DNA from: a virus
Taxonomy: Duplodnaviria > Caudoviricetes
Length of the DNA stretch: 64,000 nucleotides
Reading direction: 5' to 3' (one strand)
IMG/VR virus record: IMGVR_UViG_3300031993_000053
Location: 1-64,000 of that record
The notes under the pieces are model-generated. The model was not told the origin of the DNA. It did not search any database and saw only the letters and a list, made by a program, of their open reading frames with translations. Each line of letters begins with the position of its first letter. Position 1 is the stretch's first letter. This document shows, piece by piece, positions 1 through 64,000 of the stretch. The position numbers were made by a program, and so were the translations under genes.

Positions 1-27
1 TATAATAAAGATAATGACCTATGTGTT

Positions 28-339
28 GTGCTTGAAACAAATCACGATTCAGCTGATTGTGGAGAGTCGTTGTTTAATGGCACATTTAAAGATTTTAATA
101 AATTATTTGAAGAAGATGAGCGTGCATATGATAATCTTATTAAGCTATTTGATTACTATACAATTAGTATCCCTGATAAATTAATCCAATTAATGTCAGT
201 ACGATGCGCACAGGAAGGATATAATATTATCGATTATATCGAGCTTGCTCAAGAACTTCGTGCTACAGATGACATCCCGCATACTCTGTTTGAGTTTGGA
301 TTAATAGATAAAGATGAATTAGAAGAAATGAGAAAATAG
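28..339 (+). CDS. hypothetical protein (start uncertain, may extend past the window edge)
   Basis: ORF track; acidic 103 aa ORF, no recognisable motif. Confidence 0.6.
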   Translation: MLETNHDSADCGESLFNGTFKDFNKLFEEDERAYDNLIKLFDYYTISIPDKLIQLMSVRCAQEGYNIIDYIELAQELRATDDIPHTLFEFGLIDKDELEEMRK

Positions 340-346
340 CCTAACC

Positions 347-428
347 AAATTTGACCTATATTGCTTTTTATATATTAGATAATTAACTTATAATAATAAA
401 TATATAGAAACAATATGGGTCAAATTTT
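347..428. repeat. long imperfect inverted repeat upstream of the SNF2 helicase
   Basis: aaatttgacctatattg...tatatatt pairs with aatatatag...caatatgggtcaaattt; loop contains TATAAT. Confidence 0.7.
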
Positions 429-457
429 AGGTTTAAAATTAAGAAGGTGATTAAACT

Positions 458-1906
458 ATGATTTATGATAAATTATATGATTGGCAAAAGTCTTTAGTAG
501 ATAAAATTAAAGATAAAGATGCCTATGGATTATGGCTTGATTGCGGATTAGGCAAAACTCCCATATCTTTAGCTCTTGCTGAAATTAATAAATGCAATAA
601 AATTTTAGTTATAACTTTAACTTCTAAAGTCATGGAATCAGATGCGTCAAGTTTTGAAGGTTGGTCGGCGAATCTAACCCCATCCTATGAATTCATAAGA
701 TTAACTGGCAGTGCTAAAGCCACACCAGTTTGGGATAGCTCACCTACTATATGTATAACAAATTATGAATATTTATATAACAGAGATAAGAAGAAAGTAT
801 TAAGTATTAGAAAAGAAATCCTTAATTTTATTAAGTCATGTAAGAATCAGAATACATGCATTATCCTCGATGAATCGCATGAAATCAAAAATTCTTCTGC
901 TACTCAAACTAAAGCAGTTAATAAAATTTATAATTTAGTTAAGGCCTATGCGGCAAATACTAAATTATATTTATTAAGTGGAACTCCATTTACAAATGGT
1001 TATATAGATTTATATAGTCAATTAAACTTAATGGGACTAAACTGGACAAAAGAACGATTCAAATCCGAGTTTTGTATCATGGGTCATATCCATGGATTAT
1101 TAGATTGGCAACAACCAATTGTTGGATACAGGAATGAAGATAAACTTTTTGAGTTAGTGCATCAATATGCAGTAACAATAGATTCTAAAGATGTGTTGAC
1201 ATTACCAGAGCAGGTCTTTAACCATTATCTGATTCCGAATTCAAAAGAGTTTAATGAATTAACATTAGAAAAAATTGATCGAAAGATAAATTTAAAATAC
1301 AGGAATTTAACTTATCCTGATAGAACTTATTTGGCAGACACCCCAGGGGCCCTATGGTTAAGAGCTCGCCAAATAAATATTGGATTCCAAGGAAATGCAG
1401 AGGATTCAATTTGGTATAACCGATCGAGACTAAAAGCATTAGAAGAATTCTTAGATAAACATCCTGATAATTATGTCCTATTTTATAATTACGTTCCTGA
1501 GCTATTAGAGCTATTCGATATATGTGAGAAGTTAGATTATAAGATTGATGTCTTTTCAGGGGATATAAAATCGTTAGCTTACTATGAACAGTATGCGAAG
1601 ATGAATCCCGTCGATAAGATTCAGAACAAAAAGAGAATCATCCTATCCAACTTCGCATCTGGTTCTACTGGTAAAAACTGGCAGGAATACAACAAATGTA
1701 TTATCTTTAGTTTGCCTGTCTACAAAGATTGGGCACAGGGAATAAAGAGACTGCACCGTGTCGGTCAAAATAATACAGTAATTTATTATGTCTTTCATAG
1801 TAACAATTGGTTAGATAATGGTATGTTTGAAAGTCTAATGGAAAAGAAAGATTATAATGAAGACTTATTTAAGAGAGGTTTATCAGAATGGAATCAAGAA
1901 AGATAG
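458..1906 (+). CDS. SNF2-family (SF2) DNA helicase
   Basis: Walker A-like DCGLGKT, DESH box (IILDESHEIKN), LLSGTP motif III, C-terminal QGIKRLHRVGQ motif VI. Confidence 0.92.
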   Translation: MIYDKLYDWQKSLVDKIKDKDAYGLWLDCGLGKTPISLALAEINKCNKILVITLTSKVMESDASSFEGWSANLTPSYEFIRLTGSAKATPVWDSSPTICITNYEYLYNRDKKKVLSIRKEILNFIKSCKNQNTCIILDESHEIKNSSATQTKAVNKIYNLVKAYAANTKLYLLSGTPFTNGYIDLYSQLNLMGLNWTKERFKSEFCIMGHIHGLLDWQQPIVGYRNEDKLFELVHQYAVTIDSKDVLTLPEQVFNHYLIPNSKEFNELTLEKIDRKINLKYRNLTYPDRTYLADTPGALWLRARQINIGFQGNAEDSIWYNRSRLKALEEFLDKHPDNYVLFYNYVPELLELFDICEKLDYKIDVFSGDIKSLAYYEQYAKMNPVDKIQNKKRIILSNFASGSTGKNWQEYNKCIIFSLPVYKDWAQGIKRLHRVGQNNTVIYYVFHSNNWLDNGMFESLMEKKDYNEDLFKRGLSEWNQER

Positions 1907-2382
1907 GTAAATATACGATCTATTCTAATGGAACAATCCATGACGATAATTATGATTCATGGGTTAAACCATATCAAAATAATCAAGGAGAGCAACTCAT
2001 AAAGTTATTTGTTAATAATCGATATGTTCAGCTGTATCTTCATGAAACAATTGCACAGTTATTTATGCCAAATTATAATCCAAAGCTACGAACGGTACAT
2101 CTGGATGGTAATAAGTTAAACAATGACATTTCAAATTTAATTCAAAAAGAAGCTGCAGTAATTACTAGGGAAGAAAAAGCGGCTAGTTTACCGAACTACG
2201 CAGTTACATCCTATAATCCATATGACATGTCAACAATTAACTTCGCATCGCTCGATGAGGCTGCATTATATATTGTGTCAATTGGAAAAGAAGATGATCT
2301 GGTAAAAGCCAAGTTAAACATATTTAATGCTACAGATGATAGGTCTAAGACGGCTTACGATTGTAAGTGGAATAGTATATAA
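1888..2382 (+). CDS. HNH homing endonuclease (HNH_3-type with NUMOD1-like C-terminus)
   Basis: LHETIAQLF...HLDGNKLNNDISNL; C-terminal FASLDEAA...KTAYDCKW. Confidence 0.8.
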   Translation: MESRKIGKYTIYSNGTIHDDNYDSWVKPYQNNQGEQLIKLFVNNRYVQLYLHETIAQLFMPNYNPKLRTVHLDGNKLNNDISNLIQKEAAVITREEKAASLPNYAVTSYNPYDMSTINFASLDEAALYIVSIGKEDDLVKAKLNIFNATDDRSKTAYDCKWNSI

Positions 2383-2383
2383 T
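2348..2383 (+). promoter_or_regulatory. phage promoter class AACGGCTT-N20/21-TATAAT (variant AGACGGCTT)
   Basis: ACGGCTT, 21 nt spacer, TATAAT at 2378-2383, upstream of RBS and ORF 2417. Confidence 0.6.
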
Positions 2384-2416
2384 ATTAATATAATAAAGAA
2401 AGGTTAGGTAAGAAAG

Positions 2417-2596
2417 ATGGAAAAGATTTTTATTGTAGTTGCAGATGGCCAAGTCCAAAAAATTCTAAGCAAAGATGATTTAGAAATCGAAATTTTAGAT
2501 TTCGATAGTTGTTTTAGTGAAGATGAAGAAGAATCTCTTGCAGATTATTTAGAAGATTTAGAAGACAACAAATCATTAAAAATTATAGGGGTGTAA
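2417..2596 (+). CDS. small acidic hypothetical protein (59 aa)
   Basis: read manually: MEKIFIVVADGQVQKILSKDDLEIEILDFD...; RBS agaaaggt upstream. Confidence 0.65.
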   Translation: MEKIFIVVADGQVQKILSKDDLEIEILDFDSCFSEDEEESLADYLEDLEDNKSLKIIGV

Positions 2597-2598
2597 TA

Positions 2599-2793
2599 AT
2601 GGAACGAGAAGAAATCGAACAATTACAAAAATTATTAATTAAGTTACGCAAAAGAAGAATTGAAGTTTTAAAACGATCAGACTCTGGAATTGAATCATAT
2701 CCAGATGATGTAGTTTATGAGATCGATGACTATTATAAAGTTGTTGAATCATGCGATAATCTATTGGATGCTTTGGATTGTATAGTATGCTAA
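2599..2793 (+). CDS. hypothetical protein
   Basis: ORF track, tightly packed operon. Confidence 0.6.
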   Translation: MEREEIEQLQKLLIKLRKRRIEVLKRSDSGIESYPDDVVYEIDDYYKVVESCDNLLDALDCIVC

Positions 2794-2963
2794 GAAAAAT
2801 TTATATGAAAAAGATAAATAAAATCATTGCACCTTATACAAATGATTTTACTATAGTTGATTTTTTGACCTGGGTTTTGCCAGATATGTCTACAAAAGAA
2901 GTAATTAAATATTATTACAATACTAAAAGAGAAATTAAGGAAGGAATATTAACTAATGATTGA
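2778..2963 (+). CDS. hypothetical protein (true start probably 2787 or 2805)
   Basis: ORF track. Confidence 0.45.
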   Translation: MYSMLRKIYMKKINKIIAPYTNDFTIVDFLTWVLPDMSTKEVIKYYYNTKREIKEGILTND

Positions 2964-3120
2964 TTTGCTTAATGACAAAAAGACAAATAAGGACGATCCT
3001 AAGACTCCTTTACCAAATGCTACTAAAACAGTTACTGTAAGGGGCCCTAAAATCGGTGATGTTAAAACAGTTATTATTGATGCAAATGGGCATATTAGAA
3101 TCAAGGAAGGAGAATTTTAA
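2956..3120 (+). CDS. hypothetical protein (54 aa)
   Basis: read manually: MIDLLNDKKTNKDDPKTPLPN...; aaggaa RBS, abuts next gene. Confidence 0.55.
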   Translation: MIDLLNDKKTNKDDPKTPLPNATKTVTVRGPKIGDVKTVIIDANGHIRIKEGEF

Positions 3121-3540
3121 ATGAGAGATTTTAATGTAGTTACAAAAAATTTAGATAAGATCAACAAATTGGGATGGTACGCAGAAGCTTCTGATAAAGA
3201 TTCAGACTGGGTGCTATTAACTTTCACTCCTCATGGAAGAAGAGTTTACTTAACTTTGTCTAATGAGGATTTCTTGGATAACTTAGCAGATGTTATTGAT
3301 GATTTTAGTACAGATGATTATATGCATCAAGAAGTGTTAGTATGCGAAAAGAAAAATATCAAGCCTAAATATTCAGAAATTTTATTAGATGCCAAATGGT
3401 CATTTACTCAAATTCTAACTTTGTATAATGAGCTAAAAGGTATCGATGGATTCCATGATGATAATGACTTACAGGATGACGAATGTGAACAGCCAGACAC
3501 CCGAAAGAAAAGTAAAGAATCAGATAAACAAACAGATTAA
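3121..3540 (+). CDS. hypothetical phage protein
   Basis: ORF track; aaggag RBS. Confidence 0.7.
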   Translation: MRDFNVVTKNLDKINKLGWYAEASDKDSDWVLLTFTPHGRRVYLTLSNEDFLDNLADVIDDFSTDDYMHQEVLVCEKKNIKPKYSEILLDAKWSFTQILTLYNELKGIDGFHDDNDLQDDECEQPDTRKKSKESDKQTD

Positions 3541-3802
3541 ACATTATCAAGATTTGGGTATCAAAATTTATGGTGAATCTAGAGTTGTAGCAGGGGTTAA
3601 TTATAAAAAAGGAACTCCTGACATGTGGATCGTATTAAACGGTAGACACATTGAGTTAGAAATTAAGCGTGAAGAAGGTGGAGTTTTATCGACATCCCAA
3701 ATTCAGTGGCAAAAATATTTTGAGGACCTCGCTGTACCACACTACGTAGTGAGCAGCTTGGCTGACTTTATTAATATAATAGAAAAAGAGTTAGCCAAAT
3801 AA
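3446..3802 (+). CDS. VRR-NUC domain nuclease (true start probably ~3473)
   Basis: GTPDMWIVLNGRHIELEIKREEGGVLSTSQIQWQ, a typical PD..ELK..G.LS..Q VRR-NUC pattern. Confidence 0.85.
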   Translation: MDSMMIMTYRMTNVNSQTPERKVKNQINKQIKHYQDLGIKIYGESRVVAGVNYKKGTPDMWIVLNGRHIELEIKREEGGVLSTSQIQWQKYFEDLAVPHYVVSSLADFINIIEKELAK

Positions 3803-3853
3803 ATGACTAACTCTTTTCCATAAGGGTAAATTGGAGAACGGCACAAAAAGAAA

Positions 3854-4444
3854 CTATCTTTTAACCTTTGCTCTAAACATGAATGCCATATTAGGATATT
3901 CTTTATAGTTATCAGAATAATCTGAAATGTCACCATCGTCATCTAGTTGATAGCATTTAATATTTAGGAATGTCATAACAACATCACCTTCATATTCGTT
4001 ATCACCAGGTTCGTTATATTTATTAAAATTGATCATACAATGTTTAACTGTAGCCTTTAAGAATTGCCTTACCATTTCTTCAGTAGGTAAAGCAGTAAAC
4101 ATTAGAGCTGATTCACCGATGTTACACCAATCTTCAAGATACTCTTCTGCTCCTGCAGATCCTTTAAGAGAATTTTTAACAGTGAATGTTAATTTGAATT
4201 TATTGTATGAAGCTGAGTCTTCGATTTCGAAGTCCTCATCGATATCTTCATCATATTCACTTAGATCATATACCGTATAATCAAGGTCTTGAATTTCATA
4301 ATCCTTGACATAGCCTTCTTCAATTAATTCAGATAGTTTCTTACCAAACAATATCTCTTTTGCTTCTTTAGAAGACTCAGCTTGAATTTCAAGATTTTGA
4401 ATCCAGATATCTATATTAAAATCAAAATTATACCGCTTATACAT
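3854..4444 (-). CDS. acidic hypothetical protein
   Basis: ORF track; D/E-rich stretch YDLSEYDEDIDEDFEIEDS. Confidence 0.7.
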   Translation of the reverse strand: MYKRYNFDFNIDIWIQNLEIQAESSKEAKEILFGKKLSELIEEGYVKDYEIQDLDYTVYDLSEYDEDIDEDFEIEDSASYNKFKLTFTVKNSLKGSAGAEEYLEDWCNIGESALMFTALPTEEMVRQFLKATVKHCMINFNKYNEPGDNEYEGDVVMTFLNIKCYQLDDDGDISDYSDNYKEYPNMAFMFRAKVKR

Positions 4445-4446
4445 AT

Positions 4447-5289
4447 TTACTCTCCATACTTATTTAATGATTGAGTTGGAACTTCATTATATGTCTTATA
4501 ATATAAGTCTACATCATTTGACCAAGGCTTCTTATAATTAACACGAAGATTTGGTTTGTATATTTCAATAGGATTAAAATCATCGTCAGTTAAAGTTGGG
4601 TTAATAAATTTAATAGAGATCGTATCACCATAGCTTAAATCGATATCTTTAAATTTGAATTCATGTTGAGGTAAATAGAAGTTTACGATGTGTTTACCAA
4701 GTCGATCAAGACGTCGGCGAACTGCATCTTCTGACTTATAAACTATTTCAGTTACATCATCCATGTCAAGATTTAATTCTTGGAGAACATCAAAGAAGTT
4801 ATACTCTTCAGTAGGAATCTTCTCGCCCTTCTTAGCGTTGATAAAAAATTGAATCTTATCACAAATGGCATGAGGATATCCATCAGCATCATGAATTTCT
4901 TTAGGCATCTCTTCACGGAAGAATCGCTTGAAAATTTCGGTAGGAGTCACAGCATCTTTTTTGACCTTACCTTCTTCAGCTTCTTTCTCTTCAGCCTTAG
5001 AAAGTTCTTTAACTTCACGAGAATAAATTCCAACCCAGTTAAGTAGCTTGTTACCTTGGCGAAGCTCAATGTCCAAGCGTCCAGTATCCCAAACTTTTTT
5101 AAGTTCCTCGTCGGTATACTTTAATTGAGTGTTAACATATTTTTTGAATTCTTTATAGGCTTGAGTGGCATCTTTAAATTTTTTGATTGAATACCAAGTG
5201 AACACATCATCGTTGAAAGTTCCAAGGTAAATTTCAAAAACATCCGAATTAGTTTTGATTTCTTTTTTCTTATTAATTTTTTCTGGCAT
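4447..5289 (-). CDS. hypothetical multi-module protein (carries KKDA/IHDA motifs like the head-module proteins)
   Basis: ORF track 4447-5310; aaggag RBS places start at 5289. Confidence 0.75.
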   Translation of the reverse strand: MPEKINKKKEIKTNSDVFEIYLGTFNDDVFTWYSIKKFKDATQAYKEFKKYVNTQLKYTDEELKKVWDTGRLDIELRQGNKLLNWVGIYSREVKELSKAEEKEAEEGKVKKDAVTPTEIFKRFFREEMPKEIHDADGYPHAICDKIQFFINAKKGEKIPTEEYNFFDVLQELNLDMDDVTEIVYKSEDAVRRRLDRLGKHIVNFYLPQHEFKFKDIDLSYGDTISIKFINPTLTDDDFNPIEIYKPNLRVNYKKPWSNDVDLYYKTYNEVPTQSLNKYGE

Positions 5290-5312
5290 AATACAATTCT
5301 CCTTATACAATT

Positions 5313-5341
5313 ATTATACCATAAAAAATTAATTTCGTATA
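5313..5341 (-). promoter_or_regulatory. extended -10 promoter (TGGTATAAT) for the reverse operon
   Basis: reverse complement of attatacca at 5313-5321, ~25 nt upstream of the 5289 start. Confidence 0.6.
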
Positions 5342-5426
5342 CCAAAAATTCCAGAAAAATTTATTAAAAAAGTTTTTGCGATTTTTGGTTCCGAAAAAAG
5401 TTTTGCAAAAAAATTTTTAAGCCTCC

Positions 5427-5860
5427 AGAATGGCAGCGAAAATGGCCCCCACCCCCCTTAAATTCATATAGAATATATTTATATATTTTCATTGACATTC
5501 TAACAAAAAATTATACATTTTTCGTTTCCAAATTTTAAGTTAAAAAATAAATAAATAAATATAGCGTTGCCTCCAGAATGTCAATGAAATTTTTTGTTAG
5601 AATGGCAATGAAAATTTTTGGGTGATTTTTTGTTAGAATGGCAGTGAGATTTTCGTTGACGTTCTAAAAAAGTTTTGCCAGAATGTCAACGAATTTTAAA
5701 AGGCCATTTTTTGAGATTTTTCAATTTTCGTTGACGTTCTGGCAAAAAATAAATATAGTGGTAGGAAATTTTCATTTATCAAGTTGCCTTCAGAATGTCA
5801 ACGAAATTTAATAATGTTCGTAGAACCCTTAAATTTTCCTGTCAGAATGTCAGCGAACTT
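5427..5860. repeat. array of ~10 iteron-like repeats AGAA(T/C)G(T/G)CA(A/G)(C/T)GAA in both orientations (origin or pac candidate)
   Basis: forward copies at ~5427, 5575, 5599, 5635, 5680, 5792, 5844; reverse copies at ~5487-5501, 5651-5665, 5726-5740; inside an 800 bp non-coding gap between divergent operons. Confidence 0.85.
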
Positions 5861-5925
5861 GAATCCTATATCTGCCTTGCGGCCAGCTTTGGAACAATTA
5901 AAATTTTATAAGACCTAAATAAACT

Positions 5926-5961
5926 AAATAAAATCTAAATAAAATCCAAATAAAATTCAAA
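5926..5961. repeat. AT-rich tandem 11-mers (aaataaaatct/aaataaaatcc/aaataaaattc), DUE-like
   Basis: direct reading, adjacent to the iteron array. Confidence 0.6.
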
Positions 5962-6045
5962 GCTTGTATTGTTTTATAATTTGCTAATTTAGTAAGTTTT
6001 GTTTTCTATATATAATATATATATACGCATAAAGCTGAGTATATA

Positions 6046-6080
6046 TAACGGCTTTTTTCTTATTATATATAGTGTAAAAT
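6046..6080 (+). promoter_or_regulatory. phage promoter TAACGGCTT-N20-TAAAAT
   Basis: motif 6046-6054, TAAAAT 6075-6080, gene start 6114. Confidence 0.7.
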
Positions 6081-6113
6081 ATTTGTGAAATATATGAAAG
6101 GAAATATAATTAA

Positions 6114-6557
6114 ATGAGACTATGGCATTATAAACTTATACCTTATTTACCTAAAAGTCAATTGATCGCTCAATGGCGAGAGTTAAACAGTATTTATAAA
6201 AACCAGCCTAAACACATATTAATTAATTATGTTTATGAATATCCAAAAGCAAATTTAGCTTATTATTCTGCTTTAGTTATTAACGAGCTAGATAATAGAG
6301 GTTACAAAATAAATCTAAACAATTTTAGTAAATACATTACTCGAAAAGATTTTTTACTTTCAACAAATTTTGATGATGGAGATAATCCATTTCCACAACA
6401 TCACACTGATAGATATCTAAAACAATGTTTTTATAATTTGCAAGAAAAATTTGATAGAGGCCAAAAAGATTTTTCTAAAAAACAATATTATAAATTATGG
6501 GAATTTGCTATTACAAAAACAGGACTTGTAGAATATTTAAATAAAAAGGAGTATTAA
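6114..6557 (+). CDS. pyrimidine-dimer DNA glycosylase / endonuclease V-like protein
   Basis: N-terminus MRLWHYKLIPYLPKSQLIAQWRE matches the MRLWH..L...LP..QL..Q.RE family signature. Confidence 0.8.
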   Translation: MRLWHYKLIPYLPKSQLIAQWRELNSIYKNQPKHILINYVYEYPKANLAYYSALVINELDNRGYKINLNNFSKYITRKDFLLSTNFDDGDNPFPQHHTDRYLKQCFYNLQEKFDRGQKDFSKKQYYKLWEFAITKTGLVEYLNKKEY

Positions 6558-6561
6558 ATAA

Positions 6562-6834
6562 ATGAGTAAAGCATTAACTGCATTAAAAAGAATAGGCGAT
6601 TTAAATGTTGATATAGGAATGTATGGACATAAAGTTAAAGAATTTAAATCATATCAAATTGTTGAGAAAGAACTATTAAAGTACGATAAAATTAAAAAAC
6701 TTGTTAAAGAAAAGAATATTGATATTGTTGCTTTTAATGTTGCATCAAATGTTACAGCATATAATAATATTGTTGATAACGAAAATAAACTTACAAGAGA
6801 AGAATTTATGTTATTGAAAGGAATATTTAAATGA
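6562..6834 (+). CDS. small modular hypothetical protein
   Basis: ORF track; C-terminal LTREEFMLLKGIF module shared with neighbours. Confidence 0.7.
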   Translation: MSKALTALKRIGDLNVDIGMYGHKVKEFKSYQIVEKELLKYDKIKKLVKEKNIDIVAFNVASNVTAYNNIVDNENKLTREEFMLLKGIFK

Positions 6835-7109
6835 GTAATAAATTAACAATTAATGAAATATGTAATCAATGTAAGAATTGTAATAATTTAATGATTGTAG
6901 ACGAAGACGAAAATAGAACTTGTCTTTTTGGATATACTTTATCTATTCAAAATAATAATTGTAAAAGCTTTTCTCCAAATGAGATTACTAACTTAACAAA
7001 ATTTGATTATATTAAAAATGCTTATGACTTTTATAAAAATAGTAATCAAACTGGAAGAGATAAAGAACTATTTGTTGAAACAATATTTAGTATAATGGAG
7101 GATAAATAA
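6831..7109 (+). CDS. Cys-rich hypothetical protein (possible Zn ribbon)
   Basis: CNQCKNC...C...C pattern. Confidence 0.65.
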   Translation: MSNKLTINEICNQCKNCNNLMIVDEDENRTCLFGYTLSIQNNNCKSFSPNEITNLTKFDYIKNAYDFYKNSNQTGRDKELFVETIFSIMEDK

Positions 7110-7508
7110 ATGAGTAAGTATGTAAGAACTAATGATGGTATATATGAATTAAATCCAAATAATTATGTTGTTGAACTGGGGTTTGATGATTTTGTTACGA
7201 TAAATGCCGTACACAAAGGGATATTAGGAATAAAAAGTGATAGTATATTACAACAAGCCGACACAATTAAAGAATTGTGTGATGGATTTTGTCTCGAAGT
7301 AGAAAGTGAACACTATCATAATTGTTTAACTAATTTACTTAATAATATTTTTGTTAATTATAAAGCGTTTATGCGAAATTATAATAATTGGTTTGAGCGA
7401 TTAAAATATGGTGAAGTCACTAAACTTAGTGGTTATGGATTTATTAAAACTGATAAAGGTCTAATATATGTTTGTAAGGTTGAAGACGGAGGACTAAGGC
7501 TAATATGA
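7110..7508 (+). CDS. hypothetical protein, paralogue family A
   Basis: YVRTNDG...ILQQADTIKELCDGF, shared with 7986 and 19087. Confidence 0.7.
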   Translation: MSKYVRTNDGIYELNPNNYVVELGFDDFVTINAVHKGILGIKSDSILQQADTIKELCDGFCLEVESEHYHNCLTNLLNNIFVNYKAFMRNYNNWFERLKYGEVTKLSGYGFIKTDKGLIYVCKVEDGGLRLI

Positions 7509-8005
7509 AAATTAATATTGATAGTTTAATAGAAAGTAGTATGGAAGAACTTTTAAAAGCAAAAAATCGAAATGAAATTACCACTGACGAAATTGGTAAT
7601 AAAGTTTGTGATATGTTTAACGAAGAATTTAAAAAGGCTGCAAAAGAAAATATATTAAATACTAATATGAATAGATTGACTCAAAAAGAAAAATTTGGTT
7701 ATTCTGGCGATTGTAGACAAATATGTTTATGTAGCGATAAGCTTGGTAAGTATGAAGATATTGATGAAGAAATTGGTATTGATTATATCACACTAAATAA
7801 GTTAAGAACTGCTAATAAAATCTATGTTAAATTTTTTGATGAGATTCAAGAGTGGAATAAATTTAAAATTGATTTAAGATATTGTAAAATTTATTATGGG
7901 TATAATCATGGAAAAGGTTATGGACTAAATCAACCACTATCAAATTATGGTAAAGGGTTTGCTATTACAAGAAAGGAGTTAGCAAATGAATTACGTGAGA
8001 ACTGA
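7505..8005 (+). CDS. hypothetical protein, paralogue family B
   Basis: KLGKYEDIDEEIG module, shared with 8471 and 17001. Confidence 0.7.
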   Translation: MKINIDSLIESSMEELLKAKNRNEITTDEIGNKVCDMFNEEFKKAAKENILNTNMNRLTQKEKFGYSGDCRQICLCSDKLGKYEDIDEEIGIDYITLNKLRTANKIYVKFFDEIQEWNKFKIDLRYCKIYYGYNHGKGYGLNQPLSNYGKGFAITRKELANELREN

Positions 8006-8474
8006 AAAAGGAGAAATATTAGATTTAGAAAATATAAAATTTAAAACTTTAGATAATGAATTATATTATAAAAATTTTATTTTCGAAAAAATTAGACAAG
8101 ACGGTAATGATATAAAATTAGATTATTCTGCTATAGGAACAGAACAAAATCATTTAGAAGAACAAAGAAATAAAATATGTAGTTTTTCGTTAATTAAATA
8201 TAACGATAAAATATTAGAACAAGCAAACACAATAGGAGAATTGTGTGATGAGTTTTTACTAATCGATAAAAAACAAAATATATCTTTCATAATTTTAAAT
8301 ATCAATAATAAAAAAGATTACTGGTTTAAATATGATGACAATGACATTGTATACGAACTTAAGAAAGATGAAATAGTTTGTGGTTCAGTATGGATATTTG
8401 ATGAAAATAATATTCCTACATTAAAACCTGTTGCTAAATTAAATAATGAGAAAGGAGTATTTGAATTGATATGA
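7986..8474 (+). CDS. hypothetical protein, paralogue family A
   Basis: YVRTEKG...ILEQANTIGELCDEF. Confidence 0.7.
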   Translation: MNYVRTEKGEILDLENIKFKTLDNELYYKNFIFEKIRQDGNDIKLDYSAIGTEQNHLEEQRNKICSFSLIKYNDKILEQANTIGELCDEFLLIDKKQNISFIILNINNKKDYWFKYDDNDIVYELKKDEIVCGSVWIFDENNIPTLKPVAKLNNEKGVFELI

Positions 8475-8794
8475 ATAGATTAACGAATGAAAAAATGAAA
8501 ATTGAATTATCAGATACTAAGAAATATAATTTGATAGTGCATAAAATGTTTAATAAATTAAGTGAGTATGAAGATATTGAAGAAATATGCGAAAAAATAT
8601 CTAAACAAATTGTCTATCAAAAATTAAATGATGGTACAATAATTGAAGAAAACTTTTGGGATTGTACCGTTGTGTATAATTTTAAAACACGTGAAATTAA
8701 AATATATGAATATGATTTCAGAGATTCGTTAGAAATAGACAAAATCGATATTGAGTGGTCGTTCTATAGAGAAAGGTTAGAAAATGACAAGTAA
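8471..8794 (+). CDS. hypothetical protein, paralogue family B
   Basis: KLSEYEDIEE...WSFYRERL. Confidence 0.7.
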   Translation: MNRLTNEKMKIELSDTKKYNLIVHKMFNKLSEYEDIEEICEKISKQIVYQKLNDGTIIEENFWDCTVVYNFKTREIKIYEYDFRDSLEIDKIDIEWSFYRERLENDK

Positions 8795-8927
8795 AGAAGC
8801 GCTAAATGAAATAAAAAATTATCAATTAGTTCATTATGATGAAAATGGACAAAAGGACCCATTGCAAAAAATTTGTTAACTAAAGAAGAGCAAGATTTAC
8901 TTGAAGAGGTGCTTGAAGATGAATGAG
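8784..8927 (+). CDS. 47 aa modular hypothetical protein
   Basis: read manually: MTSKEALNEIK...LLTKEEQDLLEEVLEDE; both termini are shared modules. Confidence 0.6.
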
Positions 8928-9107
8928 TATTATGCAAAAGAATTTGCTAGTTTAATGAAACATTATCTTAATGTTCCTGATTTTGTCGAGTATATGTTGA
9001 CAGATGAGCTCCTATCTGGAAATTTTGAACAAGTTATAGAATTTATTGTAATTAAAAAACATAAAAATCTTAAAGAGGAATTTGAAAATATAGGAGGAAA
9101 AAAATGA
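8920..9107 (+). CDS. hypothetical protein
   Basis: ORF track 8901-9107; gaggtg RBS favours ATG 8920. Confidence 0.6.
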
Positions 9108-9415
9108 CACTAATTTATGGAAAATATACTATTTTTGGAACGGTTGATGAAATTCGTGAGTTCATAACAAAAGAAGCAGGAACAACTGTATCAGTTCCGT
9201 CAAATTTTTCAAACGAATGCATTATACTTGATCCTGATAAGAATGTATATATATCAAACACAAAAAAATGGGAACCACAAACTTATAACTGCCCTCAATG
9301 TAAATTTCTTATACCAGCTGATGATCTAGGAATAACTGGTCGTTGTTCAAAAGGAAAATTACCTTTTGAAATGATAGGATGCAAAGATTTTGTGGAGATA
9401 AAAAATGACAAGTAG
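9104..9415 (+). CDS. hypothetical protein with C-terminal Zn-finger-like motif
   Basis: CPQCKF...GRCSKG...GCKDF. Confidence 0.65.
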   Translation: MTLIYGKYTIFGTVDEIREFITKEAGTTVSVPSNFSNECIILDPDKNVYISNTKKWEPQTYNCPQCKFLIPADDLGITGRCSKGKLPFEMIGCKDFVEIKNDK

Positions 9416-9692
9416 AGAAAAATTAGAATCAATAAAAAGCAAGTTCCAAGAAAAATTTCCAAGTGAAACGTTTGTTGACGATTTTGAAATTATTGAAAAT
9501 GACCTTGATAGACTTGAAAAGTTAGAGAAAGCAAACAAACTTATATTAGATAAGGTTGTTGATGTTAATAGAGAGGTAGTATTTAGAAACAATTATAGGG
9601 ACTATTTAAACCATATGATAGTAAAAACATATCCTCTACACTACATTTTATCAAAGAAAGAGTGGGAGTTTTTAAAAGAGGTGTTTGGATGA
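9405..9692 (+). CDS. small modular hypothetical protein
   Basis: MTSREKL...RLEKLEKA...KEWEFLKEVFG modules. Confidence 0.7.
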   Translation: MTSREKLESIKSKFQEKFPSETFVDDFEIIENDLDRLEKLEKANKLILDKVVDVNREVVFRNNYRDYLNHMIVKTYPLHYILSKKEWEFLKEVFG

Positions 9693-10288
9693 AACTATTA
9701 TTATATTGCACTAAAGAAAAACCGTATTTAATTGGTGGTTATCATACACCTTATTATTTAGATAAAGGTGGTAAAAAATCAGTTATGGATGATAGAGATG
9801 ATATATTAAATGGCAAAGTCGTGGCAGGATGTGATTTTGAGTTGGAAGAAATATTTAATGTTGGCGATGAATATGAGGGACTACAATTATATACAGAAAC
9901 ATTGAGTATTGAAGAAATTTTAAAAAAATCCTGTTTATCTTATAAAGATTATTTAGTATATGTATTATCTACTGAGAATTATGGTTATGCAATCCACATT
10001 AAGAATTTGAAGATATTTGATGAACCGAGAGAACTGAATGATTTTGTTTTGTTAAATAAATATAGAGAAGATTTAAAAGGAACACAATATAATGTTTTAA
10101 CAAAAGCACCACAAAATATGTGTAAAGTAGCCTATTCTAAAAATTGCATAAACAAATATAATTTTAATGATATTTACAAAGGTGAATGTGTTTTAATCTC
10201 AATTCGTCCTGAATGGTTATGCAAAATACTTAATGGTGAGAAAACGATTGAAGTAAGAAAGAAAGTTTTAAAGGAGATGAAAGATTAA
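9689..10288 (+). CDS. ASCH/PUA-like domain protein, circularly permuted
   Basis: LLLYCTK..GKVVA..GYAIHIKNLKIFDEPRELNDF..KAPQN followed at the C-terminus by VLISIRPEWLCKILNGEKTIEVRK, normally the ASCH N-terminus. Confidence 0.75.
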   Translation: MKLLLYCTKEKPYLIGGYHTPYYLDKGGKKSVMDDRDDILNGKVVAGCDFELEEIFNVGDEYEGLQLYTETLSIEEILKKSCLSYKDYLVYVLSTENYGYAIHIKNLKIFDEPRELNDFVLLNKYREDLKGTQYNVLTKAPQNMCKVAYSKNCINKYNFNDIYKGECVLISIRPEWLCKILNGEKTIEVRKKVLKEMKD

Positions 10289-10600
10289 TGAAAAATAAAG
10301 ATACAATTAGTCCTGCATATTATCTTGTAGTAAATCCTAAAGATTATAAGGAACTAAATAATAGATTAGAGAAATTAGAGAAAGCAACAAAAATCATAAA
10401 AGATAAAAAAGTAGATGTACAGTTTTTTACTATTTACTTTTAATTATTACGATAAAATTAAAGAAGATAACGAAAAGAATGATAGAAACAGATGTTTTGT
10501 TAACTATAATACTTTTCAGCGTTATAAAATTACGAAAGAAGAATATGAATTACTAAATGAGGTATTTAATGAAAAAAGAAATAATAACTACTCCGACTGA
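10288..10600 (+). pseudogene. modular hypothetical gene frameshifted at a T6 run (10423-10428)
   Basis: ORF 10288-10443 (RLEKLEKA module) and ORF 10415-10600 (ITKEEYELLNEVF module) join if one T is removed. Confidence 0.5.
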
Positions 10601-10663
10601 TTTAAAATTCTCATTGTTGAATTAATTTTTACAATAAGGCTTATTTTAGAAAGGAATATTTAA

Positions 10664-10789
10664 ATGATTTATGCTATTATGATTTTTATTTTATGGACTT
10701 GGAATTTGACAGCTACATGGGTGAATATTGTTTGTACTATTTTATGCGGACTCGCATTATTATATGAAGGAAAGGACGACTTTAGTTAA
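10664..10789 (+). CDS. 41 aa hydrophobic membrane peptide
   Basis: read manually: MIYAIMIFILWTWNLTATWVNIVCTILCGLALLYEGKDDFS; agaaagga RBS. Confidence 0.6.
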   Translation: MIYAIMIFILWTWNLTATWVNIVCTILCGLALLYEGKDDFS

Positions 10790-11028
10790 TGACTGTAGAA
10801 AGTATTTATTATAATAAAATGTTTGGTGATAAAAGTCTTAATTATAGACTGACAACAAGAACTGAAAAAATTTATAGCGGCGAAATAAACACACGTTATT
10901 TTGCTCACTTTGATGATAATTTTTTTGAAGTAAGTAAAGAAGAGTATGATTACTTATTAGCTGAATTAAATAATAATCAAAATTTATTAAAAGATATATT
11001 TAAGAAAGTTAAAAAAGATGAAAAGTAA
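10789..11028 (+). CDS. hypothetical protein
   Basis: ORF track; VSKEEYD motif. Confidence 0.65.
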   Translation: MTVESIYYNKMFGDKSLNYRLTTRTEKIYSGEINTRYFAHFDDNFFEVSKEEYDYLLAELNNNQNLLKDIFKKVKKDEK

Positions 11029-11066
11029 ACTAGCATTAGAAAGAAAGTTTTAAAAGAGGTGCTAAA

Positions 11067-11237
11067 ATGAAACTAAATAAATCGCATGTATATTTGTTGA
11101 TACGTAAAAATAAAATGAAATTGATTCGCCATAGAAAATATATTCGTAATAAATTATCAGATAAATTAATAGATTTAACATTGATGTTTCTCACTAAATC
11201 TTATAATTACGGAGCCGAAATCGATGATGAATCTTAG
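11067..11237 (+). CDS. basic 56 aa hypothetical protein
   Basis: read manually; gaggtg RBS. Confidence 0.5.
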   Translation: MKLNKSHVYLLIRKNKMKLIRHRKYIRNKLSDKLIDLTLMFLTKSYNYGAEIDDES

Positions 11238-11239
11238 AA

Positions 11240-11277
11240 GGCGACTCTTAAATCTGGCTATCGCCCAGCACAAGAGT
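11240..11277 (+). ncRNA. candidate compact pseudoknot RNA element
   Basis: GGCGA/TCGCC, ACTCTT/AAGAGT and CTG(G)/(C)CAG complementary blocks in a GC-rich 38-mer. Confidence 0.35.
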
Positions 11278-11311
11278 AACGGCTTAAATTGTTATATAAT
11301 TATGATATAAT
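11277..11311 (+). promoter_or_regulatory. phage promoter TAACGGCTT-N20-TATAAT
   Basis: motif 11277-11285, TGATATAAT ending 11311. Confidence 0.75.
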
Positions 11312-11337
11312 ATAATAAAATAAAGAAAGGAAAAAGT

Positions 11338-11574
11338 ATGACAAGTAAAGAAATTTTTGGTAAGTTATTTGATAAGAAAAGTAAAGATGACAAATTATCA
11401 GATCATTATGAAGAAATAACGGCACTTAAAAATAAAATAAGTTTTATGGCACGTTATTTAGGTAAATTAAAAGATTTGGAAGATATTTGTAGAGCCAATA
11501 TAAATATTGTTTCGGATCCTAAAATTAAAATTGCTTTACGTGAAATCGATAAAATCTTAGACTTTAAGAAATAA
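11338..11574 (+). CDS. hypothetical protein
   Basis: ORF track; MTSKE start module; agaaagga RBS. Confidence 0.7.
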   Translation: MTSKEIFGKLFDKKSKDDKLSDHYEEITALKNKISFMARYLGKLKDLEDICRANINIVSDPKIKIALREIDKILDFKK

Positions 11575-11621
11575 TATGGAGCCTTTTGAAGAGGCGCCAA
11601 CAAAACAGTTAGGAAATAAAT

Positions 11622-12152
11622 ATGAACTTTTTAGACTTTTTAAAATCTGAAGACATGATTGTTATTCATATATATAATCGAGACTTATGTGAAAAAGTAG
11701 CAAATACTTTAAATAAACTTATTGCTGATAATCATATTGCTAAAGATATAAGAGGATTTCATAAAATTTTACAGCCCTGCTATGATGCTAGTTGGTTTGA
11801 TGATTATGAAGATAAAACTTGTTTAGCTAATACTGGAGAGTTTTGCTCTTTAGAACTTGCTAAAAATGAAGGCTATAAAATTTTTAGGATTGAAGACGTT
11901 TTTTGGAAAGATAGCAATGGTAAATTATACTTTAATGATGAAGTTAATTATGTTTATTTAAAAAATATTTGTAAAGCAATTCCTGAAGGCAAAGGCGATA
12001 AAAATTTTATGAGTGATAATGGTAAAGATAAAGAATACACACGAGTAAAAGCAATTTATACTGAAGCTGTTAATCGAGGAATTCTTACAGTTGATGAGGC
12101 GGAAGAATTATTAAATAGAGTAAAGTTAGTATTAGATGAAGTAATTTTATAA
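11622..12152 (+). CDS. hypothetical protein
   Basis: ORF track. Confidence 0.7.
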   Translation: MNFLDFLKSEDMIVIHIYNRDLCEKVANTLNKLIADNHIAKDIRGFHKILQPCYDASWFDDYEDKTCLANTGEFCSLELAKNEGYKIFRIEDVFWKDSNGKLYFNDEVNYVYLKNICKAIPEGKGDKNFMSDNGKDKEYTRVKAIYTEAVNRGILTVDEAEELLNRVKLVLDEVIL

Positions 12153-12173
12153 GTTTATTAGAAAGGAATAAAT

Positions 12174-12794
12174 ATGGATTTTAGTGATTTATCAGTAAAA
12201 AATAAATATGCTATTTATTGTCTAAATCAAGGTGTTTATAATGATCTTGGTGAATTAGGTGAATTAGATGAATTAGATCATGGTTGGTTCAAATTAGATG
12301 ATGATAATGATTTAGTTAATCCAGAATCAACATTGCAATTTGTTTTAACTGATACAGGTAAACTTGTTACACTTGATAAAGTGAAAAAATTAATTAGTAA
12401 AGGCTATAAAATAGTATATCCAATATTAAATGATAAAGGTATACTTAATATTTTTTCATTTATTCCTTTAACTTATGAAAAGTATAGTAAATTATATAAT
12501 TGTTTATATAGTTTAATTGATACTAATTATTCTCATAATATAATTAGGGTTACTTCTGTAGATGAGTTTAGATCAATTATATTGATGATTATGGATATAA
12601 GTAAAGATAAAAATACTGGAATGAAACCTGATATTATTAAACGCATGTTTGATAAATTAAATAATGGTGAAGCTATTTATATTCATATTGATAATCTTGA
12701 TGAGTATACAGATATAACAGATGTAAGTATTTATGAAGTTGATTTAGATGGAACAAATCGTTCTGATTATAAATTATATAAGGTGATAGTATGA
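12174..12794 (+). CDS. hypothetical protein
   Basis: ORF track; agaaagga RBS. Confidence 0.7.
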   Translation: MDFSDLSVKNKYAIYCLNQGVYNDLGELGELDELDHGWFKLDDDNDLVNPESTLQFVLTDTGKLVTLDKVKKLISKGYKIVYPILNDKGILNIFSFIPLTYEKYSKLYNCLYSLIDTNYSHNIIRVTSVDEFRSIILMIMDISKDKNTGMKPDIIKRMFDKLNNGEAIYIHIDNLDEYTDITDVSIYEVDLDGTNRSDYKLYKVIV

Positions 12795-13081
12795 AACGAT
12801 TTTTATTCGAATGCGGACATGTAAGTGAAGGTGATCATTGTAAAATTTGTGGATGCGAACGAATTCAGTTTCAGATCCATAACATCCGAGACCACCTTGA
12901 CGGTCGGCAAGCGATGTGTGGAAAGAAAATTATAAAATCAAGGTGGGACCTACCCGGGTTTGTATATAGACCAAATGAAAAATATGATTTGTTTTTGTTT
13001 GGTAATAGAGATAAAGCATTTGGAACTGGCGTAGTTTATAAAATTGGTATTGATGGAGATTCAATAAGAGAGGACAAATAA
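12791..13081 (+). CDS. Zn-ribbon hypothetical protein
   Basis: FECGH...HCKICGC; locally higher GC. Confidence 0.65.
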   Translation: MKRFLFECGHVSEGDHCKICGCERIQFQIHNIRDHLDGRQAMCGKKIIKSRWDLPGFVYRPNEKYDLFLFGNRDKAFGTGVVYKIGIDGDSIREDK

Positions 13082-13082
13082 A

Positions 13083-13874
13083 ATGGAATTTGGTACAGAT
13101 GCTAAAAAGGTATTAGACAAATTAAATAAAGACTTAAAAAAAGCTTTAGATATATTGCCTGAAGAAGATCATTTAAAAGATCCTTTTGATTATTTTCCAT
13201 ATGATAAAGAAACTGCTAAAGATATTAGTCCTAAAGTTGGTGATCCTACTATTACTCATTATGATTATGGTTCAGGCAAGCCATTACCTATTGATGATAT
13301 TTGTGATTCTGAATATACTTTTAGTACACCGTTTGATCCTATTAAACTTGTTTTACCTGATATTGAAGAAATAAACAAGAAAATGTTTGATAGTTTGGTT
13401 TTAACTAAAAAGTTTAAAGATAAATTAAATCTTGAATGGGAAACTGATTATGCTGATAGAATTTTTATTGTCCGAGATGATAAAGGCAAATATTATAGAT
13501 TCACACAGGATTTAATAAATAATGATTTTTTATGTACAAAAGATGACTTTGATAATAGATGTTATAGATTAGCTGATACATTATTTGTTATAGATTCAAT
13601 GTCTGGTTGGAAAAAAGTCTATAATTATTATAAAGAAATACAAATATTACCAATAAGACAAATTCAAGAATATTTTTTATTTAAAGACGATGAATTTTCA
13701 ACAAATTTAAATAAACCAAAAGTTATTCAATTTATTGATAATTTTAATATAGCAGCAAATAAAACTGAAGTTCGATTATTTCGATATTCACTAAATAATT
13801 TTGATGAAGTAAATGAATATATTAAACAGCGCAAGAAAACAAACCCAAATATAAAAGTGGTAAGAGTGAAATAA
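13083..13874 (+). CDS. hypothetical protein, paralogue of 13876
   Basis: ADRIFIV...TLFVIDSMSGWKKVYNYYK...KVVRVK. Confidence 0.75.
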   Translation: MEFGTDAKKVLDKLNKDLKKALDILPEEDHLKDPFDYFPYDKETAKDISPKVGDPTITHYDYGSGKPLPIDDICDSEYTFSTPFDPIKLVLPDIEEINKKMFDSLVLTKKFKDKLNLEWETDYADRIFIVRDDKGKYYRFTQDLINNDFLCTKDDFDNRCYRLADTLFVIDSMSGWKKVYNYYKEIQILPIRQIQEYFLFKDDEFSTNLNKPKVIQFIDNFNIAANKTEVRLFRYSLNNFDEVNEYIKQRKKTNPNIKVVRVK

Positions 13875-13875
13875 A

Positions 13876-14763
13876 ATGAATGAAGATGATAAAAAAGAAT
13901 ATATAATTTCAAGCTCAAGTGATTCAACAAGTGATTCGGGAACTCCGACTTCGTCAGGAGTCTCTGATAGTATAATTAGTAATACTGATACTGGTACTAT
14001 TATTATCGATGATAAATTAAGCTCTGGTTCATATAAAGAGTTTAAAGGAATATTGGACGATACAACTACTGGTGGGGTTATACATGAAAAAATTATGACT
14101 GGTGTACCAGTCTGGGATGAAAAGTGGGAAGGTGAATCTGAATCTACATTTGAAGTAAAAGATCCATATGAATATAATATGTTAGATGTTATGTATTTAA
14201 CTAATAAAAAGATTGATTCATATTTTTTAGCAACAAAAGAACCACTTGCTGATAAAATTGTTTGGATGGTATTAGATCGAGATAATGGATATGACTATTT
14301 TTCAACACATTTACCAGAAGGTGAAACATCTCCTTATAAATATGAATTTGCAATTAAAAAAGAAGATACTGATGAATTGATGTATAATTTAAAAAATACT
14401 TGGTTTGTTATAGATTCAGTTGCAGGTTTATATAAATTATGGTCATATTATAAATATATAGTAAGTGAAGTATGTGGTAAATTAAGATATATAGAAAGTT
14501 TAGAAAATGATTTACATGAGCATCAAGAATCACTTTGGAATAGTGTAGATTTAAAAAGTTGGCCAACCGCTTTTGAAAAATATGATTTAAAATTAATGGT
14601 TAAATTTAGAATTGAATATGTAGCATATAAAATTGGTGATGATATACCAGGTAAATTAACATTGTTATATAATTCATTAATTGGTAATCATAATCTAAAA
14701 GATTGGATTGATAATTATGTTAGAAAATTTAATAAAAATGATAAAGTAGTAAAAATAAAGTAA
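13876..14763 (+). CDS. hypothetical protein, paralogue of 13083, Ser/Thr-rich N-terminus
   Basis: ADKIVWMV...TWFVIDSVAGLYKLWSYYK...KVVKIK. Confidence 0.75.
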   Translation: MNEDDKKEYIISSSSDSTSDSGTPTSSGVSDSIISNTDTGTIIIDDKLSSGSYKEFKGILDDTTTGGVIHEKIMTGVPVWDEKWEGESESTFEVKDPYEYNMLDVMYLTNKKIDSYFLATKEPLADKIVWMVLDRDNGYDYFSTHLPEGETSPYKYEFAIKKEDTDELMYNLKNTWFVIDSVAGLYKLWSYYKYIVSEVCGKLRYIESLENDLHEHQESLWNSVDLKSWPTAFEKYDLKLMVKFRIEYVAYKIGDDIPGKLTLLYNSLIGNHNLKDWIDNYVRKFNKNDKVVKIK

Positions 14764-14795
14764 CGGCTTAATTATATTTTAAATTATGATATAAT
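14761..14795 (+). promoter_or_regulatory. phage promoter TAACGGCTT-N20-TATAAT driving the tRNA
   Basis: motif 14761-14769, TATAAT 14790-14795. Confidence 0.75.
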
Positions 14796-14810
14796 TAATT
14801 ATAAAGATTT

Positions 14811-14885
14811 AGCGGAGTAGAGGAAAGGTACCTCGTGAGACTCATAACCTCAAGGTTGGTGGTTCGAGTCCACCCTCCGCCACCA
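14811..14885 (+). tRNA. tRNA-Met(CAU), initiator-like, encoded CCA
   Basis: cloverleaf: AGCGGAG/CTCCGCC, D-stem GAGG/CCTC, anticodon loop CT CAT AA, T-arm GGTGG TTCGAGT CCACC, ACCA end. Confidence 0.95.
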
Positions 14886-14907
14886 TTTGAAATTTATAAA
14901 GAGAAAG

Positions 14908-15075
14908 TAAACTCGCAAAAACTTTGGCAATAGAGAAAGTCCGCCATGATTAGTAAGGTTAAAAGGGGACGTTACCTCGAGAGTGGGATGGGCTAAGAAG
15001 ACCACATTAAAGAGTGTTCGGACTGTGCGAGACAGCTGGCGTCGAAGCCGATAAACTGGCACGAGGTTAAGTGCA
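14908..15075 (+). ncRNA. candidate structured ncRNA downstream of the tRNA
   Basis: GC-rich non-coding block with nested CTCGCA/TGCGAG and AGTCCG/CGGACT pairings plus internal hairpins. Confidence 0.55.
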
Positions 15076-15098
15076 CTTTAAAATGAAAGGAATAAAAT

Positions 15099-15671
15099 AT
15101 GGGAAATGAATTGAAGCGAACTAAATTAGGTGAATGGTTATTTAATTCAGTAAATAAAGTGAGTCTTTATATTGCATATCATAAAGTATTATTTTATATT
15201 TTATCATATACATGGGGACTAATTACAACACTATTTGGTTGGATTGTTTATTTATTTTTAAGAATATTTTTTAAAAATAAAATTCAATTAAAAGGAAAAT
15301 TTTTTACAGCAAGATATATAATGTTATTTGATGAATGGGGTGGTCTTGAACTTGGCACAAATTTTATATTAGCTGGTAATATGGGAAAATATTTTACCGA
15401 GCATACAAAGTGTCATGAACTCGGCCACACTTATCAAAATGCGGCCCTCGGGCCCTTTGCTATAATATTTATCTTTATTCCTTCTGTTATACAATATTGG
15501 ATTCAGCGACTTAGAAAAGATCAATCTAAGAATAAGCCTTATGATTTAATTTGGTTTGAAGGTTCAGCAACTTATATTGGTGAAACTTTATTATCAAATT
15601 TAGAGCATAAAGATTATCATTATTATAATGAGCAATATCAATTCAATAACAATTATGGAGCAAATATATGA
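15099..15671 (+). CDS. membrane protein with HExxH metallopeptidase-like motif
   Basis: N-terminal hydrophobic helix, CHELGHTYQ, second hydrophobic segment, downstream FEGSA. Confidence 0.7.
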   Translation: MGNELKRTKLGEWLFNSVNKVSLYIAYHKVLFYILSYTWGLITTLFGWIVYLFLRIFFKNKIQLKGKFFTARYIMLFDEWGGLELGTNFILAGNMGKYFTEHTKCHELGHTYQNAALGPFAIIFIFIPSVIQYWIQRLRKDQSKNKPYDLIWFEGSATYIGETLLSNLEHKDYHYYNEQYQFNNNYGANI

Positions 15672-16075
15672 ATATAGCAGATAAAGAAATAAAAAAATTT
15701 TTTGACGATCTTTTAAATAAATATATAGAAGAATATATAGAAGAAGACTTAAATTCTACTGTAAATGCTTATAAATATGAACCAAATAATTTTGATGAAT
15801 TAATGATGGATGGATATTGTTATCATATTTTAAATAAAGAAGCTTTAGATTATTTTCTATTTCGTAGAAAAACTTTTGAAAGTATAGATCAAATTAAATT
15901 TTATCAAGATCTTTTAAATTGTAATAATTCAATAGTATTTTATTATAATCAAAAATTAAAAGTGTTTCAAACGTTTATAGTTGGAAAAGTTGATATTAAA
16001 GAATTAAAAATATATTTAAAAGAATTAACAGAAAGAGAAGATATTAAATTAATTAAGGTAGGAGTCAAAACATGA
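15668..16075 (+). CDS. hypothetical protein
   Basis: ORF track. Confidence 0.65.
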   Translation: MNIADKEIKKFFDDLLNKYIEEYIEEDLNSTVNAYKYEPNNFDELMMDGYCYHILNKEALDYFLFRRKTFESIDQIKFYQDLLNCNNSIVFYYNQKLKVFQTFIVGKVDIKELKIYLKELTEREDIKLIKVGVKT

Positions 16076-16326
16076 AAAAATACATAGTAAGAGTTCAGTA
16101 TACAGAAAGGCATGATTTAGTTGAACTAATAAAAGCTAAAGATGATTATGATTTAGAAAAAATTTTATATAAAAATTATAAAAATTATTTTGATTTAATT
16201 GACGGATTTGAATACGACAAAATTAAAAATTATATGTTTAGAAAAAAGAACCAACCGTGGCTATTATGTGGGTCATGGATTGGTGCTGATTGTTTAAAGG
16301 AGTTATATGAAAATAGAAATAACTAA
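16072..16326 (+). CDS. hypothetical protein
   Basis: ORF track; ggag RBS. Confidence 0.65.
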   Translation: MKKYIVRVQYTERHDLVELIKAKDDYDLEKILYKNYKNYFDLIDGFEYDKIKNYMFRKKNQPWLLCGSWIGADCLKELYENRNN

Positions 16327-17008
16327 AGACCCTTATTATGAAGGAGATTATATTTTTGATAACGATTTATTAGAATTAAAAGAAAATTCAATAACTTGTT
16401 TTGTTGGTTGTAATGGTTCAGGCAAAACTACATTACTTCATAGAATTAGGGATTACTTAAAAAAGGATTGTAAAACAAATGAAATCAAGCATGATTTTTA
16501 TGGGCATGCTTTTGATAAAGCAGTAAAAATTCTTTTTGATGAAGATGATTCTGAACCGGATTTATATTTTTTAGATTTTGATAAAGATAGTAATGTAACT
16601 TATACTGAGTCTGACTATTTTATGAATGCAGCTGGTATTGCATATTCATCAACTGGTGAAGGAATAGTTGATCGTCTTGGTAAAAATATGCAACTATTAG
16701 GATCAACTATTAAAGATTTACATGATACTAAATTAATAATATTTTTTGATGATTGCGATGCTGGAACATCTATTGATATGATTAATGAAATTAAAAATGT
16801 ACTTAAACATATTATTAATACTTGCAAGAAACAAAATATAACTTATTATATTTTATTAACTTCAAATTCATATGAAATGGCAAGAGATTTAAACTGTGTT
16901 AGTGTTCATGATTTTAGTGAGCAACATTTTAAAGATTATGAAGATTATAAGCAATTTGTTTTAAAAAGTAGAGAAAGAAAAAATAAGAGGTTTAAAGAAA
17001 ATGATTAA
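16307..17008 (+). CDS. ABC/AAA-type P-loop ATPase (standalone)
   Basis: GCNGSGKTT Walker A, degenerate signature SSTGE, Walker B IIFFDD, LLTSNS. Confidence 0.8.
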   Translation: MKIEITKDPYYEGDYIFDNDLLELKENSITCFVGCNGSGKTTLLHRIRDYLKKDCKTNEIKHDFYGHAFDKAVKILFDEDDSEPDLYFLDFDKDSNVTYTESDYFMNAAGIAYSSTGEGIVDRLGKNMQLLGSTIKDLHDTKLIIFFDDCDAGTSIDMINEIKNVLKHIINTCKKQNITYYILLTSNSYEMARDLNCVSVHDFSEQHFKDYEDYKQFVLKSRERKNKRFKEND

Positions 17009-17381
17009 AGATTATTTTGAAAAACTTGATGACTTTGTTTGTATAAATATAAATGAACATGAATTATCATATTCAAGCGATCATTGTAAAGATATTGATG
17101 AAGTAATAAATTGCTTAGCATATCTTGAAAAATTTAAAAATATTGAAGAAGATTTTGGTTTAGATTTATTAGAAATTTTAACAGCAAAAGTTGTTTATAT
17201 AAAAGTTATTACAAACATAGCTCCACTTAAACGAAATAAAATTGTAAAAGTAAAAAATTTTAAATTTGATTTTAATAATAAAATTATGCAAATATTCTGT
17301 GATGGTGGCTTATATAATGAAAGCTTTGATAATTATAAAATAACTTGGTCTTTTAATAAAGGAGATTTAAAAAATGACTAA
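17001..17381 (+). CDS. hypothetical protein, paralogue family B
   Basis: LEKFKNIEEDFGLD...YKITWSFNKGDL. Confidence 0.65.
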   Translation: MIKDYFEKLDDFVCININEHELSYSSDHCKDIDEVINCLAYLEKFKNIEEDFGLDLLEILTAKVVYIKVITNIAPLKRNKIVKVKNFKFDFNNKIMQIFCDGGLYNESFDNYKITWSFNKGDLKND

Positions 17382-17823
17382 TATTGAATGCGATAATTTA
17401 ATAAATAATTCTCTTAATGATATTTTTAAAAATCATAAAGATAGTAAAGAAGTTATAAATAAATTAGATGGTGAGCTTGATCTTCACCAAAAATTAATTT
17501 TATTAAGCTATTATTTAAAATATAAATTTGTTAATAAACCAGATAATGAAATTGAATATAAAAATGAAGATAGTTTACCAAATATAATAAAGGAAATTAT
17601 TCCATTTATAGTTCATGATACTGCTGATACTGTTTATACTTACAGAAAAACTTCTGATAGTATTTTAATAAAAAATGTTATTTTTGAAATTTATAAATTA
17701 TTTGAACTTGGTAAAACAAGATTTAATAGAACTACTATTACAATGACAAATGATACCTATAAAACGGCAATGGACTTTTTTAAAAGAATTTTAAAAGATA
17801 ATGGCTTATTAAAAAGGCAATAA
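17374..17823 (+). CDS. hypothetical protein
   Basis: ORF track. Confidence 0.65.
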   Translation: MTNIECDNLINNSLNDIFKNHKDSKEVINKLDGELDLHQKLILLSYYLKYKFVNKPDNEIEYKNEDSLPNIIKEIIPFIVHDTADTVYTYRKTSDSILIKNVIFEIYKLFELGKTRFNRTTITMTNDTYKTAMDFFKRILKDNGLLKRQ

Positions 17824-17862
17824 AAAGCGATAAAAATATAATTATTAAAAGGAGAAATTATT

Positions 17863-18150
17863 ATGGTAAATTTAGTTATTAATGCTGACACAAAAAGAAA
17901 ATATGGAACTGCATTAGGAACAATTGCAGATTCTAAACCAACAAGTAGATCATCAACGGGAGTTAGAGGTGTTTATAAAGTTTGGTATAAAGATTTATAT
18001 CAAGCAAGAATTCAAATTAATGGTAAAGAAATTATTTTAATTACAACTCCTGATTTTGAAGAAGCAGTAAACGTTAGAAAAGAAGCTGAAGAAACTTATT
18101 ATAAACCAATTGTTGATAGAGCAATTAATAATGGAGATTTTATTGCTTAA
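17863..18150 (+). CDS. standalone AP2 DNA-binding domain protein
   Basis: STGVRGVY..YQARIQINGK..L....FEEAVNVRKEAEE, the AP2 domain of HNH-AP2 endonucleases without the nuclease. Confidence 0.75.
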   Translation: MVNLVINADTKRKYGTALGTIADSKPTSRSSTGVRGVYKVWYKDLYQARIQINGKEIILITTPDFEEAVNVRKEAEETYYKPIVDRAINNGDFIA

Positions 18151-18407
18151 TGGAATTTAACATTGGTGATAAATTTAAATTAGTTAAAAACTGTTTGGGG
18201 GAAACTTTAAATACAACCATAACTATTTTAAATGAACCAAATAACAGAAATATGGTTTTAGTTAAATCCGAATGGTTTGTTATAAAAATTGAAGGTAAAG
18301 TTAAAAAGACTGATGAATCATGGCTTGGAGTAGATTATTTAGAAGACCGATTAAATAGAGGATATGCTATTAGAGTAGAGAAAAAAGGTAATAAAGATGA
18401 AAAATAA
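18150..18407 (+). CDS. hypothetical protein
   Basis: ORF track; FNIGDK start typical of small SH3-like phage proteins. Confidence 0.6.
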   Translation: MEFNIGDKFKLVKNCLGETLNTTITILNEPNNRNMVLVKSEWFVIKIEGKVKKTDESWLGVDYLEDRLNRGYAIRVEKKGNKDEK

Positions 18408-18468
18408 ATGGCATAAAATATATTTTGATATATATAATTAAATTATAGCGAAAGGTTATTGATATAGA

Positions 18469-18735
18469 ATGAAATTAATTGATGATATTGAAGATTTAAA
18501 AACATTACAAGCAACAATTGATCATCCAATTGGACGATATAGAATTGCAAAGTTAATTGAAAAATTAGAATATATTAAAACTCTAACTGATTTGTTTGAT
18601 AAAGAGGTTAGCCGTGCTTATTTTCATGTTAAAAGAATACATAATATTCCATGGTTATTTTTTAGGGATAAAGAATTAATGTTATTAACAGAAAAGCAAG
18701 CAGAAAATATTAATAAAATTATAAAAAGTAGGTGA
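18469..18735 (+). CDS. hypothetical protein
   Basis: ORF track. Confidence 0.6.
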   Translation: MKLIDDIEDLKTLQATIDHPIGRYRIAKLIEKLEYIKTLTDLFDKEVSRAYFHVKRIHNIPWLFFRDKELMLLTEKQAENINKIIKSR

Positions 18736-18739
18736 TGAT

Positions 18740-19075
18740 ATGATTTATCAAGTGTATATGGGTTCTGATGTAATTAATTCATCAGTTCCACCAGAAAATA
18801 AAATTGGACAATTTAATTCTTATGATGAAGCATTAAAACAATATAGAAAATGTCAAAAAAGATGTAAAGAAATGTGTGAAGAAGAATGCTATAAATATAA
18901 TAGAAATTATTGTTATATGATTGAAATTAATCCAAATAAAAAATTATATGGATATATAAAAGGAATGAAAATTGATAATGGCTATGATTCGCGTACTGTT
19001 ATGTGGAATAGTTATTCAGCATATCCAAGTATTCATAATATGAGCCATAATGAAGAAGGATACAGCAAATATTAA
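18740..19075 (+). CDS. hypothetical protein
   Basis: ORF track. Confidence 0.6.
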   Translation: MIYQVYMGSDVINSSVPPENKIGQFNSYDEALKQYRKCQKRCKEMCEEECYKYNRNYCYMIEINPNKKLYGYIKGMKIDNGYDSRTVMWNSYSAYPSIHNMSHNEEGYSKY

Positions 19076-19086
19076 GGAGGACATAA

Positions 19087-19416
19087 ATGTTTTATTTAAC
19101 TGAAGACGGAACTTTATATGATAATACAAAAGATGAATTACCGAATCTTGAACCTCATATAAGAGCTGCAAATAATATTTTTAAGTTATTGCAAATGTAT
19201 GATTTTGTTTATACTCAATCTGAAAAAGGTGAAGATGTTGGTTTTGTTACAGAGACAACACAAGATTATTTTGTTGTTACATTTACTCATAGAAATACAA
19301 AAGTAAAATTTAAATATGAGGACGATAAAAAGTTAAGATTAATAAAAGAATTATGGACTCGTACTAATGCTAAAACATTTAGAAGATTTTGGATTAGTGA
19401 AGACTATTTAAAATGA
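19087..19416 (+). CDS. hypothetical protein, distant paralogue family A
   Basis: YLTEDGTLY...IRAANNIFKL; aaggagg RBS. Confidence 0.65.
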   Translation: MFYLTEDGTLYDNTKDELPNLEPHIRAANNIFKLLQMYDFVYTQSEKGEDVGFVTETTQDYFVVTFTHRNTKVKFKYEDDKKLRLIKELWTRTNAKTFRRFWISEDYLK

Positions 19417-19488
19417 CTTTGTGGAGATGTTATTGTCAATTATTAAGGTTTTAAAAAATAAAGCTCCCAGAAACTAGTTATTTTTGTC

Positions 19489-19540
19489 AGAATGTCAGTG
19501 AAAATAAGGGGTTTTATTTTTGCCTAAAATATGATATAAT
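19489..19540 (+). promoter_or_regulatory. single iteron copy (AGAATGTCAGTGAAAAT) plus extended -10 promoter of the helicase-TerS operon
   Basis: motif at 19489-19505; TGATATAAT at 19532-19540. Confidence 0.7.
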
Positions 19541-19569
19541 ATTATTACAATAGAAAGGATACAATAAGT

Positions 19570-21276
19570 ATGAGCACTAAATTAGATAAAATTATTAATA
19601 GTGTTAATACAGCAGAATTAATGACAAGAAGTTTGAGTGAATGGAAATCAATACTTGCAAGAGAATGTCAAGTATTTGTAGTTAATGAAAACTATCTTGC
19701 TAAAAGATTTGATCAAATTAATTATAAATTTTGTGAAGTCGATGAAGCAAGGCAGGTATTAATTGATAATCTATATGCACTCCTTCGTTATAAATATTTT
19801 ACTAAAATTGATGATGAAGCTGAAAAGCGAATTACTGAAATTGTTAAATTTTTTACTACTAATTTAAAAACATCTTTAATAAGAGCAAGTTTTGATTTTG
19901 ATACTGATGCTGAAAAAATAAGCTTTTTAGAAAATGGACAAGTAGCATTCAGAAATGGAGTATTTGATTTTAAAAAAAATGATTGGCTATTTAAATATAC
20001 AGTTATTAATATTCCTGAAATATCAAACAATATCTATGTTTATCCAACTCAATATATAGTTCAATGGTATTTTAATTTTAACTTTGATCCATTTCCATTA
20101 AATGTTAATGAATTTTCTGTTGAAGATTTTTTAGATTTTATGAAAGATTGGAATAAAGAAAATAGAAATTATTGCTTTGAATTATTATATAATATGTCAC
20201 ATGATGAATCTCATAAATTTAGTATAAAAAAGTTTAAACACTTATGTGAGATATTAGGATATTCATTATTACAAACATTTAGTCAAAACTTTGTTTTATT
20301 AATTGGATCTGGACAAAATGGTAAAAATTCATTATTTGATGGCTGCTTTACAAACCGTCTTGTTCCAAGACCAGCAGCAAATAGTTTAGATGAAATTGAA
20401 GAAGATAAATTTGTTACTGGAACTTTAGAAAATGTTGCTCATAATATTTTCTTAGAAACATCAGCTAAAACTTATACAGAGTCTAAAATGATTAAAGCTT
20501 TAACTGGATCAATGTATCAAACAGTTCAAAACAAAGGTGTTTCTAAATATTCATCTATTATAAATTGTAAATATATTTTTGCTGGTAATGATCAAGATAA
20601 AATTAAATTTTCTGATAATACAAATGGTTTTAGAAGAAGAATAAATATTTATGAAATCTTTTATCGCTGGGATCCAATGAAAAATTTCTTAAAGCGTGGA
20701 GATTATTTTGATACGTCTTTTTCTGATGATTTACATGAATTAAAAAATGATATACTAAATACAATCGTATATATTTATTTTGGTATTTATGGTATTTTAT
20801 CAGCAACTAAAAACTTTGAAGGTAATTTTAAATTTACAGCAAATGATTGGAAATTAAATTATTCTGATATTGATTTTGATCTTAAAGAATGTATTGAAAA
20901 TGTTACATTAGAAAAGATTGCAACATTTATTAAATCAAGCACTAAAAATTATTCTGATGGACGATCTTTACTTTATGATTTAAATAGAGAAAAATTATAT
21001 CTATCTAAAACAATTAAAAATGTTGGCGTTCATAATTTTGAAGATATGGTTAAAATGTTTAGTGTAGATGAAGAATCTTGCTTGACATATTTTTCTGAAT
21101 ATGATGTTTATATTGATTTAAAATTATTGCAATCAATTTGTAATTATAATGGACCTTCGGCTAATTTTATATCATCAATTAAAAAATTATATCAATTAAC
21201 AGATACAGTTCAAATCGGTTCAAGACCATGTATTAAAGTTGGATTTGTTAATAATAAATTAAGGGTGATTGTATAA
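19570..21276 (+). CDS. D5-like SF3 helicase (primase-associated NTPase)
   Basis: AFRNGVFD D5_N-like motif; GSGQNGKNSL Walker A; IFAGN motif C; GFRRRI arginine finger. Confidence 0.85.
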   Translation: MSTKLDKIINSVNTAELMTRSLSEWKSILARECQVFVVNENYLAKRFDQINYKFCEVDEARQVLIDNLYALLRYKYFTKIDDEAEKRITEIVKFFTTNLKTSLIRASFDFDTDAEKISFLENGQVAFRNGVFDFKKNDWLFKYTVINIPEISNNIYVYPTQYIVQWYFNFNFDPFPLNVNEFSVEDFLDFMKDWNKENRNYCFELLYNMSHDESHKFSIKKFKHLCEILGYSLLQTFSQNFVLLIGSGQNGKNSLFDGCFTNRLVPRPAANSLDEIEEDKFVTGTLENVAHNIFLETSAKTYTESKMIKALTGSMYQTVQNKGVSKYSSIINCKYIFAGNDQDKIKFSDNTNGFRRRINIYEIFYRWDPMKNFLKRGDYFDTSFSDDLHELKNDILNTIVYIYFGIYGILSATKNFEGNFKFTANDWKLNYSDIDFDLKECIENVTLEKIATFIKSSTKNYSDGRSLLYDLNREKLYLSKTIKNVGVHNFEDMVKMFSVDEESCLTYFSEYDVYIDLKLLQSICNYNGPSANFISSIKKLYQLTDTVQIGSRPCIKVGFVNNKLRVIV

Positions 21277-21965
21277 TGGATGAAAATAAAACTCAAACAA
21301 TATATGTTCCTGTTAATGCTGAAGATGAACAAAGAGAATATCTTGCAAAATTAAATACTGATCCTGAATATTCGCTTGAAGTTGATCCTACTAATAAATA
21401 TTCTTTATCTAATGATCAAAAGAGTTTTGTTAAATTATTTCTTCAATATAATAATATTCCAATTGTTTGTGAATTATTACATATTGAAGAGAGTGTAGCA
21501 CGAGGATATTTATTACAAGTTGATATTCAAAATGAATTGAATCGTATTAAACGAGCAAGATATCATCGACAATTTGCAAATAAATTGTTAGATGTAAATC
21601 AAGTTGGTGGATATTTAAGTAGCTTGTTAACAGATGAAAATGTTCCAGTTTATGAACAGTTATCAATGAAACAAAAATTACATGTAGCTGAATTAATTAT
21701 TAAAATAAATGATATGAAAAATAAAGCTATAGATAATCCAAGAGATTTTATTGAAACAAAAGCTGTTGAAGAACAAGTTAAAGAAATGTCTCCAAAAGAT
21801 ATTAAAAAATTAATTAATTCATCGCAAGATAAAAAAACTAGTCTTGAAAAAGAATTAATTATTACTCAACTAAATAAGGATAATGATTTGACTGATGAAG
21901 ATATTGAATATTTAAGATCTTTATCTCTTGATGAATTAAAGAAGTTAAATCAAGGTGAATCATAA
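21276..21965 (+). CDS. terminase small subunit-like HTH protein
   Basis: LSNDQKSFVKLFLQYNN...ARGYLLQVDIQNEL resembles the TerS HTH (LT.KQ..F...Y....N). Confidence 0.55.
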   Translation: MDENKTQTIYVPVNAEDEQREYLAKLNTDPEYSLEVDPTNKYSLSNDQKSFVKLFLQYNNIPIVCELLHIEESVARGYLLQVDIQNELNRIKRARYHRQFANKLLDVNQVGGYLSSLLTDENVPVYEQLSMKQKLHVAELIIKINDMKNKAIDNPRDFIETKAVEEQVKEMSPKDIKKLINSSQDKKTSLEKELIITQLNKDNDLTDEDIEYLRSLSLDELKKLNQGES

Positions 21966-22210
21966 TGTATATTACACAACAAGCATTAGATATTGCAGGC
22001 GTCACTTATGATGAATATTTAACTTGGTGTGAAGAAAATAACAAACTACCATACAAAGAAAAAGTTAGAAATGAATTTTTTAAACGAATATTTGATGGAC
22101 GAATTGTTAGAGATAGTAAAACTCAACGGCTTATTAATAAGCATAGAATAGGATATAATAATAGTGATGAAGATGATGAGGAGTATTATTATGAAGACAC
22201 AGACTCATAA
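21965..22210 (+). CDS. hypothetical protein
   Basis: ORF track. Confidence 0.65.
   Translation: MYITQQALDIAGVTYDEYLTWCEENNKLPYKEKVRNEFFKRIFDGRIVRDSKTQRLINKHRIGYNNSDEDDEEYYYEDTDS
22124..22159 (+). promoter_or_regulatory. internal phage promoter CAACGGCTT-N21-TATAAT
   Basis: motif 22124-22132, TATAAT 22154-22159, upstream of the ATG at 22191. Confidence 0.6.
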
Positions 22211-22397
22211 ATTATATGTTTATAAAAAGAAAAAATTAAGGCCAGCTCTTGTTGTTGAATTAAATGAACAAGATATAACACGATATATGAATGATTTATA
22301 TAATCAATTAGATAAAAATGTTGATAATAAATATTTATATATTAAGCCACAAGTTTTAATTTTAAAAGAAGGAATTGAAAAAATAATTATTAATTAA
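22191..22397 (+). CDS. hypothetical protein
   Basis: ORF track 22164-22397; gaggag RBS favours ATG 22191. Confidence 0.6.
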   Translation: MKTQTHKLYVYKKKKLRPALVVELNEQDITRYMNDLYNQLDKNVDNKYLYIKPQVLILKEGIEKIIIN

Positions 22398-22402
22398 TTT
22401 AG

Positions 22403-22431
22403 TAGACACTTAAAGAAAAGTATAGTATAAT
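22403..22431 (+). promoter_or_regulatory. sigma70-type promoter TAGACA-N17-TATAAT
   Basis: direct reading. Confidence 0.7.
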
Positions 22432-22436
22432 ATAAA

Positions 22437-22546
22437 TAGAAAAAATGTATAATTTTTTCCGTTTGCAAGTATCTTGTCCTCAAGATACAAACTCCTTTCT
22501 TTAAGTGTGCTATGTTATTAATTTAATTAATAATGTAGCATTTTTT
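22437..22546 (+). ncRNA. candidate three-hairpin sRNA ending in an intrinsic terminator
   Basis: hairpins gaaaaaat/attttttc and gtttg..gtatcttg/caagatac-aaac, unpaired CTCCTTTCTTTAAG, terminator tgctatgttattaat/attaataatgtagca + T6. Confidence 0.5.
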
Positions 22547-22568
22547 ATTATAAAAATAAGGAGAACGT

Positions 22569-23681
22569 ATGAAATTATCACATTCAAAATTATCTTTAAT
22601 TTTAACTTGTCCAATGAGTTATTATTTAAATTATAAACAAGGAATTAAATTAAAAGATGAAAAAGCAGCATTTGCTATTGGTTCAGCCGTTCACTGGGGT
22701 ATTGAACATAACACCGAAGATTTAACAGATTATTATAAAGAAAAAGGAATTTTTCAATCTGATTATGGTAAAGATGAACTTTTAGCAGAATCAATGGTTC
22801 ATGGTTATTTAAAGCATAAAGATGAACTATTTAAGGATTTATTACAAGATTTAGAAGAACCAGATAAACAATTAGAATTATTAGAAGAAATTCATGAATT
22901 AGAAATTACAGCACCATTAAAAAGTAATAAATATAAAGAACCTCATGAATTTTTAGGAATTATTGACTTATTGTTATTAACTAATAAAGGATTTATTATT
23001 GTTGACTATAAAACTAGTTCACAAACGCCAGATTGGGATAAATATTTAGAGCAAATTTATCGATACATCTTTTTGGTAAAGCATGAATTTCCAGATATTC
23101 CAATTTATAAAATTGGTATAATTAATCTTAAAAAGTCAATGATTAGAATCAAAAAAGATGAGAATAATGAAAGTTTCTTATTAAGATTACGTAGAGAATA
23201 TGATATTAATGAAGATTTAATAAATAGTCATATATTTATTAGGCAAGATTTAGATGAACAATTAATTAATGATTATATTGAAAATCTATCTAATATGGCT
23301 GATATGGCACAATTTATTGATGAAAATGAAGCTTACTATATTAATTATCCTAATGCTATGGGAATTATTTATGGTAAATCTGATTATTATAATATCTTCT
23401 TTAATACTCAAGATTGTTATATATTATATAAAATTAAAGATAAAACTTTAGATGAAGATGGTAATATTTTAACTGAACGTGATTGTTTACCAATTGATAT
23501 GAAGGTAATTAAATCAAAAAACGTATTAAACCATTACGATATGTTCATCGAAAAATATCCAGTAGATCTAACAGATAAAGAAGCAGTATTTAATTACTTT
23601 AAAAAGAATTTTATAACTGATGATTATCTATTAGAAAAATATTGGGAATTATTTGAGGTGGAGATGCGTAATGCCAGCTAG
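22569..23681 (+). CDS. PD-(D/E)XK (RecB-like) exonuclease
   Basis: LSHSKL...CP..YYL.Y; GSAVH; GIIDLL...IVDYKT; QIYRY. Confidence 0.85.
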   Translation: MKLSHSKLSLILTCPMSYYLNYKQGIKLKDEKAAFAIGSAVHWGIEHNTEDLTDYYKEKGIFQSDYGKDELLAESMVHGYLKHKDELFKDLLQDLEEPDKQLELLEEIHELEITAPLKSNKYKEPHEFLGIIDLLLLTNKGFIIVDYKTSSQTPDWDKYLEQIYRYIFLVKHEFPDIPIYKIGIINLKKSMIRIKKDENNESFLLRLRREYDINEDLINSHIFIRQDLDEQLINDYIENLSNMADMAQFIDENEAYYINYPNAMGIIYGKSDYYNIFFNTQDCYILYKIKDKTLDEDGNILTERDCLPIDMKVIKSKNVLNHYDMFIEKYPVDLTDKEAVFNYFKKNFITDDYLLEKYWELFEVEMRNAS

Positions 23682-24015
23682 AAATATTAAAGTTTTATCA
23701 CAAGAAGAATTAGATTATTTAAATTCAATTTATACATTTGAATATGAAGATAATATGGTTGCTGTTATGTGTAAAAATAGAATTGCAATTCATAATGCAG
23801 ATCAAAAGTTTACAATATCAACACCAATTAGTAAAATAACGCTAACTCTTGATGCTATTGAATATTGGAAAAGGCAAAGACATAATCATGTAAGTTATTC
23901 TTTATTTGATATCCAAAATACAATGAACTTATTAAAAGTTATTTATCAAGAAGTTAATTATGAAAACGTTATGAACTATTTAAGAAATGACATAAAACAA
24001 ATTAAAAACATTTAA
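23671..24015 (+). CDS. hypothetical protein
   Basis: ORF track 23653; RBS favours ATG 23671. Confidence 0.6.
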   Translation: MPARNIKVLSQEELDYLNSIYTFEYEDNMVAVMCKNRIAIHNADQKFTISTPISKITLTLDAIEYWKRQRHNHVSYSLFDIQNTMNLLKVIYQEVNYENVMNYLRNDIKQIKNI

Positions 24016-24029
24016 GGAAAGGAGAAATT

Positions 24030-25127
24030 ATGTCAAAAAAGATTAAATTAGGTTTATTTGCTGAACCAGGAACTGGTAAATCAGTATTTGCATTTGGTGC
24101 TTCTAAGCCATTCTTTATTTGTACAGATGGCAACTATGAATGGTTAGAAGATTGGGGAGCTAAAGAAGAAGATCATAAACAAGTCTACTCTTGGGCTGAA
24201 GCTAAAAATTTAATCAATGAAATGGTTAATACTCCTAAATATAATAAGTATGATACTATTGTTATTGATTTACTTGAAGACTTATTCAAGTGGTGTGAAA
24301 AAGAATGGGTTGAAAAGAATAATCTTCAACATGTTGGTGATTTAGGATTTGGTAAAGGTTATGATATTACAAGAAGTGAATTCTTTATTGAAATTTGTAA
24401 ATTACTTAACTTAGATAAAAATGTTATTTTAATCATGCATGGACTTGCTAAAACAGTCAAAGACCGTCGTGGTGTTGAATATACTAAGTATGTTCCAACG
24501 GATAAGATTCCAGAAAAGTTATTAAATCAAATTGAAGGCCGCGTTAGATATTTCTTACGTGCATTTGCTGTAACAGAAGAATCTTCTGATGGTAAATTAA
24601 TTGTCAATCGTTATTTAAGTTTAAGTCCAGATGGAACAACTGAATATGGTATTACAAGAGGATTAGATTCAACAAAGATTCCAAGATATATTCCACTTGA
24701 TTGGAACACTTTCTATGCTATTGCAACAGATCCTAAATATAGACCAGAAGGTAATACTAATCCGATTAAAGATTCTGCTGAGCCAAAAGTAGAAGTTAAA
24801 CTTCCAAAAGTTAATAAACAAAATCCAGTTGAAGATTTAGTTGATGAAGTAGAAACTAAAACAGCAAAAGTATCAACAGAAACTAAACCTGAAGAAAACG
24901 TAGCAAGTTATACTGAAACAGCTGAACCAGGCGAACTTGAAAAGTTAGCAAATGCAGTTGATCCTTCAACAATTACTGATGAACAAATTGTAACACCAGT
25001 TGCTGATAAAGCAGGCGAAGCAGAAAAACCAGCTGAACCAGAAAAGCCAGTCGATAGACCAATGACTAATGCTGAAAAAATTGCGGCTCTTAAAGCTAAA
25101 ATGAAAGCTAAACAATTAGGAAATTAA
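24030..25127 (+). CDS. AAA_24 / Sak4-like ATPase (single-strand annealing) with acidic disordered tail
   Basis: AEPGTGKS Walker A; TIVIDL Walker B; GFGKGY; ILIMH. Confidence 0.8.
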   Translation: MSKKIKLGLFAEPGTGKSVFAFGASKPFFICTDGNYEWLEDWGAKEEDHKQVYSWAEAKNLINEMVNTPKYNKYDTIVIDLLEDLFKWCEKEWVEKNNLQHVGDLGFGKGYDITRSEFFIEICKLLNLDKNVILIMHGLAKTVKDRRGVEYTKYVPTDKIPEKLLNQIEGRVRYFLRAFAVTEESSDGKLIVNRYLSLSPDGTTEYGITRGLDSTKIPRYIPLDWNTFYAIATDPKYRPEGNTNPIKDSAEPKVEVKLPKVNKQNPVEDLVDEVETKTAKVSTETKPEENVASYTETAEPGELEKLANAVDPSTITDEQIVTPVADKAGEAEKPAEPEKPVDRPMTNAEKIAALKAKMKAKQLGN

Positions 25128-25147
25128 TTTAAAGAAAGGAAATAATT

Positions 25148-25699
25148 ATGAACGAAAATACAATTAATTTTGATCAATTAAATAGTTTATTAAATAGTGT
25201 TAAGTTAGATGATGTTAATGCAGAATCTAATGAAAATCAAAATAATAGTCTTCCTGATGGTTATTATTTATGCGAAGTAGCAAAAGCTGAACTTACAACA
25301 AGTAAATCAAGCAACAAACCAATGGCAGCATTTAGATTTAAAGCTGTTGAAGATGGTATTGGTACTGTTATTGAAAATGGATTTACTAAAAAAGTTAATA
25401 TTGAACACACTGCAAATAGAGTATTATTTAAATATTATGTTTTAGGAACTGAAGAAGATGTTAAAAAGTTTGTTTCAGATATGCTTAAATTTGAAGAACC
25501 TGGTAATGAAGGTGTTCCTCTACTAGATAAAGAAGTATTCTTAGATGGCGAGGTTTTAGGTGATGCTATTGAAGCATTAGAAGGTGCTAGACTCTATGTT
25601 CAAGTATCTAATACTGTTAAAAAGTCTACTGGTGAAGCTCAAACTTGGTATAGTTTAATCTCTTGGAAGCGTGCTAAAGGATTAGAATTGCCTCTATAA
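25148..25699 (+). CDS. DUF669-like single-stranded DNA-binding protein
   Basis: LPDGYY.CEV.KAELTTSKSSNKPM..FRF pattern; follows the Sak4-like gene. Confidence 0.65.
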   Translation: MNENTINFDQLNSLLNSVKLDDVNAESNENQNNSLPDGYYLCEVAKAELTTSKSSNKPMAAFRFKAVEDGIGTVIENGFTKKVNIEHTANRVLFKYYVLGTEEDVKKFVSDMLKFEEPGNEGVPLLDKEVFLDGEVLGDAIEALEGARLYVQVSNTVKKSTGEAQTWYSLISWKRAKGLELPL

Positions 25700-25701
25700 T
25701 T

Positions 25702-26592
25702 ATGTCTGCAAGAGATACATTAAAATTAATAAATACTACTAATCTTATTAGTGCTGGCTTAAAATATTGTTTGGTCAGCACTGATAAATTACCATTTAAA
25801 ATCAATGGTAAAATTTTACAACCTAATAATATTAATGATTTTGTATCTCTTAAAGAATTAGAAGATTGTAAAATTTTAGATGATTTTGCTGGTATTGGTA
25901 TTTCTATTCAAGGAAGTAATATTTGTGCAATAGATGTAGATCATTGTTTTTCTGTTCCATTTGATCAAAAATCGGCCGATAGGCGAGCTCTTGATGTTAT
26001 AGAGAAATTTAAAAATATTGCATATATTGAATTTAGTTTTAGTGGGACAGGACTTAGATTATTATTTAAACATCCATTAATTGAATGTTATAGTAGATTA
26101 TTTTATATTAAAAATAGTAAAAATCAAATTGAATATTATGAGCCAAGTAAAAGTTATAGATATGTAACGCTTACTGGAAGGAGTATAATTAATAATAATA
26201 TTCATGAATGTCCAGATTCCATACTATATAATTTTCTCAATACTTATATGCTTAAGCCTATAAAAGATGACAGAAGCGAAATTTTAAGCCCTAAAATTGA
26301 AACTAGATCTTTTGAAGAAATATTTGAAAATGTTAAGTATCATTATTTAACAAATCATGTATTTCAAGATAGATGGTTTGGAAAGGCACCTGGTGCTGGA
26401 AAAGATGAAAGTGAAAGAGATTATTATATAATAAATTATATTTATACAAATATTACACAAGATAAAAAAATGATTAAACAAATATTTGAATCAAGTCCTT
26501 ACTTTAAAAGTAAAGATCATCAACATGTGTATAAATGGAATTATAATGATAACCGTTATCTTAATTTCATTTATGATCAAATAAGGAGATAA
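25702..26592 (+). CDS. AEP primase-polymerase (NrS-1-like) with C-terminal helical domain
   Basis: GIG...AIDVDHC, EFSFSGTGLRL, IEYY...RYVTLTG; C-terminal DESERD...QIFESSP. Confidence 0.8.
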   Translation: MSARDTLKLINTTNLISAGLKYCLVSTDKLPFKINGKILQPNNINDFVSLKELEDCKILDDFAGIGISIQGSNICAIDVDHCFSVPFDQKSADRRALDVIEKFKNIAYIEFSFSGTGLRLLFKHPLIECYSRLFYIKNSKNQIEYYEPSKSYRYVTLTGRSIINNNIHECPDSILYNFLNTYMLKPIKDDRSEILSPKIETRSFEEIFENVKYHYLTNHVFQDRWFGKAPGAGKDESERDYYIINYIYTNITQDKKMIKQIFESSPYFKSKDHQHVYKWNYNDNRYLNFIYDQIRR

Positions 26593-26593
26593 T

Positions 26594-26920
26594 ATGAATA
26601 ATAAAGATTTTGAAAAATTAGTTGATGAACAATTTGAAATGTGTAAATCTGTTTTATGTAATAAATCTAAAGAATATGATTTTGGCGAAGATAGATTACA
26701 TAGTTTTAAAGTTGCTAGCCAGCTTTTAAAAAGCACGCCAGAAGAAGCTTTAATGGGATATTTAACTAAACATATTATGAGCTTATATGATATGGTGCCA
26801 GAAATTGATAAGTTTAGTTATGATAAATTTAATGAAAAAATAGTCGATATTTTAAATTATTGTTTATTATTAAAAGGTCTTCTTTATGAAAGGAAAAAGA
26901 TTGATGAGTCAAGCAGATAA
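26594..26920 (+). CDS. DUF1599-like nucleotide-modification-associated alpha-helical protein
   Basis: K.KEYD..EDRLHSFK...GYLTKH...EKIVDILNYCLL pattern, adjacent to the TS-like gene. Confidence 0.6.
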   Translation: MNNKDFEKLVDEQFEMCKSVLCNKSKEYDFGEDRLHSFKVASQLLKSTPEEALMGYLTKHIMSLYDMVPEIDKFSYDKFNEKIVDILNYCLLLKGLLYERKKIDESSR

Positions 26921-27743
26921 ATATTTTATTGAAGAAACTTTTGATCTTTTAACAAAAGGATTTAACGATAAAGATTTTAATGTTAGGCCACATTGGTCTG
27001 ATGGAACTCCTGCTCATACAATTAAAACTTTTTGTAGAATTAATAGATATGATTTATCAAAAGAATTTCCGATCCTTACATTAAGAAAAGCTCCATTTAA
27101 TTATGCAGTAAAAGAAATATTATGGATTTTTCAAAAAAAATCAAATAATATAAATGATCTTGATAGTCATAATTGGGATTCATGGGCAGATGAAAATGGA
27201 TCAATTGGAAAAACATATGGTTATGTAGCAGGCGAAAAATATGAATATCCAGAAGGATTAATGGACCAAGTTGATAATGTTCTTTGGTGCTTAAAAAATA
27301 GACCAATGGATAGGCGAATGATAATTCAATTATTTAGACCAGAATATATAAAAGAATCTGGTTTGCCGCCATGCTTGTGTTCATATTTTTTTGATGTTGC
27401 TGGAGATAAATTAAATATGACTGTTATTATGCGTAGCTGTGATATGCTAAGTGCAGCAGGAGCTGGTGAATCTGATGAAATTGGAATGGCAATTTTACAG
27501 CATATGTTTGCGCAAGTATCTAATTTAAAAGTTGGCGAATTAGTAGTTATTAAAAATAATTTTCATGTTTATGATAGGCATTTAGATATTGTTAAAAAAA
27601 TATGTAATAATAAAGCCTATGTAGCACCAACATTTTGGATAAATCCAGAAATTAAAAATTTTTATGATTTTAAGCCTGAAGATTTTAAACTTATCGATTA
27701 TAATTATACAAAATTAGAAGAAAAAATTGAGGTAGCAATATGA
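26904..27743 (+). CDS. thymidylate-synthase-family protein with atypical specificity residues (possible dCMP methylase/hydroxymethylase)
   Basis: RPHWSDGTPAHT, FPILTLR, DRR, LPPC (catalytic Cys), MRSCD, HVYDRH; conserved Asn replaced by Asp (codon 27474-27476). Confidence 0.9.
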   Translation: MSQADKYFIEETFDLLTKGFNDKDFNVRPHWSDGTPAHTIKTFCRINRYDLSKEFPILTLRKAPFNYAVKEILWIFQKKSNNINDLDSHNWDSWADENGSIGKTYGYVAGEKYEYPEGLMDQVDNVLWCLKNRPMDRRMIIQLFRPEYIKESGLPPCLCSYFFDVAGDKLNMTVIMRSCDMLSAAGAGESDEIGMAILQHMFAQVSNLKVGELVVIKNNFHVYDRHLDIVKKICNNKAYVAPTFWINPEIKNFYDFKPEDFKLIDYNYTKLEEKIEVAI

Positions 27744-28156
27744 AAATTAAATTATTAGGTGATACTAAATGTCCTGAACGTAAAAGAAAAAATGATTGTG
27801 GTTGGGACTTTTATCTAAATGATTTTGTTTGTTTTCATAAGGGTGAAACAACAACTGTTGATACTGGCGTTTGTGTTGAGATTCCTGAAGGTTGGGCTGG
27901 ATTATTTGCATTAAGAAGCTCAATTTGTAAAACTGGTTTAACTCTTCAAAATCCATTAGTGGATAACAATTATAGAGGTGAACTTCATCTTTTAATAACG
28001 AATAATACAGATAAAGATTTTTGTTTTTATAAGGGTGATAGAATTGCATCATTATATTGTTTTCCATACTTAACTGAAGATTTAGAAATTGTTGAAGAAT
28101 TAAGTGAAACAGATCGTGGAGATAAATGGAACGGAAGTTCCAATCAGATAGCTTAG
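27740..28156 (+). CDS. trimeric dUTPase-family protein, divergent
   Basis: GWDFY, LRSS, VDNNYRGE, GDRIAS, SETDRG..NGS motifs. Confidence 0.85.
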   Translation: MKIKLLGDTKCPERKRKNDCGWDFYLNDFVCFHKGETTTVDTGVCVEIPEGWAGLFALRSSICKTGLTLQNPLVDNNYRGELHLLITNNTDKDFCFYKGDRIASLYCFPYLTEDLEIVEELSETDRGDKWNGSSNQIA

Positions 28157-28184
28157 AGGCTCTTAGCTTCGCTAGAGCTCCTAA
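28153..28184 (+). terminator. hairpin after the dUTPase-like gene
   Basis: GCTCT-TAGC TTC GCTA-GAGC stem; weak U-tract. Confidence 0.5.
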
Positions 28185-28202
28185 ACTATTTATATAAAGC
28201 CA

Positions 28203-28231
28203 TTTACAAATTTGATAAAACATGATATAAT
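28203..28231 (+). promoter_or_regulatory. sigma70-type promoter TTTACA-N17-TATAAT
   Basis: direct reading, with TG extension. Confidence 0.75.
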
Positions 28232-28240
28232 ATTTATATA

Positions 28241-28340
28241 GCCAAGACACAATTAATAAATAAAGCTTTAATTATAGCATATTATGTGAATGTGTCTTGG
28301 CGGATAAAACCATATAATATGCTATCATTAAAGCTTTATT
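28241..28340 (+). ncRNA. leader RNA with crossed A-B-A'-B' complementarity
   Basis: 28241-28251 pairs with 28291-28301; 28259-28287 pairs with 28312-28340. Confidence 0.55.
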
Positions 28341-28370
28341 TTTAATTTATAGAAAGGTTATATAAATATT

Positions 28371-29216
28371 ATGGAAAAAAATGGTTGCTACGTTTATAAA
28401 CATACTTGTATAATTACTGGAAAATCATATATTGGTTGGTGTTCAAGAAATCCAAAATATCGTTGGGGTAAAAATGGTTCAAATTATTTAGTAAAAAGTG
28501 GGGATAGATTATTTGACCATAAAAAATTTGCTCCTGCAATTTTAAAATATGGATGGAATAATTTTACACATGATATACTATTTTATAATCTTACTGAAAA
28601 AGAAGCATTAGAAAAAGAAAAAGAAATGATAATAAAATATGATTCTTTTAAAAATGGTTATAATAGCACTCTTGGTGGTGATGGTAGTACAGGTAGAAAT
28701 CATACAGAAGAATCTAAAAATAAAGTATCTGCAACAAAACTTAAATCGAGTAAAATTATTTATTGTTATAATAAATTTGGTGAATTAGTTTGCGCTATGA
28801 AAGGTTATAAACAAATTGCAAAATATTTAAATTTACCAAGCGGAGGAATTGCTGATTGTTGTATAAAAGTTAAAGACCAACATAATTCACATAGAACAGC
28901 ATATGGATATGTATTTGCAAATATAAAATTAACTAAAAATGAAATCAAAAAACGATATGAAAGTTATAAAAAGAAATTTGATTGTATTTATATGTATGAT
29001 ATTATTAGTGAAAAATTAATAAATAAATTTTATTCCTATGAAGAAGCGATTAAAAATTCTAATATATGTAGAAGTAGTATATCAGGGTGTTGTAATGGTA
29101 GAACTCGTTTTGTAAAAAATTATATTTTTTCATTTAAAGAATTATCTAAAAATGAATTATTATTAAGAAAAAAATATTTTAATATAAAACATAAAAGGGA
29201 GTTGAATAATTATTGA
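28371..29216 (+). mobile_element. free-standing GIY-YIG homing endonuclease gene with NUMOD-type DNA-binding repeats
   Basis: CYVYKHT...KSYIGW...RW...AILKYGWNNF...E...GYN..GG; two C-terminal I..CC....(TAY/V)..Y.F repeats. Confidence 0.9.
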
Positions 29217-31022
29217 ATTTAATTATCTATGATTTCGAAGTGTTTAAACGAGCGTGTTTGCTAGGAACAATTATAGTAAAAGAAACGGGAGAAGAAAAAT
29301 TATTTCAAACATGGGATTTAAATACGATCAAACAATTTTATTTAGATTATAAAGATGATTCTATTTTTGTTGGATGGAATAGTAAATATTATGATGATTT
29401 AATTTTAGAAGCAATTATTAAAAATAAAGATCCATTTGAAATATCTAAAAAAATTATCGAAAATCATGAATCATTGTGGTGTAATTTAAAATTTTATACA
29501 TATGATGTTATGAATACTGGATTTGCTAGCCAGATATCATTAAAATTAACTGAACTTATATCAGGCGATTCTGTTGAAACAACAGAAGTTGATTTTAATC
29601 TTGATAGGGATTTAACGGAAGAAGAAAAAAAATTAACTGAAAAATATAACCAAGCTGATTTAAAAAAGACCTTTTATAATTTTAAAAAAATATATGATCG
29701 TTTTGAATTAAGACTTGGAATTATTAATGATTGGAATCTTAATTTAATGAAATGTTTAAACATGACTGGTGCTCAAATAGCAGCAGAAGTGCTTCAAGCA
29801 AAAAAAGATCCATCATTAGAATTTAAACCAGTCAAACCAATTTTATATGATAATTTACAAGTTGAAAATAAACAGGCTTTAAATTATTATTTAGAAGAAA
29901 AATTTAGAATTGGTAACTATTTTGAAACAATAAAAATTGGAAATGCTGAGTTAACTCTTGGCGCAGGAGGCTTACACCAAGCCATTAAGAAGTGTTATTA
30001 TGACCGCTTAATGTACTTGGATGTGCGGCTTCGGCCGCAAATGAGTTAGCGGATATTATAATTTAATAGAAATTAATTTTGATTTGTTTTCAAGAACTAT
30101 CTCAGAAGAAGGCAAACGTCGTTATAAAATGATGTATGATCAACAAATAGAACTTAAAAAAATTAATCCAGATTCACCTAAGCGTAAACAATTTAAAACA
30201 ATTTTGTTATCTGTTTTTGGTGCACAATCTTTTGAGGGATCTGCATTTTATGACCCATATATTGGTAAATTAATTCCAATAACAGGCGAATTATTTATGA
30301 TTGACTTTCTTGAAAAAATTCACCATTTATGTACAATAGTTCAAACAAACTCTGATGGTGCAATGATTAAACCTAATTCTGATGAAGCTGAAAAAGAAAT
30401 ATTAAATATTTTAAAAAGTTGGCTAGATCGAACAAAGTTTGTAATTAAACCAAAATATATTTATGACCTTGTACAAAGAGATGTCAATAACTATGTTTAT
30501 AGAGATGAAAAAGGAAATCTTGAAGTTAAGGGTGAAGCATTAAAAAATTATAATTTTGATGATAAAGAATATTCAGCAGGAACAATATTTAATTGTAAAG
30601 AGCCTTCAATAATTGCTAAAGGTGTTGTTGATTATTTAATGTATGATATATCACCTGAAGAAACTGTTGATAAATATAAAGAAGATTTAAGATTATTTCA
30701 ATATGCTTGTAAAAAAGGTGGATATAATTATTTAACATATGATACTGTTTATTATCCATCGCGAGAAACTAGTTCATATGAAATACAAAGCCCGAGTCGT
30801 GTTTTTGCTTATAATTCTAATACTGAAGCTGGTATGGTTTATAAGCACGGTATAAATAAAAAATCTGGTAAAATATCTCAAGCTAAAGTATCTAATTTAC
30901 CAGATAATGTATTTATTTATAATGATAGTATTATTGGAAAGTATGAAGAATTAAAAGATAAAATCGATTGGCAATATTATGTTGATCGTATATATGAAAA
31001 AATAGAAAATTTTATATCATAA
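29213..31022 (+). CDS. family B DNA polymerase, interrupted by a 22-nt insert (30023-30047) in motif A
   Basis: Exo motifs YDFE, GWNSKYYD; rejoined motif A YLDV|SGYYN; motif B KRKQFKTILLSVFG; motif C QTNSDG; DVNNY. Confidence 0.88.
30023..30047 (+). other. putative ribosomal bypass element: GTG take-off, TGCGGC-TTCG-GCCGCA hairpin, GTT landing
   Basis: removing exactly 22 nt restores D-V-S-G-Y-Y-N; downstream frame opens at 30045 right after a TGA. Confidence 0.7.
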
Positions 31023-31034
31023 GGAGAATTAAAA

Positions 31035-31427
31035 ATGGCAAAAATTAATTTAGAATCAAAAATGGCCAAATTGTATGAGTTACAAACTCAATTAAAACGT
31101 GATTTAGAAGATCACAAAAAATTAGTAAAACAATATAAATTATTAATTGATATTGTTACAAAATCAAATAAAAGTAAAGATTTACCAAAAGATTTTTTAG
31201 AAGCTATTAAAAATTATTGTAAACAATCTGATGAAATTGTTAAAAAGATTAATTTACGTTTAACTTATATTGCAACATTAACAGATTGGTATGAAAAGAA
31301 AGATGAAAAATCTGTTATTGTTGATCAAGTTGTAACACTAACTTTTGAATCTCTTGGTATTATGGATGAACCTGTTCCTGCTCAAGAGCCAGCCGAGGAA
31401 CAACCAATTGAGGAAAAAGCTGAGTAA
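31035..31427 (+). CDS. coiled-coil hypothetical protein
   Basis: ORF track; aaggag RBS. Confidence 0.75.
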   Translation: MAKINLESKMAKLYELQTQLKRDLEDHKKLVKQYKLLIDIVTKSNKSKDLPKDFLEAIKNYCKQSDEIVKKINLRLTYIATLTDWYEKKDEKSVIVDQVVTLTFESLGIMDEPVPAQEPAEEQPIEEKAE

Positions 31428-31445
31428 ATTCTCAGCTTTTTATTT
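31414..31445 (+). terminator. intrinsic terminator
   Basis: AAAAAGCTGAG-TAAATT-CTCAGCTTTTT. Confidence 0.8.
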
Positions 31446-31471
31446 ACTTTTTTGTTGATTAGTGGTATAAT
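31443..31471 (+). promoter_or_regulatory. sigma70-type promoter TTTACT-N17-TATAAT
   Basis: direct reading, TGGTATAAT extended -10. Confidence 0.7.
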
Positions 31472-31479
31472 ATATTTAT

Positions 31480-31636
31480 AGGAAGAAGAAAAAAATAGAA
31501 AAGGACTAAATAAAGCTATAATTAGAGTGTTATCAAATCAAGGACTTTTTTCTATTCAAATCTTCCTTTCTATATGAATATATTATTCCTGCTAATTATA
31601 CAACATAGATTTGATAACACCCTAATTATAGTTTTT
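31480..31636 (+). ncRNA. terL leader RNA with crossed A-B-A'-B' complementarity
   Basis: 31480-31503 pairs with 31545-31568; 28-bp near-perfect 31512-31539 with 31609-31636. Confidence 0.55.
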
Positions 31637-31648
31637 TAATTTACTTAT

Positions 31649-33685
31649 ATGAAAGATAGAAATTGGTGGAAAAAATTAACAGAAATAGAGCGACTTTTAT
31701 ATAGAGAATTATACAAAAAAGACGCTTACGAATTTGTAAAAGAATTTTGGAGTGAAGTAGATCCAGTTAAATTTGTTGATAGCGTTTTAGTTAAATTTTT
31801 ATGTGAAACATTTCAATATATGGCTCGCCCATGGATAGAATATAAAGGGCCTGAAAAAGAAATTTCGGAAATAAAAATTGATGAAGAAACGGATGTTATT
31901 GATGTTAGAGAAGACAAAAATCAAATAAATATATCTCTTCCACCTCGTCATTCAAAATCAAAAATATTTAATGTCTTATGCCCAACATGGCTATTTATTA
32001 ATACACCAATAAAAGTTGCTTCAGTATCACATACTCAACAACTTGCTGGATCAATGAATATTCAAAGACAAAAATTATTAAATTCTGAAAAATTTAAATT
32101 CTTTTTTCCAGAAATATCTCTTTTAACAAATACAACTTATTCCCTTCGCGATAATCGAAATGGTGAAATGTATAGTATTCCTAAAAATGCTATTACTGGA
32201 TTTGGTTGTTCAGTTATGATAGTTGATGACTTAGTTAATGTTATGCAAGCTAAACGTGATGCGGCTGAAATGAATTCAAGTTGGATAACTTATACCGAGA
32301 CTTTACCTTCACGTATTGATGATGTTAGTAAATATATTTGGTTCAATATTATGCAAAGAATTGCACCAAATGATATTACTGGCCGTATTTTAAGCAATCC
32401 TAAACTTGCTGAAGCTTATACTTTTGTTGTTTTACCAGCTCAATTTGAAAAACATACTTATCTTGTTTGTCCAATTTCTGGTGATGTCTATGAATTTCAA
32501 AAAGATGATTATTTATGCCCAGAACGATTTGGAGATTATTCTTCAATTAGACAAAATGTAACAACGGATGTTTGGAATGCTCAATATTTGCAAAAGCCAA
32601 TTGCTGGAGATAGAACAGTTATAAAAGAAGATATGATTATAGAAAAGGATGCTTGTGATTGTCCTGAAATTGATCAAGCTGATATGATTTATGCCTCGCA
32701 TGACTTCCCTGTTAAAGATAAAGATACATCTGACTTTTTGGGTTCTGTATTAGCATATCGTGTTGGAATGAATTTATATATAAAAGATTGCTTAGAAAAA
32801 AGAATGGCCTTTGTTAGTCAAGTTGAATATGTTAAATCACTTGATAATGTCTATAAAGGTTGCATACAAATTATAGAAGATAAAGCTAACGGAACCGCAG
32901 TTATAAATCAACTGCAGGATGCCGTTGCTGGCCTACAGGCCTTTCAACCAGGAACTCAAAGTAAAATGCAAAGATTAGAATCAGCTTCACTTTATATGCA
33001 AAATGTTATATTTATTAGAAATGGATTTAATAAATTAACAACATCATATTATTTGAGTGATTCCATCAATAATCTTAAAAAGCGATTACTTAACTTCCCA
33101 TTTGTTCAACATGATGATATAGTTGATGCCTTCAGCCAATTATGTTTATTTGTCTTCATGGATCGTAAATATATGGTCTATGGAAGATCATTTAATCAAG
33201 AAAATATTATTGAAGCCACAAAAGATTATTCATATTCTACTATCTTCTTTAATAAAGAAGGAGACATTTGGAAAGTGCTAGATATTGCAATAGAATATGG
33301 AGCAATAACTAAATTAATTGTTTTAAGAGAATTAATATTTAAATCATCTCTTTCTGATGGTCTTACTAAATTAAAAGAGTTCGCTCCTGATAAAAATGTC
33401 TTTATTGATGCCTCATATTCAGAAGCTTTATCTGGAATGTATACAAAAGATGTTGTAATTGAAAAATATGTTGATGAAGACTTTGAAAAATCAGTTGCGC
33501 AATTAAATATGGCCTTTGCTAATAAAACAGTATTAATTGATAAACAATGTAAATTAGTAAAGGCGGATATTGATAATTTTAAATATGATAAGACAAAAGA
33601 TGAGCAAATGAAATTTAAAACAGAAAAAGACGGATTTGTTGCATGTATAAGAAGCGCAATGAAATATTATGGTGGTATAATATAA
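31649..33685 (+). CDS. terL: terminase large subunit with extended C-terminus
   Basis: SLPPRHSKS Walker A, MIVDDL Walker B, MQR coupling motif, YLQKP, IIEDKANG, HDDIVDAFSQ nuclease motif. Confidence 0.92.
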   Translation: MKDRNWWKKLTEIERLLYRELYKKDAYEFVKEFWSEVDPVKFVDSVLVKFLCETFQYMARPWIEYKGPEKEISEIKIDEETDVIDVREDKNQINISLPPRHSKSKIFNVLCPTWLFINTPIKVASVSHTQQLAGSMNIQRQKLLNSEKFKFFFPEISLLTNTTYSLRDNRNGEMYSIPKNAITGFGCSVMIVDDLVNVMQAKRDAAEMNSSWITYTETLPSRIDDVSKYIWFNIMQRIAPNDITGRILSNPKLAEAYTFVVLPAQFEKHTYLVCPISGDVYEFQKDDYLCPERFGDYSSIRQNVTTDVWNAQYLQKPIAGDRTVIKEDMIIEKDACDCPEIDQADMIYASHDFPVKDKDTSDFLGSVLAYRVGMNLYIKDCLEKRMAFVSQVEYVKSLDNVYKGCIQIIEDKANGTAVINQLQDAVAGLQAFQPGTQSKMQRLESASLYMQNVIFIRNGFNKLTTSYYLSDSINNLKKRLLNFPFVQHDDIVDAFSQLCLFVFMDRKYMVYGRSFNQENIIEATKDYSYSTIFFNKEGDIWKVLDIAIEYGAITKLIVLRELIFKSSLSDGLTKLKEFAPDKNVFIDASYSEALSGMYTKDVVIEKYVDEDFEKSVAQLNMAFANKTVLIDKQCKLVKADIDNFKYDKTKDEQMKFKTEKDGFVACIRSAMKYYGGII

Positions 33686-33689
33686 TCCA

Positions 33690-33866
33690 AATAATGATAG
33701 GACCAGGTTGTAGCTTTAAGTCCGTTTCATTATTAAAAACTTAAACAAAATTTCTTATGAATAGCTATGACCTCATAAGACATATGAGTTAAGACCTGTT
33801 AGGTTGGTTAGATTGTCTAGGCTCATTTATAGAGGAGCTCTGGCCTTGCCAAGAGCCTCTCTATAT
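33690..33866 (+). ncRNA. candidate four-hairpin ncRNA immediately after terL
   Basis: hairpins at 33690-33735, 33753-33780, ~33784-33826, 33829-33864; TGGTATAAT at 33673-33681. Confidence 0.45.
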
Positions 33867-33885
33867 TATTTAGCAGGAAATAATA

Positions 33886-34161
33886 ATGAGTAAAACTAAA
33901 TCAAAAAATTCTTGTCATTCATATTTAAGAGCAGTTCAAAGATGTGAATGGGATAAATTTACAGCAAAAAGAATGATGAAAAATGCTTCAAGATATGGTA
34001 AAAGTTATCAAAATCTAGAAGCTTGCGAACTAAGAGATTTTTTAAAAAGAAAACAAGATAAAACAAATAGAAGAATAAAATATTATGCTGGATATATTTT
34101 TGTATTCGCAAAAAATAGTACAAAATGTATAACAGTATATCCATATAAAGAAAGGACTTAA
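33886..34161 (+). CDS. basic hypothetical protein
   Basis: ORF track; RAVQR...IFVF...CITVY. Confidence 0.7.
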   Translation: MSKTKSKNSCHSYLRAVQRCEWDKFTAKRMMKNASRYGKSYQNLEACELRDFLKRKQDKTNRRIKYYAGYIFVFAKNSTKCITVYPYKERT

Positions 34162-34166
34162 ATAAA

Positions 34167-34547
34167 ATGGTTGTTAATGTTTTAGGAACAGAATATGAAA
34201 TTATTTTCGAAGATTTTGGTAGAGATAATCGTGATGGTTATTGTAGTGTAATTGATAAAAAGATTCATATTGATACTCAAATAACTAATGAAGATAGAAA
34301 AAGAATTGTTTTAAGACATGAAATAATGCACGCCTTCTTTTTTGAAAGTGGTTTAGAAAATTATTTTTATGATGAACAATTAATATCTTTTATAGCATTA
34401 CAATTTGATAAAATTGAAAAAGTATTTAAAGAAATAAAAATTGATCAAGATAAAATAGATCTTGATCAATGTAGAGTATGCTGCACTGAAGACGAAAAGC
34501 CATGTGATTCATGCATACATAATCCATTAAATAGAAAGGAAAAATAA
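34167..34547 (+). CDS. phage HExxH metallopeptidase-like protein
   Basis: V.VLGTEY.I...G.C....K.I.I...LRHEIMHAFFFESGL. Confidence 0.75.
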   Translation: MVVNVLGTEYEIIFEDFGRDNRDGYCSVIDKKIHIDTQITNEDRKRIVLRHEIMHAFFFESGLENYFYDEQLISFIALQFDKIEKVFKEIKIDQDKIDLDQCRVCCTEDEKPCDSCIHNPLNRKEK

Positions 34548-34548
34548 A

Positions 34549-34776
34549 ATGGATGATATTAATATAATTGTTGAAAGAGTTGTAAATGTTAAATTACATA
34601 ATAGTGATTTAATAAATTATAGAAATTGTAAATTTGAAAAATATATTGATTATAAAAATAAGCAATATTTTAAAGTTATATCAGATGATGAGAGAGAAGA
34701 ATTTATAATGCTAGTATGTATAGATCAAATTGAATATATTTATTATTCATTTAATATTAGAAATATTGAACAATAA
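34549..34776 (+). CDS. hypothetical protein
   Basis: ORF track. Confidence 0.6.
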   Translation: MDDINIIVERVVNVKLHNSDLINYRNCKFEKYIDYKNKQYFKVISDDEREEFIMLVCIDQIEYIYYSFNIRNIEQ

Positions 34777-34780
34777 AAAA

Positions 34781-34830
34781 AAATAAAAGAGAAGCTTTAA
34801 GCGTAAGCTAAAGCCTCTCTTTTTTTTTTA
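34781..34830. terminator. bidirectional terminator at the convergence of the + and - blocks
   Basis: A-tract, AGAGA-GCTTT-AGC GTAA GCT-AAAGC-TCTCT, T-tract. Confidence 0.85.
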
Positions 34831-34841
34831 TTTATATTAAA

Positions 34842-36983
34842 TTATTCTGCTTTCTTATATGCTACTAATACACCTTTTAATCCTGCTTTGAAACTATCAA
34901 CATCACCATTAAAACTATCATCTCTTACAAATATAACTGCTTCATCTGTTGCAATTAAGAATTGTTTATCATCCATCAACCAAGCATTAGATTGTGTTGT
35001 TGGTATATATTTAGTAGATATATATTTAAATGTTGTATAATCATCAGTTAGAATACTTGGCACATATATAATAAATAATACATATTCAAATCCTGCATCC
35101 GTTATATAAGTAGTATTTCTATTAGTTAAATCAATATAATCAGTATCTAGGAAATTCACAGATTTAGCCACAGATAATACTTGTCTTAATACATTACCAC
35201 AAGTATTTAATATAACTGCATCTTGAGTTTCACGAGCAGTTTCTTCAGCACTTAAATCATCTTGCTTAACTAATTCACTTGGAGTACCTTCAGTGTAGTT
35301 ATATAAAGTATCTACAAATGCTTTATAATCAACAGGATAGAATATTAAATTGCCTTGTGGAACTCCTGATGTGCCACTGTAATCTTGACTACCAAAGTCA
35401 TCAATATTTAAATTACGTGAGAATGGAGTACCTTGTTCGGTTGTTGGAGTGGCAAGTTTGTAGTAGATTGAGCCACTTGGAGGAGTCGTATCACTGCCGT
35501 TCTTACATCTAATTTGACCACTTGTTGCAACCGTAATTTGTCCATTACTATTAAAATTAGATGGAGATACACTTTCATATAAGCAAGTAAGTTGTGTTTT
35601 AACATTATCGTTAGCAGGTTTCTCAATTGTACTTATTACATCATTACAATACCACCTTGAATTAGCACTGCTATAACTCCAGTTTGGTTCTGATAAAACA
35701 CCAACCAACCTATGTACTACACCATCAGGTGCCTTGTAATCTTTTACATTACCAGCAGAGAGTAATGTCTCAGTTCCAGTATCAGTATTTGTTAATACCT
35801 CATATGGATAATATTGGTCATAGCCTGACTCATTTTCATAATAAATAGAAATCGTAACATCATCCTTATTTGATAAAGCATAATTTATTCTTATATAAAT
35901 ACAATCGCTTGGCACATAAAATGTTCCTGTGTATTCTAAATTTGCAGTATATGCTCCATAAGTTATAAATTTCTTATCTTTATCGAAGAAGCAAATATTA
36001 ACTTCGCTTTGTCCACCACCAATAATTTTATATGCGTGATAAGTATTATTTGGTATTACTTCAATATAATCAGAACAACCAAATCCAGATGCACTATAAG
36101 TTTCACCAGTTATGCCTAATAAATAATTATCAATTCCTTGTGACTTATCAAATTGTTCTCTACCGATTGCCTTAATATATCTACTATTAGCATTTACAAG
36201 TGTACCTTCATTATGTGCAAGACTTCCTTGATAGTATCTATACCAATTTTCTGGATGAGATAATAAGTAACTTGGTATATTTTCATTACCACCGAACCAT
36301 TTAGTCAAATCAATTAGATATACATCTTTATATTCAATAACATCATCAACTTGTGATTGTTCATTAGTAATGATATAAACTGTTGCTTCATTAGTTGACT
36401 CTGTAGATGTAAATACACCAAATACAGTAGTCCAAACATTAGCAGACAATGTAGTAGTAGAAAATGACGCTGAAGTATTGCCACTTTGAGAAAACATAAA
36501 TGAATTTGATTGATGTGGTTTGATTGTTGCAACGCCTAAATATTTATGCCCTGATATTGATGGATAATAACTATTTTGTATTAAACCAAAACCACTATCA
36601 CTTTCTGTACAAGTACAAGTTGCAACACCATCATTAAAAGTTGCAGTACCAAGTCTTGTTTGCCAATAATCACTCGTTAATATATTAACTAACTGATTTA
36701 CTACAATCGTATTACCTCTCTTCTCATTTAATAATGCTATACTACCTGTAGCAAAATCACTTTGTGTACCATTTGCTGTGCCTGTTGCTTGGAATAGGAA
36801 TGGCTCATTTTGATCAGCACCACTTTCTGCATTATATGGTGTTAGATTATCAGCTAAATCTGCTTCACCAGCCCTAAGCTGATCGTAAGATCCATCTTGT
36901 TTGGCTAAATTACCATATGTACCATCAGCTACATAATCTAAAGCTCTTTTTAAATTATTTCCATCAATAAATTTTTCAGCCAT
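34842..36983 (-). CDS. tail fibre / receptor-binding-like protein 1
   Basis: beta-rich, carbohydrate-binding-like segment; modules shared with 37133 (PF.FQ.TGT, IDLT.WF.G, LATPTTEQGTPF, VPQG..IFYP.DY). Confidence 0.65.
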   Translation of the reverse strand: MAEKFIDGNNLKRALDYVADGTYGNLAKQDGSYDQLRAGEADLADNLTPYNAESGADQNEPFLFQATGTANGTQSDFATGSIALLNEKRGNTIVVNQLVNILTSDYWQTRLGTATFNDGVATCTCTESDSGFGLIQNSYYPSISGHKYLGVATIKPHQSNSFMFSQSGNTSASFSTTTLSANVWTTVFGVFTSTESTNEATVYIITNEQSQVDDVIEYKDVYLIDLTKWFGGNENIPSYLLSHPENWYRYYQGSLAHNEGTLVNANSRYIKAIGREQFDKSQGIDNYLLGITGETYSASGFGCSDYIEVIPNNTYHAYKIIGGGQSEVNICFFDKDKKFITYGAYTANLEYTGTFYVPSDCIYIRINYALSNKDDVTISIYYENESGYDQYYPYEVLTNTDTGTETLLSAGNVKDYKAPDGVVHRLVGVLSEPNWSYSSANSRWYCNDVISTIEKPANDNVKTQLTCLYESVSPSNFNSNGQITVATSGQIRCKNGSDTTPPSGSIYYKLATPTTEQGTPFSRNLNIDDFGSQDYSGTSGVPQGNLIFYPVDYKAFVDTLYNYTEGTPSELVKQDDLSAEETARETQDAVILNTCGNVLRQVLSVAKSVNFLDTDYIDLTNRNTTYITDAGFEYVLFIIYVPSILTDDYTTFKYISTKYIPTTQSNAWLMDDKQFLIATDEAVIFVRDDSFNGDVDSFKAGLKGVLVAYKKAE

Positions 36984-36985
36984 AA

Positions 36986-37126
36986 TTATTTAGCCTCCTT
37001 TTTAGTAAGCTTTCTATAATATTTTTCATTTTCTTTATATATAATAGCTTCAGAATAAACTTTACCCGTTCTTAAATCTTTAACTCCATAAGGGCCTTTT
37101 ATTTTAATAATTTCAGTAATCGTCAT
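36986..37126 (-). CDS. 46 aa protein linked to the tail fibre genes
   Basis: read manually: MTITEIIKIKGPYGVKDLRTGKVYSEAII...; its end encodes the aggagg RBS of the next gene. Confidence 0.55.
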   Translation of the reverse strand: MTITEIIKIKGPYGVKDLRTGKVYSEAIIYKENEKYYRKLTKKEAK

Positions 37127-37132
37127 AAATTA

Positions 37133-39427
37133 TCACGCTTTCTCGCACGCTAGTAATACGCCTTTAAGACTTACTTTAAATTCGGTTGCATCAGTATAAG
37201 ATACGTCATTGATTCTAATTGCGTTTGGCGTTGCTTCAAGAATTGCGATAGCATTACTATTAGAATAATATAAACCATCAGTTGATTTCATTTTATATTT
37301 TGTACATATTGCTTTTGCAACACTGCCTGTTGCTACGCCTTTTACATTTGTAGAATATGCTATGAAAACGTGAGTTGCTGTCCCATACGTTCCAACATAA
37401 GTCCAAGTTAAATTACCTAAATCCACTACAATAGTATTATCAAAATCTAAACTTTCCTTAACACTCAAGCATTGTCTTAACGTTCCACCAATAGCGTTTT
37501 GTAAAATTGTGTCTTGATTAGTTCTTGCCGTTTCTTCAGTAGTTACATCACTCTTTAGTGCAAGATTAGTTACATCACCATTTACATAGTTATTTAAGTC
37601 ATCAATAACTAATGAGTAATCAGCAGGATAGAATATCTTACAACCTTGTGGTACTGATACTAAATCATTATTAGTATCACGCCAAGCCATTGTACCATAG
37701 TCATCTACATCAATTACCTCATCAAATGGTGTGCCTTGCTCTGTTGTTGGTGTAGCAAGTTCGTAACGTAAATTACCGCTTGGTGAAATACTATCACTAC
37801 CATTATTTACAAATATTCTTGCAACACTACCAAACGCAGACCAATAGGTAGTTAATTCACCAATATTTAATTCATTATATACTTTTGTTGTTGTAGTATA
37901 AGTATTACTTATTGATGAGCCTTTGTCCTTAACACTTAAAGGAGCATACCAACAAGTGGCACCAGAGTAGTAAATCCAAGTTAATTCGGCTAAATCATCG
38001 GTTTTACCACCATGTGTAATTTCACCACTAGGTATTTTCTTATCCCACTTACCTAAATCTTCTGTACCAGTATCATAGATGTGTTTTACAAATGGTTTAT
38101 ATTCACCATCACGTTCACCGTCCCAATGTAAGTTGATACAAATATCGTGGTTGTATGTTGTACCATATGCACTGCCCATTCTAAACTTCATATAACAAGA
38201 ATTAGATGGAATAGTAATATATGTATTTCTATTCACATTAGATAAAGAAGATACTTCATTGCCATCATTATCGTAAAACCAAATAATATTTATATTTGAG
38301 TTTGTTCCACTATAAAAATAATATTGTGCATTTGGAATTACACGAATCATATTTTTACTAGCAACTCTATTTATTGATTCTTCCCATTCTTCATCCCATT
38401 GATTAAATTCAATAGTTTCTAGGTATCTACCATTACTATTCTCTAGTGTACCTGCGTTAAAACTTAAATCACCATTAAAGTAATTTATCCAACTTTCAGG
38501 GTGGTCTAATAAATCTTGTGGAATATTACCGTTAAACCATTGAGTAAGGTCGATAATATCAGTGTCAACTTTATAAGTGCCAGCAGTAAGACCTGTTTTT
38601 AATATTACAGAAACTAAAATATTTTCTGTACCGTTTCCCTTAACATAAGTTCCGGTGCCACGTGTATAATTTATACCTGAAAAACTATCTCCAAAGCAAA
38701 TGTTTGGATTTGGATTATGCGTTGTATAGAAAAATCTATGACCAACTGGAACTTTTGCATAAGCATTATCAACATTTGATGTTAATACTATGCTTGTATC
38801 TTGTTGAATAGTATCAGTAACAGTAATTGTAATACTGTTGTCTGCATTCTTAACCCAAGAATAACCTGTGCCACTACCACTTGATAAAATCTTGCTTTTG
38901 TTAAACTTTTGATTTACCACAACACTATTACCCTGTTTTTCTAGGTTTTTGCCTTTTGGTGCAGTAGGCGTTGCAGTTGTGTTGTTTTCAGTTCCTGTAC
39001 CCTGAAAGATAAATGGTGTTTCTTGGGTACTACCACTATTCTCACTTACGTTTTCTAGTTGGCTTGCCATTTGTGATTTAGCAACAGGCGTTCTACCATC
39101 TATAATCTTATCTAATTCTTCAGTAATAACTTTATTTTGAACAGGATTAGTTGATTCTTTACTCATTTCTGTATCAACTGTAACTGTTCCAGTTGGTACA
39201 TCTGCTTTAATTACATCTCCATCTTCATTGATACCTAAAATTTTAATAGCATTTCCAGTATCAATGTCTGAACCTTTAATCGCATCTGATGGTTTTTCCC
39301 AAGTATAACCGTTATTTCCATCTGAAACTGGAACTGTACCTGCTTCAGATGTGCCAACTTTTACTGCGTCTTTTGTTTTTTCATTTGCTTCTTGAGCTAG
39401 TGCCCATGCAATAATATCTCTTGGCAT
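37133..39427 (-). CDS. tail fibre / receptor-binding-like protein 2
   Basis: paralogue of 34842; VDTEMS..STNPVQNKVI repeat motif common in fibres. Confidence 0.65.
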   Translation of the reverse strand: MPRDIIAWALAQEANEKTKDAVKVGTSEAGTVPVSDGNNGYTWEKPSDAIKGSDIDTGNAIKILGINEDGDVIKADVPTGTVTVDTEMSKESTNPVQNKVITEELDKIIDGRTPVAKSQMASQLENVSENSGSTQETPFIFQGTGTENNTTATPTAPKGKNLEKQGNSVVVNQKFNKSKILSSGSGTGYSWVKNADNSITITVTDTIQQDTSIVLTSNVDNAYAKVPVGHRFFYTTHNPNPNICFGDSFSGINYTRGTGTYVKGNGTENILVSVILKTGLTAGTYKVDTDIIDLTQWFNGNIPQDLLDHPESWINYFNGDLSFNAGTLENSNGRYLETIEFNQWDEEWEESINRVASKNMIRVIPNAQYYFYSGTNSNINIIWFYDNDGNEVSSLSNVNRNTYITIPSNSCYMKFRMGSAYGTTYNHDICINLHWDGERDGEYKPFVKHIYDTGTEDLGKWDKKIPSGEITHGGKTDDLAELTWIYYSGATCWYAPLSVKDKGSSISNTYTTTTKVYNELNIGELTTYWSAFGSVARIFVNNGSDSISPSGNLRYELATPTTEQGTPFDEVIDVDDYGTMAWRDTNNDLVSVPQGCKIFYPADYSLVIDDLNNYVNGDVTNLALKSDVTTEETARTNQDTILQNAIGGTLRQCLSVKESLDFDNTIVVDLGNLTWTYVGTYGTATHVFIAYSTNVKGVATGSVAKAICTKYKMKSTDGLYYSNSNAIAILEATPNAIRINDVSYTDATEFKVSLKGVLLACEKA

Positions 39428-39429
39428 AA

Positions 39430-39768
39430 TTAAACTCCTGTATTAACAAGTCTAGCTTCAACTGTTACATCTCCACCTGATACACTAGTTAAACTAACTT
39501 TTATATTTGCAGTAGCTTCAATTGGAATTTCAAATAATCCAGTTGAAGTAATTGTTTCATTTATTGAAAAGTCAGATAATTTAATAGCAGCAATTGATTG
39601 ATATTCAGTTGAATTAAATATATTATTAGCTTCAATAGTAATAGTCAAACTTGTAGCAGTACCACTTACATTAAGTGATAGTGTATCACAATTAGTATTA
39701 TTTAAAATGTCTGCAACTGTTGCACTTGTTGCACCATCAATTATTTTTTTAAATTCTTTTACAAACAT
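39430..39768 (-). CDS. virion structural protein (beta-sandwich-like)
   Basis: ORF track; T/S/V-rich. Confidence 0.6.
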   Translation of the reverse strand: MFVKEFKKIIDGATSATVADILNNTNCDTLSLNVSGTATSLTITIEANNIFNSTEYQSIAAIKLSDFSINETITSTGLFEIPIEATANIKVSLTSVSGGDVTVEARLVNTGV

Positions 39769-39777
39769 AATTCACCT

Positions 39778-40020
39778 CTATGCTTCGATTCCTAATAAAT
39801 CATCTATTTCTGAATCTGTATATGGAATTGCTCGCTGTTCATTTATTGCATTAACAATATTTGATTTATCTTCTGTTTCTAATTCCGATAAATCTCCAAT
39901 ATTAGTGGTATTATCAGCAGCTTCTTGCATAGCTTCTCCAATTCCATCTTCAATATGATTCATATTTGTAGCATTTAATGGAGTAACATTATTTACCCAT
40001 GTTGTTTTTGAATAAGGCAT
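39778..40020 (-). CDS. tail-fibre-associated protein
   Basis: MPYSKTTWVN..TPLNATNMNHIEDGI and L..L.T.DKSNIV.AINE, typical fibre N-terminal motifs. Confidence 0.7.
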   Translation of the reverse strand: MPYSKTTWVNNVTPLNATNMNHIEDGIGEAMQEAADNTTNIGDLSELETEDKSNIVNAINEQRAIPYTDSEIDDLLGIEA

Positions 40021-40035
40021 AATTTTTATTTCCTC

Positions 40036-40173
40036 CTACTCATTTAAATCAGTAACGATTGTAGTTTCTGAGCACAAAACTTGTTCGCCGCAGGTATTCG
40101 AACCCCAAATACCCGCGACATTATAAGCATAAAATAATTCATTTTCTTTTTCAATAGTAGTTTCTGTACTCAT
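40036..40173 (-). CDS. 45 aa hypothetical protein
   Basis: read manually: MSTETTIEKENELF...CGEQVLCSETTIVTDLNE; gagg RBS. Confidence 0.55.
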   Translation of the reverse strand: MSTETTIEKENELFYAYNVAGIWGSNTCGEQVLCSETTIVTDLNE

Positions 40174-40183
40174 AATTTAACCT

Positions 40184-42130
40184 CTATTTTTCCCAGTAAA
40201 TATCAAATTCATTATCTGGATAATGATTAAATAAATATCTTATAGCACCAGTTTTTGATGTAAAGTCATAATAACCTTGACCCCATAAACCAGTTGATGG
40301 ATTATATCCAGCACCAACTAACCAATCTTTTCTTAAAGGTCTATAAGCTATAACATATAATCTATTATTTTCATCTTTATAAATACCATGAACATCAAAT
40401 CCTTGGCTAGTCTTTTCTAAAAATTCTTCAGAATCTTTAACTTTAGAATCTTTAACTTTAGAATCTTTAGTAGTTTTAAAATGTTTTAATTCAGCTGGAT
40501 TATCATTTAAATATTCTTTAACATATCCAATAGCTTCATGGCGATCTTTAATTCCATATTTCATTAAAGCTTCTGCAACTTCTTCAATAGTTGTAGGCCA
40601 ATCTTTAGAATAAACAATATCATCAATTAAATCTTCTTCAAGCCAAGCTGGTTTTTCATCTTTAGCTTTAATTTTAGCGATAGAGTCTTTAAGAATTTTC
40701 TTAACTGAATCAAACTTACTATTTCTTGATTTAATAACACCAAGGCCTTCTGTCTTTAAAATAATATTATAAAAATATTGTAATAAATCAGAAACTTTAT
40801 AATAATCATATTTATATTCTTTTTCCATAATTTTCTTAATTGATGGAATAAATTTTTCATTTACATATGGAGTATTAAGTTCATTTCTAATTACATTAAT
40901 TGCTTGTTTAGCAAGCTCTTCACTAGAAACTCTACCCTCATCTATATCATTAGTCATTTGCGGTAGCCATTTACTTAAAATATTAGCAATAGATTTTTGA
41001 TTGTATCCTATGCTTAAAAGGCGTTTCCTTTCTTCAGCTTCTTCTCTTAATTGTCTTGGATCAACAATTGCATCATTAAAGTAATATGGTAATTTTTGAT
41101 TTAATTTTTTAATTACTGTATTAATTGCTTTTTCAGTATTCATATTATTTGTTTCAACTTGCTCTTTTACTTTTTCAACAGCTTGTCTATATGTTCCACC
41201 ATTTTCTTCAGCAAGTTTAGTTAATACTTCAATAGTATCTTTTGGTAATTTTCCACTTTCAACTTGTTTTGCAATAGTTTCAACCATTGAATTAATACCT
41301 TTTTCTTTTACAATCTTTGGTACACTCTTATACAATTCTTCAGCTGTTTTTGAACTTGCGCGAAGACTTTCTTTTTGAGCTTCATTTAATTCATGGCCAT
41401 ATTCAGTATATCTTTGATTTGGATCAGATTTTATCGCTGAAAGAGCACTTCTAAGTCTAGCACGTTTATCTACTAACTTATCATATTCTTTACGTTCAGC
41501 TTCAGTTAAAGGTTCAACATTACGATGTTTATAAATTAACTTTGAAATTTCATCTAAAACAATCTCTAATTCGTTATTTATTGATTTTACTTTTATTGTA
41601 TATTCTTTATATTCTTCTTCATCCTTTGGATCATATTTACCTTTAAATCTGTATCCACCTTTATCTTCTCTATAATATTCTTCTCTATAATCTTCAAGAC
41701 CACTTAACCATGCTTCTTTTGGTGATTCAAAATCAGATCTTAATAATACATATATATTTTTATCAGTATCATCATAATAAATAACCATATCATTTTCACG
41801 ATTACCTTTTGAATAGATACCTAACATATCACCTTTTTGATTTTTCTTAGCTTCCATATTTTTTGCTTTTTGATCTTCAGAAATAATTCCAAAATCATTA
41901 CCAAAAAATTTATCTAAGTTAACTTCAACATCTGATTTTGTCCAGTCATGGTTTAAATTATCATAATTATATCCATAAAGAAGAGTCTTTGCTTCAGGAT
42001 ATGCTTCTTCATAATCCTCTTCAGTAAGTTCAATTTTATCAGCAGGATTTTCTTCCTCTTGAACTTCTTCAACTTTAACTTCTTCTATTTCATCATCTTT
42101 AATAATATCTTTATTTTTAATTATTTTCAT
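40184..42130 (-). CDS. multi-module head-associated polyprotein candidate
   Basis: IKDD, LKDS, KDSKVKDSKVKDS motifs separating unrelated segments. Confidence 0.75.
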   Translation of the reverse strand: MKIIKNKDIIKDDEIEEVKVEEVQEEENPADKIELTEEDYEEAYPEAKTLLYGYNYDNLNHDWTKSDVEVNLDKFFGNDFGIISEDQKAKNMEAKKNQKGDMLGIYSKGNRENDMVIYYDDTDKNIYVLLRSDFESPKEAWLSGLEDYREEYYREDKGGYRFKGKYDPKDEEEYKEYTIKVKSINNELEIVLDEISKLIYKHRNVEPLTEAERKEYDKLVDKRARLRSALSAIKSDPNQRYTEYGHELNEAQKESLRASSKTAEELYKSVPKIVKEKGINSMVETIAKQVESGKLPKDTIEVLTKLAEENGGTYRQAVEKVKEQVETNNMNTEKAINTVIKKLNQKLPYYFNDAIVDPRQLREEAEERKRLLSIGYNQKSIANILSKWLPQMTNDIDEGRVSSEELAKQAINVIRNELNTPYVNEKFIPSIKKIMEKEYKYDYYKVSDLLQYFYNIILKTEGLGVIKSRNSKFDSVKKILKDSIAKIKAKDEKPAWLEEDLIDDIVYSKDWPTTIEEVAEALMKYGIKDRHEAIGYVKEYLNDNPAELKHFKTTKDSKVKDSKVKDSEEFLEKTSQGFDVHGIYKDENNRLYVIAYRPLRKDWLVGAGYNPSTGLWGQGYYDFTSKTGAIRYLFNHYPDNEFDIYWEK

Positions 42131-42132
42131 AT

Positions 42133-42645
42133 TTAATATCTCCCTTGTTTATTTGGACAATGATTTTGTGGATGAACAACTGGTCCAGATGTAACAACAA
42201 AAATTGATGGTATAGCTTTAGTTTTAAGTAATGCCATAAGTGATGTTCCATATGAAGTTTGATTCCAAAATAGAGCATCAGCAGAATCTAGCATTGTTTT
42301 TGTTAAATCATAAGATTTACTAAATCCTCCAATTGTTGCACTTGCAATAACTCCTTTTGTTGCACCACCACCAGCAATTGATGCAAGTGAGTCACCAGAA
42401 GGAGTTTGTTGTTGTTGCGATATTAATGTTGCATAATGAGCAATACAATAACTCATTGCAAGTTCCCAGTCTGTTCCAAAAATTGAATAAAAGATTTTAT
42501 TATTAGCCATAGGATATAATTTATCGAAGTATCTTTGTCCTTCTTCAGTTGACATAAAATTTGCAAACTGAGGCATCCAAAATGTAAAATCAGCTTTTGT
42601 ATATTCTGGATTTTCTTTATTAATTGTAACTCCTATAAGTGCCAT
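42133..42645 (-). CDS. head-tail adaptor (DUF4054-like)
   Basis: F....PQF...W....S..IAHY.TL...G.I.SAT.GG.SKSY...W.QTSYG. Confidence 0.8.
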
Positions 42646-42658
42646 AATAAATCACCTC

Positions 42659-43051
42659 TTAAAGAATAACTATATTTCCAGTGTCTAGATAATCTTTAAG
42701 CATTTTTAAATGTTCTTGTTCTTCTTCAAGAATATGTTCATATAATGCTTTTTCATCATCATTAATTGAATTTTTAATTGCATTTTGATATAAAGTAATT
42801 GCTTCTTCCTCACTTTTAATTAGAGCTTCTAATTCTTGTCTTGGTTCAGCATCTTTTACTTCTTTTTTACTTAATTGATTGATTCTTGCTGGAATAACTT
42901 TTTCATAATTACAGTCATCACAACATTCACCATCTTCTTTTACTGGCCAAGGATTATTTCCATAACCTTCAAATTCTTTACCACAGATGCAGCATTTTTG
43001 TTTTTCTGCATCTTTAATTTTTTTAATTGTATAAATAGCCATAACTATCAC
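42659..43051 (-). CDS. Zn-finger plus half-ferritin (rubrerythrin-like) fusion
   Basis: CCICGK..GYGNNPWP..ECCDDCN; EEEAITLY...HILEEEQEH. Confidence 0.7.
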   Translation of the reverse strand: MIVMAIYTIKKIKDAEKQKCCICGKEFEGYGNNPWPVKEDGECCDDCNYEKVIPARINQLSKKEVKDAEPRQELEALIKSEEEAITLYQNAIKNSINDDEKALYEHILEEEQEHLKMLKDYLDTGNIVIL

Positions 43052-43055
43052 CTAA

Positions 43056-43418
43056 TTATAAATTTTCTCTACACCAGCGAGAATCCCACTTACAAATAGT
43101 ACGACCATTAAACATTCTATATAATACACCATCTTTTACAAAATAGCTATCATTAATATCATTATCAGTAATTTTAGCTTCAACATCTAATGTAACTTTT
43201 CCTGTTGCTTCAGATAATGTAACTGTAACAGACTTTTTATCATCACTTACAACTGGTGTAGCAGTTGCATTTTTAGCTGATACAACAAATGAATTAAATG
43301 GAAATCCTGCAAGAGCCGCAAATTCTAATTCAGCAGTTGCATCATCGTCAATAGTTGTTGGATTTTCTGCATCAGCAGTGCAATTTACTAATTTAGTAGT
43401 AATATCATAAGTTGCCAT
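43056..43418 (-). CDS. Ig-like virion protein candidate
   Basis: A/T/V-rich beta pattern. Confidence 0.55.
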   Translation of the reverse strand: MATYDITTKLVNCTADAENPTTIDDDATAELEFAALAGFPFNSFVVSAKNATATPVVSDDKKSVTVTLSEATGKVTLDVEAKITDNDINDSYFVKDGVLYRMFNGRTICKWDSRWCRENL

Positions 43419-43432
43419 AATTTATTCTCCTT

Positions 43433-43735
43433 TTATTTAATAATAAGTGCAATTAAAGCACCGATTATTCCACCAACAACAACTGTAATAATAGTTCTAA
43501 CTATTTCACGTTTATAATATTTTGCGTTGTCTAGTGGCTCACTTTCTAATTTTTCTAAGCGTTCATTTTGTTTCTTTTGAACTTCGGTCATGTTTTTCAT
43601 ATTAATAGCTAATTCTTTTACACAAATTACTAGCTCATTAAATGATTCTTGTTTATCTTCAACTTTATCAAGGCGCTCTTTAATATTGTCAACATCTTTT
43701 TCAATACTAACAATTCTTTCAGTCATATTTTCCAT
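43433..43735 (-). CDS. XhlA-like holin / coiled-coil membrane protein
   Basis: ER+..+E....coiled coil, then C-terminal TM IIITVVVGGIIGALIALII. Confidence 0.65.
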   Translation of the reverse strand: MENMTERIVSIEKDVDNIKERLDKVEDKQESFNELVICVKELAINMKNMTEVQKKQNERLEKLESEPLDNAKYYKREIVRTIITVVVGGIIGALIALIIK

Positions 43736-43746
43736 AATAGAACCTC

Positions 43747-44064
43747 CTAGCCTTTTTTAACCATATTATAATTTTCAACAACAGTTTTAATTATTTTTGT
43801 TAATACTTTTACTAAAAGATTAAATGGGATATTTAAACTTTTACATTTAGATTCTACCATATCTAAAACTATTTTTAATTTTTCTTCGCCATGACCTTCT
43901 GGATAAATTTCTTCTGCTTTGTGTACTCCCTCTTTAATCGTTTCCATTATTTCACTAATCCAATGATTTTTAATTACATTAACTAAAATGTAAACGATTA
44001 AAGCAACAGCAAATACACATAGACAGATAAATAGAAATAGTTCTAATCCTGTCATAATAATCAC
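43747..44064 (-). CDS. holin-like protein (LL-H type)
   Basis: N-terminal TM; AEEIYPEGHGEEKL..V. Confidence 0.6.
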   Translation of the reverse strand: MIIMTGLELFLFICLCVFAVALIVYILVNVIKNHWISEIMETIKEGVHKAEEIYPEGHGEEKLKIVLDMVESKCKSLNIPFNLLVKVLTKIIKTVVENYNMVKKG

Positions 44065-44067
44065 CTA

Positions 44068-44604
44068 TTAAGCTCCAGCTTCTTCAAATTTTGGTTCGCC
44101 TTCATCAATTGGTTTAAAATCAATTCTACCAGCAGTAAATACCCAAGTTTGAGTTGCAGCATTTTCACCAAATACTTGATCTGGAATTTTATTAATCATA
44201 CAATCCGTACATTCAATAAATGTTGTAGCAACCCCATCATATGTAGCAGGAAGACCAACTGAAATATGAATTCCTTTAATATATTTATATGTTCCAACAT
44301 TTTCTATTGCACTTTCATAAGCATTTGAAGCTAAAATTAATTTAATAATTTCATCTGCAACTTGTCTAATTGTTAATTCAACAGTACCAGTTTTGTTTAA
44401 GTTTCTATTATGAACCCATGAACCAGTAACATCTCCCTCAGTAGTAAATGCTTCAACAGAACGAGTAATTTTAATTTCACCTAAATAAGATCCTTGACCA
44501 TCATTACCAGGACCACCAATAACAAATTTAGATCCAGCATAATCACCAATGCTAGGAATATCAATAGCAACTTGATAATCAGCTAATGAATATCTATTAA
44601 TCAT
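44068..44604 (-). CDS. tail tube protein (contractile tail)
   Basis: YSLAD..V.I...G..G....TGTVELT..Q...KIPD..FG.NA.TQTW.F; downstream of the sheath. Confidence 0.75.
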   Translation of the reverse strand: MINRYSLADYQVAIDIPSIGDYAGSKFVIGGPGNDGQGSYLGEIKITRSVEAFTTEGDVTGSWVHNRNLNKTGTVELTIRQVADEIIKLILASNAYESAIENVGTYKYIKGIHISVGLPATYDGVATTFIECTDCMINKIPDQVFGENAATQTWVFTAGRIDFKPIDEGEPKFEEAGA

Positions 44605-44619
44605 ACTAAGTTCCTCCTA

Positions 44620-45798
44620 TTAAAATACTTCTCCAGAAATTACAATCTTTCTGATAGAATATGAATCAGCAATTAATACAAATACTTTTGGTAATTGACG
44701 AGCAGCTTTTTCAGCTGGTGTTAATGTTGAGAATGGTAGCATACAAACTTTATATCCAGTATTTAATACTTCATTTGTACCAACAATACGATATCCTTCA
44801 TAATATAAATCTGGATCTGTCCAAACTTTTCCAGGATTTAAATATCCATTTGATACAAATGAATTTAATTGAGCTGAAATAGTATTTAATACTAAAGCTG
44901 AACCAGTTGCATTATATTTAATTTTACTTGCAAGTAATGCAACAAGAGAATCTGTTAAAGCTTGATGTAATACTAATAACATAAATTGATTTGTTAAATC
45001 ATAACCAGCTGTATCATTACCACCTAAATTTTTAATTTGTGATGCTAATTTTGATACAATATTCATATCTAATAAAATTGCTTCTGTTACAATACTATTT
45101 TCTTTAAATACATAACCAGCAATACTTTCGTCAAAAACTTCTGTTGTAAAAGCATAGTCTTGAGCTGCATTTGATTTATATACATTTAATTTTGTATAAT
45201 ATGCAAGAACAGCTGCACCAACACCTAATTTACCATATTTTAATACATAATTTTCAATTGATACAACTTTTACACCTTCATTAATATATGCAGATAAATC
45301 TGATGTTGTACCATTTACATATGGAATTTCACAAACAAATATTTTTTGATATATTTTTTCATTTTCATGAGCTGTATTCCATGCACTAAAGATTGTTCTA
45401 AATAATGTATCACAATTTGTTGCTGCAGTTTTAGCTGTTACACCAACCATAATATAATTACTTGGTAATTTTTCTAATTCTGCATTTACAGCTGCTTCAG
45501 TAGGAGTATAAGTTCCACCTGATGTTTGAGAATTTGCATAAGCACCAAAATCAGATTTAATTACATATAATTTACTACCACCATTATTAAAAAATGAATT
45601 AATATATGTAGCAATATCACCTAAATTTGCATCTGTTGCAGATATTGCTTCTTCTAATAAATAATATGCTGGAGTAAGAGTTGCTGTTGCACCTTCAACA
45701 AAATATAATAATGCAGCTGTATCATAAGTTCCAAAACCATGCGATACACTATGATTTTTAATTGTAATATCAACAAAGTTAGTTAATTTTAAATCCAT
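44620..45798 (-). CDS. tail sheath protein (DUF3383-like)
   Basis: FVDITI start; LHQALTDSLVALL...G...NGYL.PG...GY...R.LP...LIADSYSIRKIVI.G. Confidence 0.75.
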   Translation of the reverse strand: MDLKLTNFVDITIKNHSVSHGFGTYDTAALLYFVEGATATLTPAYYLLEEAISATDANLGDIATYINSFFNNGGSKLYVIKSDFGAYANSQTSGGTYTPTEAAVNAELEKLPSNYIMVGVTAKTAATNCDTLFRTIFSAWNTAHENEKIYQKIFVCEIPYVNGTTSDLSAYINEGVKVVSIENYVLKYGKLGVGAAVLAYYTKLNVYKSNAAQDYAFTTEVFDESIAGYVFKENSIVTEAILLDMNIVSKLASQIKNLGGNDTAGYDLTNQFMLLVLHQALTDSLVALLASKIKYNATGSALVLNTISAQLNSFVSNGYLNPGKVWTDPDLYYEGYRIVGTNEVLNTGYKVCMLPFSTLTPAEKAARQLPKVFVLIADSYSIRKIVISGEVF

Positions 45799-45813
45799 AA
45801 TAAATCTCCTTTA

Positions 45814-46347
45814 TTAATATCCTTCATCTAATAATTGATGAACACCATTTAAAATATCTTTTTTAAAATCATCATCAGCTATTAAATTAGTTAATTTATT
45901 TTCATAATACCAATCCATAAAATCGCCATCATCTTCATAAACTTCTTCTAAAGTTTCATATCCTTGAATATTGCCCTTGCCATCAAACATAAAATATTTA
46001 TGCCAACCTGGATTAAAATCACCATAATATACTTTTTGAGCAATAGTAAATGGTTTTTCATTACTAAACCAATCATCAAACTCATCAATACTTACTGGAT
46101 AATCATAATTATTTTCTTCGCAATATTCAACATAATCATTATAAGAAGGTGACTCAATTTGATCTCTCAATATATTAATCATTCCATTTTTAAAATTAAC
46201 TGCACCAGCAGATTCATATGCTGTTAATTGGAAGCATAATTCTTCAGGACTAATATCTATATCATTATCAGATAGCATATCTTCTAAATATTCTTTATCT
46301 TCAAATTCAATTTTAAGATCAGTATCTTTAATTATTTTCTTTTTCAT
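45814..46347 (-). CDS. highly acidic protein (DNA-mimic candidate) with IKDT leader
   Basis: very D/E-rich; YGDFNP...YF.FDG.GN. Confidence 0.7.
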   Translation of the reverse strand: MKKKIIKDTDLKIEFEDKEYLEDMLSDNDIDISPEELCFQLTAYESAGAVNFKNGMINILRDQIESPSYNDYVEYCEENNYDYPVSIDEFDDWFSNEKPFTIAQKVYYGDFNPGWHKYFMFDGKGNIQGYETLEEVYEDDGDFMDWYYENKLTNLIADDDFKKDILNGVHQLLDEGY

Positions 46348-46891
46348 TTTTATCTCCTGTTATAATAATAAGTTCACCAGTTTTTTCAATAAATGGAATA
46401 TTAGAAATTGCTTTAATATTATATCTAACAATAATAGTAATTTCTAAATCACATCTTGGCCATACAGTATTATTAAGAAATTCATTAATCGTTTCTGGAA
46501 AAGATATATTTTTTGCCCATATACCTTTTTCATATAAATCCATTATAACGCTTTCCATTTTAAATCTTGAAACTAATTTTTGTGATAATTCATGGCAATG
46601 ATTTCCATAAATTTTTAATAATAATTTATATTCACTAACATTGTCTGAAGAATCATTTGGATTTTGTAATATTATATTATTTTCAGAATCTTTATTTTCA
46701 AGAAGTTCAAAAATTATAAATCCATCATTTAAATTTAGTGATGTTGATTCATTATCAGAAATTAATTTACTTAATGCTGGACCGCGAACACTTACCGCAT
46801 TAATAACACTATTTCCATTTAATTCAGATTGTGTTATAATTGCTTCTCTTATTTTTATGATTAAATCTGTATATGTAATATAAGGAATCAT
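46328..46891 (-). CDS. tail terminator / neck protein
   Basis: position; ETINEFLNNTVWPRCDLEI resembles E.I.....R..L. motif. Confidence 0.6.
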   Translation of the reverse strand: MIPYITYTDLIIKIREAIITQSELNGNSVINAVSVRGPALSKLISDNESTSLNLNDGFIIFELLENKDSENNIILQNPNDSSDNVSEYKLLLKIYGNHCHELSQKLVSRFKMESVIMDLYEKGIWAKNISFPETINEFLNNTVWPRCDLEITIIVRYNIKAISNIPFIEKTGELIIITGDKNEKENN

Positions 46892-47298
46892 ATAATTTTC
46901 TCCCCATTAAGATATTCTAAATATTCTTTAAAATCTACATAATTATTAAGATTAATCATTCTAAGAGTAGCTTCTCTTACACCCCATTCATCATAATCAT
47001 GAACAGCATCAACATGTAACCACCTATTTTTATAAAATATAAAATCACCAATACCAATACGATATATGCTTCTACAATAAAATTTATATTCCATATTTTC
47101 AGTATTACCACTAAGTGATTGTTGTAATGTTGATCCTTGTGTTTGAAGAGATCCATTAATTATATTTTTAGTAAATTTTGTTATAATTTTTCCAAGAGCA
47201 TTAACTTGAACCCCAGAAGTAACATACCAGTCATAGTTGAATGCAAATTCGGCAATTGCATCATTAAAAAAGTTAACATCTATAACATGGTTTTGCAT
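46888..47298 (-). CDS. head-tail joining (stopper-like) protein
   Basis: I.GSLQ...GDFI.YKNR.L.V....DY..WG. Confidence 0.65.
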   Translation of the reverse strand: MQNHVIDVNFFNDAIAEFAFNYDWYVTSGVQVNALGKIITKFTKNIINGSLQTQGSTLQQSLSGNTENMEYKFYCRSIYRIGIGDFIFYKNRWLHVDAVHDYDEWGVREATLRMINLNNYVDFKEYLEYLNGEKII

Positions 47299-47304
47299 AA
47301 TTAG

Positions 47305-48192
47305 TTATCTCCTATTTTTTAATGCAATAACTGATCTACTTCCTTGAACGGTTGGAACTCCTTCTGGTCTACTAATATGAAAAGCATCAAAATATAATTT
47401 ATTATATAAATCTTTTAATGTTTGATATTCACTATTTAATCCTGCCGCTAAATAAACATTCATATAATCTAAATATAGATGCATGAATTCTTTTAATTGT
47501 TCTTTATTAAATTCACTAATAAATTCTTCTGCATTATTATAATCATTTTCCATATTTTCTTTTAATGCTGTATATTCATTTAATAATATTTTTTTAGCTC
47601 CAGCTTTCTTTTCAGGATCTCTTGATTCTAACCATTGAGCTGCTTTAGCAATATTATCAGCTGAAAAATATGGATCTGGTTTTAATGAATAGCTCATTGT
47701 TGGTTCTGCAATAGGAACATCTTCAATTTTAACATCTTCAACTTCATCAGTAATTTTAAAGATTTCTTTTATTTGAGCTAATTTATCAGATAATTCTTTT
47801 ACTTTATCTTGATATTTAGGATCTTTTGCTTTTGCAACTTCATCAATTAGTTTTTGATAATCATTAATAATATTTCTTAATGCAGTTGGATGGAATTTTT
47901 TATACCATTTATCATGATTTAAATCTGCTTCCATATCCATTTCAATATTTCTAATTTCATAATCTAATTGCTTAGGATCAACAACTTCACCTTTTTTAAT
48001 AGCTTCTTTTATTTTACTAACATGAGAAATCATATTACTTTTTGGAGTGATAGAAAAACTTGAATCATTATATTTTTTAGCAATATTCATTGCTTTATAT
48101 GCTTCGTTAAAAATCTCTTTTTTAGATTTATTTTCTGAATCATTAATTTCTACTGTATATCCATTTTTAAATTTAATCTTATAATTTTTCAT
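47305..48192 (-). CDS. multi-module head-associated protein
   Basis: INDS, YNDS, TDEVEDVKIED motifs; directly after the major capsid gene. Confidence 0.7.
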   Translation of the reverse strand: MKNYKIKFKNGYTVEINDSENKSKKEIFNEAYKAMNIAKKYNDSSFSITPKSNMISHVSKIKEAIKKGEVVDPKQLDYEIRNIEMDMEADLNHDKWYKKFHPTALRNIINDYQKLIDEVAKAKDPKYQDKVKELSDKLAQIKEIFKITDEVEDVKIEDVPIAEPTMSYSLKPDPYFSADNIAKAAQWLESRDPEKKAGAKKILLNEYTALKENMENDYNNAEEFISEFNKEQLKEFMHLYLDYMNVYLAAGLNSEYQTLKDLYNKLYFDAFHISRPEGVPTVQGSRSVIALKNRR

Positions 48193-48210
48193 TAGTATCT
48201 CCTTAATTTA

Positions 48211-48258
48211 ATAAAAGGGCTAAACAGACTAAACCAGTTAGTCTAAATTTAGCCCTTA
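48211..48258 (-). terminator. intrinsic terminator after the major capsid gene
   Basis: AAGGGCTAAA-TTTAGACTAA..TTTAGTCT-G-TTTAGCCCTT + T-tract on minus strand. Confidence 0.8.
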
Positions 48259-48293
48259 AACTGTTTATAAAATTTTATTTATTTTATTTTAAA

Positions 48294-49418
48294 TTAGTCA
48301 GTGAAATCCCAATAAGTTACAACACCTAATTCAGCAGAATTTGTGTTATAAGGTAATTGAATTTCAGATACTTGACCAACGAAAGCAGTTGTATAACTCA
48401 TCTTGTCGATGTTAGGTAAAGTAATGAAATGTTGAATTGGATAAGGAATATCGATTCTTACGAATTGTTTATTCTTACGATATGCAACGATACGGCCTTT
48501 ACCAGCAGCACCTAAATCATTTAATGCAGGACGACCTTCAATAGTAATCTTAACTTCTTTACCAGATTGAGCCATTGCTAAGTTATGTTCAAGAATGAAG
48601 CTATACAAGTTGCTTGTATATAATGGACTTGAACGGCCAACTAAATCGCTCATAACGAATGTTGGAACTAAGAATGTATCTGGAATAATGTTAACGTTCA
48701 TGTTAGAGTCTCTTAAATAAGTTTCAATTAAACCATTAAAGAAACCAGTAACAGCATCATCAGTTAAACCAGCAAAACCTTTATCAGTTGTAGCACTGTT
48801 AACAATTGTATTAACTAATACATTATCGCTATTAAATAAACCTTTAGCATTATGAATGCCAGTGTAAGCAACATCTTGAACGAATAAATCCCAACCAGCA
48901 ACAATTGCATTGTTGTAGATATCTTGAATTGATTTTTGAAGAGTGATCTTCTTCATCTTTTCTAATTCAACAAAACGTAAATCATAAGCAACTTCATATG
49001 TATAAACGTTAACTCTCATTTGGTTAAGACCAGCATTTACTCTTGGAATGTAGTTAGCATTATTACCAACAACATTTCTAAATTCATTCATAATACCAGC
49101 CCAGTTAACTGTATAGAATTCTACATAATCAACGAATCCACCACCAGTGTCAAATGGAATATCTTTTTGCCATGTAACAAAGTATAATGGTTCATATAAT
49201 TGCTTATGTAATTTAGCTAAAGTAGTAGATAAGAATGCGAAGTTAGCATCATGAATAGTGCTGTCACCAACAAAATTCTTTCTAATCTTTGAGCTATACA
49301 TATCACTTAAAGAAATAGTTTTTCCTCTTTGAGATGCAGAAACAGCATCAGCGAAAAATTTAGAAGGGATATCTGCAACAGGTGTGAAAGCAGAATTTGT
49401 ATTCATATTTGTCATCAT
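48294..49418 (-). CDS. major capsid protein (HK97 fold, DUF2184 / encapsulin-like)
   Basis: FL...L..L...LYEPL...IP...Y..AY.....EL.......D..AY.G...GLFN...PDT.L.P. Confidence 0.85.
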   Translation of the reverse strand: MMTNMNTNSAFTPVADIPSKFFADAVSASQRGKTISLSDMYSSKIRKNFVGDSTIHDANFAFLSTTLAKLHKQLYEPLYFVTWQKDIPFDTGGGFVDYVEFYTVNWAGIMNEFRNVVGNNANYIPRVNAGLNQMRVNVYTYEVAYDLRFVELEKMKKITLQKSIQDIYNNAIVAGWDLFVQDVAYTGIHNAKGLFNSDNVLVNTIVNSATTDKGFAGLTDDAVTGFFNGLIETYLRDSNMNVNIIPDTFLVPTFVMSDLVGRSSPLYTSNLYSFILEHNLAMAQSGKEVKITIEGRPALNDLGAAGKGRIVAYRKNKQFVRIDIPYPIQHFITLPNIDKMSYTTAFVGQVSEIQLPYNTNSAELGVVTYWDFTD

Positions 49419-49433
49419 CTTTATTTCCTCCTA

Positions 49434-49952
49434 TTATTTAATAACAATCTCAGCAATATATTTTGGACTAGATTGAGTTCCTTGGTTTTCATAAACACCT
49501 GTAAAATACCAACCAGGAACATCAGTAGCACCACTTTCACCATGAGTAGTTAGGTGACCATATTTAGATGCTGTATTTAAAATAACTGCAACAGCTGCAC
49601 CTTCTTTAATATTAGAAGTTGTAGGAGCATCTAATTCTACTGCTAAGTAACCTTTTAATAATAAATTGAATCCTTCACCAACTGCAGTTTCAACTTCTAC
49701 ACTTGGACCAGCAGGATAAGTTGTAGCTAATTTAACGTTAGTTCCAACTACAAGACCAGCAATGTCACCAACAGCACTAATTGTAGATGTAGGAACTTTA
49801 TATTCACCAGCAACAGAACCAAATACAACAACATCACCGAAATGAGCCGCTACAGTTCCACCTAGCATACCACCTTGAACATCATACTTATCAGAAACAG
49901 TTGGAAAACCCTTTAATAATTTTTGAATAGATTTGTTAATAATTAACCCCAT
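49434..49952 (-). CDS. capsid decoration / cement protein
   Basis: GFPT.....G......FG..V...G..V; immediately upstream of the MCP; start refined to 49952. Confidence 0.7.
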   Translation of the reverse strand: MGLIINKSIQKLLKGFPTVSDKYDVQGGMLGGTVAAHFGDVVVFGSVAGEYKVPTSTISAVGDIAGLVVGTNVKLATTYPAGPSVEVETAVGEGFNLLLKGYLAVELDAPTTSNIKEGAAVAVILNTASKYGHLTTHGESGATDVPGWYFTGVYENQGTQSSPKYIAEIVIK

Positions 49953-49957
49953 ATATT

Positions 49958-50494
49958 TTATTTTCCTCCATATCTTTTTGCCCATGCAAGAGCAATTTCA
50001 TCAGTTTCGTCATCTTGACTATCTTTTACTCGTTTTTCAACGGCACCGAAAGATTTCTTAGAATCATGAGTCATTTCATCTTCACATTGATCATCAATGA
50101 AGTCTTCTTCTTCGTCTTCCTCTTCAGAGATTTCAACATCATCTTCTTCATTTAATTCTAATAATTGTTCATCTTTCTTTTCTTTTTCTTCCTCTTTATC
50201 ATCTAAATCAGCATCTTCATCGTCTTCATCTTTTTCAACTTTTTCTTTTGCTTTTTTAGACTTAGGATCTTCAACTAATGCTAATAAATCTTCAAATTTC
50301 TTAGCTAATTCCTTTAAAGCCTTTAATTCTTCTTTAGTAAAATCAGCTTCTTTTTCTTCGTCTTTTACTTCTGGCTTTACTTCAGGTGATTTAAATCTTG
50401 GCTTTAAAGCTAAAGAATCTTTTTTGTTAACAATAAATGTGTTACCTTTATTATCAGTAACGCGAATAGCTTTAACTTTCATTTTTTCCTCCAT
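49958..50494 (-). CDS. scaffold-like acidic protein
   Basis: E/D-rich low complexity; THDS, VKDS motifs; C-terminal AWAKRY helix. Confidence 0.6.
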   Translation of the reverse strand: MEEKMKVKAIRVTDNKGNTFIVNKKDSLALKPRFKSPEVKPEVKDEEKEADFTKEELKALKELAKKFEDLLALVEDPKSKKAKEKVEKDEDDEDADLDDKEEEKEKKDEQLLELNEEDDVEISEEEDEEEDFIDDQCEDEMTHDSKKSFGAVEKRVKDSQDDETDEIALAWAKRYGGK

Positions 50495-50525
50495 TTTAAA
50501 TCTAATTATATTATAGCGTATTAAT

Positions 50526-51038
50526 TTAATTTCGTCTACTTTCTGACAAAATAATTTTACATTTTATATAATTTTTTAATTGCCTTAAATCATATAAATA
50601 TTTATTTTCATCTTCAACATTTAATAAATTTGCAAGGTTAGCACTTGTAGTAACAATTTGTTCCATTTTTGATTTAACATAAATTTCAGTTTTAATTGCA
50701 AATTCATTTAATCTTTTCATTATGTCATCTTTAGTCCAATTATAAGTTAATACACCATCTATTATTTTGTCAAGCTCATTATCTAAATTAGTAGAAATAT
50801 AATACATACAATTATCAAGAATTGGCCTTGCTGGAATTGTAAGCGTCCCATGTTCAGTTAAATACATAATATCACCAACTTCCATTTGGATTTGAGAAGT
50901 TGTTTCATCAGTATTTAAAATATTTACTGTAACAGATTTAATTGCATCTTCAGTAAATATACCAAACTCAATACTAATTCTTGATAAAAAATCTATTGTA
51001 TTTAATTGTTTTTCAAAATCAGTTAAATCAACGTTCAT
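50526..51038 (-). CDS. neck / tail-completion-like protein
   Basis: I...EHGT..IPARP.L motif. Confidence 0.55.
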   Translation of the reverse strand: MNVDLTDFEKQLNTIDFLSRISIEFGIFTEDAIKSVTVNILNTDETTSQIQMEVGDIMYLTEHGTLTIPARPILDNCMYYISTNLDNELDKIIDGVLTYNWTKDDIMKRLNEFAIKTEIYVKSKMEQIVTTSANLANLLNVEDENKYLYDLRQLKNYIKCKIILSESRRN

Positions 51039-53415
51039 CTGCTAATAACCACTGATTATAAATATCTTCATAAGTATAATCAGTTAATTCTGCTAATTTT
51101 TCAAAAACTCGCTCTCTAATAATAGAATCAGCATCTCCTCCTAAAAGTTCGTAAACATCTTTATAATTATCTAAACAATCAAATAAATCTTGGAATGTGA
51201 CATCATCATTTAATGTTTTACCAACTTCATCAGTAGGATATTGTGACATATACCATGATTTAATGTTTAAACTAAGAGGATCACTATCTTTAACTTGGCT
51301 ATCTTCTTCGTCAAGTGTTTCATTACAACTTTCTAGTTGTTTTTTTAACTCCTCACGAAGTTTTTGTTTTTGAGCTGCATACTCTTCTTTGTTTTCGTCT
51401 TTAACTTTATCGTTTAAATCTTCTAATTTTTTAAGTTTTTTCTCTAAAAGTTTTTTAGAATTTTTATAAAATTTTTCACGATAATTAGTAGAATCTTCAA
51501 CAACAAATTCAGTAGTTGCAATCTCTTCTCGTTTTAGATTCGTGTATTTTAATAAATACTCTACTACTTGATTAAGATTATCAAAATCATTAAATTCAAT
51601 AATCTTATTACCATCTTGAACTGGTGCTACATAATTATCATATGAAGTTCCTTTAATTTTTCCATTTTCACGGTAAACGACATATTTTTTAGTATCAACA
51701 GAATCTTTGGTACTTTCTACTTTTACTTTAATCCACTCATATTTACCATTTGAAGCCTCAACTTTTTCTGCATATTCTCTTGTAAATTTAGGAGCTTCTG
51801 GTTCATACAAAAATTGTGCACGGCCATTTCCAATCCAATATAATGCTTTTCCATCATGTTGAGTAGTTCCTTTTGCATAAATGACATATCGCGAATTGTC
51901 AATTTCTTCTTCTACTTTTTCTTCTGGCTTTGGTGGATTATTAATAAAATTAGAAATATCATCTTTTGAGTATTGTAAAAATACTGCTGAATCATCATAT
52001 ATAATATCGAAATCTAGATCATCTAATCTAGCTTCTCTAACTGCTCTAGTTGCATCTTCATAAGAAGCAAATTGAGCAATAATATAATTTTGTCTATCAT
52101 AACTATATTCTGGATTTAATTTACTATCAATAAATTCTTTATAATCAATTTCTTCAATAGAATCTTTAAATGCAACAACAACCATATTATCGAATGTTCG
52201 CATTAATTTTCTATATTCAATTTCATTAAGTAAATCTCTTTCATAATATTCATTAATCATGTCTCTAATTTCTTTTAATTTATCTTTACTTTCAGTATTT
52301 AAAAGCATCTTTCTAAATTTTGCATAGTCAACAGGATTATCTTGAGTTTGTTTTTTACCTATAAAATAAGCATTAACTTCATTAACTTTCCAATCACCAT
52401 CATCTTTAGTATATAAAGATATTATAAATATATCATTATAATCATCAAATGTAAAGAAATAATCTTTTCGATAATAACCATCACCCATTTTATTCCAGCC
52501 GTCAATTTTTTCTCTAACTGGCTTAAACCCCATTTCTTTAATAGGATTAATTATATCTTCAATACTAATATCTTTATCTACATGCTTAGAAATAAAATTA
52601 AAATATTTACTAAGTTGTTTTTTATCATTTGCTTCTAAAGATTTAGAATCAGAAAAAACTAATCTATTTTCTTTTTTAACTAAACTAAATGTTACCTTAG
52701 CATTAAATTTTTTAGCAATATCTTTTGCAACATCCATAACATGATCTTGCGCAATATTAGAAATCCATAAAGTATTTTCATTAGAATATTCTGTATTTAA
52801 GTCAGCATCACGTACATATTTTTCAACTTTTTCTAATTCATCTGATTGACCAATTACTCTTAATTCAATATCACTATTATCTTTAATTTTACTATCAATA
52901 ATTTTAGCAATACCAGCTCTACCTTGTTCACATAATGCAACATGATTTCCTCTAATATTAATTTGTTCTGGATTTTCACCTTCTGTAACATCGCAATCAT
53001 ATCCGCATGAAAGTTCAGTACGAATTCCATTTTCAATATCATCAATAGTTTGAGCATCAGTAATAACAAGATCACCAATCATAACATCTTGGCCATTAAA
53101 TTTTCCTTTACGAATATTTCTTGTATGACCAACTGAAAGTTCAGAATAATTTTCTGGAGTTACACTTTCATCTGGATGTTCAACAGTAATTGGTTTATCT
53201 TCAAATGATGCAAGAGTTTCAGCTGCAAATACTTGCTCTGGTTTACGATCAACCATAATAGGTTCATCAGCACCATTAAAATTAGGATAAACTTCTGATT
53301 TTAAGTATTCCTGTTTACCAGTACGAGCAAGAATTGCATCTTGACAAATTAAATATCCTTCTGGAGTTTTATATTTATGTTCACTTAATTTTGTTTTTGT
53401 TAAAATTTTTGCCAT
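51028..53415 (-). CDS. DUF2213-family prohead protease fused to ~600 aa of extra modules
   Basis: TPEGYLIC....ARTG.QEY...ASFEDKPIT.EHP...ELSCGY...NI.GNHVALC.QGRAG. Confidence 0.85.
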   Translation of the reverse strand: MAKILTKTKLSEHKYKTPEGYLICQDAILARTGKQEYLKSEVYPNFNGADEPIMVDRKPEQVFAAETLASFEDKPITVEHPDESVTPENYSELSVGHTRNIRKGKFNGQDVMIGDLVITDAQTIDDIENGIRTELSCGYDCDVTEGENPEQINIRGNHVALCEQGRAGIAKIIDSKIKDNSDIELRVIGQSDELEKVEKYVRDADLNTEYSNENTLWISNIAQDHVMDVAKDIAKKFNAKVTFSLVKKENRLVFSDSKSLEANDKKQLSKYFNFISKHVDKDISIEDIINPIKEMGFKPVREKIDGWNKMGDGYYRKDYFFTFDDYNDIFIISLYTKDDGDWKVNEVNAYFIGKKQTQDNPVDYAKFRKMLLNTESKDKLKEIRDMINEYYERDLLNEIEYRKLMRTFDNMVVVAFKDSIEEIDYKEFIDSKLNPEYSYDRQNYIIAQFASYEDATRAVREARLDDLDFDIIYDDSAVFLQYSKDDISNFINNPPKPEEKVEEEIDNSRYVIYAKGTTQHDGKALYWIGNGRAQFLYEPEAPKFTREYAEKVEASNGKYEWIKVKVESTKDSVDTKKYVVYRENGKIKGTSYDNYVAPVQDGNKIIEFNDFDNLNQVVEYLLKYTNLKREEIATTEFVVEDSTNYREKFYKNSKKLLEKKLKKLEDLNDKVKDENKEEYAAQKQKLREELKKQLESCNETLDEEDSQVKDSDPLSLNIKSWYMSQYPTDEVGKTLNDDVTFQDLFDCLDNYKDVYELLGGDADSIIRERVFEKLAELTDYTYEDIYNQWLLADER

Positions 53416-53418
53416 AAT

Positions 53419-55464
53419 TTATTCCTCATAATCGTGTTCAAAAACTTCATTCCAATCTATTTTATTTGCTTCTGAATATGCATAATCTTTAAAATAATCA
53501 AAAAATTTTTGTGAGTATTTTTTATATAATTCTTCAACAATTGGAGAAAGTTTATAATTAAGTTCTGGCTTATAACCAAGAAGATCATCATAAATATATT
53601 CTTCAAGTTTATTATCATAATAACGACCAAGAGTATCGCCATCTGTAGCTGGTAATTTTATCATTTCTTGATATTTAGAATCTTCTTTTAATAATAAATT
53701 TTTTATAAGTTCAGCTAAAGGCTCATCATACTCATAATCACTAGGATAAATTTCAAACTCATATTCTATTTCAGTTTCATAGTAATCTTCATCCCATGGT
53801 TTTGCATTATGAGGAGAGGCATCAGCTTTGACTACCATATCTTTATATATAAGACCAAAAGACTTACCATTAAACCAATAATCGTTTTGATAATCTATCT
53901 TGCTATCATTAATATTATCTTCAATATATACATCTTCAATAGAATTAGTTAATATTTCTTTCTTATACTTTTTAAAATATTTTTCAGCATTTTCTTTTGT
54001 TAAATGGTCTTTATGCTTAATAGTATATCCCATACCATTTTTAATTTTTTCTAAACTAGCACTATATCCAGTATCTTTATCCCATCGATACTCAGTATAT
54101 AATCCATCTTTTTCAAAATATTCAATTACTAAAGATGAGTCTTTTATATTTCGTTTATCCCAATAAGAATAAGCAATAGCAGCCCGCTGCTTTTCATCTG
54201 GATATTCTTTAGCGGTTTCTTTCATAAAGCGGGCTATAAAATCTTTTTTTGATTCACCTTTTTTAGGTTTAACATCTTTAATAGAATCATATCCTTTAGC
54301 ATGACCTATTCTATAGGCTAATTCTTCAGCGGCAGCTTTATCAAATTCTTCTTGCTTTTCAAATTCTTTTTCATCAAAATCATCATGCCAATCATTATGA
54401 TCAAGTATAGTTTCTATTAATTCATCACTTGTATCACAAACTTCAATAAGTTCACCATTATCATCATATACAACAAACTTGCCGCTATCAATTTTAAAAT
54501 AAATATCAGCAGTTTTATAAGTAGTTTCATCTACTTGTTTAATATCTAAACCATATGGTTCATCTTGTAAATAATCAATAACTTCTAATAAATCTCCATC
54601 TATAATATATCTTGGTGCTAAAGAATCTTTTATATATTTATCAACATATTTTTTAGCATTATCTAAATGTTTAAAAGATTTAATATATTTACCCGATGGA
54701 GAATATAAATCCCATGGTTCTTCTGGTACATAATAACCATATTCTTTTGCTTCAGCAAAATCTTCATCAATTTCAATTATATAGCCTTTATAATGGTATA
54801 CTTCATATCCATCATTTATTTTTTTAGAATCTTTAACTTTTAATTTATTTGGAAGCTCAACTACCATAACAACATTATTTTCCCACTCTAATGGTTCAGT
54901 AAATCCGTCTTTCTTTAAAGCCTCTTCAATTCTTGGTAAGATATTATCTTCATAATAATCAAAGCCTGCACCAAATTCACTAGATAGCCCTTCCATCATA
55001 TAATTCATATCTTCTTCATAATCAATAGTATAATTTTCATATTCATCATATAATTCTAAAAAGTCACCATTTACTCTATATTTAAAATTAAATTCTCCTT
55101 CTGATTCTACACCTTCAATTTCTATTGGAGCATTTAATTCAGTAAGTAGCTTATCTAAATTAGGTAATTTTAAAATAGCGTCTTCAAATTTAGTTTCTTT
55201 CTTTATAATCATATCTTCTCCCATCTCACGTTTATAAAATTTCATAAATTTATTAAACATTTCTTCAGAAAAAATAATATCCATTTTATCTTTATTTTCC
55301 CATTCTTTAAAATCTTTTGTTGTCATAAATTTATTATATAATTGATTCATTTTATTATTAGAGATCCTATTTAACTCAGCAAGTTCTTTCCAATATTGAC
55401 TAATTTCATTAAAGCTATTATCTTTCATTTTTAGTAGCCTCCTATTCAAATTTAATTTTATCAC
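53419..55464 (-). CDS. acidic multi-module head-associated polyprotein candidate
   Basis: repeated MKDN/VKDS/IKDS/INDS junctions; KPKKGESKKDFIARFM module. Confidence 0.75.
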   Translation of the reverse strand: MIKLNLNRRLLKMKDNSFNEISQYWKELAELNRISNNKMNQLYNKFMTTKDFKEWENKDKMDIIFSEEMFNKFMKFYKREMGEDMIIKKETKFEDAILKLPNLDKLLTELNAPIEIEGVESEGEFNFKYRVNGDFLELYDEYENYTIDYEEDMNYMMEGLSSEFGAGFDYYEDNILPRIEEALKKDGFTEPLEWENNVVMVVELPNKLKVKDSKKINDGYEVYHYKGYIIEIDEDFAEAKEYGYYVPEEPWDLYSPSGKYIKSFKHLDNAKKYVDKYIKDSLAPRYIIDGDLLEVIDYLQDEPYGLDIKQVDETTYKTADIYFKIDSGKFVVYDDNGELIEVCDTSDELIETILDHNDWHDDFDEKEFEKQEEFDKAAAEELAYRIGHAKGYDSIKDVKPKKGESKKDFIARFMKETAKEYPDEKQRAAIAYSYWDKRNIKDSSLVIEYFEKDGLYTEYRWDKDTGYSASLEKIKNGMGYTIKHKDHLTKENAEKYFKKYKKEILTNSIEDVYIEDNINDSKIDYQNDYWFNGKSFGLIYKDMVVKADASPHNAKPWDEDYYETEIEYEFEIYPSDYEYDEPLAELIKNLLLKEDSKYQEMIKLPATDGDTLGRYYDNKLEEYIYDDLLGYKPELNYKLSPIVEELYKKYSQKFFDYFKDYAYSEANKIDWNEVFEHDYEE

Positions 55465-55486
55465 AATTATTTTAAATTATCTACTT

Positions 55487-56293
55487 TTATATAGAATAAT
55501 TTGAAGAAATTGTTACAGATTTATTATAAACAGTTAATACATCAACAGTAAATTGATATACATTATTTTCTTTAGTATTTTTATTTTCTTTAATAACGCT
55601 TGAAGAAAATGAATTTATTTTTACTACAGCCGGATGTTTATTAATAATATTTATAATTTCTATATCTATAATTGCTTTATCTCGTATTTTATCTAAAAGA
55701 GGTAAACCATAATTTAAATTATAATATAATTCACCTTTTATTACAGCAAGTCTTTGAGTTAATGATTTTCCAACCATTTCTTGATTATCAATTATATAAT
55801 TATCTGCAGGAATTTTTGATCCAGATCTTTGTCTATATTTTAATTCTAATTCATTTATATAATTACTAACACCAAGACCGCTAAGAGTTAATAAGATATA
55901 ATTAGTAGCGCTCATTGTAAAAGCTATATCTGTATCAACTGATCCAACAACATCTCCTTCAACTAAATTATTTATAACAGTATCATTTTCATCAACTTCT
56001 TGAAATAAATAATGAATTGTTCCAACTCCATCAACCATAAAACTTGCTCCTTGATTTTTAGACCTTGGATAAGTTGATTTAATTGTTATGCTAGTAATAA
56101 CTCCGCCAGATGTTGTTACTGATGTTATACCGCAAACAGCAAGCGGAAATTCATTACATAAAAAATTTTCTCTTGTTATAGAATATACGGCAACTTCTTC
56201 ATCAATTTGATTAACATCACTAACTCCAGCTGAACCAAACCAAACAATATTATATGTACCATCAGGATTTTTAATTATATTTCTTGTTCTCAT
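55487..56293 (-). CDS. baseplate wedge / gp25-gp46-like protein with internal insertion
   Basis: MRTR N-terminus; C-terminal ..QRL..IKGE..YN..YGLP. Confidence 0.65.
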   Translation of the reverse strand: MRTRNIIKNPDGTYNIVWFGSAGVSDVNQIDEEVAVYSITRENFLCNEFPLAVCGITSVTTSGGVITSITIKSTYPRSKNQGASFMVDGVGTIHYLFQEVDENDTVINNLVEGDVVGSVDTDIAFTMSATNYILLTLSGLGVSNYINELELKYRQRSGSKIPADNYIIDNQEMVGKSLTQRLAVIKGELYYNLNYGLPLLDKIRDKAIIDIEIINIINKHPAVVKINSFSSSVIKENKNTKENNVYQFTVDVLTVYNKSVTISSNYSI

Positions 56294-56295
56294 AA

Positions 56296-56964
56296 TTATT
56301 CCTCCTGATCTGTATTTTCAGAAAATACATAATTTCCACTATCAAATATAGCACTGCTATCAAATGTTCCAACAACTGGTTCGCCTATACTTTTAATATA
56401 TTCTATACCAAGACTTTCAACTAATAACTCATCGGATAAAACTAATTTTCCAAGAGTTGTTGGATTTAATGCTGTTCCATATTTAGTTGAATCAGTACAA
56501 ATAATAGTTGCACTAAGTGGAACTAAATTACCACTACTTAATGTTTGTTTATATAATATATTTTTTGATTTATATAAATCACTTAATTCTTCATTTGTTC
56601 CTTGATAATTTAACCTTGTAATTATAACTTGCAAATAGAATTTTAATTCTGCATTTGTCATAGTTATAGTTTCTTCAGTATTACTATATTTAATTTTTTT
56701 AGTTCTACTTACACCATAAAACGAAGCTAATATATCAAGTTCAGCTCCATATATTGAATCAGGATCATATCCTAATCTTGAAAAATATAAATCGTCACCT
56801 TCAAAAATATCAAAAGAATAAATTAATAATTTTCCAACATCATTTAAATTATTTAATATTGCAATATATATTTCTTCTCTATCAATTATTCCATATGAAT
56901 TTTTAAGAAATAATGACATTTTATCTAAATAATAATCTTTTAATAATAATTTGCTATCAATCAT
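56296..56964 (-). CDS. baseplate protein (DUF2612-like)
   Basis: G..LDILAS.YGVSR...L.....GT..EL; follows baseplate J. Confidence 0.7.
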   Translation of the reverse strand: MIDSKLLLKDYYLDKMSLFLKNSYGIIDREEIYIAILNNLNDVGKLLIYSFDIFEGDDLYFSRLGYDPDSIYGAELDILASFYGVSRTKKIKYSNTEETITMTNAELKFYLQVIITRLNYQGTNEELSDLYKSKNILYKQTLSSGNLVPLSATIICTDSTKYGTALNPTTLGKLVLSDELLVESLGIEYIKSIGEPVVGTFDSSAIFDSGNYVFSENTDQEE

Positions 56965-56969
56965 AAGTA

Positions 56970-58523
56970 TCACCCTATAATTAAAGTGCAAATTATATTA
57001 CCACTTTCTATTGTATAACTAAAACTAGCAGTAGTATAATGAAAATATGTAACAGGAAGAATACAATAATTTTCACCATTATCTTCAAGTCCATCAACTG
57101 TCATAGATTGTGCTATATAACTAGTTGTATTTAAATCGGCTTGTTGTAATTCTGTTATAACATCATTATTTATTAACTTTTGACCAATTTGAATATTATT
57201 TAAATAATTAATTAATATAGTTTTAATATATTCTTCTTGCTCATTTTCAGCTAAATAATTTACATAAGTTATCTTTTTACCGCTATCAGTTGTTAATGAA
57301 CTATTAGTATATAATGAATCACCAGCAGCAAGATTAGTGCTACTATATAATTTAGTAGTTCCATCATCATTTGTCCATGATAAATATCCTGTACCATTTC
57401 CATATAAAACATATTTAACACTTGGATTTGAATCATCAATTATAAAACTTACATTATATCTTGGCAAGCACATATATTTTATTATAATATCATTATTTTC
57501 TGGACTACATTTTTTCCAATATATTGTATTGCCTTCGACCGTTTTGCTTGTTGCAATTCCAGTTGTTGTTCCGCTTGCGCTTTGAGTTATAACACCTGGA
57601 GTCAATCTATTATTTATAATTTGTGCAATTTCATCCTCATCAATAATTGTATTTGGCTTATATCTTAATGCAATATATACATTATGACCAGCAACTGTAA
57701 TAGTTCCATCAGTCATATCATCAATATTAGCTGTTGGAGATGCTGAATTATTACTAAATATATAACAATCATCAATATATTCTAAATTATATAAAGCAGA
57801 AAATAGTCCTTCTTTAGTTGTATAACTATTTATACCAGACATTCTTTTTTGTCTTAATCTAAGTGAAGTATCAGATTCCGCAATATTGCCTGGAACTGCG
57901 TCTTCTGCTTGATATATTTTATATGTTCCATAAGTCATTAATATAAACGAACCATTATTTTGGTTAAAAGTAAGGCTGTTCCATGCAATATCAGTTACGG
58001 GGTCAGTTATACTTTGCCCCGTACCAGCAGCAGTAATTGGCCCAAATTCATCACAAATAAAAGTTTGTAATGTAATTTCTTCATTAGCAAGAGTTATATT
58101 ATTTGATGGTGTAAAAGTCCAAATATAACCATTTGTATCTTGCACTTGAATATTATTATTACGTAAAATTGTTACACTATTACCGCTAACATTTTTAATA
58201 TAAATGTTAACTTTTGATTGACTTGCTGGTTTTCTTTTAATATTAGTAAGTTGACACAATATATCTAAATATTGTCCAATAGCAGTATTAGGATTTAGAT
58301 TATTAGCAATATTTCCAAGAAGACTATACATATTATCAAATATTAAAGTTTCCATCATTAAATATTGAGCATCAGCTGATGCTGCATTTAAATCAATATC
58401 ACTTCCATATATATCTCTCATTTTATCAGAAAGAATTTTTACCATCTCTCTTTGGCTAGCTCTTTGAAATCCATTAGTTGGACTAATAATTGCTAATTGA
58501 TCATATGTAAATTGTTTTGCCAT
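56970..58523 (-). CDS. baseplate J-like protein
   Basis: IYG.DIDL...SAD.Q...NPNTA.GQ.LD....I.RK.A...GPI.A...ESD..LR.R. Confidence 0.85.
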   Translation of the reverse strand: MAKQFTYDQLAIISPTNGFQRASQREMVKILSDKMRDIYGSDIDLNAASADAQYLMMETLIFDNMYSLLGNIANNLNPNTAIGQYLDILCQLTNIKRKPASQSKVNIYIKNVSGNSVTILRNNNIQVQDTNGYIWTFTPSNNITLANEEITLQTFICDEFGPITAAGTGQSITDPVTDIAWNSLTFNQNNGSFILMTYGTYKIYQAEDAVPGNIAESDTSLRLRQKRMSGINSYTTKEGLFSALYNLEYIDDCYIFSNNSASPTANIDDMTDGTITVAGHNVYIALRYKPNTIIDEDEIAQIINNRLTPGVITQSASGTTTGIATSKTVEGNTIYWKKCSPENNDIIIKYMCLPRYNVSFIIDDSNPSVKYVLYGNGTGYLSWTNDDGTTKLYSSTNLAAGDSLYTNSSLTTDSGKKITYVNYLAENEQEEYIKTILINYLNNIQIGQKLINNDVITELQQADLNTTSYIAQSMTVDGLEDNGENYCILPVTYFHYTTASFSYTIESGNIICTLIIG

Positions 58524-58532
58524 AATCTCCTC

Positions 58533-59261
58533 CTATAAATTGACTATAAATAGATAGCCATACATATTATCAGACATGCTAAAATTAGAATTTCCGCTCC
58601 AAATAGTTAATGTATGATTATCATTATTATATTTATAATTGATCGTTGTTGTTACAACTGATCCAAGTTCTCCTTCTTCATATATAAATGTGCCAACAGT
58701 TTTATAAGTTATATCATGATTTAATCTATATAAAGTTATTAAAGTATTACAATATCCAAAAGTAAATACTCCAAGTCCTTGATTTTTAACTAAATCAACA
58801 TTACTAAATACAAACCTATTACTATCGCTCTTAGTTACGCCTAATAATTTTGGTCCTAATTGAACACTATTTGTACTTACTAATACTGCTGAAGATTTAC
58901 TATGTAATGAAGGATTTAAATTTTTAATTGGATTATTTTTACTAGTTTTTAAATTAACATCAAAATTTAAATCAGTATAAATAACTGTAACAATTTGATC
59001 ATCTATAAAATTTTCTTCTTTAAAATAATAACATTGTTGAAGTCTTGAATTTTCATTTTTGCTAAGTGGAAGAGGAATAATATTAATTAATCCATATCCA
59101 GTATCAGAATCAAACTCTTTAACAACACCCTTAAATAAAGCAATTGTTGCAACATGTAATTCATTTTTAAATGACTGCTTAAATAAATTTAAGACATCAA
59201 CAAGACTCGTAGTTTGGTCAAGCCTATTACTATTTTTTATAATAATTTCTTCATTATTCAT
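58533..59261 (-). CDS. baseplate spike / Gp138-N-like protein
   Basis: LHVATIA..KG........I.PL...V.VIYTD...H. Confidence 0.6.
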   Translation of the reverse strand: MNNEEIIIKNSNRLDQTTSLVDVLNLFKQSFKNELHVATIALFKGVVKEFDSDTGYGLINIIPLPLSKNENSRLQQCYYFKEENFIDDQIVTVIYTDLNFDVNLKTSKNNPIKNLNPSLHSKSSAVLVSTNSVQLGPKLLGVTKSDSNRFVFSNVDLVKNQGLGVFTFGYCNTLITLYRLNHDITYKTVGTFIYEEGELGSVVTTTINYKYNNDNHTLTIWSGNSNFSMSDNMYGYLFIVNL

Positions 59262-60316
59262 TATACTGCACCTCCAGTCACACCAGTTAAAATTTCAAGT
59301 GCAACAGCAGTGATAGCTAATTCAAATGTCTGGCCTCTATTTTGAAAATGATAATTAATTGTTCTTATCATATATTGTCCTGTTGGGCTAAAGAAGTTAG
59401 CATTAAAAGTTGATGTAACATCTTCTGCATTTTGAATAGAGGCATCTAATAATTCATTTGGAAAAATAATAATATCACCAGGTTTAAAATTTATCATTGG
59501 AAGAAGTGATGCTTTAAGACCAGCAGATGATATAGTAGGATTTCCTTTTGTAAGAATTATCATATTAGGATCAATTGCAATTTTTCTTTTATCAGCAATA
59601 GTAGTACAATCAATATAAAAATCGTCATCGCTTGCATCTGTTGATAAATAAAAGTCTTGATTAGATTGTGCTGCAAGTTGTTCTACTAAATTACCAACTT
59701 GCCCATTTAAATTTTCAACTTCTTTTGTAAAATAATATCTAAGAGATGGACTAATTTTTATTTTATCCATACCAGATTGATCTGATAAATATTTAATTGC
59801 AGCATAAATATTAATTCCAGAATTAAGCGATAAATTAATTCTTGATTGACTAAACTTTGCAACATATGAACTAGCATAAGTTATATAAGTATCAGTATCT
59901 TTTCGTGTGTTAATTTTTTGTGATATATAACTAACTTCACCTTTAAAATATCGCTCTGGTTCAATATCTTTTCCATACCCAGCATAAATTTCTATATCAT
60001 AAAATTTACCTGCAACAAGTAAAATTAATAAATCATAAGGCATATTAGTAATTGTAACCGTGCCTTTATCTTTATTTAGTGCTAAATTTTTTGAGCCAGT
60101 AATAGAAATATTAAGTTCAGGATTACCATTTTTAAATATAATCTCTTCTCCATTTATTTGCGACCTTAATACAACTTTAATATTTCTAATCCAAGTAGTT
60201 CTAAGCAAACTTTTCTTATCAATTGATTCTGCTAATACAGCTTTATCAAGTGAATTTTTTGTTTTAGTCTTTCCTTTAAAACCACCACCATCATCAAAAA
60301 TAATTTCATCTTTCAT
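59261..60316 (-). CDS. baseplate hub protein
   Basis: K......TITN....I..GY...F.GEV...LLP....GDII...G.Y.IR.I. Confidence 0.75.
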   Translation of the reverse strand: MKDEIIFDDGGGFKGKTKTKNSLDKAVLAESIDKKSLLRTTWIRNIKVVLRSQINGEEIIFKNGNPELNISITGSKNLALNKDKGTVTITNMPYDLLILLVAGKFYDIEIYAGYGKDIEPERYFKGEVSYISQKINTRKDTDTYITYASSYVAKFSQSRINLSLNSGINIYAAIKYLSDQSGMDKIKISPSLRYYFTKEVENLNGQVGNLVEQLAAQSNQDFYLSTDASDDDFYIDCTTIADKRKIAIDPNMIILTKGNPTISSAGLKASLLPMINFKPGDIIIFPNELLDASIQNAEDVTSTFNANFFSPTGQYMIRTINYHFQNRGQTFELAITAVALEILTGVTGGAV

Positions 60317-60318
60317 AA

Positions 60319-62313
60319 TTAAGCCTCAAGTCTCGAAACATATTTTGATATAGTATCTTTTAAATTATTTTTAACAGTTTCAAAAGATCCATAGCTTACT
60401 ATTAGCATACAATTATTAATATTTGACGCTTCAATAATTGAACTAGTATAGCTAAGAGTAGTTTTAGATAAAAGATCATTTGTTGTATCGCTCCATGTTT
60501 CCATATAATTTTGAATAGTTACACTTAATACATCTGCTTCTAAAGCTGGATTATATAAATGAATTTCATATGTTCCAGTTTTATCAACAAATATGGCTTC
60601 ATCACTTGTAACAGAATCTAAGCTCGTACAAGTAAGAGTTCTATCATACGCATTTCTTAAGCTACCATTTGATCCATCTAAATTATCCCATGTATTTCCA
60701 GTTGTATTATATATTTGTGGAGCACATTCTAAATATTCTATTTTAAATTGTTGTTCTTTCCATACTTTATCTTTACTTAAATATTTAACCGTTTCATATT
60801 TATATTTTTTAGTAAAAGTTAATTTATAAGCATTGCCACCAATATTAATTTGACATTCAGTAGATGGAGTTTCAGACATATCTGGAAGTTGATAAAAACG
60901 GCAATTATTAGCAACTTGATTTAATGTAATATTACATTCATTTAAGAAAGTTTTTAATCTTCCAAGTTCATTATAATTTAATTTAGTAGTATCTTTACTC
61001 ATTGCTAAAAAGATTTCTTGCTTTTTGGTATCATCTAATATATATCCATAACCACCTGATCCACTACTTGTATATCCATAGTCAACAGTTATATTATATT
61101 TTCTAGCAATTTTAGCCCATTCATTATCACTTATTCTATTACCTGGTTCTAACCAATTTTTAAGCCCGTCAATAATTTTAAATCGTTTTTGTTCTTGCCG
61201 AACAGCAGTAATAATTATGCCTGTTACAAGAATACAAATTCCTACTGCTATACCAACAATTAAACCAATTGGTCCTGCGCTTGAACTTGCTGCTGCAGTA
61301 GTTCCAGCTACACCTAAATACGTTGCAAGAGCTCCAACACTAGTAATTACTGACGCCGCAGCAAGACCAGCCATTGTACCACCAATTACACCCATAATAG
61401 CGCTTGATCCAATATTTCCAGCTGTATCAAGACCCGCTCTTTTTAAGGCCGCTTTAATATACTCTTCTAAATAAAGAGGGTCATTTTTAGCTATTTGGGT
61501 AAGAATAGCTGAATAAGATTTATCTTGTGTCTTATAATAAATAGATGAATCTGTTTGAATTTGTTCTGCAAATAAAGTTGCTGCAACAACAGTTGATCTA
61601 TTTATAAAAGTATGTGATTGGCATAAAGTATTTAATATAACTTTATCCCAAAAAGATAGCACATCTTCTTCACTTACCATCTTACCAAATAAAATATCAC
61701 CTAAATTTTGAGCAACTGGTGAAGCAAGACTTGCCTCATTATCTTCTGCAATTTCTATATTGATATCACTTAAATCATAATTAAGTGAAATAATTTCTTT
61801 AAATGAAAATGAATAGGCCATTGATGATTCAGACTCTTTCCATGTAATTGATTCAAGCGCCATTTGCGGTCTAACTTTGAATCTTGTTGCACCTTTTTCA
61901 CCTTCAATATAAGTCATCAAATCACATAGTATGCCATTGTCTTTTATATATTCAAACGTCTTTTGAATATTTTCAAGACGGTCACCATTTTCATTAGTTC
62001 CAGGGACATAGGCATATGAATCCATAGTATTTCTTTCATATCCATATACACTAAATGATCCAGAAATAGAATAAGTATCTGGATCTCTATACATATGATC
62101 TGATAATGTATCACCATTAAAAATTGGCTGGCTAGCAATTTTTGCACTTGCTGTAAGATCACGTTCTGATATTGTATCTAAATGTAATATAATATCTCTA
62201 TATCTAGTTTTTTCTGTTTTTCTTTCTGTAGTCCCACTATTAGTATTAGAAAGATTAACATCAATATTTTCAGGGAGACTACATTTTATGACTAATTCAA
62301 ATCCTCTACTCAT
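60319..62313 (-). CDS. Dit-like tail protein with long Gly/Ala-rich transmembrane segment
   Basis: ASQPIFNG.T.SDH.YRDP.T..ISG N-terminal domain; hydrophobic stretch ~61200-61440. Confidence 0.7.
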   Translation of the reverse strand: MSRGFELVIKCSLPENIDVNLSNTNSGTTERKTEKTRYRDIILHLDTISERDLTASAKIASQPIFNGDTLSDHMYRDPDTYSISGSFSVYGYERNTMDSYAYVPGTNENGDRLENIQKTFEYIKDNGILCDLMTYIEGEKGATRFKVRPQMALESITWKESESSMAYSFSFKEIISLNYDLSDINIEIAEDNEASLASPVAQNLGDILFGKMVSEEDVLSFWDKVILNTLCQSHTFINRSTVVAATLFAEQIQTDSSIYYKTQDKSYSAILTQIAKNDPLYLEEYIKAALKRAGLDTAGNIGSSAIMGVIGGTMAGLAAASVITSVGALATYLGVAGTTAAASSSAGPIGLIVGIAVGICILVTGIIITAVRQEQKRFKIIDGLKNWLEPGNRISDNEWAKIARKYNITVDYGYTSSGSGGYGYILDDTKKQEIFLAMSKDTTKLNYNELGRLKTFLNECNITLNQVANNCRFYQLPDMSETPSTECQINIGGNAYKLTFTKKYKYETVKYLSKDKVWKEQQFKIEYLECAPQIYNTTGNTWDNLDGSNGSLRNAYDRTLTCTSLDSVTSDEAIFVDKTGTYEIHLYNPALEADVLSVTIQNYMETWSDTTNDLLSKTTLSYTSSIIEASNINNCMLIVSYGSFETVKNNLKDTISKYVSRLEA

Positions 62314-63653
62314 GATATATCTCCTATTGCAAGTGCAACTTCTTTCATTGCTTTTTCATTATTAGATTCAAACACTTCATTCCATTCATTAGTATCAACA
62401 CCAGAGACATTATTGCTTTGTGTAACATTAATATTAACTGTTTTGCCTCCACTTGCAGCAGAATAAGATAGTCTATCGGACATAACCCCGACACCTACCG
62501 CATCAGCTGAATTTGCTGATTTTCCAGCTCCAAAAAAGTTAACTAGCGCTGATACAGCTTGCATTAATTGCATCATAACATTTGCAGTGGTTTTAATAAA
62601 AGTAAATATTGCATCTTTATTCTTTGCGAACCATGTTAAAAATTCCATTGCAATCTTTTGCTTGAACATATCAAATTCTAATTGGAATTGTTGGACTTCT
62701 CTTAACACTCCATTTTGATTCATTTGTTCATACCAATTTTGGTATTTATTCATTAGCTCTTGGAACATTGCTCGCTGTTGAACATTCATATACATCAAGT
62801 CTTCTTCATTTGACATATTTAACATGCCCATTGTTCTAGTTAAGGCATAATTTTGACTTGCTGATATGCCGTATCGCATTTGTTGTTCACGAGCGGCCGC
62901 ATTAGTAAACAAACTTGTTCCCATTGAATAAGTTGCCATACCACCTTGCTTACTAAGTTCTGAACCAACTCGATTCATAACATCATTTAACATACTCTTA
63001 AATGATAAGTCTATGCCCATAGTTGTTTTTAACATATCATTGAACTTACCAGCAATTTTTTTAACCTTATCAAATATGGCTTGAACAACCATTATTGCAA
63101 TTTGGCCTTTTGCATATTGTTTATTTGCTGCACTTGCACCAAATTTATCTTTATTTATTTGATATCTATGTTCATTAAGGTCGGATAAATTTCCGAACAC
63201 TGATTTTCTATTTTTAAATAAGTCTTGAATAGCTCCAGCAGTTTTAGAATGAGTTTCAGCCTCTTTAGCTTTTTGCTCTTTTTCTTTTTCTTTAGCTTCT
63301 GCTTCTCGCTCTTCATCAGTTTTTAGTAATTCTTTATTTGCTTCTATTTGAGCTTTTAGCTCTTTGGCTTGTGCTTTTAAAAGCTCCAAGCGTTTTTGAC
63401 CGATTTTGGTTTCACCAGTTCCAGTCATTTTAATCGCATTTATAGCTTGATTAATTGATTTATATTGTTTTTCTAATTTATTAGCATTATTTAAATAATT
63501 TTTAATTTGATTTCCAATTGTCTTAATATTTTTTTCATCTAAAATATTAGTTTTGCCTAACGCTTTAAAAGATTTTTGGAGGTCAGCAATATCTTTCATG
63601 ACTTTCCCAGCATTAGTTTTTATATCAATTTCAGCTGTAACTTTTTTTGCCAT
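62310..63653 (-). CDS. tape measure protein (short, 447 aa)
   Basis: alpha-helical coiled coil, downstream of the tail chaperone, upstream of Dit-like. Confidence 0.7.
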   Translation of the reverse strand: MAKKVTAEIDIKTNAGKVMKDIADLQKSFKALGKTNILDEKNIKTIGNQIKNYLNNANKLEKQYKSINQAINAIKMTGTGETKIGQKRLELLKAQAKELKAQIEANKELLKTDEEREAEAKEKEKEQKAKEAETHSKTAGAIQDLFKNRKSVFGNLSDLNEHRYQINKDKFGASAANKQYAKGQIAIMVVQAIFDKVKKIAGKFNDMLKTTMGIDLSFKSMLNDVMNRVGSELSKQGGMATYSMGTSLFTNAAAREQQMRYGISASQNYALTRTMGMLNMSNEEDLMYMNVQQRAMFQELMNKYQNWYEQMNQNGVLREVQQFQLEFDMFKQKIAMEFLTWFAKNKDAIFTFIKTTANVMMQLMQAVSALVNFFGAGKSANSADAVGVGVMSDRLSYSAASGGKTVNINVTQSNNVSGVDTNEWNEVFESNNEKAMKEVALAIGDIS

Positions 63654-63673
63654 AATTTACTGACCTCCAATCT

Positions 63674-63900
63674 TTATTTATTATCTAAAATTATTTGTTT
63701 ATTATATAATGTTACCATTGCAACTTCATATAAATTTAAAACGTCATCAATATCCAAAACATTTTTTATTTCATTATAAGTTGCAAACTTATTAGTAATC
63801 AGCATATATATAATAGGATGAACACCTTTTGCTTTATGCAATTTCAAATCGTCTCCAGCTGGACTTATATAGTGTTCATTAGTTATTTGCTGGATTCTTG
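63674..63900 (-). CDS. tail assembly chaperone, frameshift (GT-type) extension
   Basis: read manually: ...GVHPIIYMLITNKFATYNEIKNVLDIDDVLNLYEVAM...; no own start, reached by -1 slip. Confidence 0.65.
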
Positions 63901-64000
63901 AAAAAGTGGTTTTAAAATATTACCAAAAAACCATTCAATAATTTGGTTCATTGCAAGAAGGTTAGTTTCAATGTTTTCAGGCATATATACATCTCGACCA
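63883..64000 (-). CDS. tail assembly chaperone (G-type), partial at window edge
   Basis: read manually: GRDVYMPENIETNLLAMNQIIEWFFGNILKPLFQESSK*. Confidence 0.6.
   Translation of the reverse strand, partial: GRDVYMPENIETNLLAMNQIIEWFFGNILKPLFQESSK

Follow-up and report, generated by a model that had tools for sequence, protein, structure and literature searches.

Within the window, the whole stretch of 64,000 nucleotides of gut-phage DNA that was analysed, a gene with the fold of thymidylate synthase (TS, ThyA) probably, albeit far from certainly, encodes a folate-dependent dCMP C5-methyltransferase that makes 5-methyl-dCMP. We infer the substrate, the product and the DNA modification from the sequence. 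The residue that reads the base suggests a preference for cytosine over uracil nucleotides, and 5-methyl-dCMP is therefore the probable product. An earlier note on this DNA had proposed a dCMP methylase or hydroxymethylase; the reading of cytosine is supported by an Asp found clade-wide and by Met165 (E. coli numbering), whereas the hydroxymethylase half is disfavoured, as the signature of dCMP hydroxymethylases (dCH) is absent. Phage TS homologues with Asp at the position of E. coli Asn177 are an established and partly assayed class (PMC8670742; bioRxiv 10.1101/2024.12.05.627091), of which the present gene represents a new lineage, and since the concept has been published and in part assayed the gain is incremental.

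The ThyA-fold gene and its product

The gene, its important sites and its two flanking genes are located as follows:

26594..26920, + strand: gene for a protein of 108 aa and four helices (phrog_6802); 17 nt are shared with the start of the TS gene
26904..27743 (start at 26904 or 26886), + strand: ThyA-fold gene, 279 aa, candidate dCMP C5-methyltransferase (5-methyl-dCMP synthase)
27363..27374, + strand: L-P-P-C, with the catalytic Cys157 (E. coli C146) and, three residues before it (Cys minus 3), Leu154, which corresponds to L143
27429..27443, + strand: M-R-S-C-D, with Met at the Q165 position and R166, S167 and D169 (= Asp180) retained
27447..27473, + strand: loop LSAAGAGES (against LGLPF/LGNPF), with a 3-residue insertion that is lacking in ThyA of E. 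coli, B. subtilis and Clostridia
27474..27476, + strand: GAT codon for Asp191 (279-aa form), at the position of E. coli Asn177 / L. casei Asn229
27740..28156, + strand: gene for a divergent protein with the trimeric dUTPase fold, a possible dUTP/dCTP pyrophosphatase; 4 nt are shared with the end of the TS gene

The ATG at 26904 is favoured over 26886, since an AAGGA box lies about 9 nt upstream of it and the relatives, which are 279-290 aa long, have the same start. The protein matches the PF00303 profile (Pfam, E 3.4e-62), and its closest solved structure is B. subtilis ThyA (1b02, E 1.3e-59, residues 1-269 aligned), with which the AlphaFold model (pLDDT 91.5) agrees with a TM score of 0.94 and an rmsd of 1.6 Å. 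No other PF00303 match occurs in the complete 73.5-kb genome, and neither a second TS nor ThyX nor a DNA C5-methyltransferase was found there, which agrees with the methylase reading.

Several hallmarks of thymidylate synthase are present, i.e. the PF00303 fold, Cys146, R166, Y94, E58, D169 and the C-terminal tail. The protein passes the TIGR03284 thymidylate synthase model (136.1 bits vs a cut-off of 108.35), but stays below all NF0024xx ThyA equivalog cut-offs (219.9 bits vs 327 for NF002495). It might still convert dUMP to dTMP as a functional thymidylate synthase, or methylate both dUMP and dCMP; the insertion would then reshape the pocket so that Asp is tolerated, and the dUTPase would supply dUMP for an AT-rich phage. 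The complete catalytic set with its C-terminal tail, the TIGR03284 score, the position as sole TS of the genome and the dUTPase-fold gene directly downstream, a classical dUMP-supply pairing, all speak for such an enzyme. We nevertheless consider it unlikely, in view of the equivalog scores and of the active-site and clade evidence described below.

Asp191 and the chemistry of the active site

The placement of Asp191 is based on ungapped sequence alignment and on a helix that starts at residue 190 in the model. Counted back from the A-Q-V helix, it aligns without gaps to E. coli N177 and to the Asn of B. subtilis and phi3T. In ThyA, Asn177 is responsible for uracil recognition and is oriented by Gln165; in the alignment the ThyA-fold protein has Asp191 and Met176 at these two positions. 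The codon and the ungapped alignments thus confirm what the earlier note had seen, a ThyA homologue with Asp at the dUMP/dCMP position, and the alignment and structure prediction that it had suggested as a check put Asp, not Asn, at 177. The substitutions it had pointed out are likewise all found in the alignments (QRS to MRS, YGFQ/YGYQ to YGYV, QY to GM, ADAH to NNFH), and so are the catalytic Cys of LPPC and the RR pair (Cys157, R126/R127) that it had described as kept. Also retained are R166, S167, D169, E58, W80, W83, Y94, H207, Y209 and the C-terminal ...VAI.

Position 165 is occupied by Met (T4 gp42, RB69 gp48) or Leu (Xp12, PaMx74) in dCMP-using enzymes, and by Gln (E. coli, RB69 td), Ala (phi3T) or Asn (SP8) in the aligned dUMP enzymes. 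T4 gp42 carries MRSND in the alignment, as the earlier note had stated. The replacement of the Asn-orienting Gln by a residue found in gp42 and gp48 argues against a working thymidylate synthase, as do the engineered enzymes L. casei N229D and E. coli N177D, which methylate dCMP according to the work cited in PMC8670742 (Liu & Santi 1992; Hardy & Nalivaika 1992). Asp at the 177 position moreover tracks phage contigs with modified cytosine (PMC8670742), and of seven Asp-type TS homologues that came from metagenomes and had a deaminase in cis, five produced 5mdC in vivo (bioRxiv 10.1101/2024.12.05.627091). With its canonical TS scaffold and its change from Asn to Asp, the ThyA-fold gene resembles a natural version of the engineered mutants, built on a Bacillota ThyA. 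The natural protein differs from them in the addition of Met165, Ser176, Gly-Met at 180/181, Asn-Asn-Phe before His207 and the loop insertion, and these changes beyond Asp suggest further adaptation.

The insertion loop, which the earlier note does not mention, directly precedes Asp191, and it is here that the model is least confident (pLDDT 69 for block 181-190). At position 176 an aromatic residue that contacts folate has given way to Ser, and across the sub-clade to Ser or Ala. The lost aromatic residue and the low confidence of the modelled loop count against the methylase reading. The same 3-residue insertion is present in some Asn-type relatives (P0096, L014, P0132 and others), and is hence older than the change from Asn to Asp.

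As to what is added to the base, dCMP hydroxymethylases are characterised by an acidic residue, Asp or Glu, at Cys minus 3, which activates the substrate water, by Ser-x-Tyr, and by the lack of a C-terminal tail (PMC6400193). Asp/Glu at the L143 position was also described for hydroxymethylases in PMC13326640, and the D145N mutation in T4 dCH abolished the formation of 5hm-dCMP (PMC6400193). The present protein has Leu at Cys minus 3, invariant throughout the Asp-type clade, lacks Ser-x-Tyr, and has kept W80, W83, D169 and the sealing ...VAI tail, and these features, together with the close fit of the model to B. subtilis ThyA, we take as signs of methyl chemistry. Judged by these residues, methylation to 5-methyl-dCMP is a better call than hydroxymethylation. 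The rule that Leu143 means methyl is only a correlation, since Xp12, whose enzyme has been assayed, and its homologue PaMx74 have Asn143.

An enzyme of the T4 gp42 kind, a dCMP hydroxymethylase making 5-hydroxymethyl-dCMP that might be decorated further in the DNA, would fit the combination of Asp177 and Met165, which is shared with gp42 and RB69 gp48 and in those phages serves a phage-encoded, pre-replicative modification of cytosine; the lost aromatic 176 and the extra loop could also admit water to the site. We regard this as very improbable. Asp at Cys minus 3, Ser-x-Tyr and the lack of a C-terminal tail distinguish gp42, to which identity is only 25%, from the ThyA-fold protein, which has Leu, K-T-Y at the Y94 position and a TS tail (...EVAI) together with W83 and D169. 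DHFR is tightly linked in the relatives, and it is required only when THF is oxidised, as in reductive methylation (PMC6400193). The genome furthermore has no dNMP kinase, and Pfam and PHROG scans of part of its ORFs gave no glycosyl- or carbamoyl-transferase.

RB69 gp48 differs in having Glu143 and Asn169, neither of which occurs in the ThyA-fold protein. Asn in place of Asp169 is the signature of 5-hydroxy-dCMP synthases (PMC13326640), and a synthase of this type was ruled out since Asp180 (D169) is retained in RSCD.

Relatives and ancestry

Asp is found in the 177 column in 117/120 of the closest metagenomic relatives, whereas 79/80 of the closest bacterial genome loci (ThyA of free-living Bacillota, 50-56% identical) have Asn. 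The Asp is thus not a matter of chance, and its distribution speaks against a working thymidylate synthase. In the tree the Asp clade forms nearly a single branch (SH-aLRT 94). One of its members, P0092, again has Asn, which means that the Asp/Asn state is able to flip; this interchange is in favour of a plain or dual thymidylate synthase. The Asn of P0092, like the pass of TIGR03284, counts against the methylase reading. On the other hand, one IMG/VR contig has an Asn member of the clade (GGFNTIEY) adjoining a second, T4-gp42-like TS homologue of Asp type, which suggests separate roles for the Asn and Asp forms and argues against thymidylate synthesis by the Asp form. Genomes of the Asp-type clade span 70-kb to 260-kb and come from gut and rumen metagenomes; their hosts are probably Bacillota.

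The descent from a Bacillota-type ThyA claimed earlier is supported, by inference, by 50-56% identity to the Asn-type ThyA of Clostridia and by the tree, where the protein nests within the B. subtilis-type group. B. subtilis ThyA (1b02) and Clostridia ThyA are closest in sequence and fold, and have the DGTPAHT block at the N-terminus and the tail at the C-terminus in common with the protein. They differ in being housekeeping dTMP synthases, in which position 177 is Asn, 165 is Gln (or Ala) and 176 is aromatic, and which lack the insertion. A megablast search with 16 kb against 50,697 phage records gave no match, and among the phage records found by tblastn, the best three that were examined (H1, H3 and H4, uncultured contigs from human faeces) have Asn-type TS-DHFR pairs outside the Asp clade.

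The dCMP C5-methyltransferases of Xp12 and PaMx74 have the TS fold, Asp177, a hydrophobic residue 165, D169, Y94, H207 and Y209 in common with the ThyA-fold protein, and the predicted product, 5-methyl-dCMP, is the same as for Xp12. The residues at 177, Cys minus 3 (non-acidic in both) and 169 are Asp, Leu and Asp here, and Asp, Asn and Asp in Xp12. The Xp12 enzyme is 24% identical over 127 residues, and differs by Asn143, Pro147 and the lack of the 3-residue insertion. The Asp switch in the Bacillota-type ThyA probably arose separately from the Xp12 enzyme, to judge from the tree, which sets the protein apart from Xp12/PaMx74, albeit an AU test does not reject a single clade (p 0.121).

Relatives that are 52-76% identical lie in TS-deaminase-DHFR rows, in the same order as in the 5-methylcytosine (5mC) phage Xp12, which supports the methylase reading. 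DHFR adjoins the clade relatives in nearly all IMG/VR loci, often together with FolD and formate-THF ligase, and a dCMP-family deaminase is almost always beside the TS homologue. A neighbourhood of DHFR, deaminase and dNMP kinase genes is equally that of the usual T4-type set for dTMP, and in that respect agrees with a working thymidylate synthase. In contrast to the relatives, the complete 73.5-kb genome itself has no PF00383 deaminase, DHFR or dNMP kinase, and a pathway to modified DNA would therefore depend on host enzymes, which counts against the methylase reading. The PF21448 kinase was not found in Xp12 and PaMx74 either.

Flanking genes and the predicted pathway

The cytosine-related set of the genome consists of three overlapping genes, for the 108-aa helical protein, the TS homologue and the dUTPase-like protein, while Xp12 has a gene with a PRA-PH pyrophosphatase domain upstream and deaminase and DHFR genes downstream. 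The phrog_6802 protein is a conserved upstream partner of the Asp-type TS clade, with homologues directly upstream in L096 (39% identity, E 4e-23), L102 and many IMG/VR loci. Its model (pLDDT 89) has 2p06 as top fold match (Z 7.9, Foldseek E 0.38, in the noise range for helical bundles), and the match to MazG-related 2yxh (E 1.4) is in the same noise range. Nothing significant was obtained by Pfam, NCBIfam and PDB profile searches or by a six-frame DUF1599 search, and no match to the Xp12 PRA-PH protein was obtained with hhalign. In the Atlas cluster that lies nearest, 11% of the members are DUF1599 proteins.

The downstream gene matches PF00692 (E 2.9e-21) but is below the NCBIfam dut cut-offs, and its best solved relatives are staphylococcal phage dUTPases. 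Compared with the canonical trimeric dUTPase motifs (IV, R-I-A-Q; V, R-G-x-G-G-F-G-S-T-G), motif IV has a Ser as its last residue and motif V reads RGDKWNGSS. Both changes are conserved across a subfamily, marked by RGxxW[NAS]GSS in motif V, the final Ser of motif IV and an invariant His after motif III, which adjoins Asp-type TS homologues of two lineages. A PF00692 gene was not found in T4, RB69, Xp12 or PaMx74. The possibility that the gene encodes a (5m)dCTP deaminase (PF22769 DCD, 30.9 bits) was dropped, as Leu stands at what we take to be the position of the deaminase Glu, read against the E. coli Dcd motif and by motif inspection.

As a tentative and rather doubtful proposal, the 108-aa protein, the Asp-type TS homologue and the dUTPase-fold enzyme with its motif V Trp may form a minimal self-sufficient cassette for cytosine replacement, giving 5mC DNA without a kinase, deaminase or DHFR of its own and with an independent Asp switch. 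The divergent dUTPase subfamily would in such a cassette be a dCTP (and dUTP) pyrophosphatase that drains dCTP and supplies the methylase with dCMP. The role of dCTP pyrophosphatase has so far been tied to unrelated enzymes, T4 gp56 and the MazG/PRA-PH types.

It could also be that dCMP is methylated but that 5-methyl-dCMP, or the triphosphate, is mainly deaminated in a detour to dTTP, so that the phage DNA keeps ordinary cytosine. The deaminases of the relatives fit such a route, since deaminases of this kind were shown to prefer 5mdCTP and were proposed as a source of dTTP (bioRxiv 10.1101/2024.12.05.627091), and so does the A+T content of the genome (73%). CCGG is strongly under-represented (4 observed vs 19 expected) and GATC moderately (ratio 0.67), which hints at incompletely shielded cytosines. 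Such avoidance would be unexpected if all cytosines had long been shielded, and is thereby weak evidence against the methylase reading; taken together, the palindrome and dinucleotide statistics are ambiguous on the shielding of cytosine. The lack of a PF00383 deaminase in the genome, the dUTPase-fold neighbour without the presumed Glu of dCTP deaminases, and the coexistence of the same pathway with full 5mC replacement in Xp12 make the detour decidedly unlikely.

For the dCMP C5-methyltransferase that we favour, the predicted reaction would start with the attack of Cys157 on C6 of the nucleotide. The methylene group would come from CH2-THF, and a hydride from THF would complete the methyl group and leave dihydrofolate. 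With Asp191 in place of Asn, cytosine instead of uracil would be bound and protonated, and the product would be 5-methyl-dCMP and not dTMP. The nucleotide may then be phosphorylated by host kinases or an unrecognised phage kinase, and be incorporated as 5-methylcytosine into the DNA of the phage, as happens in Xanthomonas phage Xp12; at a guess, the 108-aa protein and the dUTPase-fold enzyme might manage the dCTP/dUTP pool.

If this is true, the name given to such genes by automated annotation, currently thymidylate synthase, would be affected, and in this lineage nature would have repeated the classic N229D experiment with a Bacillota ThyA as scaffold, with close Asn and Asp relatives at hand for comparison. 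A widespread group of uncultured phages would then replace cytosine with 5-methylcytosine before replication, which would bear on the behaviour of phage DNA in sequencing and cloning, and on the evasion of restriction, and possibly of CRISPR, by these phages.

The ThyA-fold protein and its genomic setting

The open reading frame at 26904-27743 on the plus strand encodes a full-length thymidylate-synthase (TS)-fold protein (PF00303, E 3.4e-62). Its top solved relative, ThyA from Bacillus subtilis (1b02), aligns with it end to end, and the AlphaFold model (pLDDT 91.5) reaches a TM score of 0.94 against 1b02. The start codon, ATG at 26904, is accompanied by a Shine-Dalgarno box and agrees with the start in the relatives. 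Codon 27474-27476 is GAT and gives Asp191, which an ungapped count back from the A-Q-V helix places in the column of E. coli Asn177, as the earlier note had proposed for the dUMP/dCMP specificity position (E. coli ThyA numbering is used below). The other substitutions listed there (QRS to MRS, YGYQ to YGYV, QY to GM, ADAH to NNFH) were all found in the alignment, as were the catalytic Cys and the Arg pair, said to be kept. Also retained are E58, W80, W83, Y94, R166, S167, D169, H207, Y209 and the C-terminal VAI. Position 176 has lost its aromatic residue, a folate contact, and a 3-residue insertion occupies the loop immediately preceding Asp191, the least confident region of the model.

The window's 64 kb are part of a virus record of 73,501 bp with a G+C content of about 27-28%. 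Since the initial 30 bases of the record are found again at 73,381, giving a terminal repeat of about 121 bp, the genome is complete (CheckV, 100%). Over the whole genome CCGG is observed 4 times with 19 expected, GATC, CATG and CTAG occur at 0.66-0.73 of expectation, and the observed/expected ratio of CpG is 0.58. A tRNA-Met (CAT) gene lies at 14811-14885.

The TS homologue is situated in the replication module, where the plus-strand gene order is DUF5906 primase-helicase, PD-(D/E)XK exonuclease, Sak4-like annealing protein, SSB-like protein, primase-like protein, PHROG 6802 protein, ThyA homologue, dUTPase-fold gene, GIY-YIG homing endonuclease, DNA polymerase (two ORFs) and large terminase. 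The central three genes overlap by 17 nt (108-aa gene/TS) and 4 nt (TS/dUTPase-fold):

26594-26920, +, PHROG 6802 protein, 108 aa
26904-27743, +, ThyA homologue
27740-28156, +, dUTPase-fold gene

The homing endonuclease (28371-29216), which separates the dUTPase-fold gene from the polymerase, is free-standing, and GIY-YIG/NUMOD genes likewise come after the TS homologue in two contig stretches, L096 and L099. The polymerase (PHROG 1252) is divided into ORFs at 29213-30049 and 30084-31022, covering profile positions 53-343 and 369-651.

Conservation and descent

The Asp at position 177 is not a chance change, because Asp together with the loop insertion is present in 117 of the 120 closest proteins, taken from a collection of 5.8 billion, whereas 79 of the 80 closest bacterial-genome loci (47-56% identity; Oscillospiraceae, Ruminococcus, Lagierella, Anaerovorax and others) have Asn. 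The insertion is absent in all but one of these Asn loci. The lone bacterial Asp case, on a 25-kb contig from a Bacteroidales MAG, clusters with the phage sequences.

Maximum-likelihood analysis unites the Asp-plus-insertion sequences into approximately one branch (SH-aLRT 94), with a single Asn sequence, P0092, nested within, and this branch falls inside the B. subtilis-type ThyA group (support 98). Its sister is an Asn pair already carrying the insertion, which also occurs in further Asn-type sequences; the insertion thus preceded the Asn-to-Asp change. Many 50%-identity cluster representatives of the TS group (P0123, P0128, P0131, P0135 and others) are 330-550 aa long, with two matching stretches around a large insert that may be an intein or a read-through intron ORF.

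Because the window's protein is only 24% identical to the enzyme of the 5-methylcytosine phage Xp12 and 25% to T4 gp42, versus 50-56% to Asn-type Clostridia ThyA, the simplest history is a switch that probably took place independently of the Xp12 lineage. Forcing the clade together with the 5mdCMP synthases of Xp12 and PaMx74 cost 33.7 log-likelihood units, but with a p-AU of 0.121 a common clade is not rejected, and Xp12 is on a long branch.

The predicted reaction

Published residue signatures for dCMP hydroxymethylase, 5-hydroxy-dCMP synthase and dCMP use were applied to the protein. The T4 dCMP hydroxymethylase requires Asp or Glu at the catalytic Cys minus 3 and has Ser-x-Tyr, with Val where TS has Trp83 and without the TS C-terminal tail (PMC6400193; PMC13326640), and D145N alone abolishes its 5hm-dCMP formation (PMC6400193). 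In the window's protein Cys minus 3 is Leu, Ser-x-Tyr is replaced by K-T-Y, and Trp83 and the full C-terminal tail are present; of the two activities suggested earlier, dCMP methylase or hydroxymethylase, the latter is therefore disfavoured. Asp169, for which Asn substitutes in 5-hydroxy-dCMP synthases (PMC13326640), is retained. Asp177, on the other hand, accompanies dCMP use (PMC8670742; PMC13326640), and Gln165 is replaced by Met or Leu in all four characterised dCMP enzymes aligned, and by Met here. With both other signatures failing, these residues point to TS-type reductive methylation of dCMP, with 5-methyl-dCMP as product. Leu143 is compatible with methylation and no proof of it, since Xp12 and PaMx74 have Asn at this position.

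The gene's context was examined on contigs from several relatives and in IMG/VR, which was searched with profiles for the TS clade and the dUTPase subfamily. A 70-kb contig with an 83% identical TS has the window's gene order, with a 106-aa protein ahead of the TS, then the dUTPase-fold gene and a polymerase that is likewise split (271 + 317 aa). Members at 52-76% identity lie on phage contigs between 48 and 260 kb long; downstream of their TS homologue come a dCMP-family deaminase and DHFR, frequently accompanied by FolD, formate-THF ligase, a dUTPase and a T4-type dNMP kinase. On two other contigs, whose Asp-type TS is shorter and of a different kind (Arg at 143), a deaminase is present and no DHFR is in view. 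As DHFR is required only where THF is oxidised to DHF, as happens in methylation and not in hydroxymethylation (PMC6400193), its tight linkage to the clade supports the methylase reading. On IMGVR_UViG_3300001598_001490 (L125, 10001-12161; same contig as L103) a clade member that again has Asn (GGFNTIEY) immediately precedes another TS homologue, which resembles T4 gp42 and is of the Asp type (MRSND...SDLAW). The two appear to share the labour naturally, one acting on dUMP and the other on dCMP, and the contig also encodes a W-type dUTPase, the small helical protein, DHFR and formate-THF ligase.

Searched in all six frames, the whole genome yielded no T4-type dNMP kinase, PF00383 deaminase, DHFR, second TS, ThyX or DNA C5-methyltransferase. 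The PF21448 kinase was not found in Xp12 or PaMx74 either, so its absence here is not decisive. A 233-aa P-loop NTPase (16307-17008; weak and mixed AAA/ABC matches) was the sole candidate seen for an unrecognised kinase. The pathway in this phage must rely on host DHFR and kinases, which lowers confidence in full DNA substitution. At the enzyme level a dCMP methylase is a slightly favoured assignment. That the virion DNA is 5mC-substituted is a weaker claim, somewhat short of an even chance, because the phage is without its relatives' accessory genes. The lost aromatic at 176 and the marked CCGG avoidance are weak counter-signals. An unlikely rival reading is a dTMP detour, in which 5-methyl-dCMP would mainly be deaminated to thymidine nucleotides.

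Partner genes and known systems

Distant clade members have homologues of the 108-aa protein immediately upstream of their TS, which suggests a conserved partner of the TS. The protein is predicted to form four helices (pLDDT 89) and its acidic residues are conserved. None of the profile searches run named a family, and its fold matches (best 2p06, Z 7.9; MazG-related ones weak) are all within the noise range of helical bundles.

The dUTPase-fold protein is closest to staphylococcal phage dUTPases and belongs to a well-populated subfamily (including P0319-P0364; L101-L108) whose motifs depart consistently from the canonical ones. Motif III reads P-L-[IV]-D-x-N-Y-R-G-E-[LI]-H with an invariant His after it, motif IV ends in Ser (canonical Gln), and motif V is R-G-x-x-W-[NAS]-G-S-S-G-K versus canonical R-G-x-G-G-F-G-S-T-G. 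A second motif V form, GW[QA]GSTG, is found in longer dUTPases, and both forms were seen adjoining Asp-type TS homologues. Every contig on which a TS was visible near a member of this subfamily had an Asp-type TS, and these TS genes represent two separate lineages. The link is suggestive only, since canonical dUTPases also adjoin Asp-type TS genes.

The closest known kind to the window's TS homologue is the Xp12-type dCMP methyltransferase, and the TS-deaminase-DHFR row of Xp12 is the order found in the 52-76% identical relatives. Directly upstream of the Xp12 dCMP methylase, the gene annotated 'hydrolase (HAD superfamily)' (L100 8208-8981; MT664984 46207-46980) encodes a PRA-PH (MazG-like) pyrophosphatase domain at residues 32-108. 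Asp177 phage TS homologues are already published as markers of cytosine-modified genomes (PMC8670742), and 5 of 7 metagenomic examples made 5mdC (bioRxiv 10.1101/2024.12.05.627091). Among these homologues the window's gene probably represents an independent lineage, and the newer element is the conserved three-gene set, including the divergent dUTPase subfamily.

Follow-up and report, generated by a model that had tools for sequence, protein, structure and literature searches.

The natural translational bypasses established so far are those of phage T4 gene 60 with its homologues and of one group of yeast mitochondria, besides a few unconfirmed cases (PMC5009743; 10.1101/2022.08.31.505936). 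In gene 60, a 50-nt bypass lies within the element of the homing endonuclease MobA (10.1101/2022.08.31.505936; Bonocora et al. 2011 cited there). The gene 60 cassettes combine matched or wobble-related codons with a stop or 'hungry' codon next to the take-off codon, hold no premature landing triplets, and place the take-off codon within the 5' arm of a stem-loop (10.1101/2022.08.31.505936). In the mitochondria of Magnusiomyces capitatus, byp inserts of 27–55 nt are present in 81 copies and spread like GC-cluster mobile elements (PMC5009743; 10.1101/2022.08.31.505936). Moreover, stop-hops have been described, in which a P-site peptidyl-tRNA makes a short jump from one codon to a matching one, passing over a stop or a slow sense codon; according to a review, no natural in-frame stop-hop is known (PMC5009743). 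As to endonucleases, T4-like phages have free-standing Seg enzymes of the GIY-YIG type, and a seg insertion is associated with the B-type polymerase gene 43 in Aeromonas phage 25 (PMC2988022). The family B DNA polymerase gene (polB) described below is broken by a 22-nt insert and has a gene of the GIY-YIG type directly upstream, and the insert is likely a new natural case of the rare translational bypass.

The interrupted polymerase gene and its 22-nt insert

The source is a cattle-gut phage whose genome of 73.5 kb is rated complete and has a GC content of 27.5%; the stretch analysed here, called the window, is the first 64,000 nt of the virus record IMGVR_UViG_3300031993_000053. An alternative genetic code was ruled out, since ORFs end at all three stop codons. 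The polB gene encodes the only polymerase of the genome; PolA and a second polB were looked for and none was found. It starts at the TTG at 29213–29215 and has a ribosome-binding site at 29197–29201, both inside the 3' end of the endonuclease gene. The N part is read in frame 2 up to the UAG at 30047–30049. The C part lies in frame 0, which opens at GTT 30045 after being closed by the TGA at 30042–30044, directly 5' of the proposed landing codon (Table 1). For the C part, no ribosome-binding site of its own and no plausible start before the conserved residues were found. The motifs ExoI, A and C are present in order, and the window covers positions 2–583 of the profile in two pieces. A profile built from the polB relatives matches family B polymerases (archaeal polymerases, Pol alpha and Pol II) with motif A and the region of motif C aligned. 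In solved family B polymerases, the place that corresponds to the interruption is motif A (DxxSLYPS). In Pfam searches, neither half reaches the default threshold or E 0.01, and no polB model was hit at threshold. Just after ExoI, about 36–45 nt into polB, the window differs from its relatives at otherwise invariant residues; one of them is an Asp that differs in the window and in the related genomes L084 and L088.

Alignment with the intact genes of L003 and L002, the latter being the intact reference with 70% amino acid identity to the window polB, places the break after Asp-Val of motif A, where exactly 22 extra nt lie between the Val and Ser codons. When the 22 nt are taken out, motif A reads as it does in about 90 relatives, in which polB runs uninterrupted across this motif. 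The preliminary description had reported a 22-nt insert in conserved polB coding sequence about 0.8 kb downstream of the gene start, and the alignment bears this out. It had also treated the insert as one of the bypass type, and the hallmarks are indeed present, namely matched Val codons, CGG as the next codon, a C(UUCG)G hairpin, and no GUN triplet between the matched codons. The first CGG is succeeded in the same frame by another CGG and a CCG, and the 5' arm of the hairpin holds the last two bases of the take-off codon. A Shine-Dalgarno-like element at the spacing of gene 60, about 6 nt 5' of the landing codon, is absent in the window, where the sole candidate is GAG 30043–30045, overlapping the landing codon. 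Extended folds around the insert were no better than those of shuffled sequence (z about -1), therefore only the local hairpin is claimed.

Table 1. Coordinates of the features at the polB locus, numbered from the first letter of the window
Feature	Position	Strand	Description
5' part of inserted endonuclease cassette	28157..28370	+	Promoter-like site, long hairpin, ribosome-binding site; absent from L002, L014 and L003
GIY-YIG endonuclease gene (putative), free-standing	28371..29216	+	281 aa; phrog_314 'homing endonuclease', 3e-21
polB N part	29213..30025	+	Exonuclease domain and palm up to Asp-Val of motif A; phrog_1252, 2e-38; profile positions 2–265
GC-enriched flank	29960..30022	+	45% GC, rare C-/G-ending codons; just 5' of take-off codon
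Proposed take-off codon GUG (motif A Val)	30023..30025	+	Rare synonym, 38/878 Val codons
Six-pair hairpin, C(UUCG)G tetraloop	30024..30039	+	-11.2 kcal/mol
A-site codon at take-off, CGG	30026..30028	+	Rarest sense codon in window, 3/16,443 codons
Proposed untranslated gap, 19 nt	30026..30044	+	No GUN triplet; 22 nt from take-off codon to landing codon
Proposed landing codon GUU	30045..30047	+	Common Val codon, 524/878; relatives' codon at same position
Zero-frame stop UAG	30047..30049	+	Would close a 278-aa product of non-hopping ribosomes
polB C part	30048..31022	+	Rest of motif A, fingers, motif C, thumb; phrog_1252, 6e-42; profile positions 264–583

The 14-nt core of the hairpin has one copy in the window (0 expected), and the insert is one of nine GC-rich spots in the genome and the only frame-breaking one, the others being in-frame coding sequence or non-coding RNA-like sequence. 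Being present in a single copy in the window, it does not behave as a dispersed GC-cluster or a byp-like element, and at 22 nt, with no match in Rfam, it is too short for a group I intron. The flank just 5' of the take-off codon is near-identical base for base in the related phage genomes L087 and L088, while the equivalent 66 nt in the insert-less L002 and L014 have 29–30% GC. Exact searches of viral contigs for the insert and for its GC-rich flank found none, and a blastn search of cultured phages with 28300–31100 gave no match. A scan of a genome collection gave a single distant match, a contig binned with Roseburia faecis in which polB is intact, and it is too weak for naming a host. In run X2, a contig of a relative aligns with the window from exactly 30045 on and is unlike it upstream.

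Insert alleles in related phages and the reading of the broken frame

A new finding is that three related phages have frame-breaking inserts of other lengths, 5, 8 and about 14 nt, at this codon of motif A; together with the 22 nt of the window, they form a series in a single small clade of gut and rumen phages with AT-rich genomes. In the 5-nt allele, known from two independent assemblies (L087 and L088), the take-off codon is GUC, the skipped bases are CG with CGG as the next zero-frame codon, and the landing codon is GUU. The 8-nt allele, which is represented by one short contig (L097), has UCC for take-off and UCU for landing with UGA AU skipped. The allele of P0123/P0129 (three contigs) takes off from Ser, its N part ending in Asp-Val-Ser-stop; from the protein ends and gene coordinates its insert is estimated at about 14 nt codon to codon in the +2 frame, of which about 11 nt would be skipped. 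In the window, the 19 skipped nt begin with CGG and lie between GUG and GUU. All alleles follow one pattern, in which the codons match and a stop or CGG comes directly after take-off, and the canonical motif would be restored in each; in all three alleles read as DNA, a rare synonym serves for take-off and a common one for landing. For a random insert, we estimate that matched codons would be met in about 1 in 8 cases and a stop or CGG as the next codon in about 1 in 16. The 5- and 8-nt alleles have no hairpin. The closest polB is that of L088 (84–88% identical), and the insert-bearing polB genes are not monophyletic. Searching viral contigs with P0123 found nothing, and searching them with the alignment A3 of close relatives returned the known loci and two distant intact relatives, with no new insert allele. 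P0124 and P0125, N parts that end at other positions, were set aside, because they lie at contig ends and are probably assembly ends.

Considering these alleles together with the endonuclease genes described below, the best explanation overall, and the one that we hold to be probable, is that the 22-nt insert is bypassed by a ribosomal hop and that the inserts are saviour indels at a GIY-YIG target. In this process, the ribosome would stall with peptidyl-tRNA(Val) on GUG 30023–30025, as we propose because the next codon, CGG, is the rarest of the genome. The C(UUCG)G hairpin, take-off codon included, would fold, and tRNA(Val) would detach and re-pair at the next Val codon, GUU 30045–30047. Decoding would restart at AGC, so that motif A would read canonically in a polymerase about 595 aa long. 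A failed hop would run into the UAG and leave a 278-aa fragment with the exonuclease domain.

A +1 shift at AGU-UAG (30044–30049) would need a move of only 1 nt into the landing frame, which opens at 30045, and shifts of this kind are classically stimulated by a stop codon in the A site. However, motif A of the product would then be lengthened by eight residues, placed after the catalytic Asp and before the steric-gate Tyr, and about 90 relatives have nothing that corresponds to them. Moreover, the tRNA(Ser) bound to AGU is unable to re-pair with GUU, and CGG, CGG and CCG need to be decoded first. The other alleles would require +2 or -1 shifts, and hopping alone gives the identical motif for every allele. 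We regard the +1 shift as improbable.

The gene could also be dead, a defective phage having recently been hit by an inactivating mutation, or the break could be an artefact of assembly, given that the genome is metagenomic. The region 28100–31100 is reproduced without differences, at a depth of 13.5, in an independent assembly of a bovine gut run that is probably the source sample; this assembly probably goes back to the same reads. Against this reading stands the fact that polB is the sole polymerase in a genome rated complete. Four different inserts at one codon, from separate samples and assemblies and all with matched codons, are also hard to reconcile with it, and a 22-nt GC hairpin is atypical of sequencing error. 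Furthermore, between the window and L088, both insert-bearing, dN/dS is 0.15 for the N part and 0.16 for the C part at dS of 0.6–0.76, with no further breaks. These ratios indicate that purifying selection acts on both halves of polB, and a dead gene is accordingly very improbable.

Finally, unconventional splicing or transcriptional skipping could keep the 22 nt out of the mRNA, or each half of the polymerase could be a subunit of its own. The insert is a compact hairpin, and eukaryotes are known to take out short inserts flanked by hairpins through unconventional splicing. Nevertheless, no RtcB-type ligase is encoded in the genome, Rfam gave no match, a ribozyme is impossible in 22 nt, and the 5- and 8-nt alleles lack the hairpin altogether. 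As for separate subunits, the C part is without initiation signals and a split at this place loses essential residues of motif A. We therefore consider this group of explanations extremely improbable.

GIY-YIG genes beside polB

The product of the gene upstream of polB is a GIY-YIG homing endonuclease, as judged from PHROGs, the conserved catalytic residues and a profile match to I-TevI. In the alignment with its homologues, which bear PF01541, NUMOD1 and NUMOD3, the residues Y9, Y20, G22, R31, E83 and N98 are invariant or nearly so, and the family profile matches the I-TevI catalytic domain (1MK0) at 2e-7. A PDB search with the single sequence gave no match; Pfam gave nothing at the default thresholds or at E 0.01, weak NUMOD hints were all that it gave at E 10 for the endonuclease and the two polB halves, and PF01541 was not reached by the single sequence. 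The gene is the only copy in the genome, and its stop codon TGA (29214–29216) overlaps the polB TTG (29213–29215), so that the two genes share 4 nt. A near-consensus promoter-like site at 28203–28231 (TTTACA, 17 nt, TATAAT, with an upstream TG; 11/12 matches) is separated from the dUTPase stop by 47 nt and has been conserved in L084. A long hairpin at about 28240–28345 is also conserved, with 8 pairs changed on both sides in comparison with L084; Rfam gave no family at gathering score for 28157–28370, only sub-threshold miRNA-like matches to this hairpin. The earlier picture of a free-standing GIY-YIG gene (28371–29216) with its own promoter-like site, overlapping the start of polB, therefore holds.

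In L002, L014 and L003, dUTPase abuts polB and there is no endonuclease gene, and in all other relatives with intact polB (about 90 loci) dUTPase or primase adjoins polB and the endonuclease is absent. The endonuclease is found at the polB start in the window, in the P0002 contig and in L084–86. From this distribution, the endonuclease gene is read as a sporadic insertion between otherwise collinear genomes. A homologue on a 69-kb contig (P0008) was dropped, as it lies between primase and helicase in an unrelated context.

Wherever the flank of an interrupted genome is known, a GIY-YIG gene lies 0–1.3 kb upstream of polB. Such a gene at most 1.3 kb upstream of polB is present only in the window, the P0002 contig, L084–86 and L087/88, and each of these has a frame-breaking indel in polB. 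In the 7-member clade, a polB indel and a GIY-YIG gene within 1.3 kb always go together (4/4 vs 0/2, in a small sample of 4 to 6 independent lineages), and neither the two endonuclease-free clade members nor the about 90 outside relatives have a break in polB. The preliminary description had further supposed that the endonuclease and the 22-nt insert travel as one cassette, for which their co-occurrence would be the check. The outcome is mixed: the indels occur only with a nearby GIY-YIG gene, but the type of insert differs and motif A can be intact. The closest endonuclease (P0002/P0123 contig, 66% identical, at the same position) is paired with the Ser-type insert of about 14 nt. In L084 and L085, a 55%-identical endonuclease occupies the same junction, motif A is uninterrupted and a 1-nt insert lies in ExoI, 24 nt into polB. 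A joint spread is further contradicted by L088, which has the 5-nt insert together with a different GIY-YIG gene at another site and a dUTPase/polB junction without endonuclease, and by the insert-bearing genes not being monophyletic. Because the insert sequences differ between endonuclease-linked genomes, and motif A stays intact in one case, a single co-moving cassette is unsupported.

In the distant relatives L110 and L112, intron-like GIY-YIG elements are located at the very codon of motif A that bears the inserts, which is also where seven distinct protein clusters have their end. The placement of these elements identifies the motif A DNA as a GIY-YIG homing site in the distant relatives; Rfam found no group I intron in L084, L088, L097, L099, L100 and L110. 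Since this DNA is a homing target of GIY-YIG enzymes in this polymerase family, the inserts are most likely nuclease-resistant alleles of it, that is, 'saviour indels', and we propose that they survive because hopping still gives enough polymerase. The nuclease concerned may be the neighbouring free-standing enzyme or an intron-borne one. Cleavage sites hundreds to thousands of bp away from the endonuclease gene are known for free-standing enzymes (PMC2988022), therefore the distance of 0.8 kb between the gene and the insert is no objection to the former.

It might nevertheless be that the hop is real while the insert is unrelated to the neighbouring endonuclease, protecting instead against intron-borne GIY-YIG enzymes that home to motif A or being a scar of such an element, with the neighbour targeting the 5' end of polB beside the point where it is itself inserted. 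The elements in L110 and L112 and the seven protein clusters fit this idea, and so do L084 and L085, where an endonuclease of the neighbouring type goes with an intact motif A and an insert in ExoI. The deviation of the window, L084 and L088 at the Asp mentioned above and the insert of L088, whose junction is free of endonuclease, point in the same direction; the stretch just after ExoI could be the real target of the window endonuclease. On the other side, the 7-member clade yielded no allele with an intron, the indels of the clade coincide with a GIY-YIG gene within 1.3 kb, and the cuts of free-standing endonucleases are normally distant from the gene that encodes them (PMC2988022). We consider this alternative rather unlikely.

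Significance and comparison with known systems

If the hop is real, polB would represent a second phage bypass system, non-homologous to the first, from which it differs in the essential gene affected and in the nuclease family next to it. More generally, though only tentatively, GIY-YIG attack on the DNA of polymerase catalytic motifs may recurrently yield short saviour indels that are kept only if they permit a hop, i.e. with matched codons around a stop or starved codon and, for long gaps, a compacting hairpin; natural short-range bypass would then be a general and recurrent by-product, beyond T4, of the conflict between homing endonucleases and host genes. The alleles of 5, 8, 14 and 22 nt offer a natural ladder of hop distances, on which the travel range of peptidyl-tRNA, the contribution of the hairpin and the replacement of a stop by a starved sense codon can be tested. 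They also provide a concrete test of whether recoding signals arise as immunity to homing endonucleases. In today's annotation, such polymerases appear as two hypothetical genes or as pseudogenes.

In polB as in T4 gene 60, a frame-breaking insert lies at invariant codons of an essential replication enzyme, a stop or 'hungry' codon comes next after the take-off codon, and a UUCG-type stem-loop has the take-off codon in its 5' arm. Both genes have that of a homing endonuclease just upstream, and for both inserts a role in keeping the endonuclease-bearing genome from being cut has been proposed. However, the insert and the gene 60 cassette are not homologous in sequence, the gene is polB and not that of the topoisomerase large subunit, and the endonuclease is of the GIY-YIG type while MobA is of the HNH type (PMC2988022, Table 1). 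The gap is 22 nt (5–22 nt across the series) in place of 50 nt, the endonuclease gene here precedes the gene and does not split it, and the Shine-Dalgarno-like element at the known spacing is missing. Furthermore, the gene 60 cassette is homologous wherever it is present, whereas the insert here varies between endonuclease-linked genomes.

The endonuclease gene itself resembles the seg genes in being a free-standing GIY-YIG gene between conserved replication genes, with its own promoter-like site, a sporadic presence among relatives and a target expected hundreds of bp off in a neighbouring conserved gene; Seg-bearing genomes, in contrast, resist by base substitutions, and no recoding insert has been described with Seg (PMC2988022). 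With the byp elements, the insert shares a GC-rich hairpin in AT-rich coding sequence, matched codons and an A-site codon without an efficient decoder, but it is single-copy, located in a phage and linked to endonuclease genes. The 5- and 8-nt alleles have the same geometry as the stop-hops and hungry-codon bypassing of E. coli constructs (Weiss, Gallant and others; PMC5009743). Those hops are synthetic or induced by starvation and of low efficiency (PMC5009743), while the hop proposed here would be natural, in an essential gene, and under selection.

Interruption of the only polymerase gene

The whole record, of which the window makes up 64 kb, is 73.5 kb long and rated complete; it uses all three stop codons and has a GC content of 27.5%. 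The interrupted family B DNA polymerase gene (polB) is its only polymerase gene, and neither PolA nor a second polB was found in the genome. The two pieces cover positions 2–265 and 264–583 of the same profile, and the C part lacks its own initiation signals. In a profile alignment of the family with solved family B polymerases, the interrupted stretch falls on their motif A, and a stretch further along falls on the region of motif C. Intact relatives carry Asp-Val-Ser-Gly-Tyr-Tyr-Asn unbroken, and DNA alignment with them places exactly 22 additional bases between the Val and Ser codons of the window. The region is matched exactly by a second assembly (bovine gut run, depth 13.5), which rules out an assembler artefact, though it probably comes from the same sample and hence is not independent data. 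The codon following the proposed take-off site is the rarest sense codon (3 of 16,443 in the window), the hairpin core occurs once in the window with 0 expected, and no GUN triplet is present in the gap between GUG and GUU.

Features of the window and their positions
Feature	Position	Remark
tRNA-Met gene	14811-14885	single tRNA-Met gene
GC-rich non-coding block	14908-15075	adjoins tRNA-Met gene; holds one of nine GC-rich spots
Primase-polymerase	25702-26592	
Thymidylate-synthase homologue	26886-27743	
dUTPase	27740-28156	
Near-consensus promoter	28203-28231	within inserted block
Leader hairpin	28240-28345	~29 pairs; L084:125-240
281-aa ORF (endonuclease)	28371-29216	
polB piece 1	29213-30049	matches PHROG DNA polymerase profile
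Proposed take-off codon GUG	30023	
Six-pair C(UUCG)G hairpin	30024-30039	two take-off-codon bases within
CGG	30026	codon after take-off
TGA	30042	shuts landing frame immediately 5' of GUU
Landing codon GUU	30045	
polB piece 2	30045-31022	frame open from 30045; same PHROG profile as piece 1
UAG	30047	zero-frame end
Small ORF	31035-31427	
Large terminase	31649-33685	

Between the window and L088, a related phage locus that also carries an insert, dN/dS is 0.15 and 0.16 for the polB parts (dS 0.6–0.76), with no other breaks. This argues that the gene stayed functional while interrupted, assuming that the insert was already present in their common ancestor, which is supported because the flank and the first insert bases are shared. 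The flank in question, ~66 nt, GC-rich and composed of rare codons, lies upstream of the insert and is absent from insert-less relatives, and it points to common descent of the two alleles, possibly through a short conversion tract. At 30066-30068, just after motif A, Met is invariant in 14 relatives, and Glu is found in the window and L088 and Leu in L084, which suggests an extra protein-level change beside the insert site in endonuclease-linked genomes.

Allelic series at the motif A codon

Split genes were found by protein searches with both polB halves, and DNA was read for the window, L087/L088 and L097. As read from these sequences, frame-breaking inserts at one motif A codon form an allelic series, which is new here. 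The proteins P0123 and P0129 come from one ENA assembly and one Logan contig, with a third contig on record.

Alleles at the motif A codon of polB
Allele	Insert and codons	Endonuclease gene
Window	22 nt, GUG -> GUU, next codon CGG	GIY-YIG gene immediately 5' of polB
L087 and L088 (two assemblies; polB 84-88% identical to window)	5 nt, GUC -> GUU, next codon CGG	GIY-YIG gene between thymidylate-synthase and dUTPase genes
L097 (65% to window; single short contig)	8 nt, UCC -> UCU across UGA	contig starts here, 5' flank outside it
P0123/P0129 (66-76% to window)	N part ends Asp-Val-Ser-stop; ~14 nt, +2 frame, from gene coordinates	66%-identical endonuclease in window's position

In each allele the canonical motif is restored by a hop between matched codons (for P0123/P0129 as deduced from the coordinates), and no single frameshift rule restores all of them, since the frame is +1 in the window but +2 in the other alleles. 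Rare synonyms stand at take-off and common codons at landing. By our own estimates a random insert would give matched codons in ~1/8 of cases and a stop or CGG directly after take-off in ~1/16; three independent alleles have both features, and chance is therefore very unlikely. A short ribosomal hop is the best explanation, and the hairpin of the 22-nt allele would compact its gap to about the length of the hairpin-less alleles.

Endonuclease cassette and distribution of the inserts

The 281-aa ORF was identified as a homing endonuclease by PHROGs (3e-21) and was not called in the Pfam search; its database homologues contain GIY-YIG, NUMOD1 and NUMOD3 domains, its family keeps the catalytic Tyr, Tyr, Arg, Glu and Asn of GIY-YIG enzymes, and the family profile matches the I-TevI catalytic domain (2e-7). 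No gene lies between dUTPase or primase and polB in L002, L003, L014 and other close relatives, and by this comparison the endonuclease gene is a sporadic insertion. The inserted block (~1,056 nt) carries its own promoter and a long hairpin, conserved in L084 with compensatory changes, and polB takes its ribosome-binding site and TTG start from the 3' end of the block. Thus the free-standing GIY-YIG gene with its own promoter, overlapping the polB start, is borne out. The 3' junction (TGA stop overlapping TTG start) is identical in L084, whose endonuclease is 55% identical and whose upstream gene is the primase, so the cassette goes with polB rather than with dUTPase. A second leader pairing, GCCAAGAYAC with its complement, interleaves with the hairpin in a pseudoknot-like manner, and a comparison of the window with L084 shows compensatory changes in both pairings; the structure matched no Rfam family and may control endonuclease expression.

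As to the surrounding genes, the thymidylate-synthase homologue was flagged on first reading for a putative Asp at its dUMP/dCMP specificity position; this might point to modified cytosine in the phage DNA, which could bear on nuclease sensitivity. A ~278-aa head-morphogenesis-like gene follows polB, before the next small ORF, in most other relatives with the downstream flank read (L002:4928-5764), and is absent in the window (31022-31035), L088 and L014.

In the viral and metagenome collections, polB is uninterrupted in ~90 relatives, and endonuclease homologues occur at only three places among ~100 loci (L084–86, L087/88 and L098, the last with an intact polB 1.8 kb downstream of the homologue). 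In the polB tree the interrupted genes are all confined to a single clade of seven members (support 100/99), interleaved with uninterrupted genes, which implies a minimum of two or three events in which the site was hit or healed. Within this clade a frame-breaking polB indel is present in 4/4 genomes with a GIY-YIG gene ≤1.3 kb upstream vs 0/2 without, in few independent lineages. In the fourth case (L084/L085) motif A is intact, though differing at otherwise invariant residues, and a single additional T in the ExoI motif gives UUU-UGA then GAA, on which two independent assemblies agree (L084:1253-1290 and the same L085 stretch). UUU-UGA is a classic +1 shift site, and the bases are arranged as in the prfB +1 frameshift site.

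The preliminary description had proposed that endonuclease and insert spread jointly, in parallel to T4 mobA/gene 60, with the insert disrupting the recognition site. This model is supported only in part: the association with GIY-YIG genes holds, but the most similar endonucleases go with unlike inserts, and one endonuclease-bearing genome has no motif A insert. The ~0.8 kb between gene and insert, also noted there, is normal between gene and cut site for free-standing enzymes (PMC2988022). The neighbouring enzyme might instead have its cut site close to ExoI; an otherwise invariant Asp there is not kept in the window, L084 and L088. At 29249-29257, ~36–45 nt 3' of the endonuclease stop (itself inside the polB start), the window has Arg-Ala-Cys in GC-rich codons vs Tyr-Asp-Thr, with invariant Asp, in relatives; L084 and L088 deviate there too, and the stretch may be a substitution-type immunity site.

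Among more distant N-part proteins, seven distinct clusters stop just past the motif A Asp-Val-Ala. In the two cases read as DNA, a strongly folded, conserved intron-like element interrupts the motif A codon after Asp-Val/Ile-Ala (L110:1040-1710 and L112:1010-1747; z = -3.75; P1-like pairing) and is followed by a GIY-YIG ORF, both contigs ending inside it. The element was not called by Rfam and looks like a group-I-type mobile intron. Within this polymerase family, motif A DNA therefore demonstrably serves as a landing site for GIY-YIG elements, and the nuclease concerned might be an intron-borne one. The inserts would best be viewed as nuclease-resistant alleles of the homing site.

Comparison with known systems

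In the literature consulted, no such case is described for a polymerase, nor for any phage beyond the gene 60 lineage. The window system falls outside the gene 60 family, from which it differs in the gene, the nuclease family, the absence of homology and the shorter gap; moreover, unlike gene 60, it has no Shine-Dalgarno-like element at the known spacing. In how the system works, with the hop here deduced from sequence only, it is similar to T4 gene 60 with MobA and to the stop-hops in synthetic constructs.

Follow-up and report, generated by a model that had tools for sequence, protein, structure and literature searches.

A 22-nucleotide insert in the family-B DNA polymerase gene of a rumen phage as a candidate translational bypass element

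The window, a stretch of 64,000 nucleotides from an uncultured rumen phage, carries a polymerase gene split into two open reading frames on the plus strand (29213-30049 and 30045-31022). The N-terminal part of the polymerase (29213-30025), from a TTG start to the valine proposed here as take-off codon, comprises the exonuclease domain and the palm strand up to the catalytic Asp. It matches positions 53-343 of the PHROG 1252 'DNA polymerase' profile, is 66-84% identical to its relatives, and its translation shows the Exo I, II and III motifs. The C-terminal part (30048-31022) resumes at AGC (Ser) and contains the rest of motif A with its steric-gate Tyr, motifs B and C and the thumb; it matches positions 356-651 and is 63-88% identical to relatives, the two halves thus covering sequential stretches of the same profile.

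Canonical family-B polymerases combine an N-terminal 3'-5' exonuclease with motifs A (DxxSLYPS), B (KxxxNSxYG) and C (DTDS). The corresponding motifs here are DVSGYYN, KTILLSVFG and NSDG or NTDG, and distant members have DVASLYPS as motif A. An AlphaFold model of one uninterrupted relative (pLDDT 91) was matched by Foldseek, with a probability of 1.00, to KOD, Tgo, 9N, Pfu and Pol alpha, family-B polymerases of archaea and eukaryotes. Pfam assigned no family at E 0.01 to either half or to the product of the adjacent endonuclease gene, the PolB models giving no match; a blastn search with the gene returned 0 matches among 50,697 phage records, and tblastn recovered relatives at 27-29% identity only, annotated as 'DNA polymerase'. 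No second polymerase was found in the genome: PolA and DnaE are absent, and PHROG 1252 is matched by the two halves only. Profile and modelled fold identify the split gene as that of a family-B DNA polymerase, the only DNA polymerase predicted for this phage. The label 'PolB motif A' given to the interrupted site in the original prediction is correct, as indicated by PHROG 1252, the fold match and the canonical DVASLYPS of the distant members. Metagenome-assembled genome bins containing relatives at ∼47% identity are labelled Erysipelotrichaceae, Clostridia and Bacteroides, an association too loose for naming a host.

The two frames meet within motif A, and what the original prediction had stated about the letters of this junction holds in full when read directly from the sequence. 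The upstream frame reads M-Y-L-D-V(GTG)-R(CGG)-L-R-P-Q-M-S and ends at TAG (30047-30049). The +1 frame is closed by TGA (30042-30044) just 5' of GTT (30045-30047), from which it reads V-S-G-Y-Y-N-L-I-E-I-N-F-D-L-F-S-R. The proposed take-off codon, GUG (30023-30025), encodes the Val of motif A, one codon past the catalytic Asp, and is the last codon collinear with relatives in the upstream frame; GTG is rare among the Val codons (35/945). It is followed by CGG (30026-30028), the proposed A-site codon at take-off and the rarest Arg codon of the genome (5/512, two of the five lying within the insert). The proposed landing codon, GUU (30045-30047), is the commonest Val codon, and its GU is the first such dinucleotide to occur past the take-off codon. 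The two codons, GUG and GUU, differ but are synonymous, and one U34 tRNA(Val) could read both; the window itself encodes a single tRNA gene, for tRNA-Met. The resulting 22-nt coding gap, including the landing codon, spans 30026-30047, with equivalent placings at 30023-30044, 30024-30045 and 30025-30046.

Most of the gap is predicted to fold into a hairpin, UGCGGC-UUCG-GCCGCA (30024-30039), present in both the MFE and centroid folds, whose 6-bp stem (30024-30029 paired with 30034-30039) is closed by a UUCG loop and has at its base the U and G of the GUG take-off codon. The predicted energy of the hairpin alone, from this single sequence, is -11.2 kcal/mol, and the local fold is not exceptional when compared with shuffled sequences (z = -1.44). 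The 14-nt core of the hairpin is unique in the window (chance expectation 0.08), and the hairpin is the sole GC island at a frame junction in the 73.5-kb genome. Two outer helices (30004-30008 with 30048-30052, and 30015-30019 with 30042-30046) were also predicted and were rejected as a sign of co-evolution, since the CGC codon concerned is also found in the related phage L005, which lacks the partner arm. Directly 5' of the landing GUU the sequence is GCCGCAAAUGA, where a single GAG overlaps the landing codon; a gene 60-like GAG ∼6 nt 5' of it is absent. The peptide encoded upstream of the gap is ordinary conserved polymerase sequence.

Three relatives (L001, L002 and L003, 42-70% identity) encode the polymerase as one continuous ORF of 588-602 aa that reads Y[LF]DVSGYYN across the junction. 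The original prediction had proposed checking whether homologues lack exactly the 22 nt, and the DNA alignment with these three gives exactly 22 extra nt in the window; similarly, the contig of a diverged relative (runs X2/X4) has 722 letters against 744 in the window. The joined reading across the gap restores the invariant motif ...YLDVSGYYN.... Among 164 loci compared, 150 others are continuous at the junction. Frameshifts elsewhere in the homologues, which had been named as a mark of a decaying pseudogene, were not observed in the clade of the window, where the gene has no other breaks. Outside this clade, frame changes among the 164 loci are confined to one distant lineage (L057/58/60), which has a GIY-YIG-carrying insertion at the same Val codon and an unexplained frame change ∼125 nt upstream of it. 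A pattern scan of viral contigs for the motif-A flanks separated by a 5-34-nt gap yielded 24 matches, none of which encodes this polymerase.

The clade comprises seven gut and rumen phage lineages, and three of them, besides the window, have frame-breaking inserts at the motif A site. These are a 5-nt insert in L005 (= L085), reading GUC-CGG...GUU, an 8-nt insert in L007, reading UCC-UGA...UCU, and an insert of ∼14 nt in a phage of ∼70 kb (P0003/P0011/P0058; ENA ERZ28633346 plus Logan). The length of this last insert was inferred from gene coordinates and conserved protein length, and its N part, seen from proteins alone, ends in YLDVS followed by a stop. A fifth lineage, L165, has a 1-nt break in Exo I, at UUU-UGA-A, in three assemblies. 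The inserts of 22, 5, 8 and ∼14 nt all fall within one 4-nt span of the 1.8-kb gene, on at least three branches of the clade. In the three alleles known at the DNA level, the codon for take-off and that for landing are synonymous and readable by one tRNA (GUG/GUU, GUC/GUU and UCC/UCU), the take-off codon is followed by a rare or stop codon (CGG, CGG and UGA), and the landing site is the first place where a cognate dinucleotide occurs. Strong structure is lacking in the alleles of 5 and 8 nt, the hairpin being known from one sequence only. The window and L005 inserts begin alike, GTN-CGG-YTT-CGG, with the same CGG in the same place, and from this likeness the window allele looks like an elaboration of the 5-nt allele by 17 nt, which supplied the hairpin with its second arm and created a new landing site, GTT-AGC. 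Each insert is flanked by 2-nt repeats, and these, instead of being landing codons under selection, could be scars left when a staggered endonuclease cut was repaired.

The frame relation is +1 for the 22-nt insert and +2 for those of 5, 8 and ∼14 nt, and such a difference between related alleles favours a frame-independent hop. It bears also on a simpler mechanism, a +1 frameshift where the upstream frame ends (AGU-UAG-C decoded as AGU and AGC, or AUG-A-GUU), which would produce a full-length polymerase with seven extra residues, RLRPQMS or RLRPQMV, after Asp-Val. Between TGA (30042-30044) and TAG (30047-30049) there is room for just such a site, in which the A-site codon is a stop; +1 frameshifting at shifty stops is well established (RF2), the AUG-A-GUU reading resembles Ty3 frameshifting, and L165 has a plain +1 site in its Exo I break. 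However, tRNA(Ser) on AGU would be unable to re-pair on GUU, and the 5-, 8- and ∼14-nt alleles would need a +2 or -1 shift, so that one mechanism would not cover the related alleles. Nor are the tails conserved (RLRPQMS and RFRDTIIL). In addition, the D-x-x-x-[YLF]-Y spacing is invariant in those uninterrupted relatives whose alignment is credible, at identities as low as 26%, with no change in the length from Asp to YY in any of them (two apparent gaps, in L072 and L164, look like misalignments), which makes it unlikely that added residues would be tolerated. We therefore regard frameshifting as an unlikely source of the full-length protein.

Both halves of the gene were compared between the window and L005. 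The dN/dS ratio is 0.153 for the N half (dS 0.75) and 0.165 for the C half (dS 0.61), with no further stop or frameshift, and both halves are, judging from these ratios, under purifying selection between two interrupted phages, assuming that the two inserts share ancestry. In the 27 codons past the landing site, 9 codon differences are synonymous and 4 are non-synonymous. The first start codon in the landing frame of L005 is at codon 28, and this position, together with the mostly synonymous changes before it, indicates that the stretch is translated in the landing frame without initiation of its own. In L007 the first start is at codon 8, and in the window the first start-like codon is a TTG at codon 13, without a Shine-Dalgarno sequence; at the landing site itself, neither a start codon nor a Shine-Dalgarno was found.

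These data weigh on two further explanations. The polymerase gene could be dead, in a defective or recently hit variant whose insert is an endonuclease repair scar and which relies on helper or host polymerases. The motif that is broken is indeed a catalytic one, a 2-nt repeat flanks the insert, which a staggered cut plus filler DNA could produce, and defective genomes can enter metagenome assemblies. Against this, both halves are intact and have been under purifying selection in two interrupted phages separated by a dS of ∼0.7, constraint on the landing frame begins at the landing codon, the clade shows no other breaks in the gene, and the genome has no other polymerase. Interrupted alleles, moreover, were recovered repeatedly from samples and assemblies independent of one another (L005 = L085, three contigs for P0003 and three for L165). 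We consider gene death quite unlikely, and on these comparisons the insert is neither a one-off nor the mark of a decaying gene. A different possibility is that two separate polypeptides, an N half ending in ...YLDVRLRPQMS and an internally started C half, assemble non-covalently; two long ORFs are present, and there are precedents for split enzymes among polymerases and topoisomerases (T4 genes 39/60). Starting at codons 13 (window), 28 (L005) or 8 (L007), though, would delete SGYYN and the steric-gate Tyr, yet those codons are conserved, and the catalytic Asp and the Tyr four residues on would sit on different chains. Assembly from two chains is, in our estimation, very improbable.

It also seems barely credible that the 22 nt are removed before translation, by RNA splicing or editing, or that they are an artefact of assembly. 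Distant relatives do have a large GIY-YIG-containing insertion at the same site that may be a self-splicing intron, but 22, 8 and 5 nt are far below the size of any known self-splicing intron, and Rfam gave no match, the long insertions included (group I intron models on those of L058 and L199, E 1). As for an artefact, the Logan assembly of the probable source run, an independent assembly probably built from the same reads as the window, matches 29400-30700 without a difference at a k-mer depth of 13.5, and other samples, processed with other assemblers, yielded different inserts at this site. No RNA run was listed as containing the sequence.

Immediately upstream of the polymerase lies a free-standing gene for a GIY-YIG homing endonuclease of 281 aa (28371-29216, plus strand), whose stop codon, TGA, and the polymerase start codon, TTG, overlap in TTGA. 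Homing endonucleases of this type are characterized by a GIY...YIG pair followed by Arg, Glu and Asn, and by NUMOD-type DNA-binding modules. The window protein matches the PHROG homing-endonuclease families 314, 7168 and 5123 (E 3e-21 to 4e-10), with a readable YVY...YIG, and its homologues carry PF01541 (GIY-YIG), NUMOD domains, PF07453 and PF22083. The endonuclease gene is absent between the dUTPase and polymerase genes of L001-L003. A GIY-YIG gene lies upstream of the polymerase in 4/4 frame-broken lineages with known upstream DNA (the window plus three, which have homologues of its endonuclease gene), versus 0/118 continuous loci whose upstream flank measures 1.5 kb or more. The positional homologues closest to the window endonuclease accompany breaks at two motifs, motif A and Exo I; L165, initially a counter-example with the endonuclease present and motif A intact, was dropped as such once its 1-nt Exo I break was found. 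In the distant relatives, the GIY-YIG-carrying insertion measures ∼844 nt and lies in the same Val codon.

Taken together, our results lead us to favour, with a probability of roughly 0.6, the reading that the 22 nt are a translational bypass, or 'hop', element in the only DNA polymerase gene of the phage. Under this reading, the ribosome would decode to Val GUG (30023-30025) and stall with CGG in the A site, because the phage makes hardly any use of this codon and host tRNA presumably serves it poorly. As in T4 gene 60, the hairpin with its UUCG loop, which begins within the take-off codon, could form at the A site or inside it. The peptidyl-tRNA(Val) would then release GUG, the mRNA would slide by 22 nt, and landing on GUU would be followed by Ser-Gly-Tyr, giving the conserved ...YLDV-SGYYN... 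and a junction peptide expected to read ...LMYLDVSGYYNLIEINFDLFSR. The insert would most likely persist because a homing-endonuclease target, situated where the DNA of the gene is most conserved, is interrupted while the protein stays unchanged, and it would thereby be a short, non-homologous counterpart of the mobA/gene 60 cassette. A broader proposal, which we hold tentatively and at slightly less than even odds, is that in this clade homing-endonuclease pressure has repeatedly planted frame-breaking inserts of 1-22 nt in PolB catalytic motifs, all decoded by one frame-independent rule: the peptidyl-tRNA would leave the codon preceding a stop or near-unused codon and re-pair at the first cognate codon downstream. 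The window allele would then be a snapshot of the passage from a simple hop to gene 60-like bypass.

The closest parallel is T4 gene 60, whose bypass lies within a MobA homing-endonuclease element and recurs in Topo2L homologues (Huang 1988; Bonocora 2011; Manning and Atkins, bioRxiv 10.1101/2022.08.31.505936). The published cassettes of this type are found 'exclusively' in Topo2L, with conserved CTE/NTE extensions and a gap of ∼50 nt; conserved among them are a codon directly after take-off that is a stop or hungry, a matched codon pair, a stem-loop whose 5' arm holds the take-off codon and a linked endonuclease. Further marks of the type are a Shine-Dalgarno-like GAG ∼6 nt 5' of the landing codon, a nascent-peptide signal that acts in the exit tunnel and an insert that blocks cleavage by the endonuclease. 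The rumen phage shares with gene 60 a non-coding insert that breaks the frame of a replication gene both essential and highly conserved, a take-off codon in the 5' side of a UUCG-looped stem (here predicted) with a slow codon next to it, a landing codon cognate for the same tRNA, a linked homing-endonuclease gene and insert-free alleles in related genomes. It differs in that the gene encodes a family-B polymerase instead of a topoisomerase, the gap is 22 instead of 50 nt, the codon after take-off is a sense CGG instead of UAG, the take-off/landing pair is GUG/GUU instead of GGA/GGA, and no GAG stands 6 nt before the landing codon. The endonuclease here is of the GIY-YIG type and free-standing upstream, without splitting its target gene, the sister alleles (5, 8 and ∼14 nt) have no comparable structure, and there is no detectable sequence homology.

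The mitochondrial byps of Magnusiomyces capitatus are reported to be inserts of 27-55 nt, 81 per genome, that spread like GC clusters (Lang 2014). They resemble the present insert as short GC-rich hairpins in an AT-rich genome with a poorly decoded codon after take-off and matched codons (here synonymous), and differ from it in copy number, the insert being single here with no other GC island at a frame junction. A dispersed byp-like family was considered and rejected, the hairpin core being unique and the other GC islands in frame or intergenic. The short hops over a slow codon reported for E. coli are engineered or incidental and inefficient; they share with the decoding proposed for our alleles the frame-independent re-pairing of a peptidyl-tRNA a few nt downstream when the A-site codon is a stop or starved, whereas the phage sites lie in an essential gene and are kept by selection in natural phages. 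For the sister alleles of 5 and 8 nt, such hops would offer the best model. A parallel of another kind is the collaborative homing of cyanophages, reportedly described by Zeng, Bonocora and Shub in 2009, which involves the free-standing endonuclease F-CphI and a psbA intron. There, too, a free-standing endonuclease gene is said to lie beside its presumed target, and an insertion at the intron-insertion site would destroy the recognition site; the protecting insertion in that case, however, is a self-splicing intron that leaves the RNA, whereas here it is 22 nt for the ribosome to handle.

The original prediction knew of no bypass in a PolB gene, and the literature searched is in agreement. Natural programmed bypassing is, in that literature, established only for T4 gene 60 and its homologues, that is, one topoisomerase gene, and for the mitochondria of one group of yeasts. 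If true, a hop in a polymerase gene would be a rare natural counterpart of the gene 60 bypass. It would also add a second case of a bypass insert that may confer immunity against a homing endonuclease. Since gene callers split such polymerases into two hypothetical proteins, recoded genes are probably under-counted in viromes. The alleles with and without an RNA hairpin make up a ready mutational set for defining the minimal requirements of a ribosomal hop. As to the origin of bypass elements, the graded natural series found here in an unrelated essential gene (5, 8, ∼14 and 22 nt, with 1 nt at another motif), beside insert-free relatives and linked endonuclease genes, offers an evolutionary path by which a short hop may have become a structured bypass.

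The codons at the junction read exactly as in the original prediction. The upstream ORF (29213-30049, plus strand) ends M-Y-L-D-V-R-L-R-P-Q-M-S-TAG, and its putative take-off Val codon, GTG (30023-30025, plus strand), is followed by CGG (Arg). A TGA (30042-30044, plus strand) closes the +1 frame directly 5′ of the putative landing Val codon, GTT (30045-30047, plus strand), from which the downstream reading V-S-G-Y-Y-N-L-I-E-I-N-F-D-L-F-S-R begins, open to 31022. Between the two Val codons, UGCGGC-UUCG-GCCGCA is predicted to form a 6-bp stem in both the minimum-energy and the centroid folds (predicted energy of the isolated hairpin, −11.2 kcal/mol). The fold of the 101-nt context was not exceptional relative to shuffled sequences (z = −1.44). 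The 14-nt hairpin core is present in a single copy (0.08 expected by chance). The virus record (73.5 kb, 28% GC, rated complete, with the window as its first 64 kb) contains 11 short GC islands, of which the insert hairpin is the sole one at a two-frame junction. CGG represents only 5 of the 512 Arg codons of the genome, two of those five being inside the insert. A second GC-rich palindrome (15439-15457, GCGGCCCTCGGGCC) lies inside a putative stop-to-stop ORF (15096-15671) whose frame is unbroken.

A Pfam search of the polymerase ORFs gave no match. Both ORFs, however, match PHROG 1252 ‘DNA polymerase' in succession (positions 53-343, then 356-651 of 663), and the AlphaFold model of the uninterrupted relative L001 (pLDDT 91) yielded a structural match probability of 1.00 with each of KOD, Tgo, 9°N, Pfu and human Pol alpha. 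Motif A reads DVSGYYN in the window and DVASLYPS or DVSSYYPS in distant family members, with KTILLSVFG as motif B and NSDG/NTDG as motif C. These motifs fit family B; the split gene is one family-B DNA polymerase. The insert is located one codon past the catalytic Asp and four codons ahead of an invariant Tyr aligned with the steric-gate position. No PolA, DnaE or second copy of the same polymerase family was found in the genome.

The split polymerase gene and its 22-nt insert were confirmed, and homologues without exactly these 22 nt do exist. Three fetched loci, L001, L002 and L003 (70, 63 and 42% C-half identity to the window), all lack them and encode single ORFs of 588-602 aa reading Y[LF]DVSGYYN, with GAT GTN TCN GGN TAT at the DNA level versus GAT GT[22 nt]T AGC GGA TAT in the window. 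When the joined product was aligned to 164 fetched loci, 150 gave one unbroken alignment over the junction; the others were cut by contig ends, belonged to the interrupted group or formed the distant lineage L057/L058/L060. Frame breaks elsewhere in the gene, the expected mark of decay, were confined among the 164 loci to that distant lineage. Alignment gaps in the 150 continuous relatives are located 5′ of the Asp, and the spacing D-x-x-x-[YLF]-Y is constant in every credibly aligned relative; apparent gaps inside or after the motif in L072 and L164 look like misalignments.

A protein database search restricted to the N half (the part upstream of the insert) revealed further N halves ending at the same motif. 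In addition to the window allele (GAT GTG CGG ... GTT AGC GGA; 22 nt in the Val codon, own record), the phage encoding P0002 reads GAC GTC CGG TTT CGG GAT on the take-off side and GTT TCG GGA TAC TAT AAT in the other frame on the landing side, a 5-nt insert in the Val codon, GT[CCGGT]T, found with identical junctions in two assemblies (L005 and L085). The L007 allele, from one Logan contig, reads GAC GTT TCC TGA ATT CTG GTT ATT, an 8-nt insert in the Ser codon, TC[CTGAATTC]T. The fourth, from the P0003 phage (three ~70-kb contigs), is known from its proteins alone: the N half ends YLDVS-stop and the C half is called 29 nt on, at MINYDL, from which we infer an insert of ∼14 nt. Recurrence in independent assemblies argues against an assembly artefact, and no known intron is as short as these inserts, which argues against splicing.

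In the three alleles with DNA, the codon after take-off is CGG, CGG and UGA, all slow codons, and the first cognate dinucleotide downstream of the take-off codon is that of the landing codon. In the C-half tree, all four interrupted alleles fall in one seven-lineage clade (support 100/100), interleaved with uninterrupted members: the window groups with L005 as its sister (97/96) and L007 with L002, which has no insert (100/99); P0011 (the C half of the P0003 phage) branches separately, and the clade also includes L001 and the L006/L165 lineage. This pattern requires several gains or several clean losses. In the short contig L006 (380-560), homology to the polymerase starts ∼10 codons ahead of motif A, after an unrelated membrane-like ORF of 148 aa; the cause is either a chimeric assembly or recombination with a breakpoint close to the homing site.

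Between the two interrupted sisters, the window and L005, dN/dS is 0.153 for the N half (dS 0.75) and 0.165 for the C half (dS 0.61), with no additional stop or frameshift, and other frame-breaking alleles recur at the same site in the clade. Against uninterrupted relatives, dN/dS is mostly 0.24-0.38, the exception being the pair L002-L007 (0.185). The substitution patterns and the recurring alleles indicate a live polymerase gene and argue against a dead one. The window and L005 inserts have their first 12 positions in common (GTN CGG YTT CGG), so the interruption most likely predates their split. The window allele equals the 5-nt allele plus 17 nt, which comprise the second hairpin arm, the TGA and the new GTT-AGC landing site.

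Over the 27 codons past landing, the window and L005 differ by 9 synonymous and 4 non-synonymous codon changes. The first start codon in the landing frame of L005 does not occur before codon 28, and in the window the first start-like codon of this frame, a TTG, comes at codon 13 and has no Shine-Dalgarno sequence. This synonymous excess, together with the late start codons, indicates that ribosomes translate the stretch in the landing frame but do not initiate there. An enzyme of two separate chains would lose SGYYN or need initiation without a start codon. The take-off-frame tails are unrelated (RLRPQMS in the window, RFRDTIIL in L005), and the frame relation changes from +2 to +1 between these sister alleles, so that a dedicated +1 or −1 frameshift signal cannot account for both, whereas a frame-independent hop can. 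A +1 frameshift at AGU-UAG in the window would moreover lengthen the protein by seven residues at a point where the family accepts no additions, and could not decode the sister alleles.

The comparative sequence evidence supports the bypass interpretation put forward originally, in which the ribosome would hop from GUG to GUU across the hairpin, triggered by the near-unused CGG. We place the probability that full-length polymerase is made by this hop at about 0.6; that some form of recoding operates is more likely still. The 5- and 8-nt alleles have hardly any predicted structure, the short hops studied to date are described as inefficient, and the flanking 2-nt repeats might be cut-site scars, merely filtered by selection for decodability.

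A GIY-YIG gene (28371-29216, plus strand) lies between the dUTPase and the polymerase, whereas in insert-free relatives the dUTPase adjoins the ATG or TTG start of the polymerase. The P0003 phage has an endonuclease homologue (P0058, 66% identity) in the same position as the window, and the phage with the 5-nt insert has one (38%) between thyA and dUTPase; L165, L166 and L167 carry another (P0059, 55%) directly upstream of the polymerase. No homologue occurs in the 118 continuous loci whose upstream flank extends for 1.5 kb or more. In the window, the endonuclease TGA stop overlaps the polymerase TTG start (TTGA, 29213-29216), which would allow translational coupling of the two; in L001 and L005, without an endonuclease gene at that position, the polymerase starts with ATG, and in L002 with TTG. 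A conserved non-coding block upstream of the endonuclease gene (window 28200-28340, L165 90-240), with promoter-like boxes TTTACAAAT...TGATATAAT and then a long inverted repeat GCCAAGA...TCTTGGCGGATAA, travels with that gene and may provide it with a promoter and leader of its own.

L165, with motif A intact, was considered as a counter-example and dropped once a 1-nt frame break was found in Exo I. Three independent assemblies are identical here (L165 1251-1290, L166 from 1223, L167 from 1181), reading GAT TTT TGA AGT GTT at codons 7-11: the Exo I motif D-F-E contains an additional T, so that UUU is followed by UGA and UUU recurs in the +1 frame. On this reading L165 appears to obey the same rule at another catalytic motif, the site being either a +1 shifty-stop or followed by restart at the next GTG, which would delete Exo I.

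Distant, higher-GC relatives carry longer insertions. In L058 (3156-3999; likewise in L057 and L060), an insertion of ∼844 nt containing a GIY-YIG ORF is flanked by GAT GT and T TGT GCA TAT TAT and so lies inside the same motif A Val codon; the last base of the 5′ exon is U and that of the insert is G. L199 (1043-1710) has a homologous layout, with a GIY-YIG ORF downstream of a conserved 5′ stretch that is non-coding, and several more distant N halves end in the same read-through tail, D[VI]A-LTxWGN. The ∼844-nt insertion is probably a group I intron, although an Rfam search of both long insertions returned no intron match. Endonuclease-carrying insertions at the same codon in distant relatives make the motif A Val codon an apparent recurrent homing site in this polymerase family. 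L058 also has a second frame change (2932-3029). It falls in purine-rich DNA (GAAGAAG...), where the exonuclease part (2253-3029) gives way to a GGLHGA segment (2932-3180), and is common to three contigs from different samples. Five distant N-terminal fragments (P0225, P0304, P0233, P0261 and P0007) end at motif C, in ...LIQ immediately ahead of NTDG, and carry a read-through tail LTxWLN. The resemblance of this tail to LTxWGN, found at motif A, points to a related insertion element in this second catalytic motif.

We propose that the insert is maintained because it would break the endonuclease target and leave the protein unchanged, in line with what Bonocora and co-workers are reported to have found with the gene 60 insert and MobA. 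The predicted window element resembles gene 60 in its slow codon, take-off stem-loop with a UUCG loop, cognate landing and linked endonuclease. In contrast, host gene, length and endonuclease type differ, and both the GAG ahead of landing and sequence homology are absent; it is therefore not a member of the gene 60 family. Cassettes of that type are reported ‘exclusively' in Topo2L genes of myoviruses, in a preprint that never mentions a polymerase (bioRxiv 10.1101/2022.08.31.505936), and the other established case, as described, comprises the 27-55-nt byps of Magnusiomyces mitochondria. The window element would extend bypassing to a new host gene, by an element non-homologous to gene 60, and provide a natural series of gap lengths.
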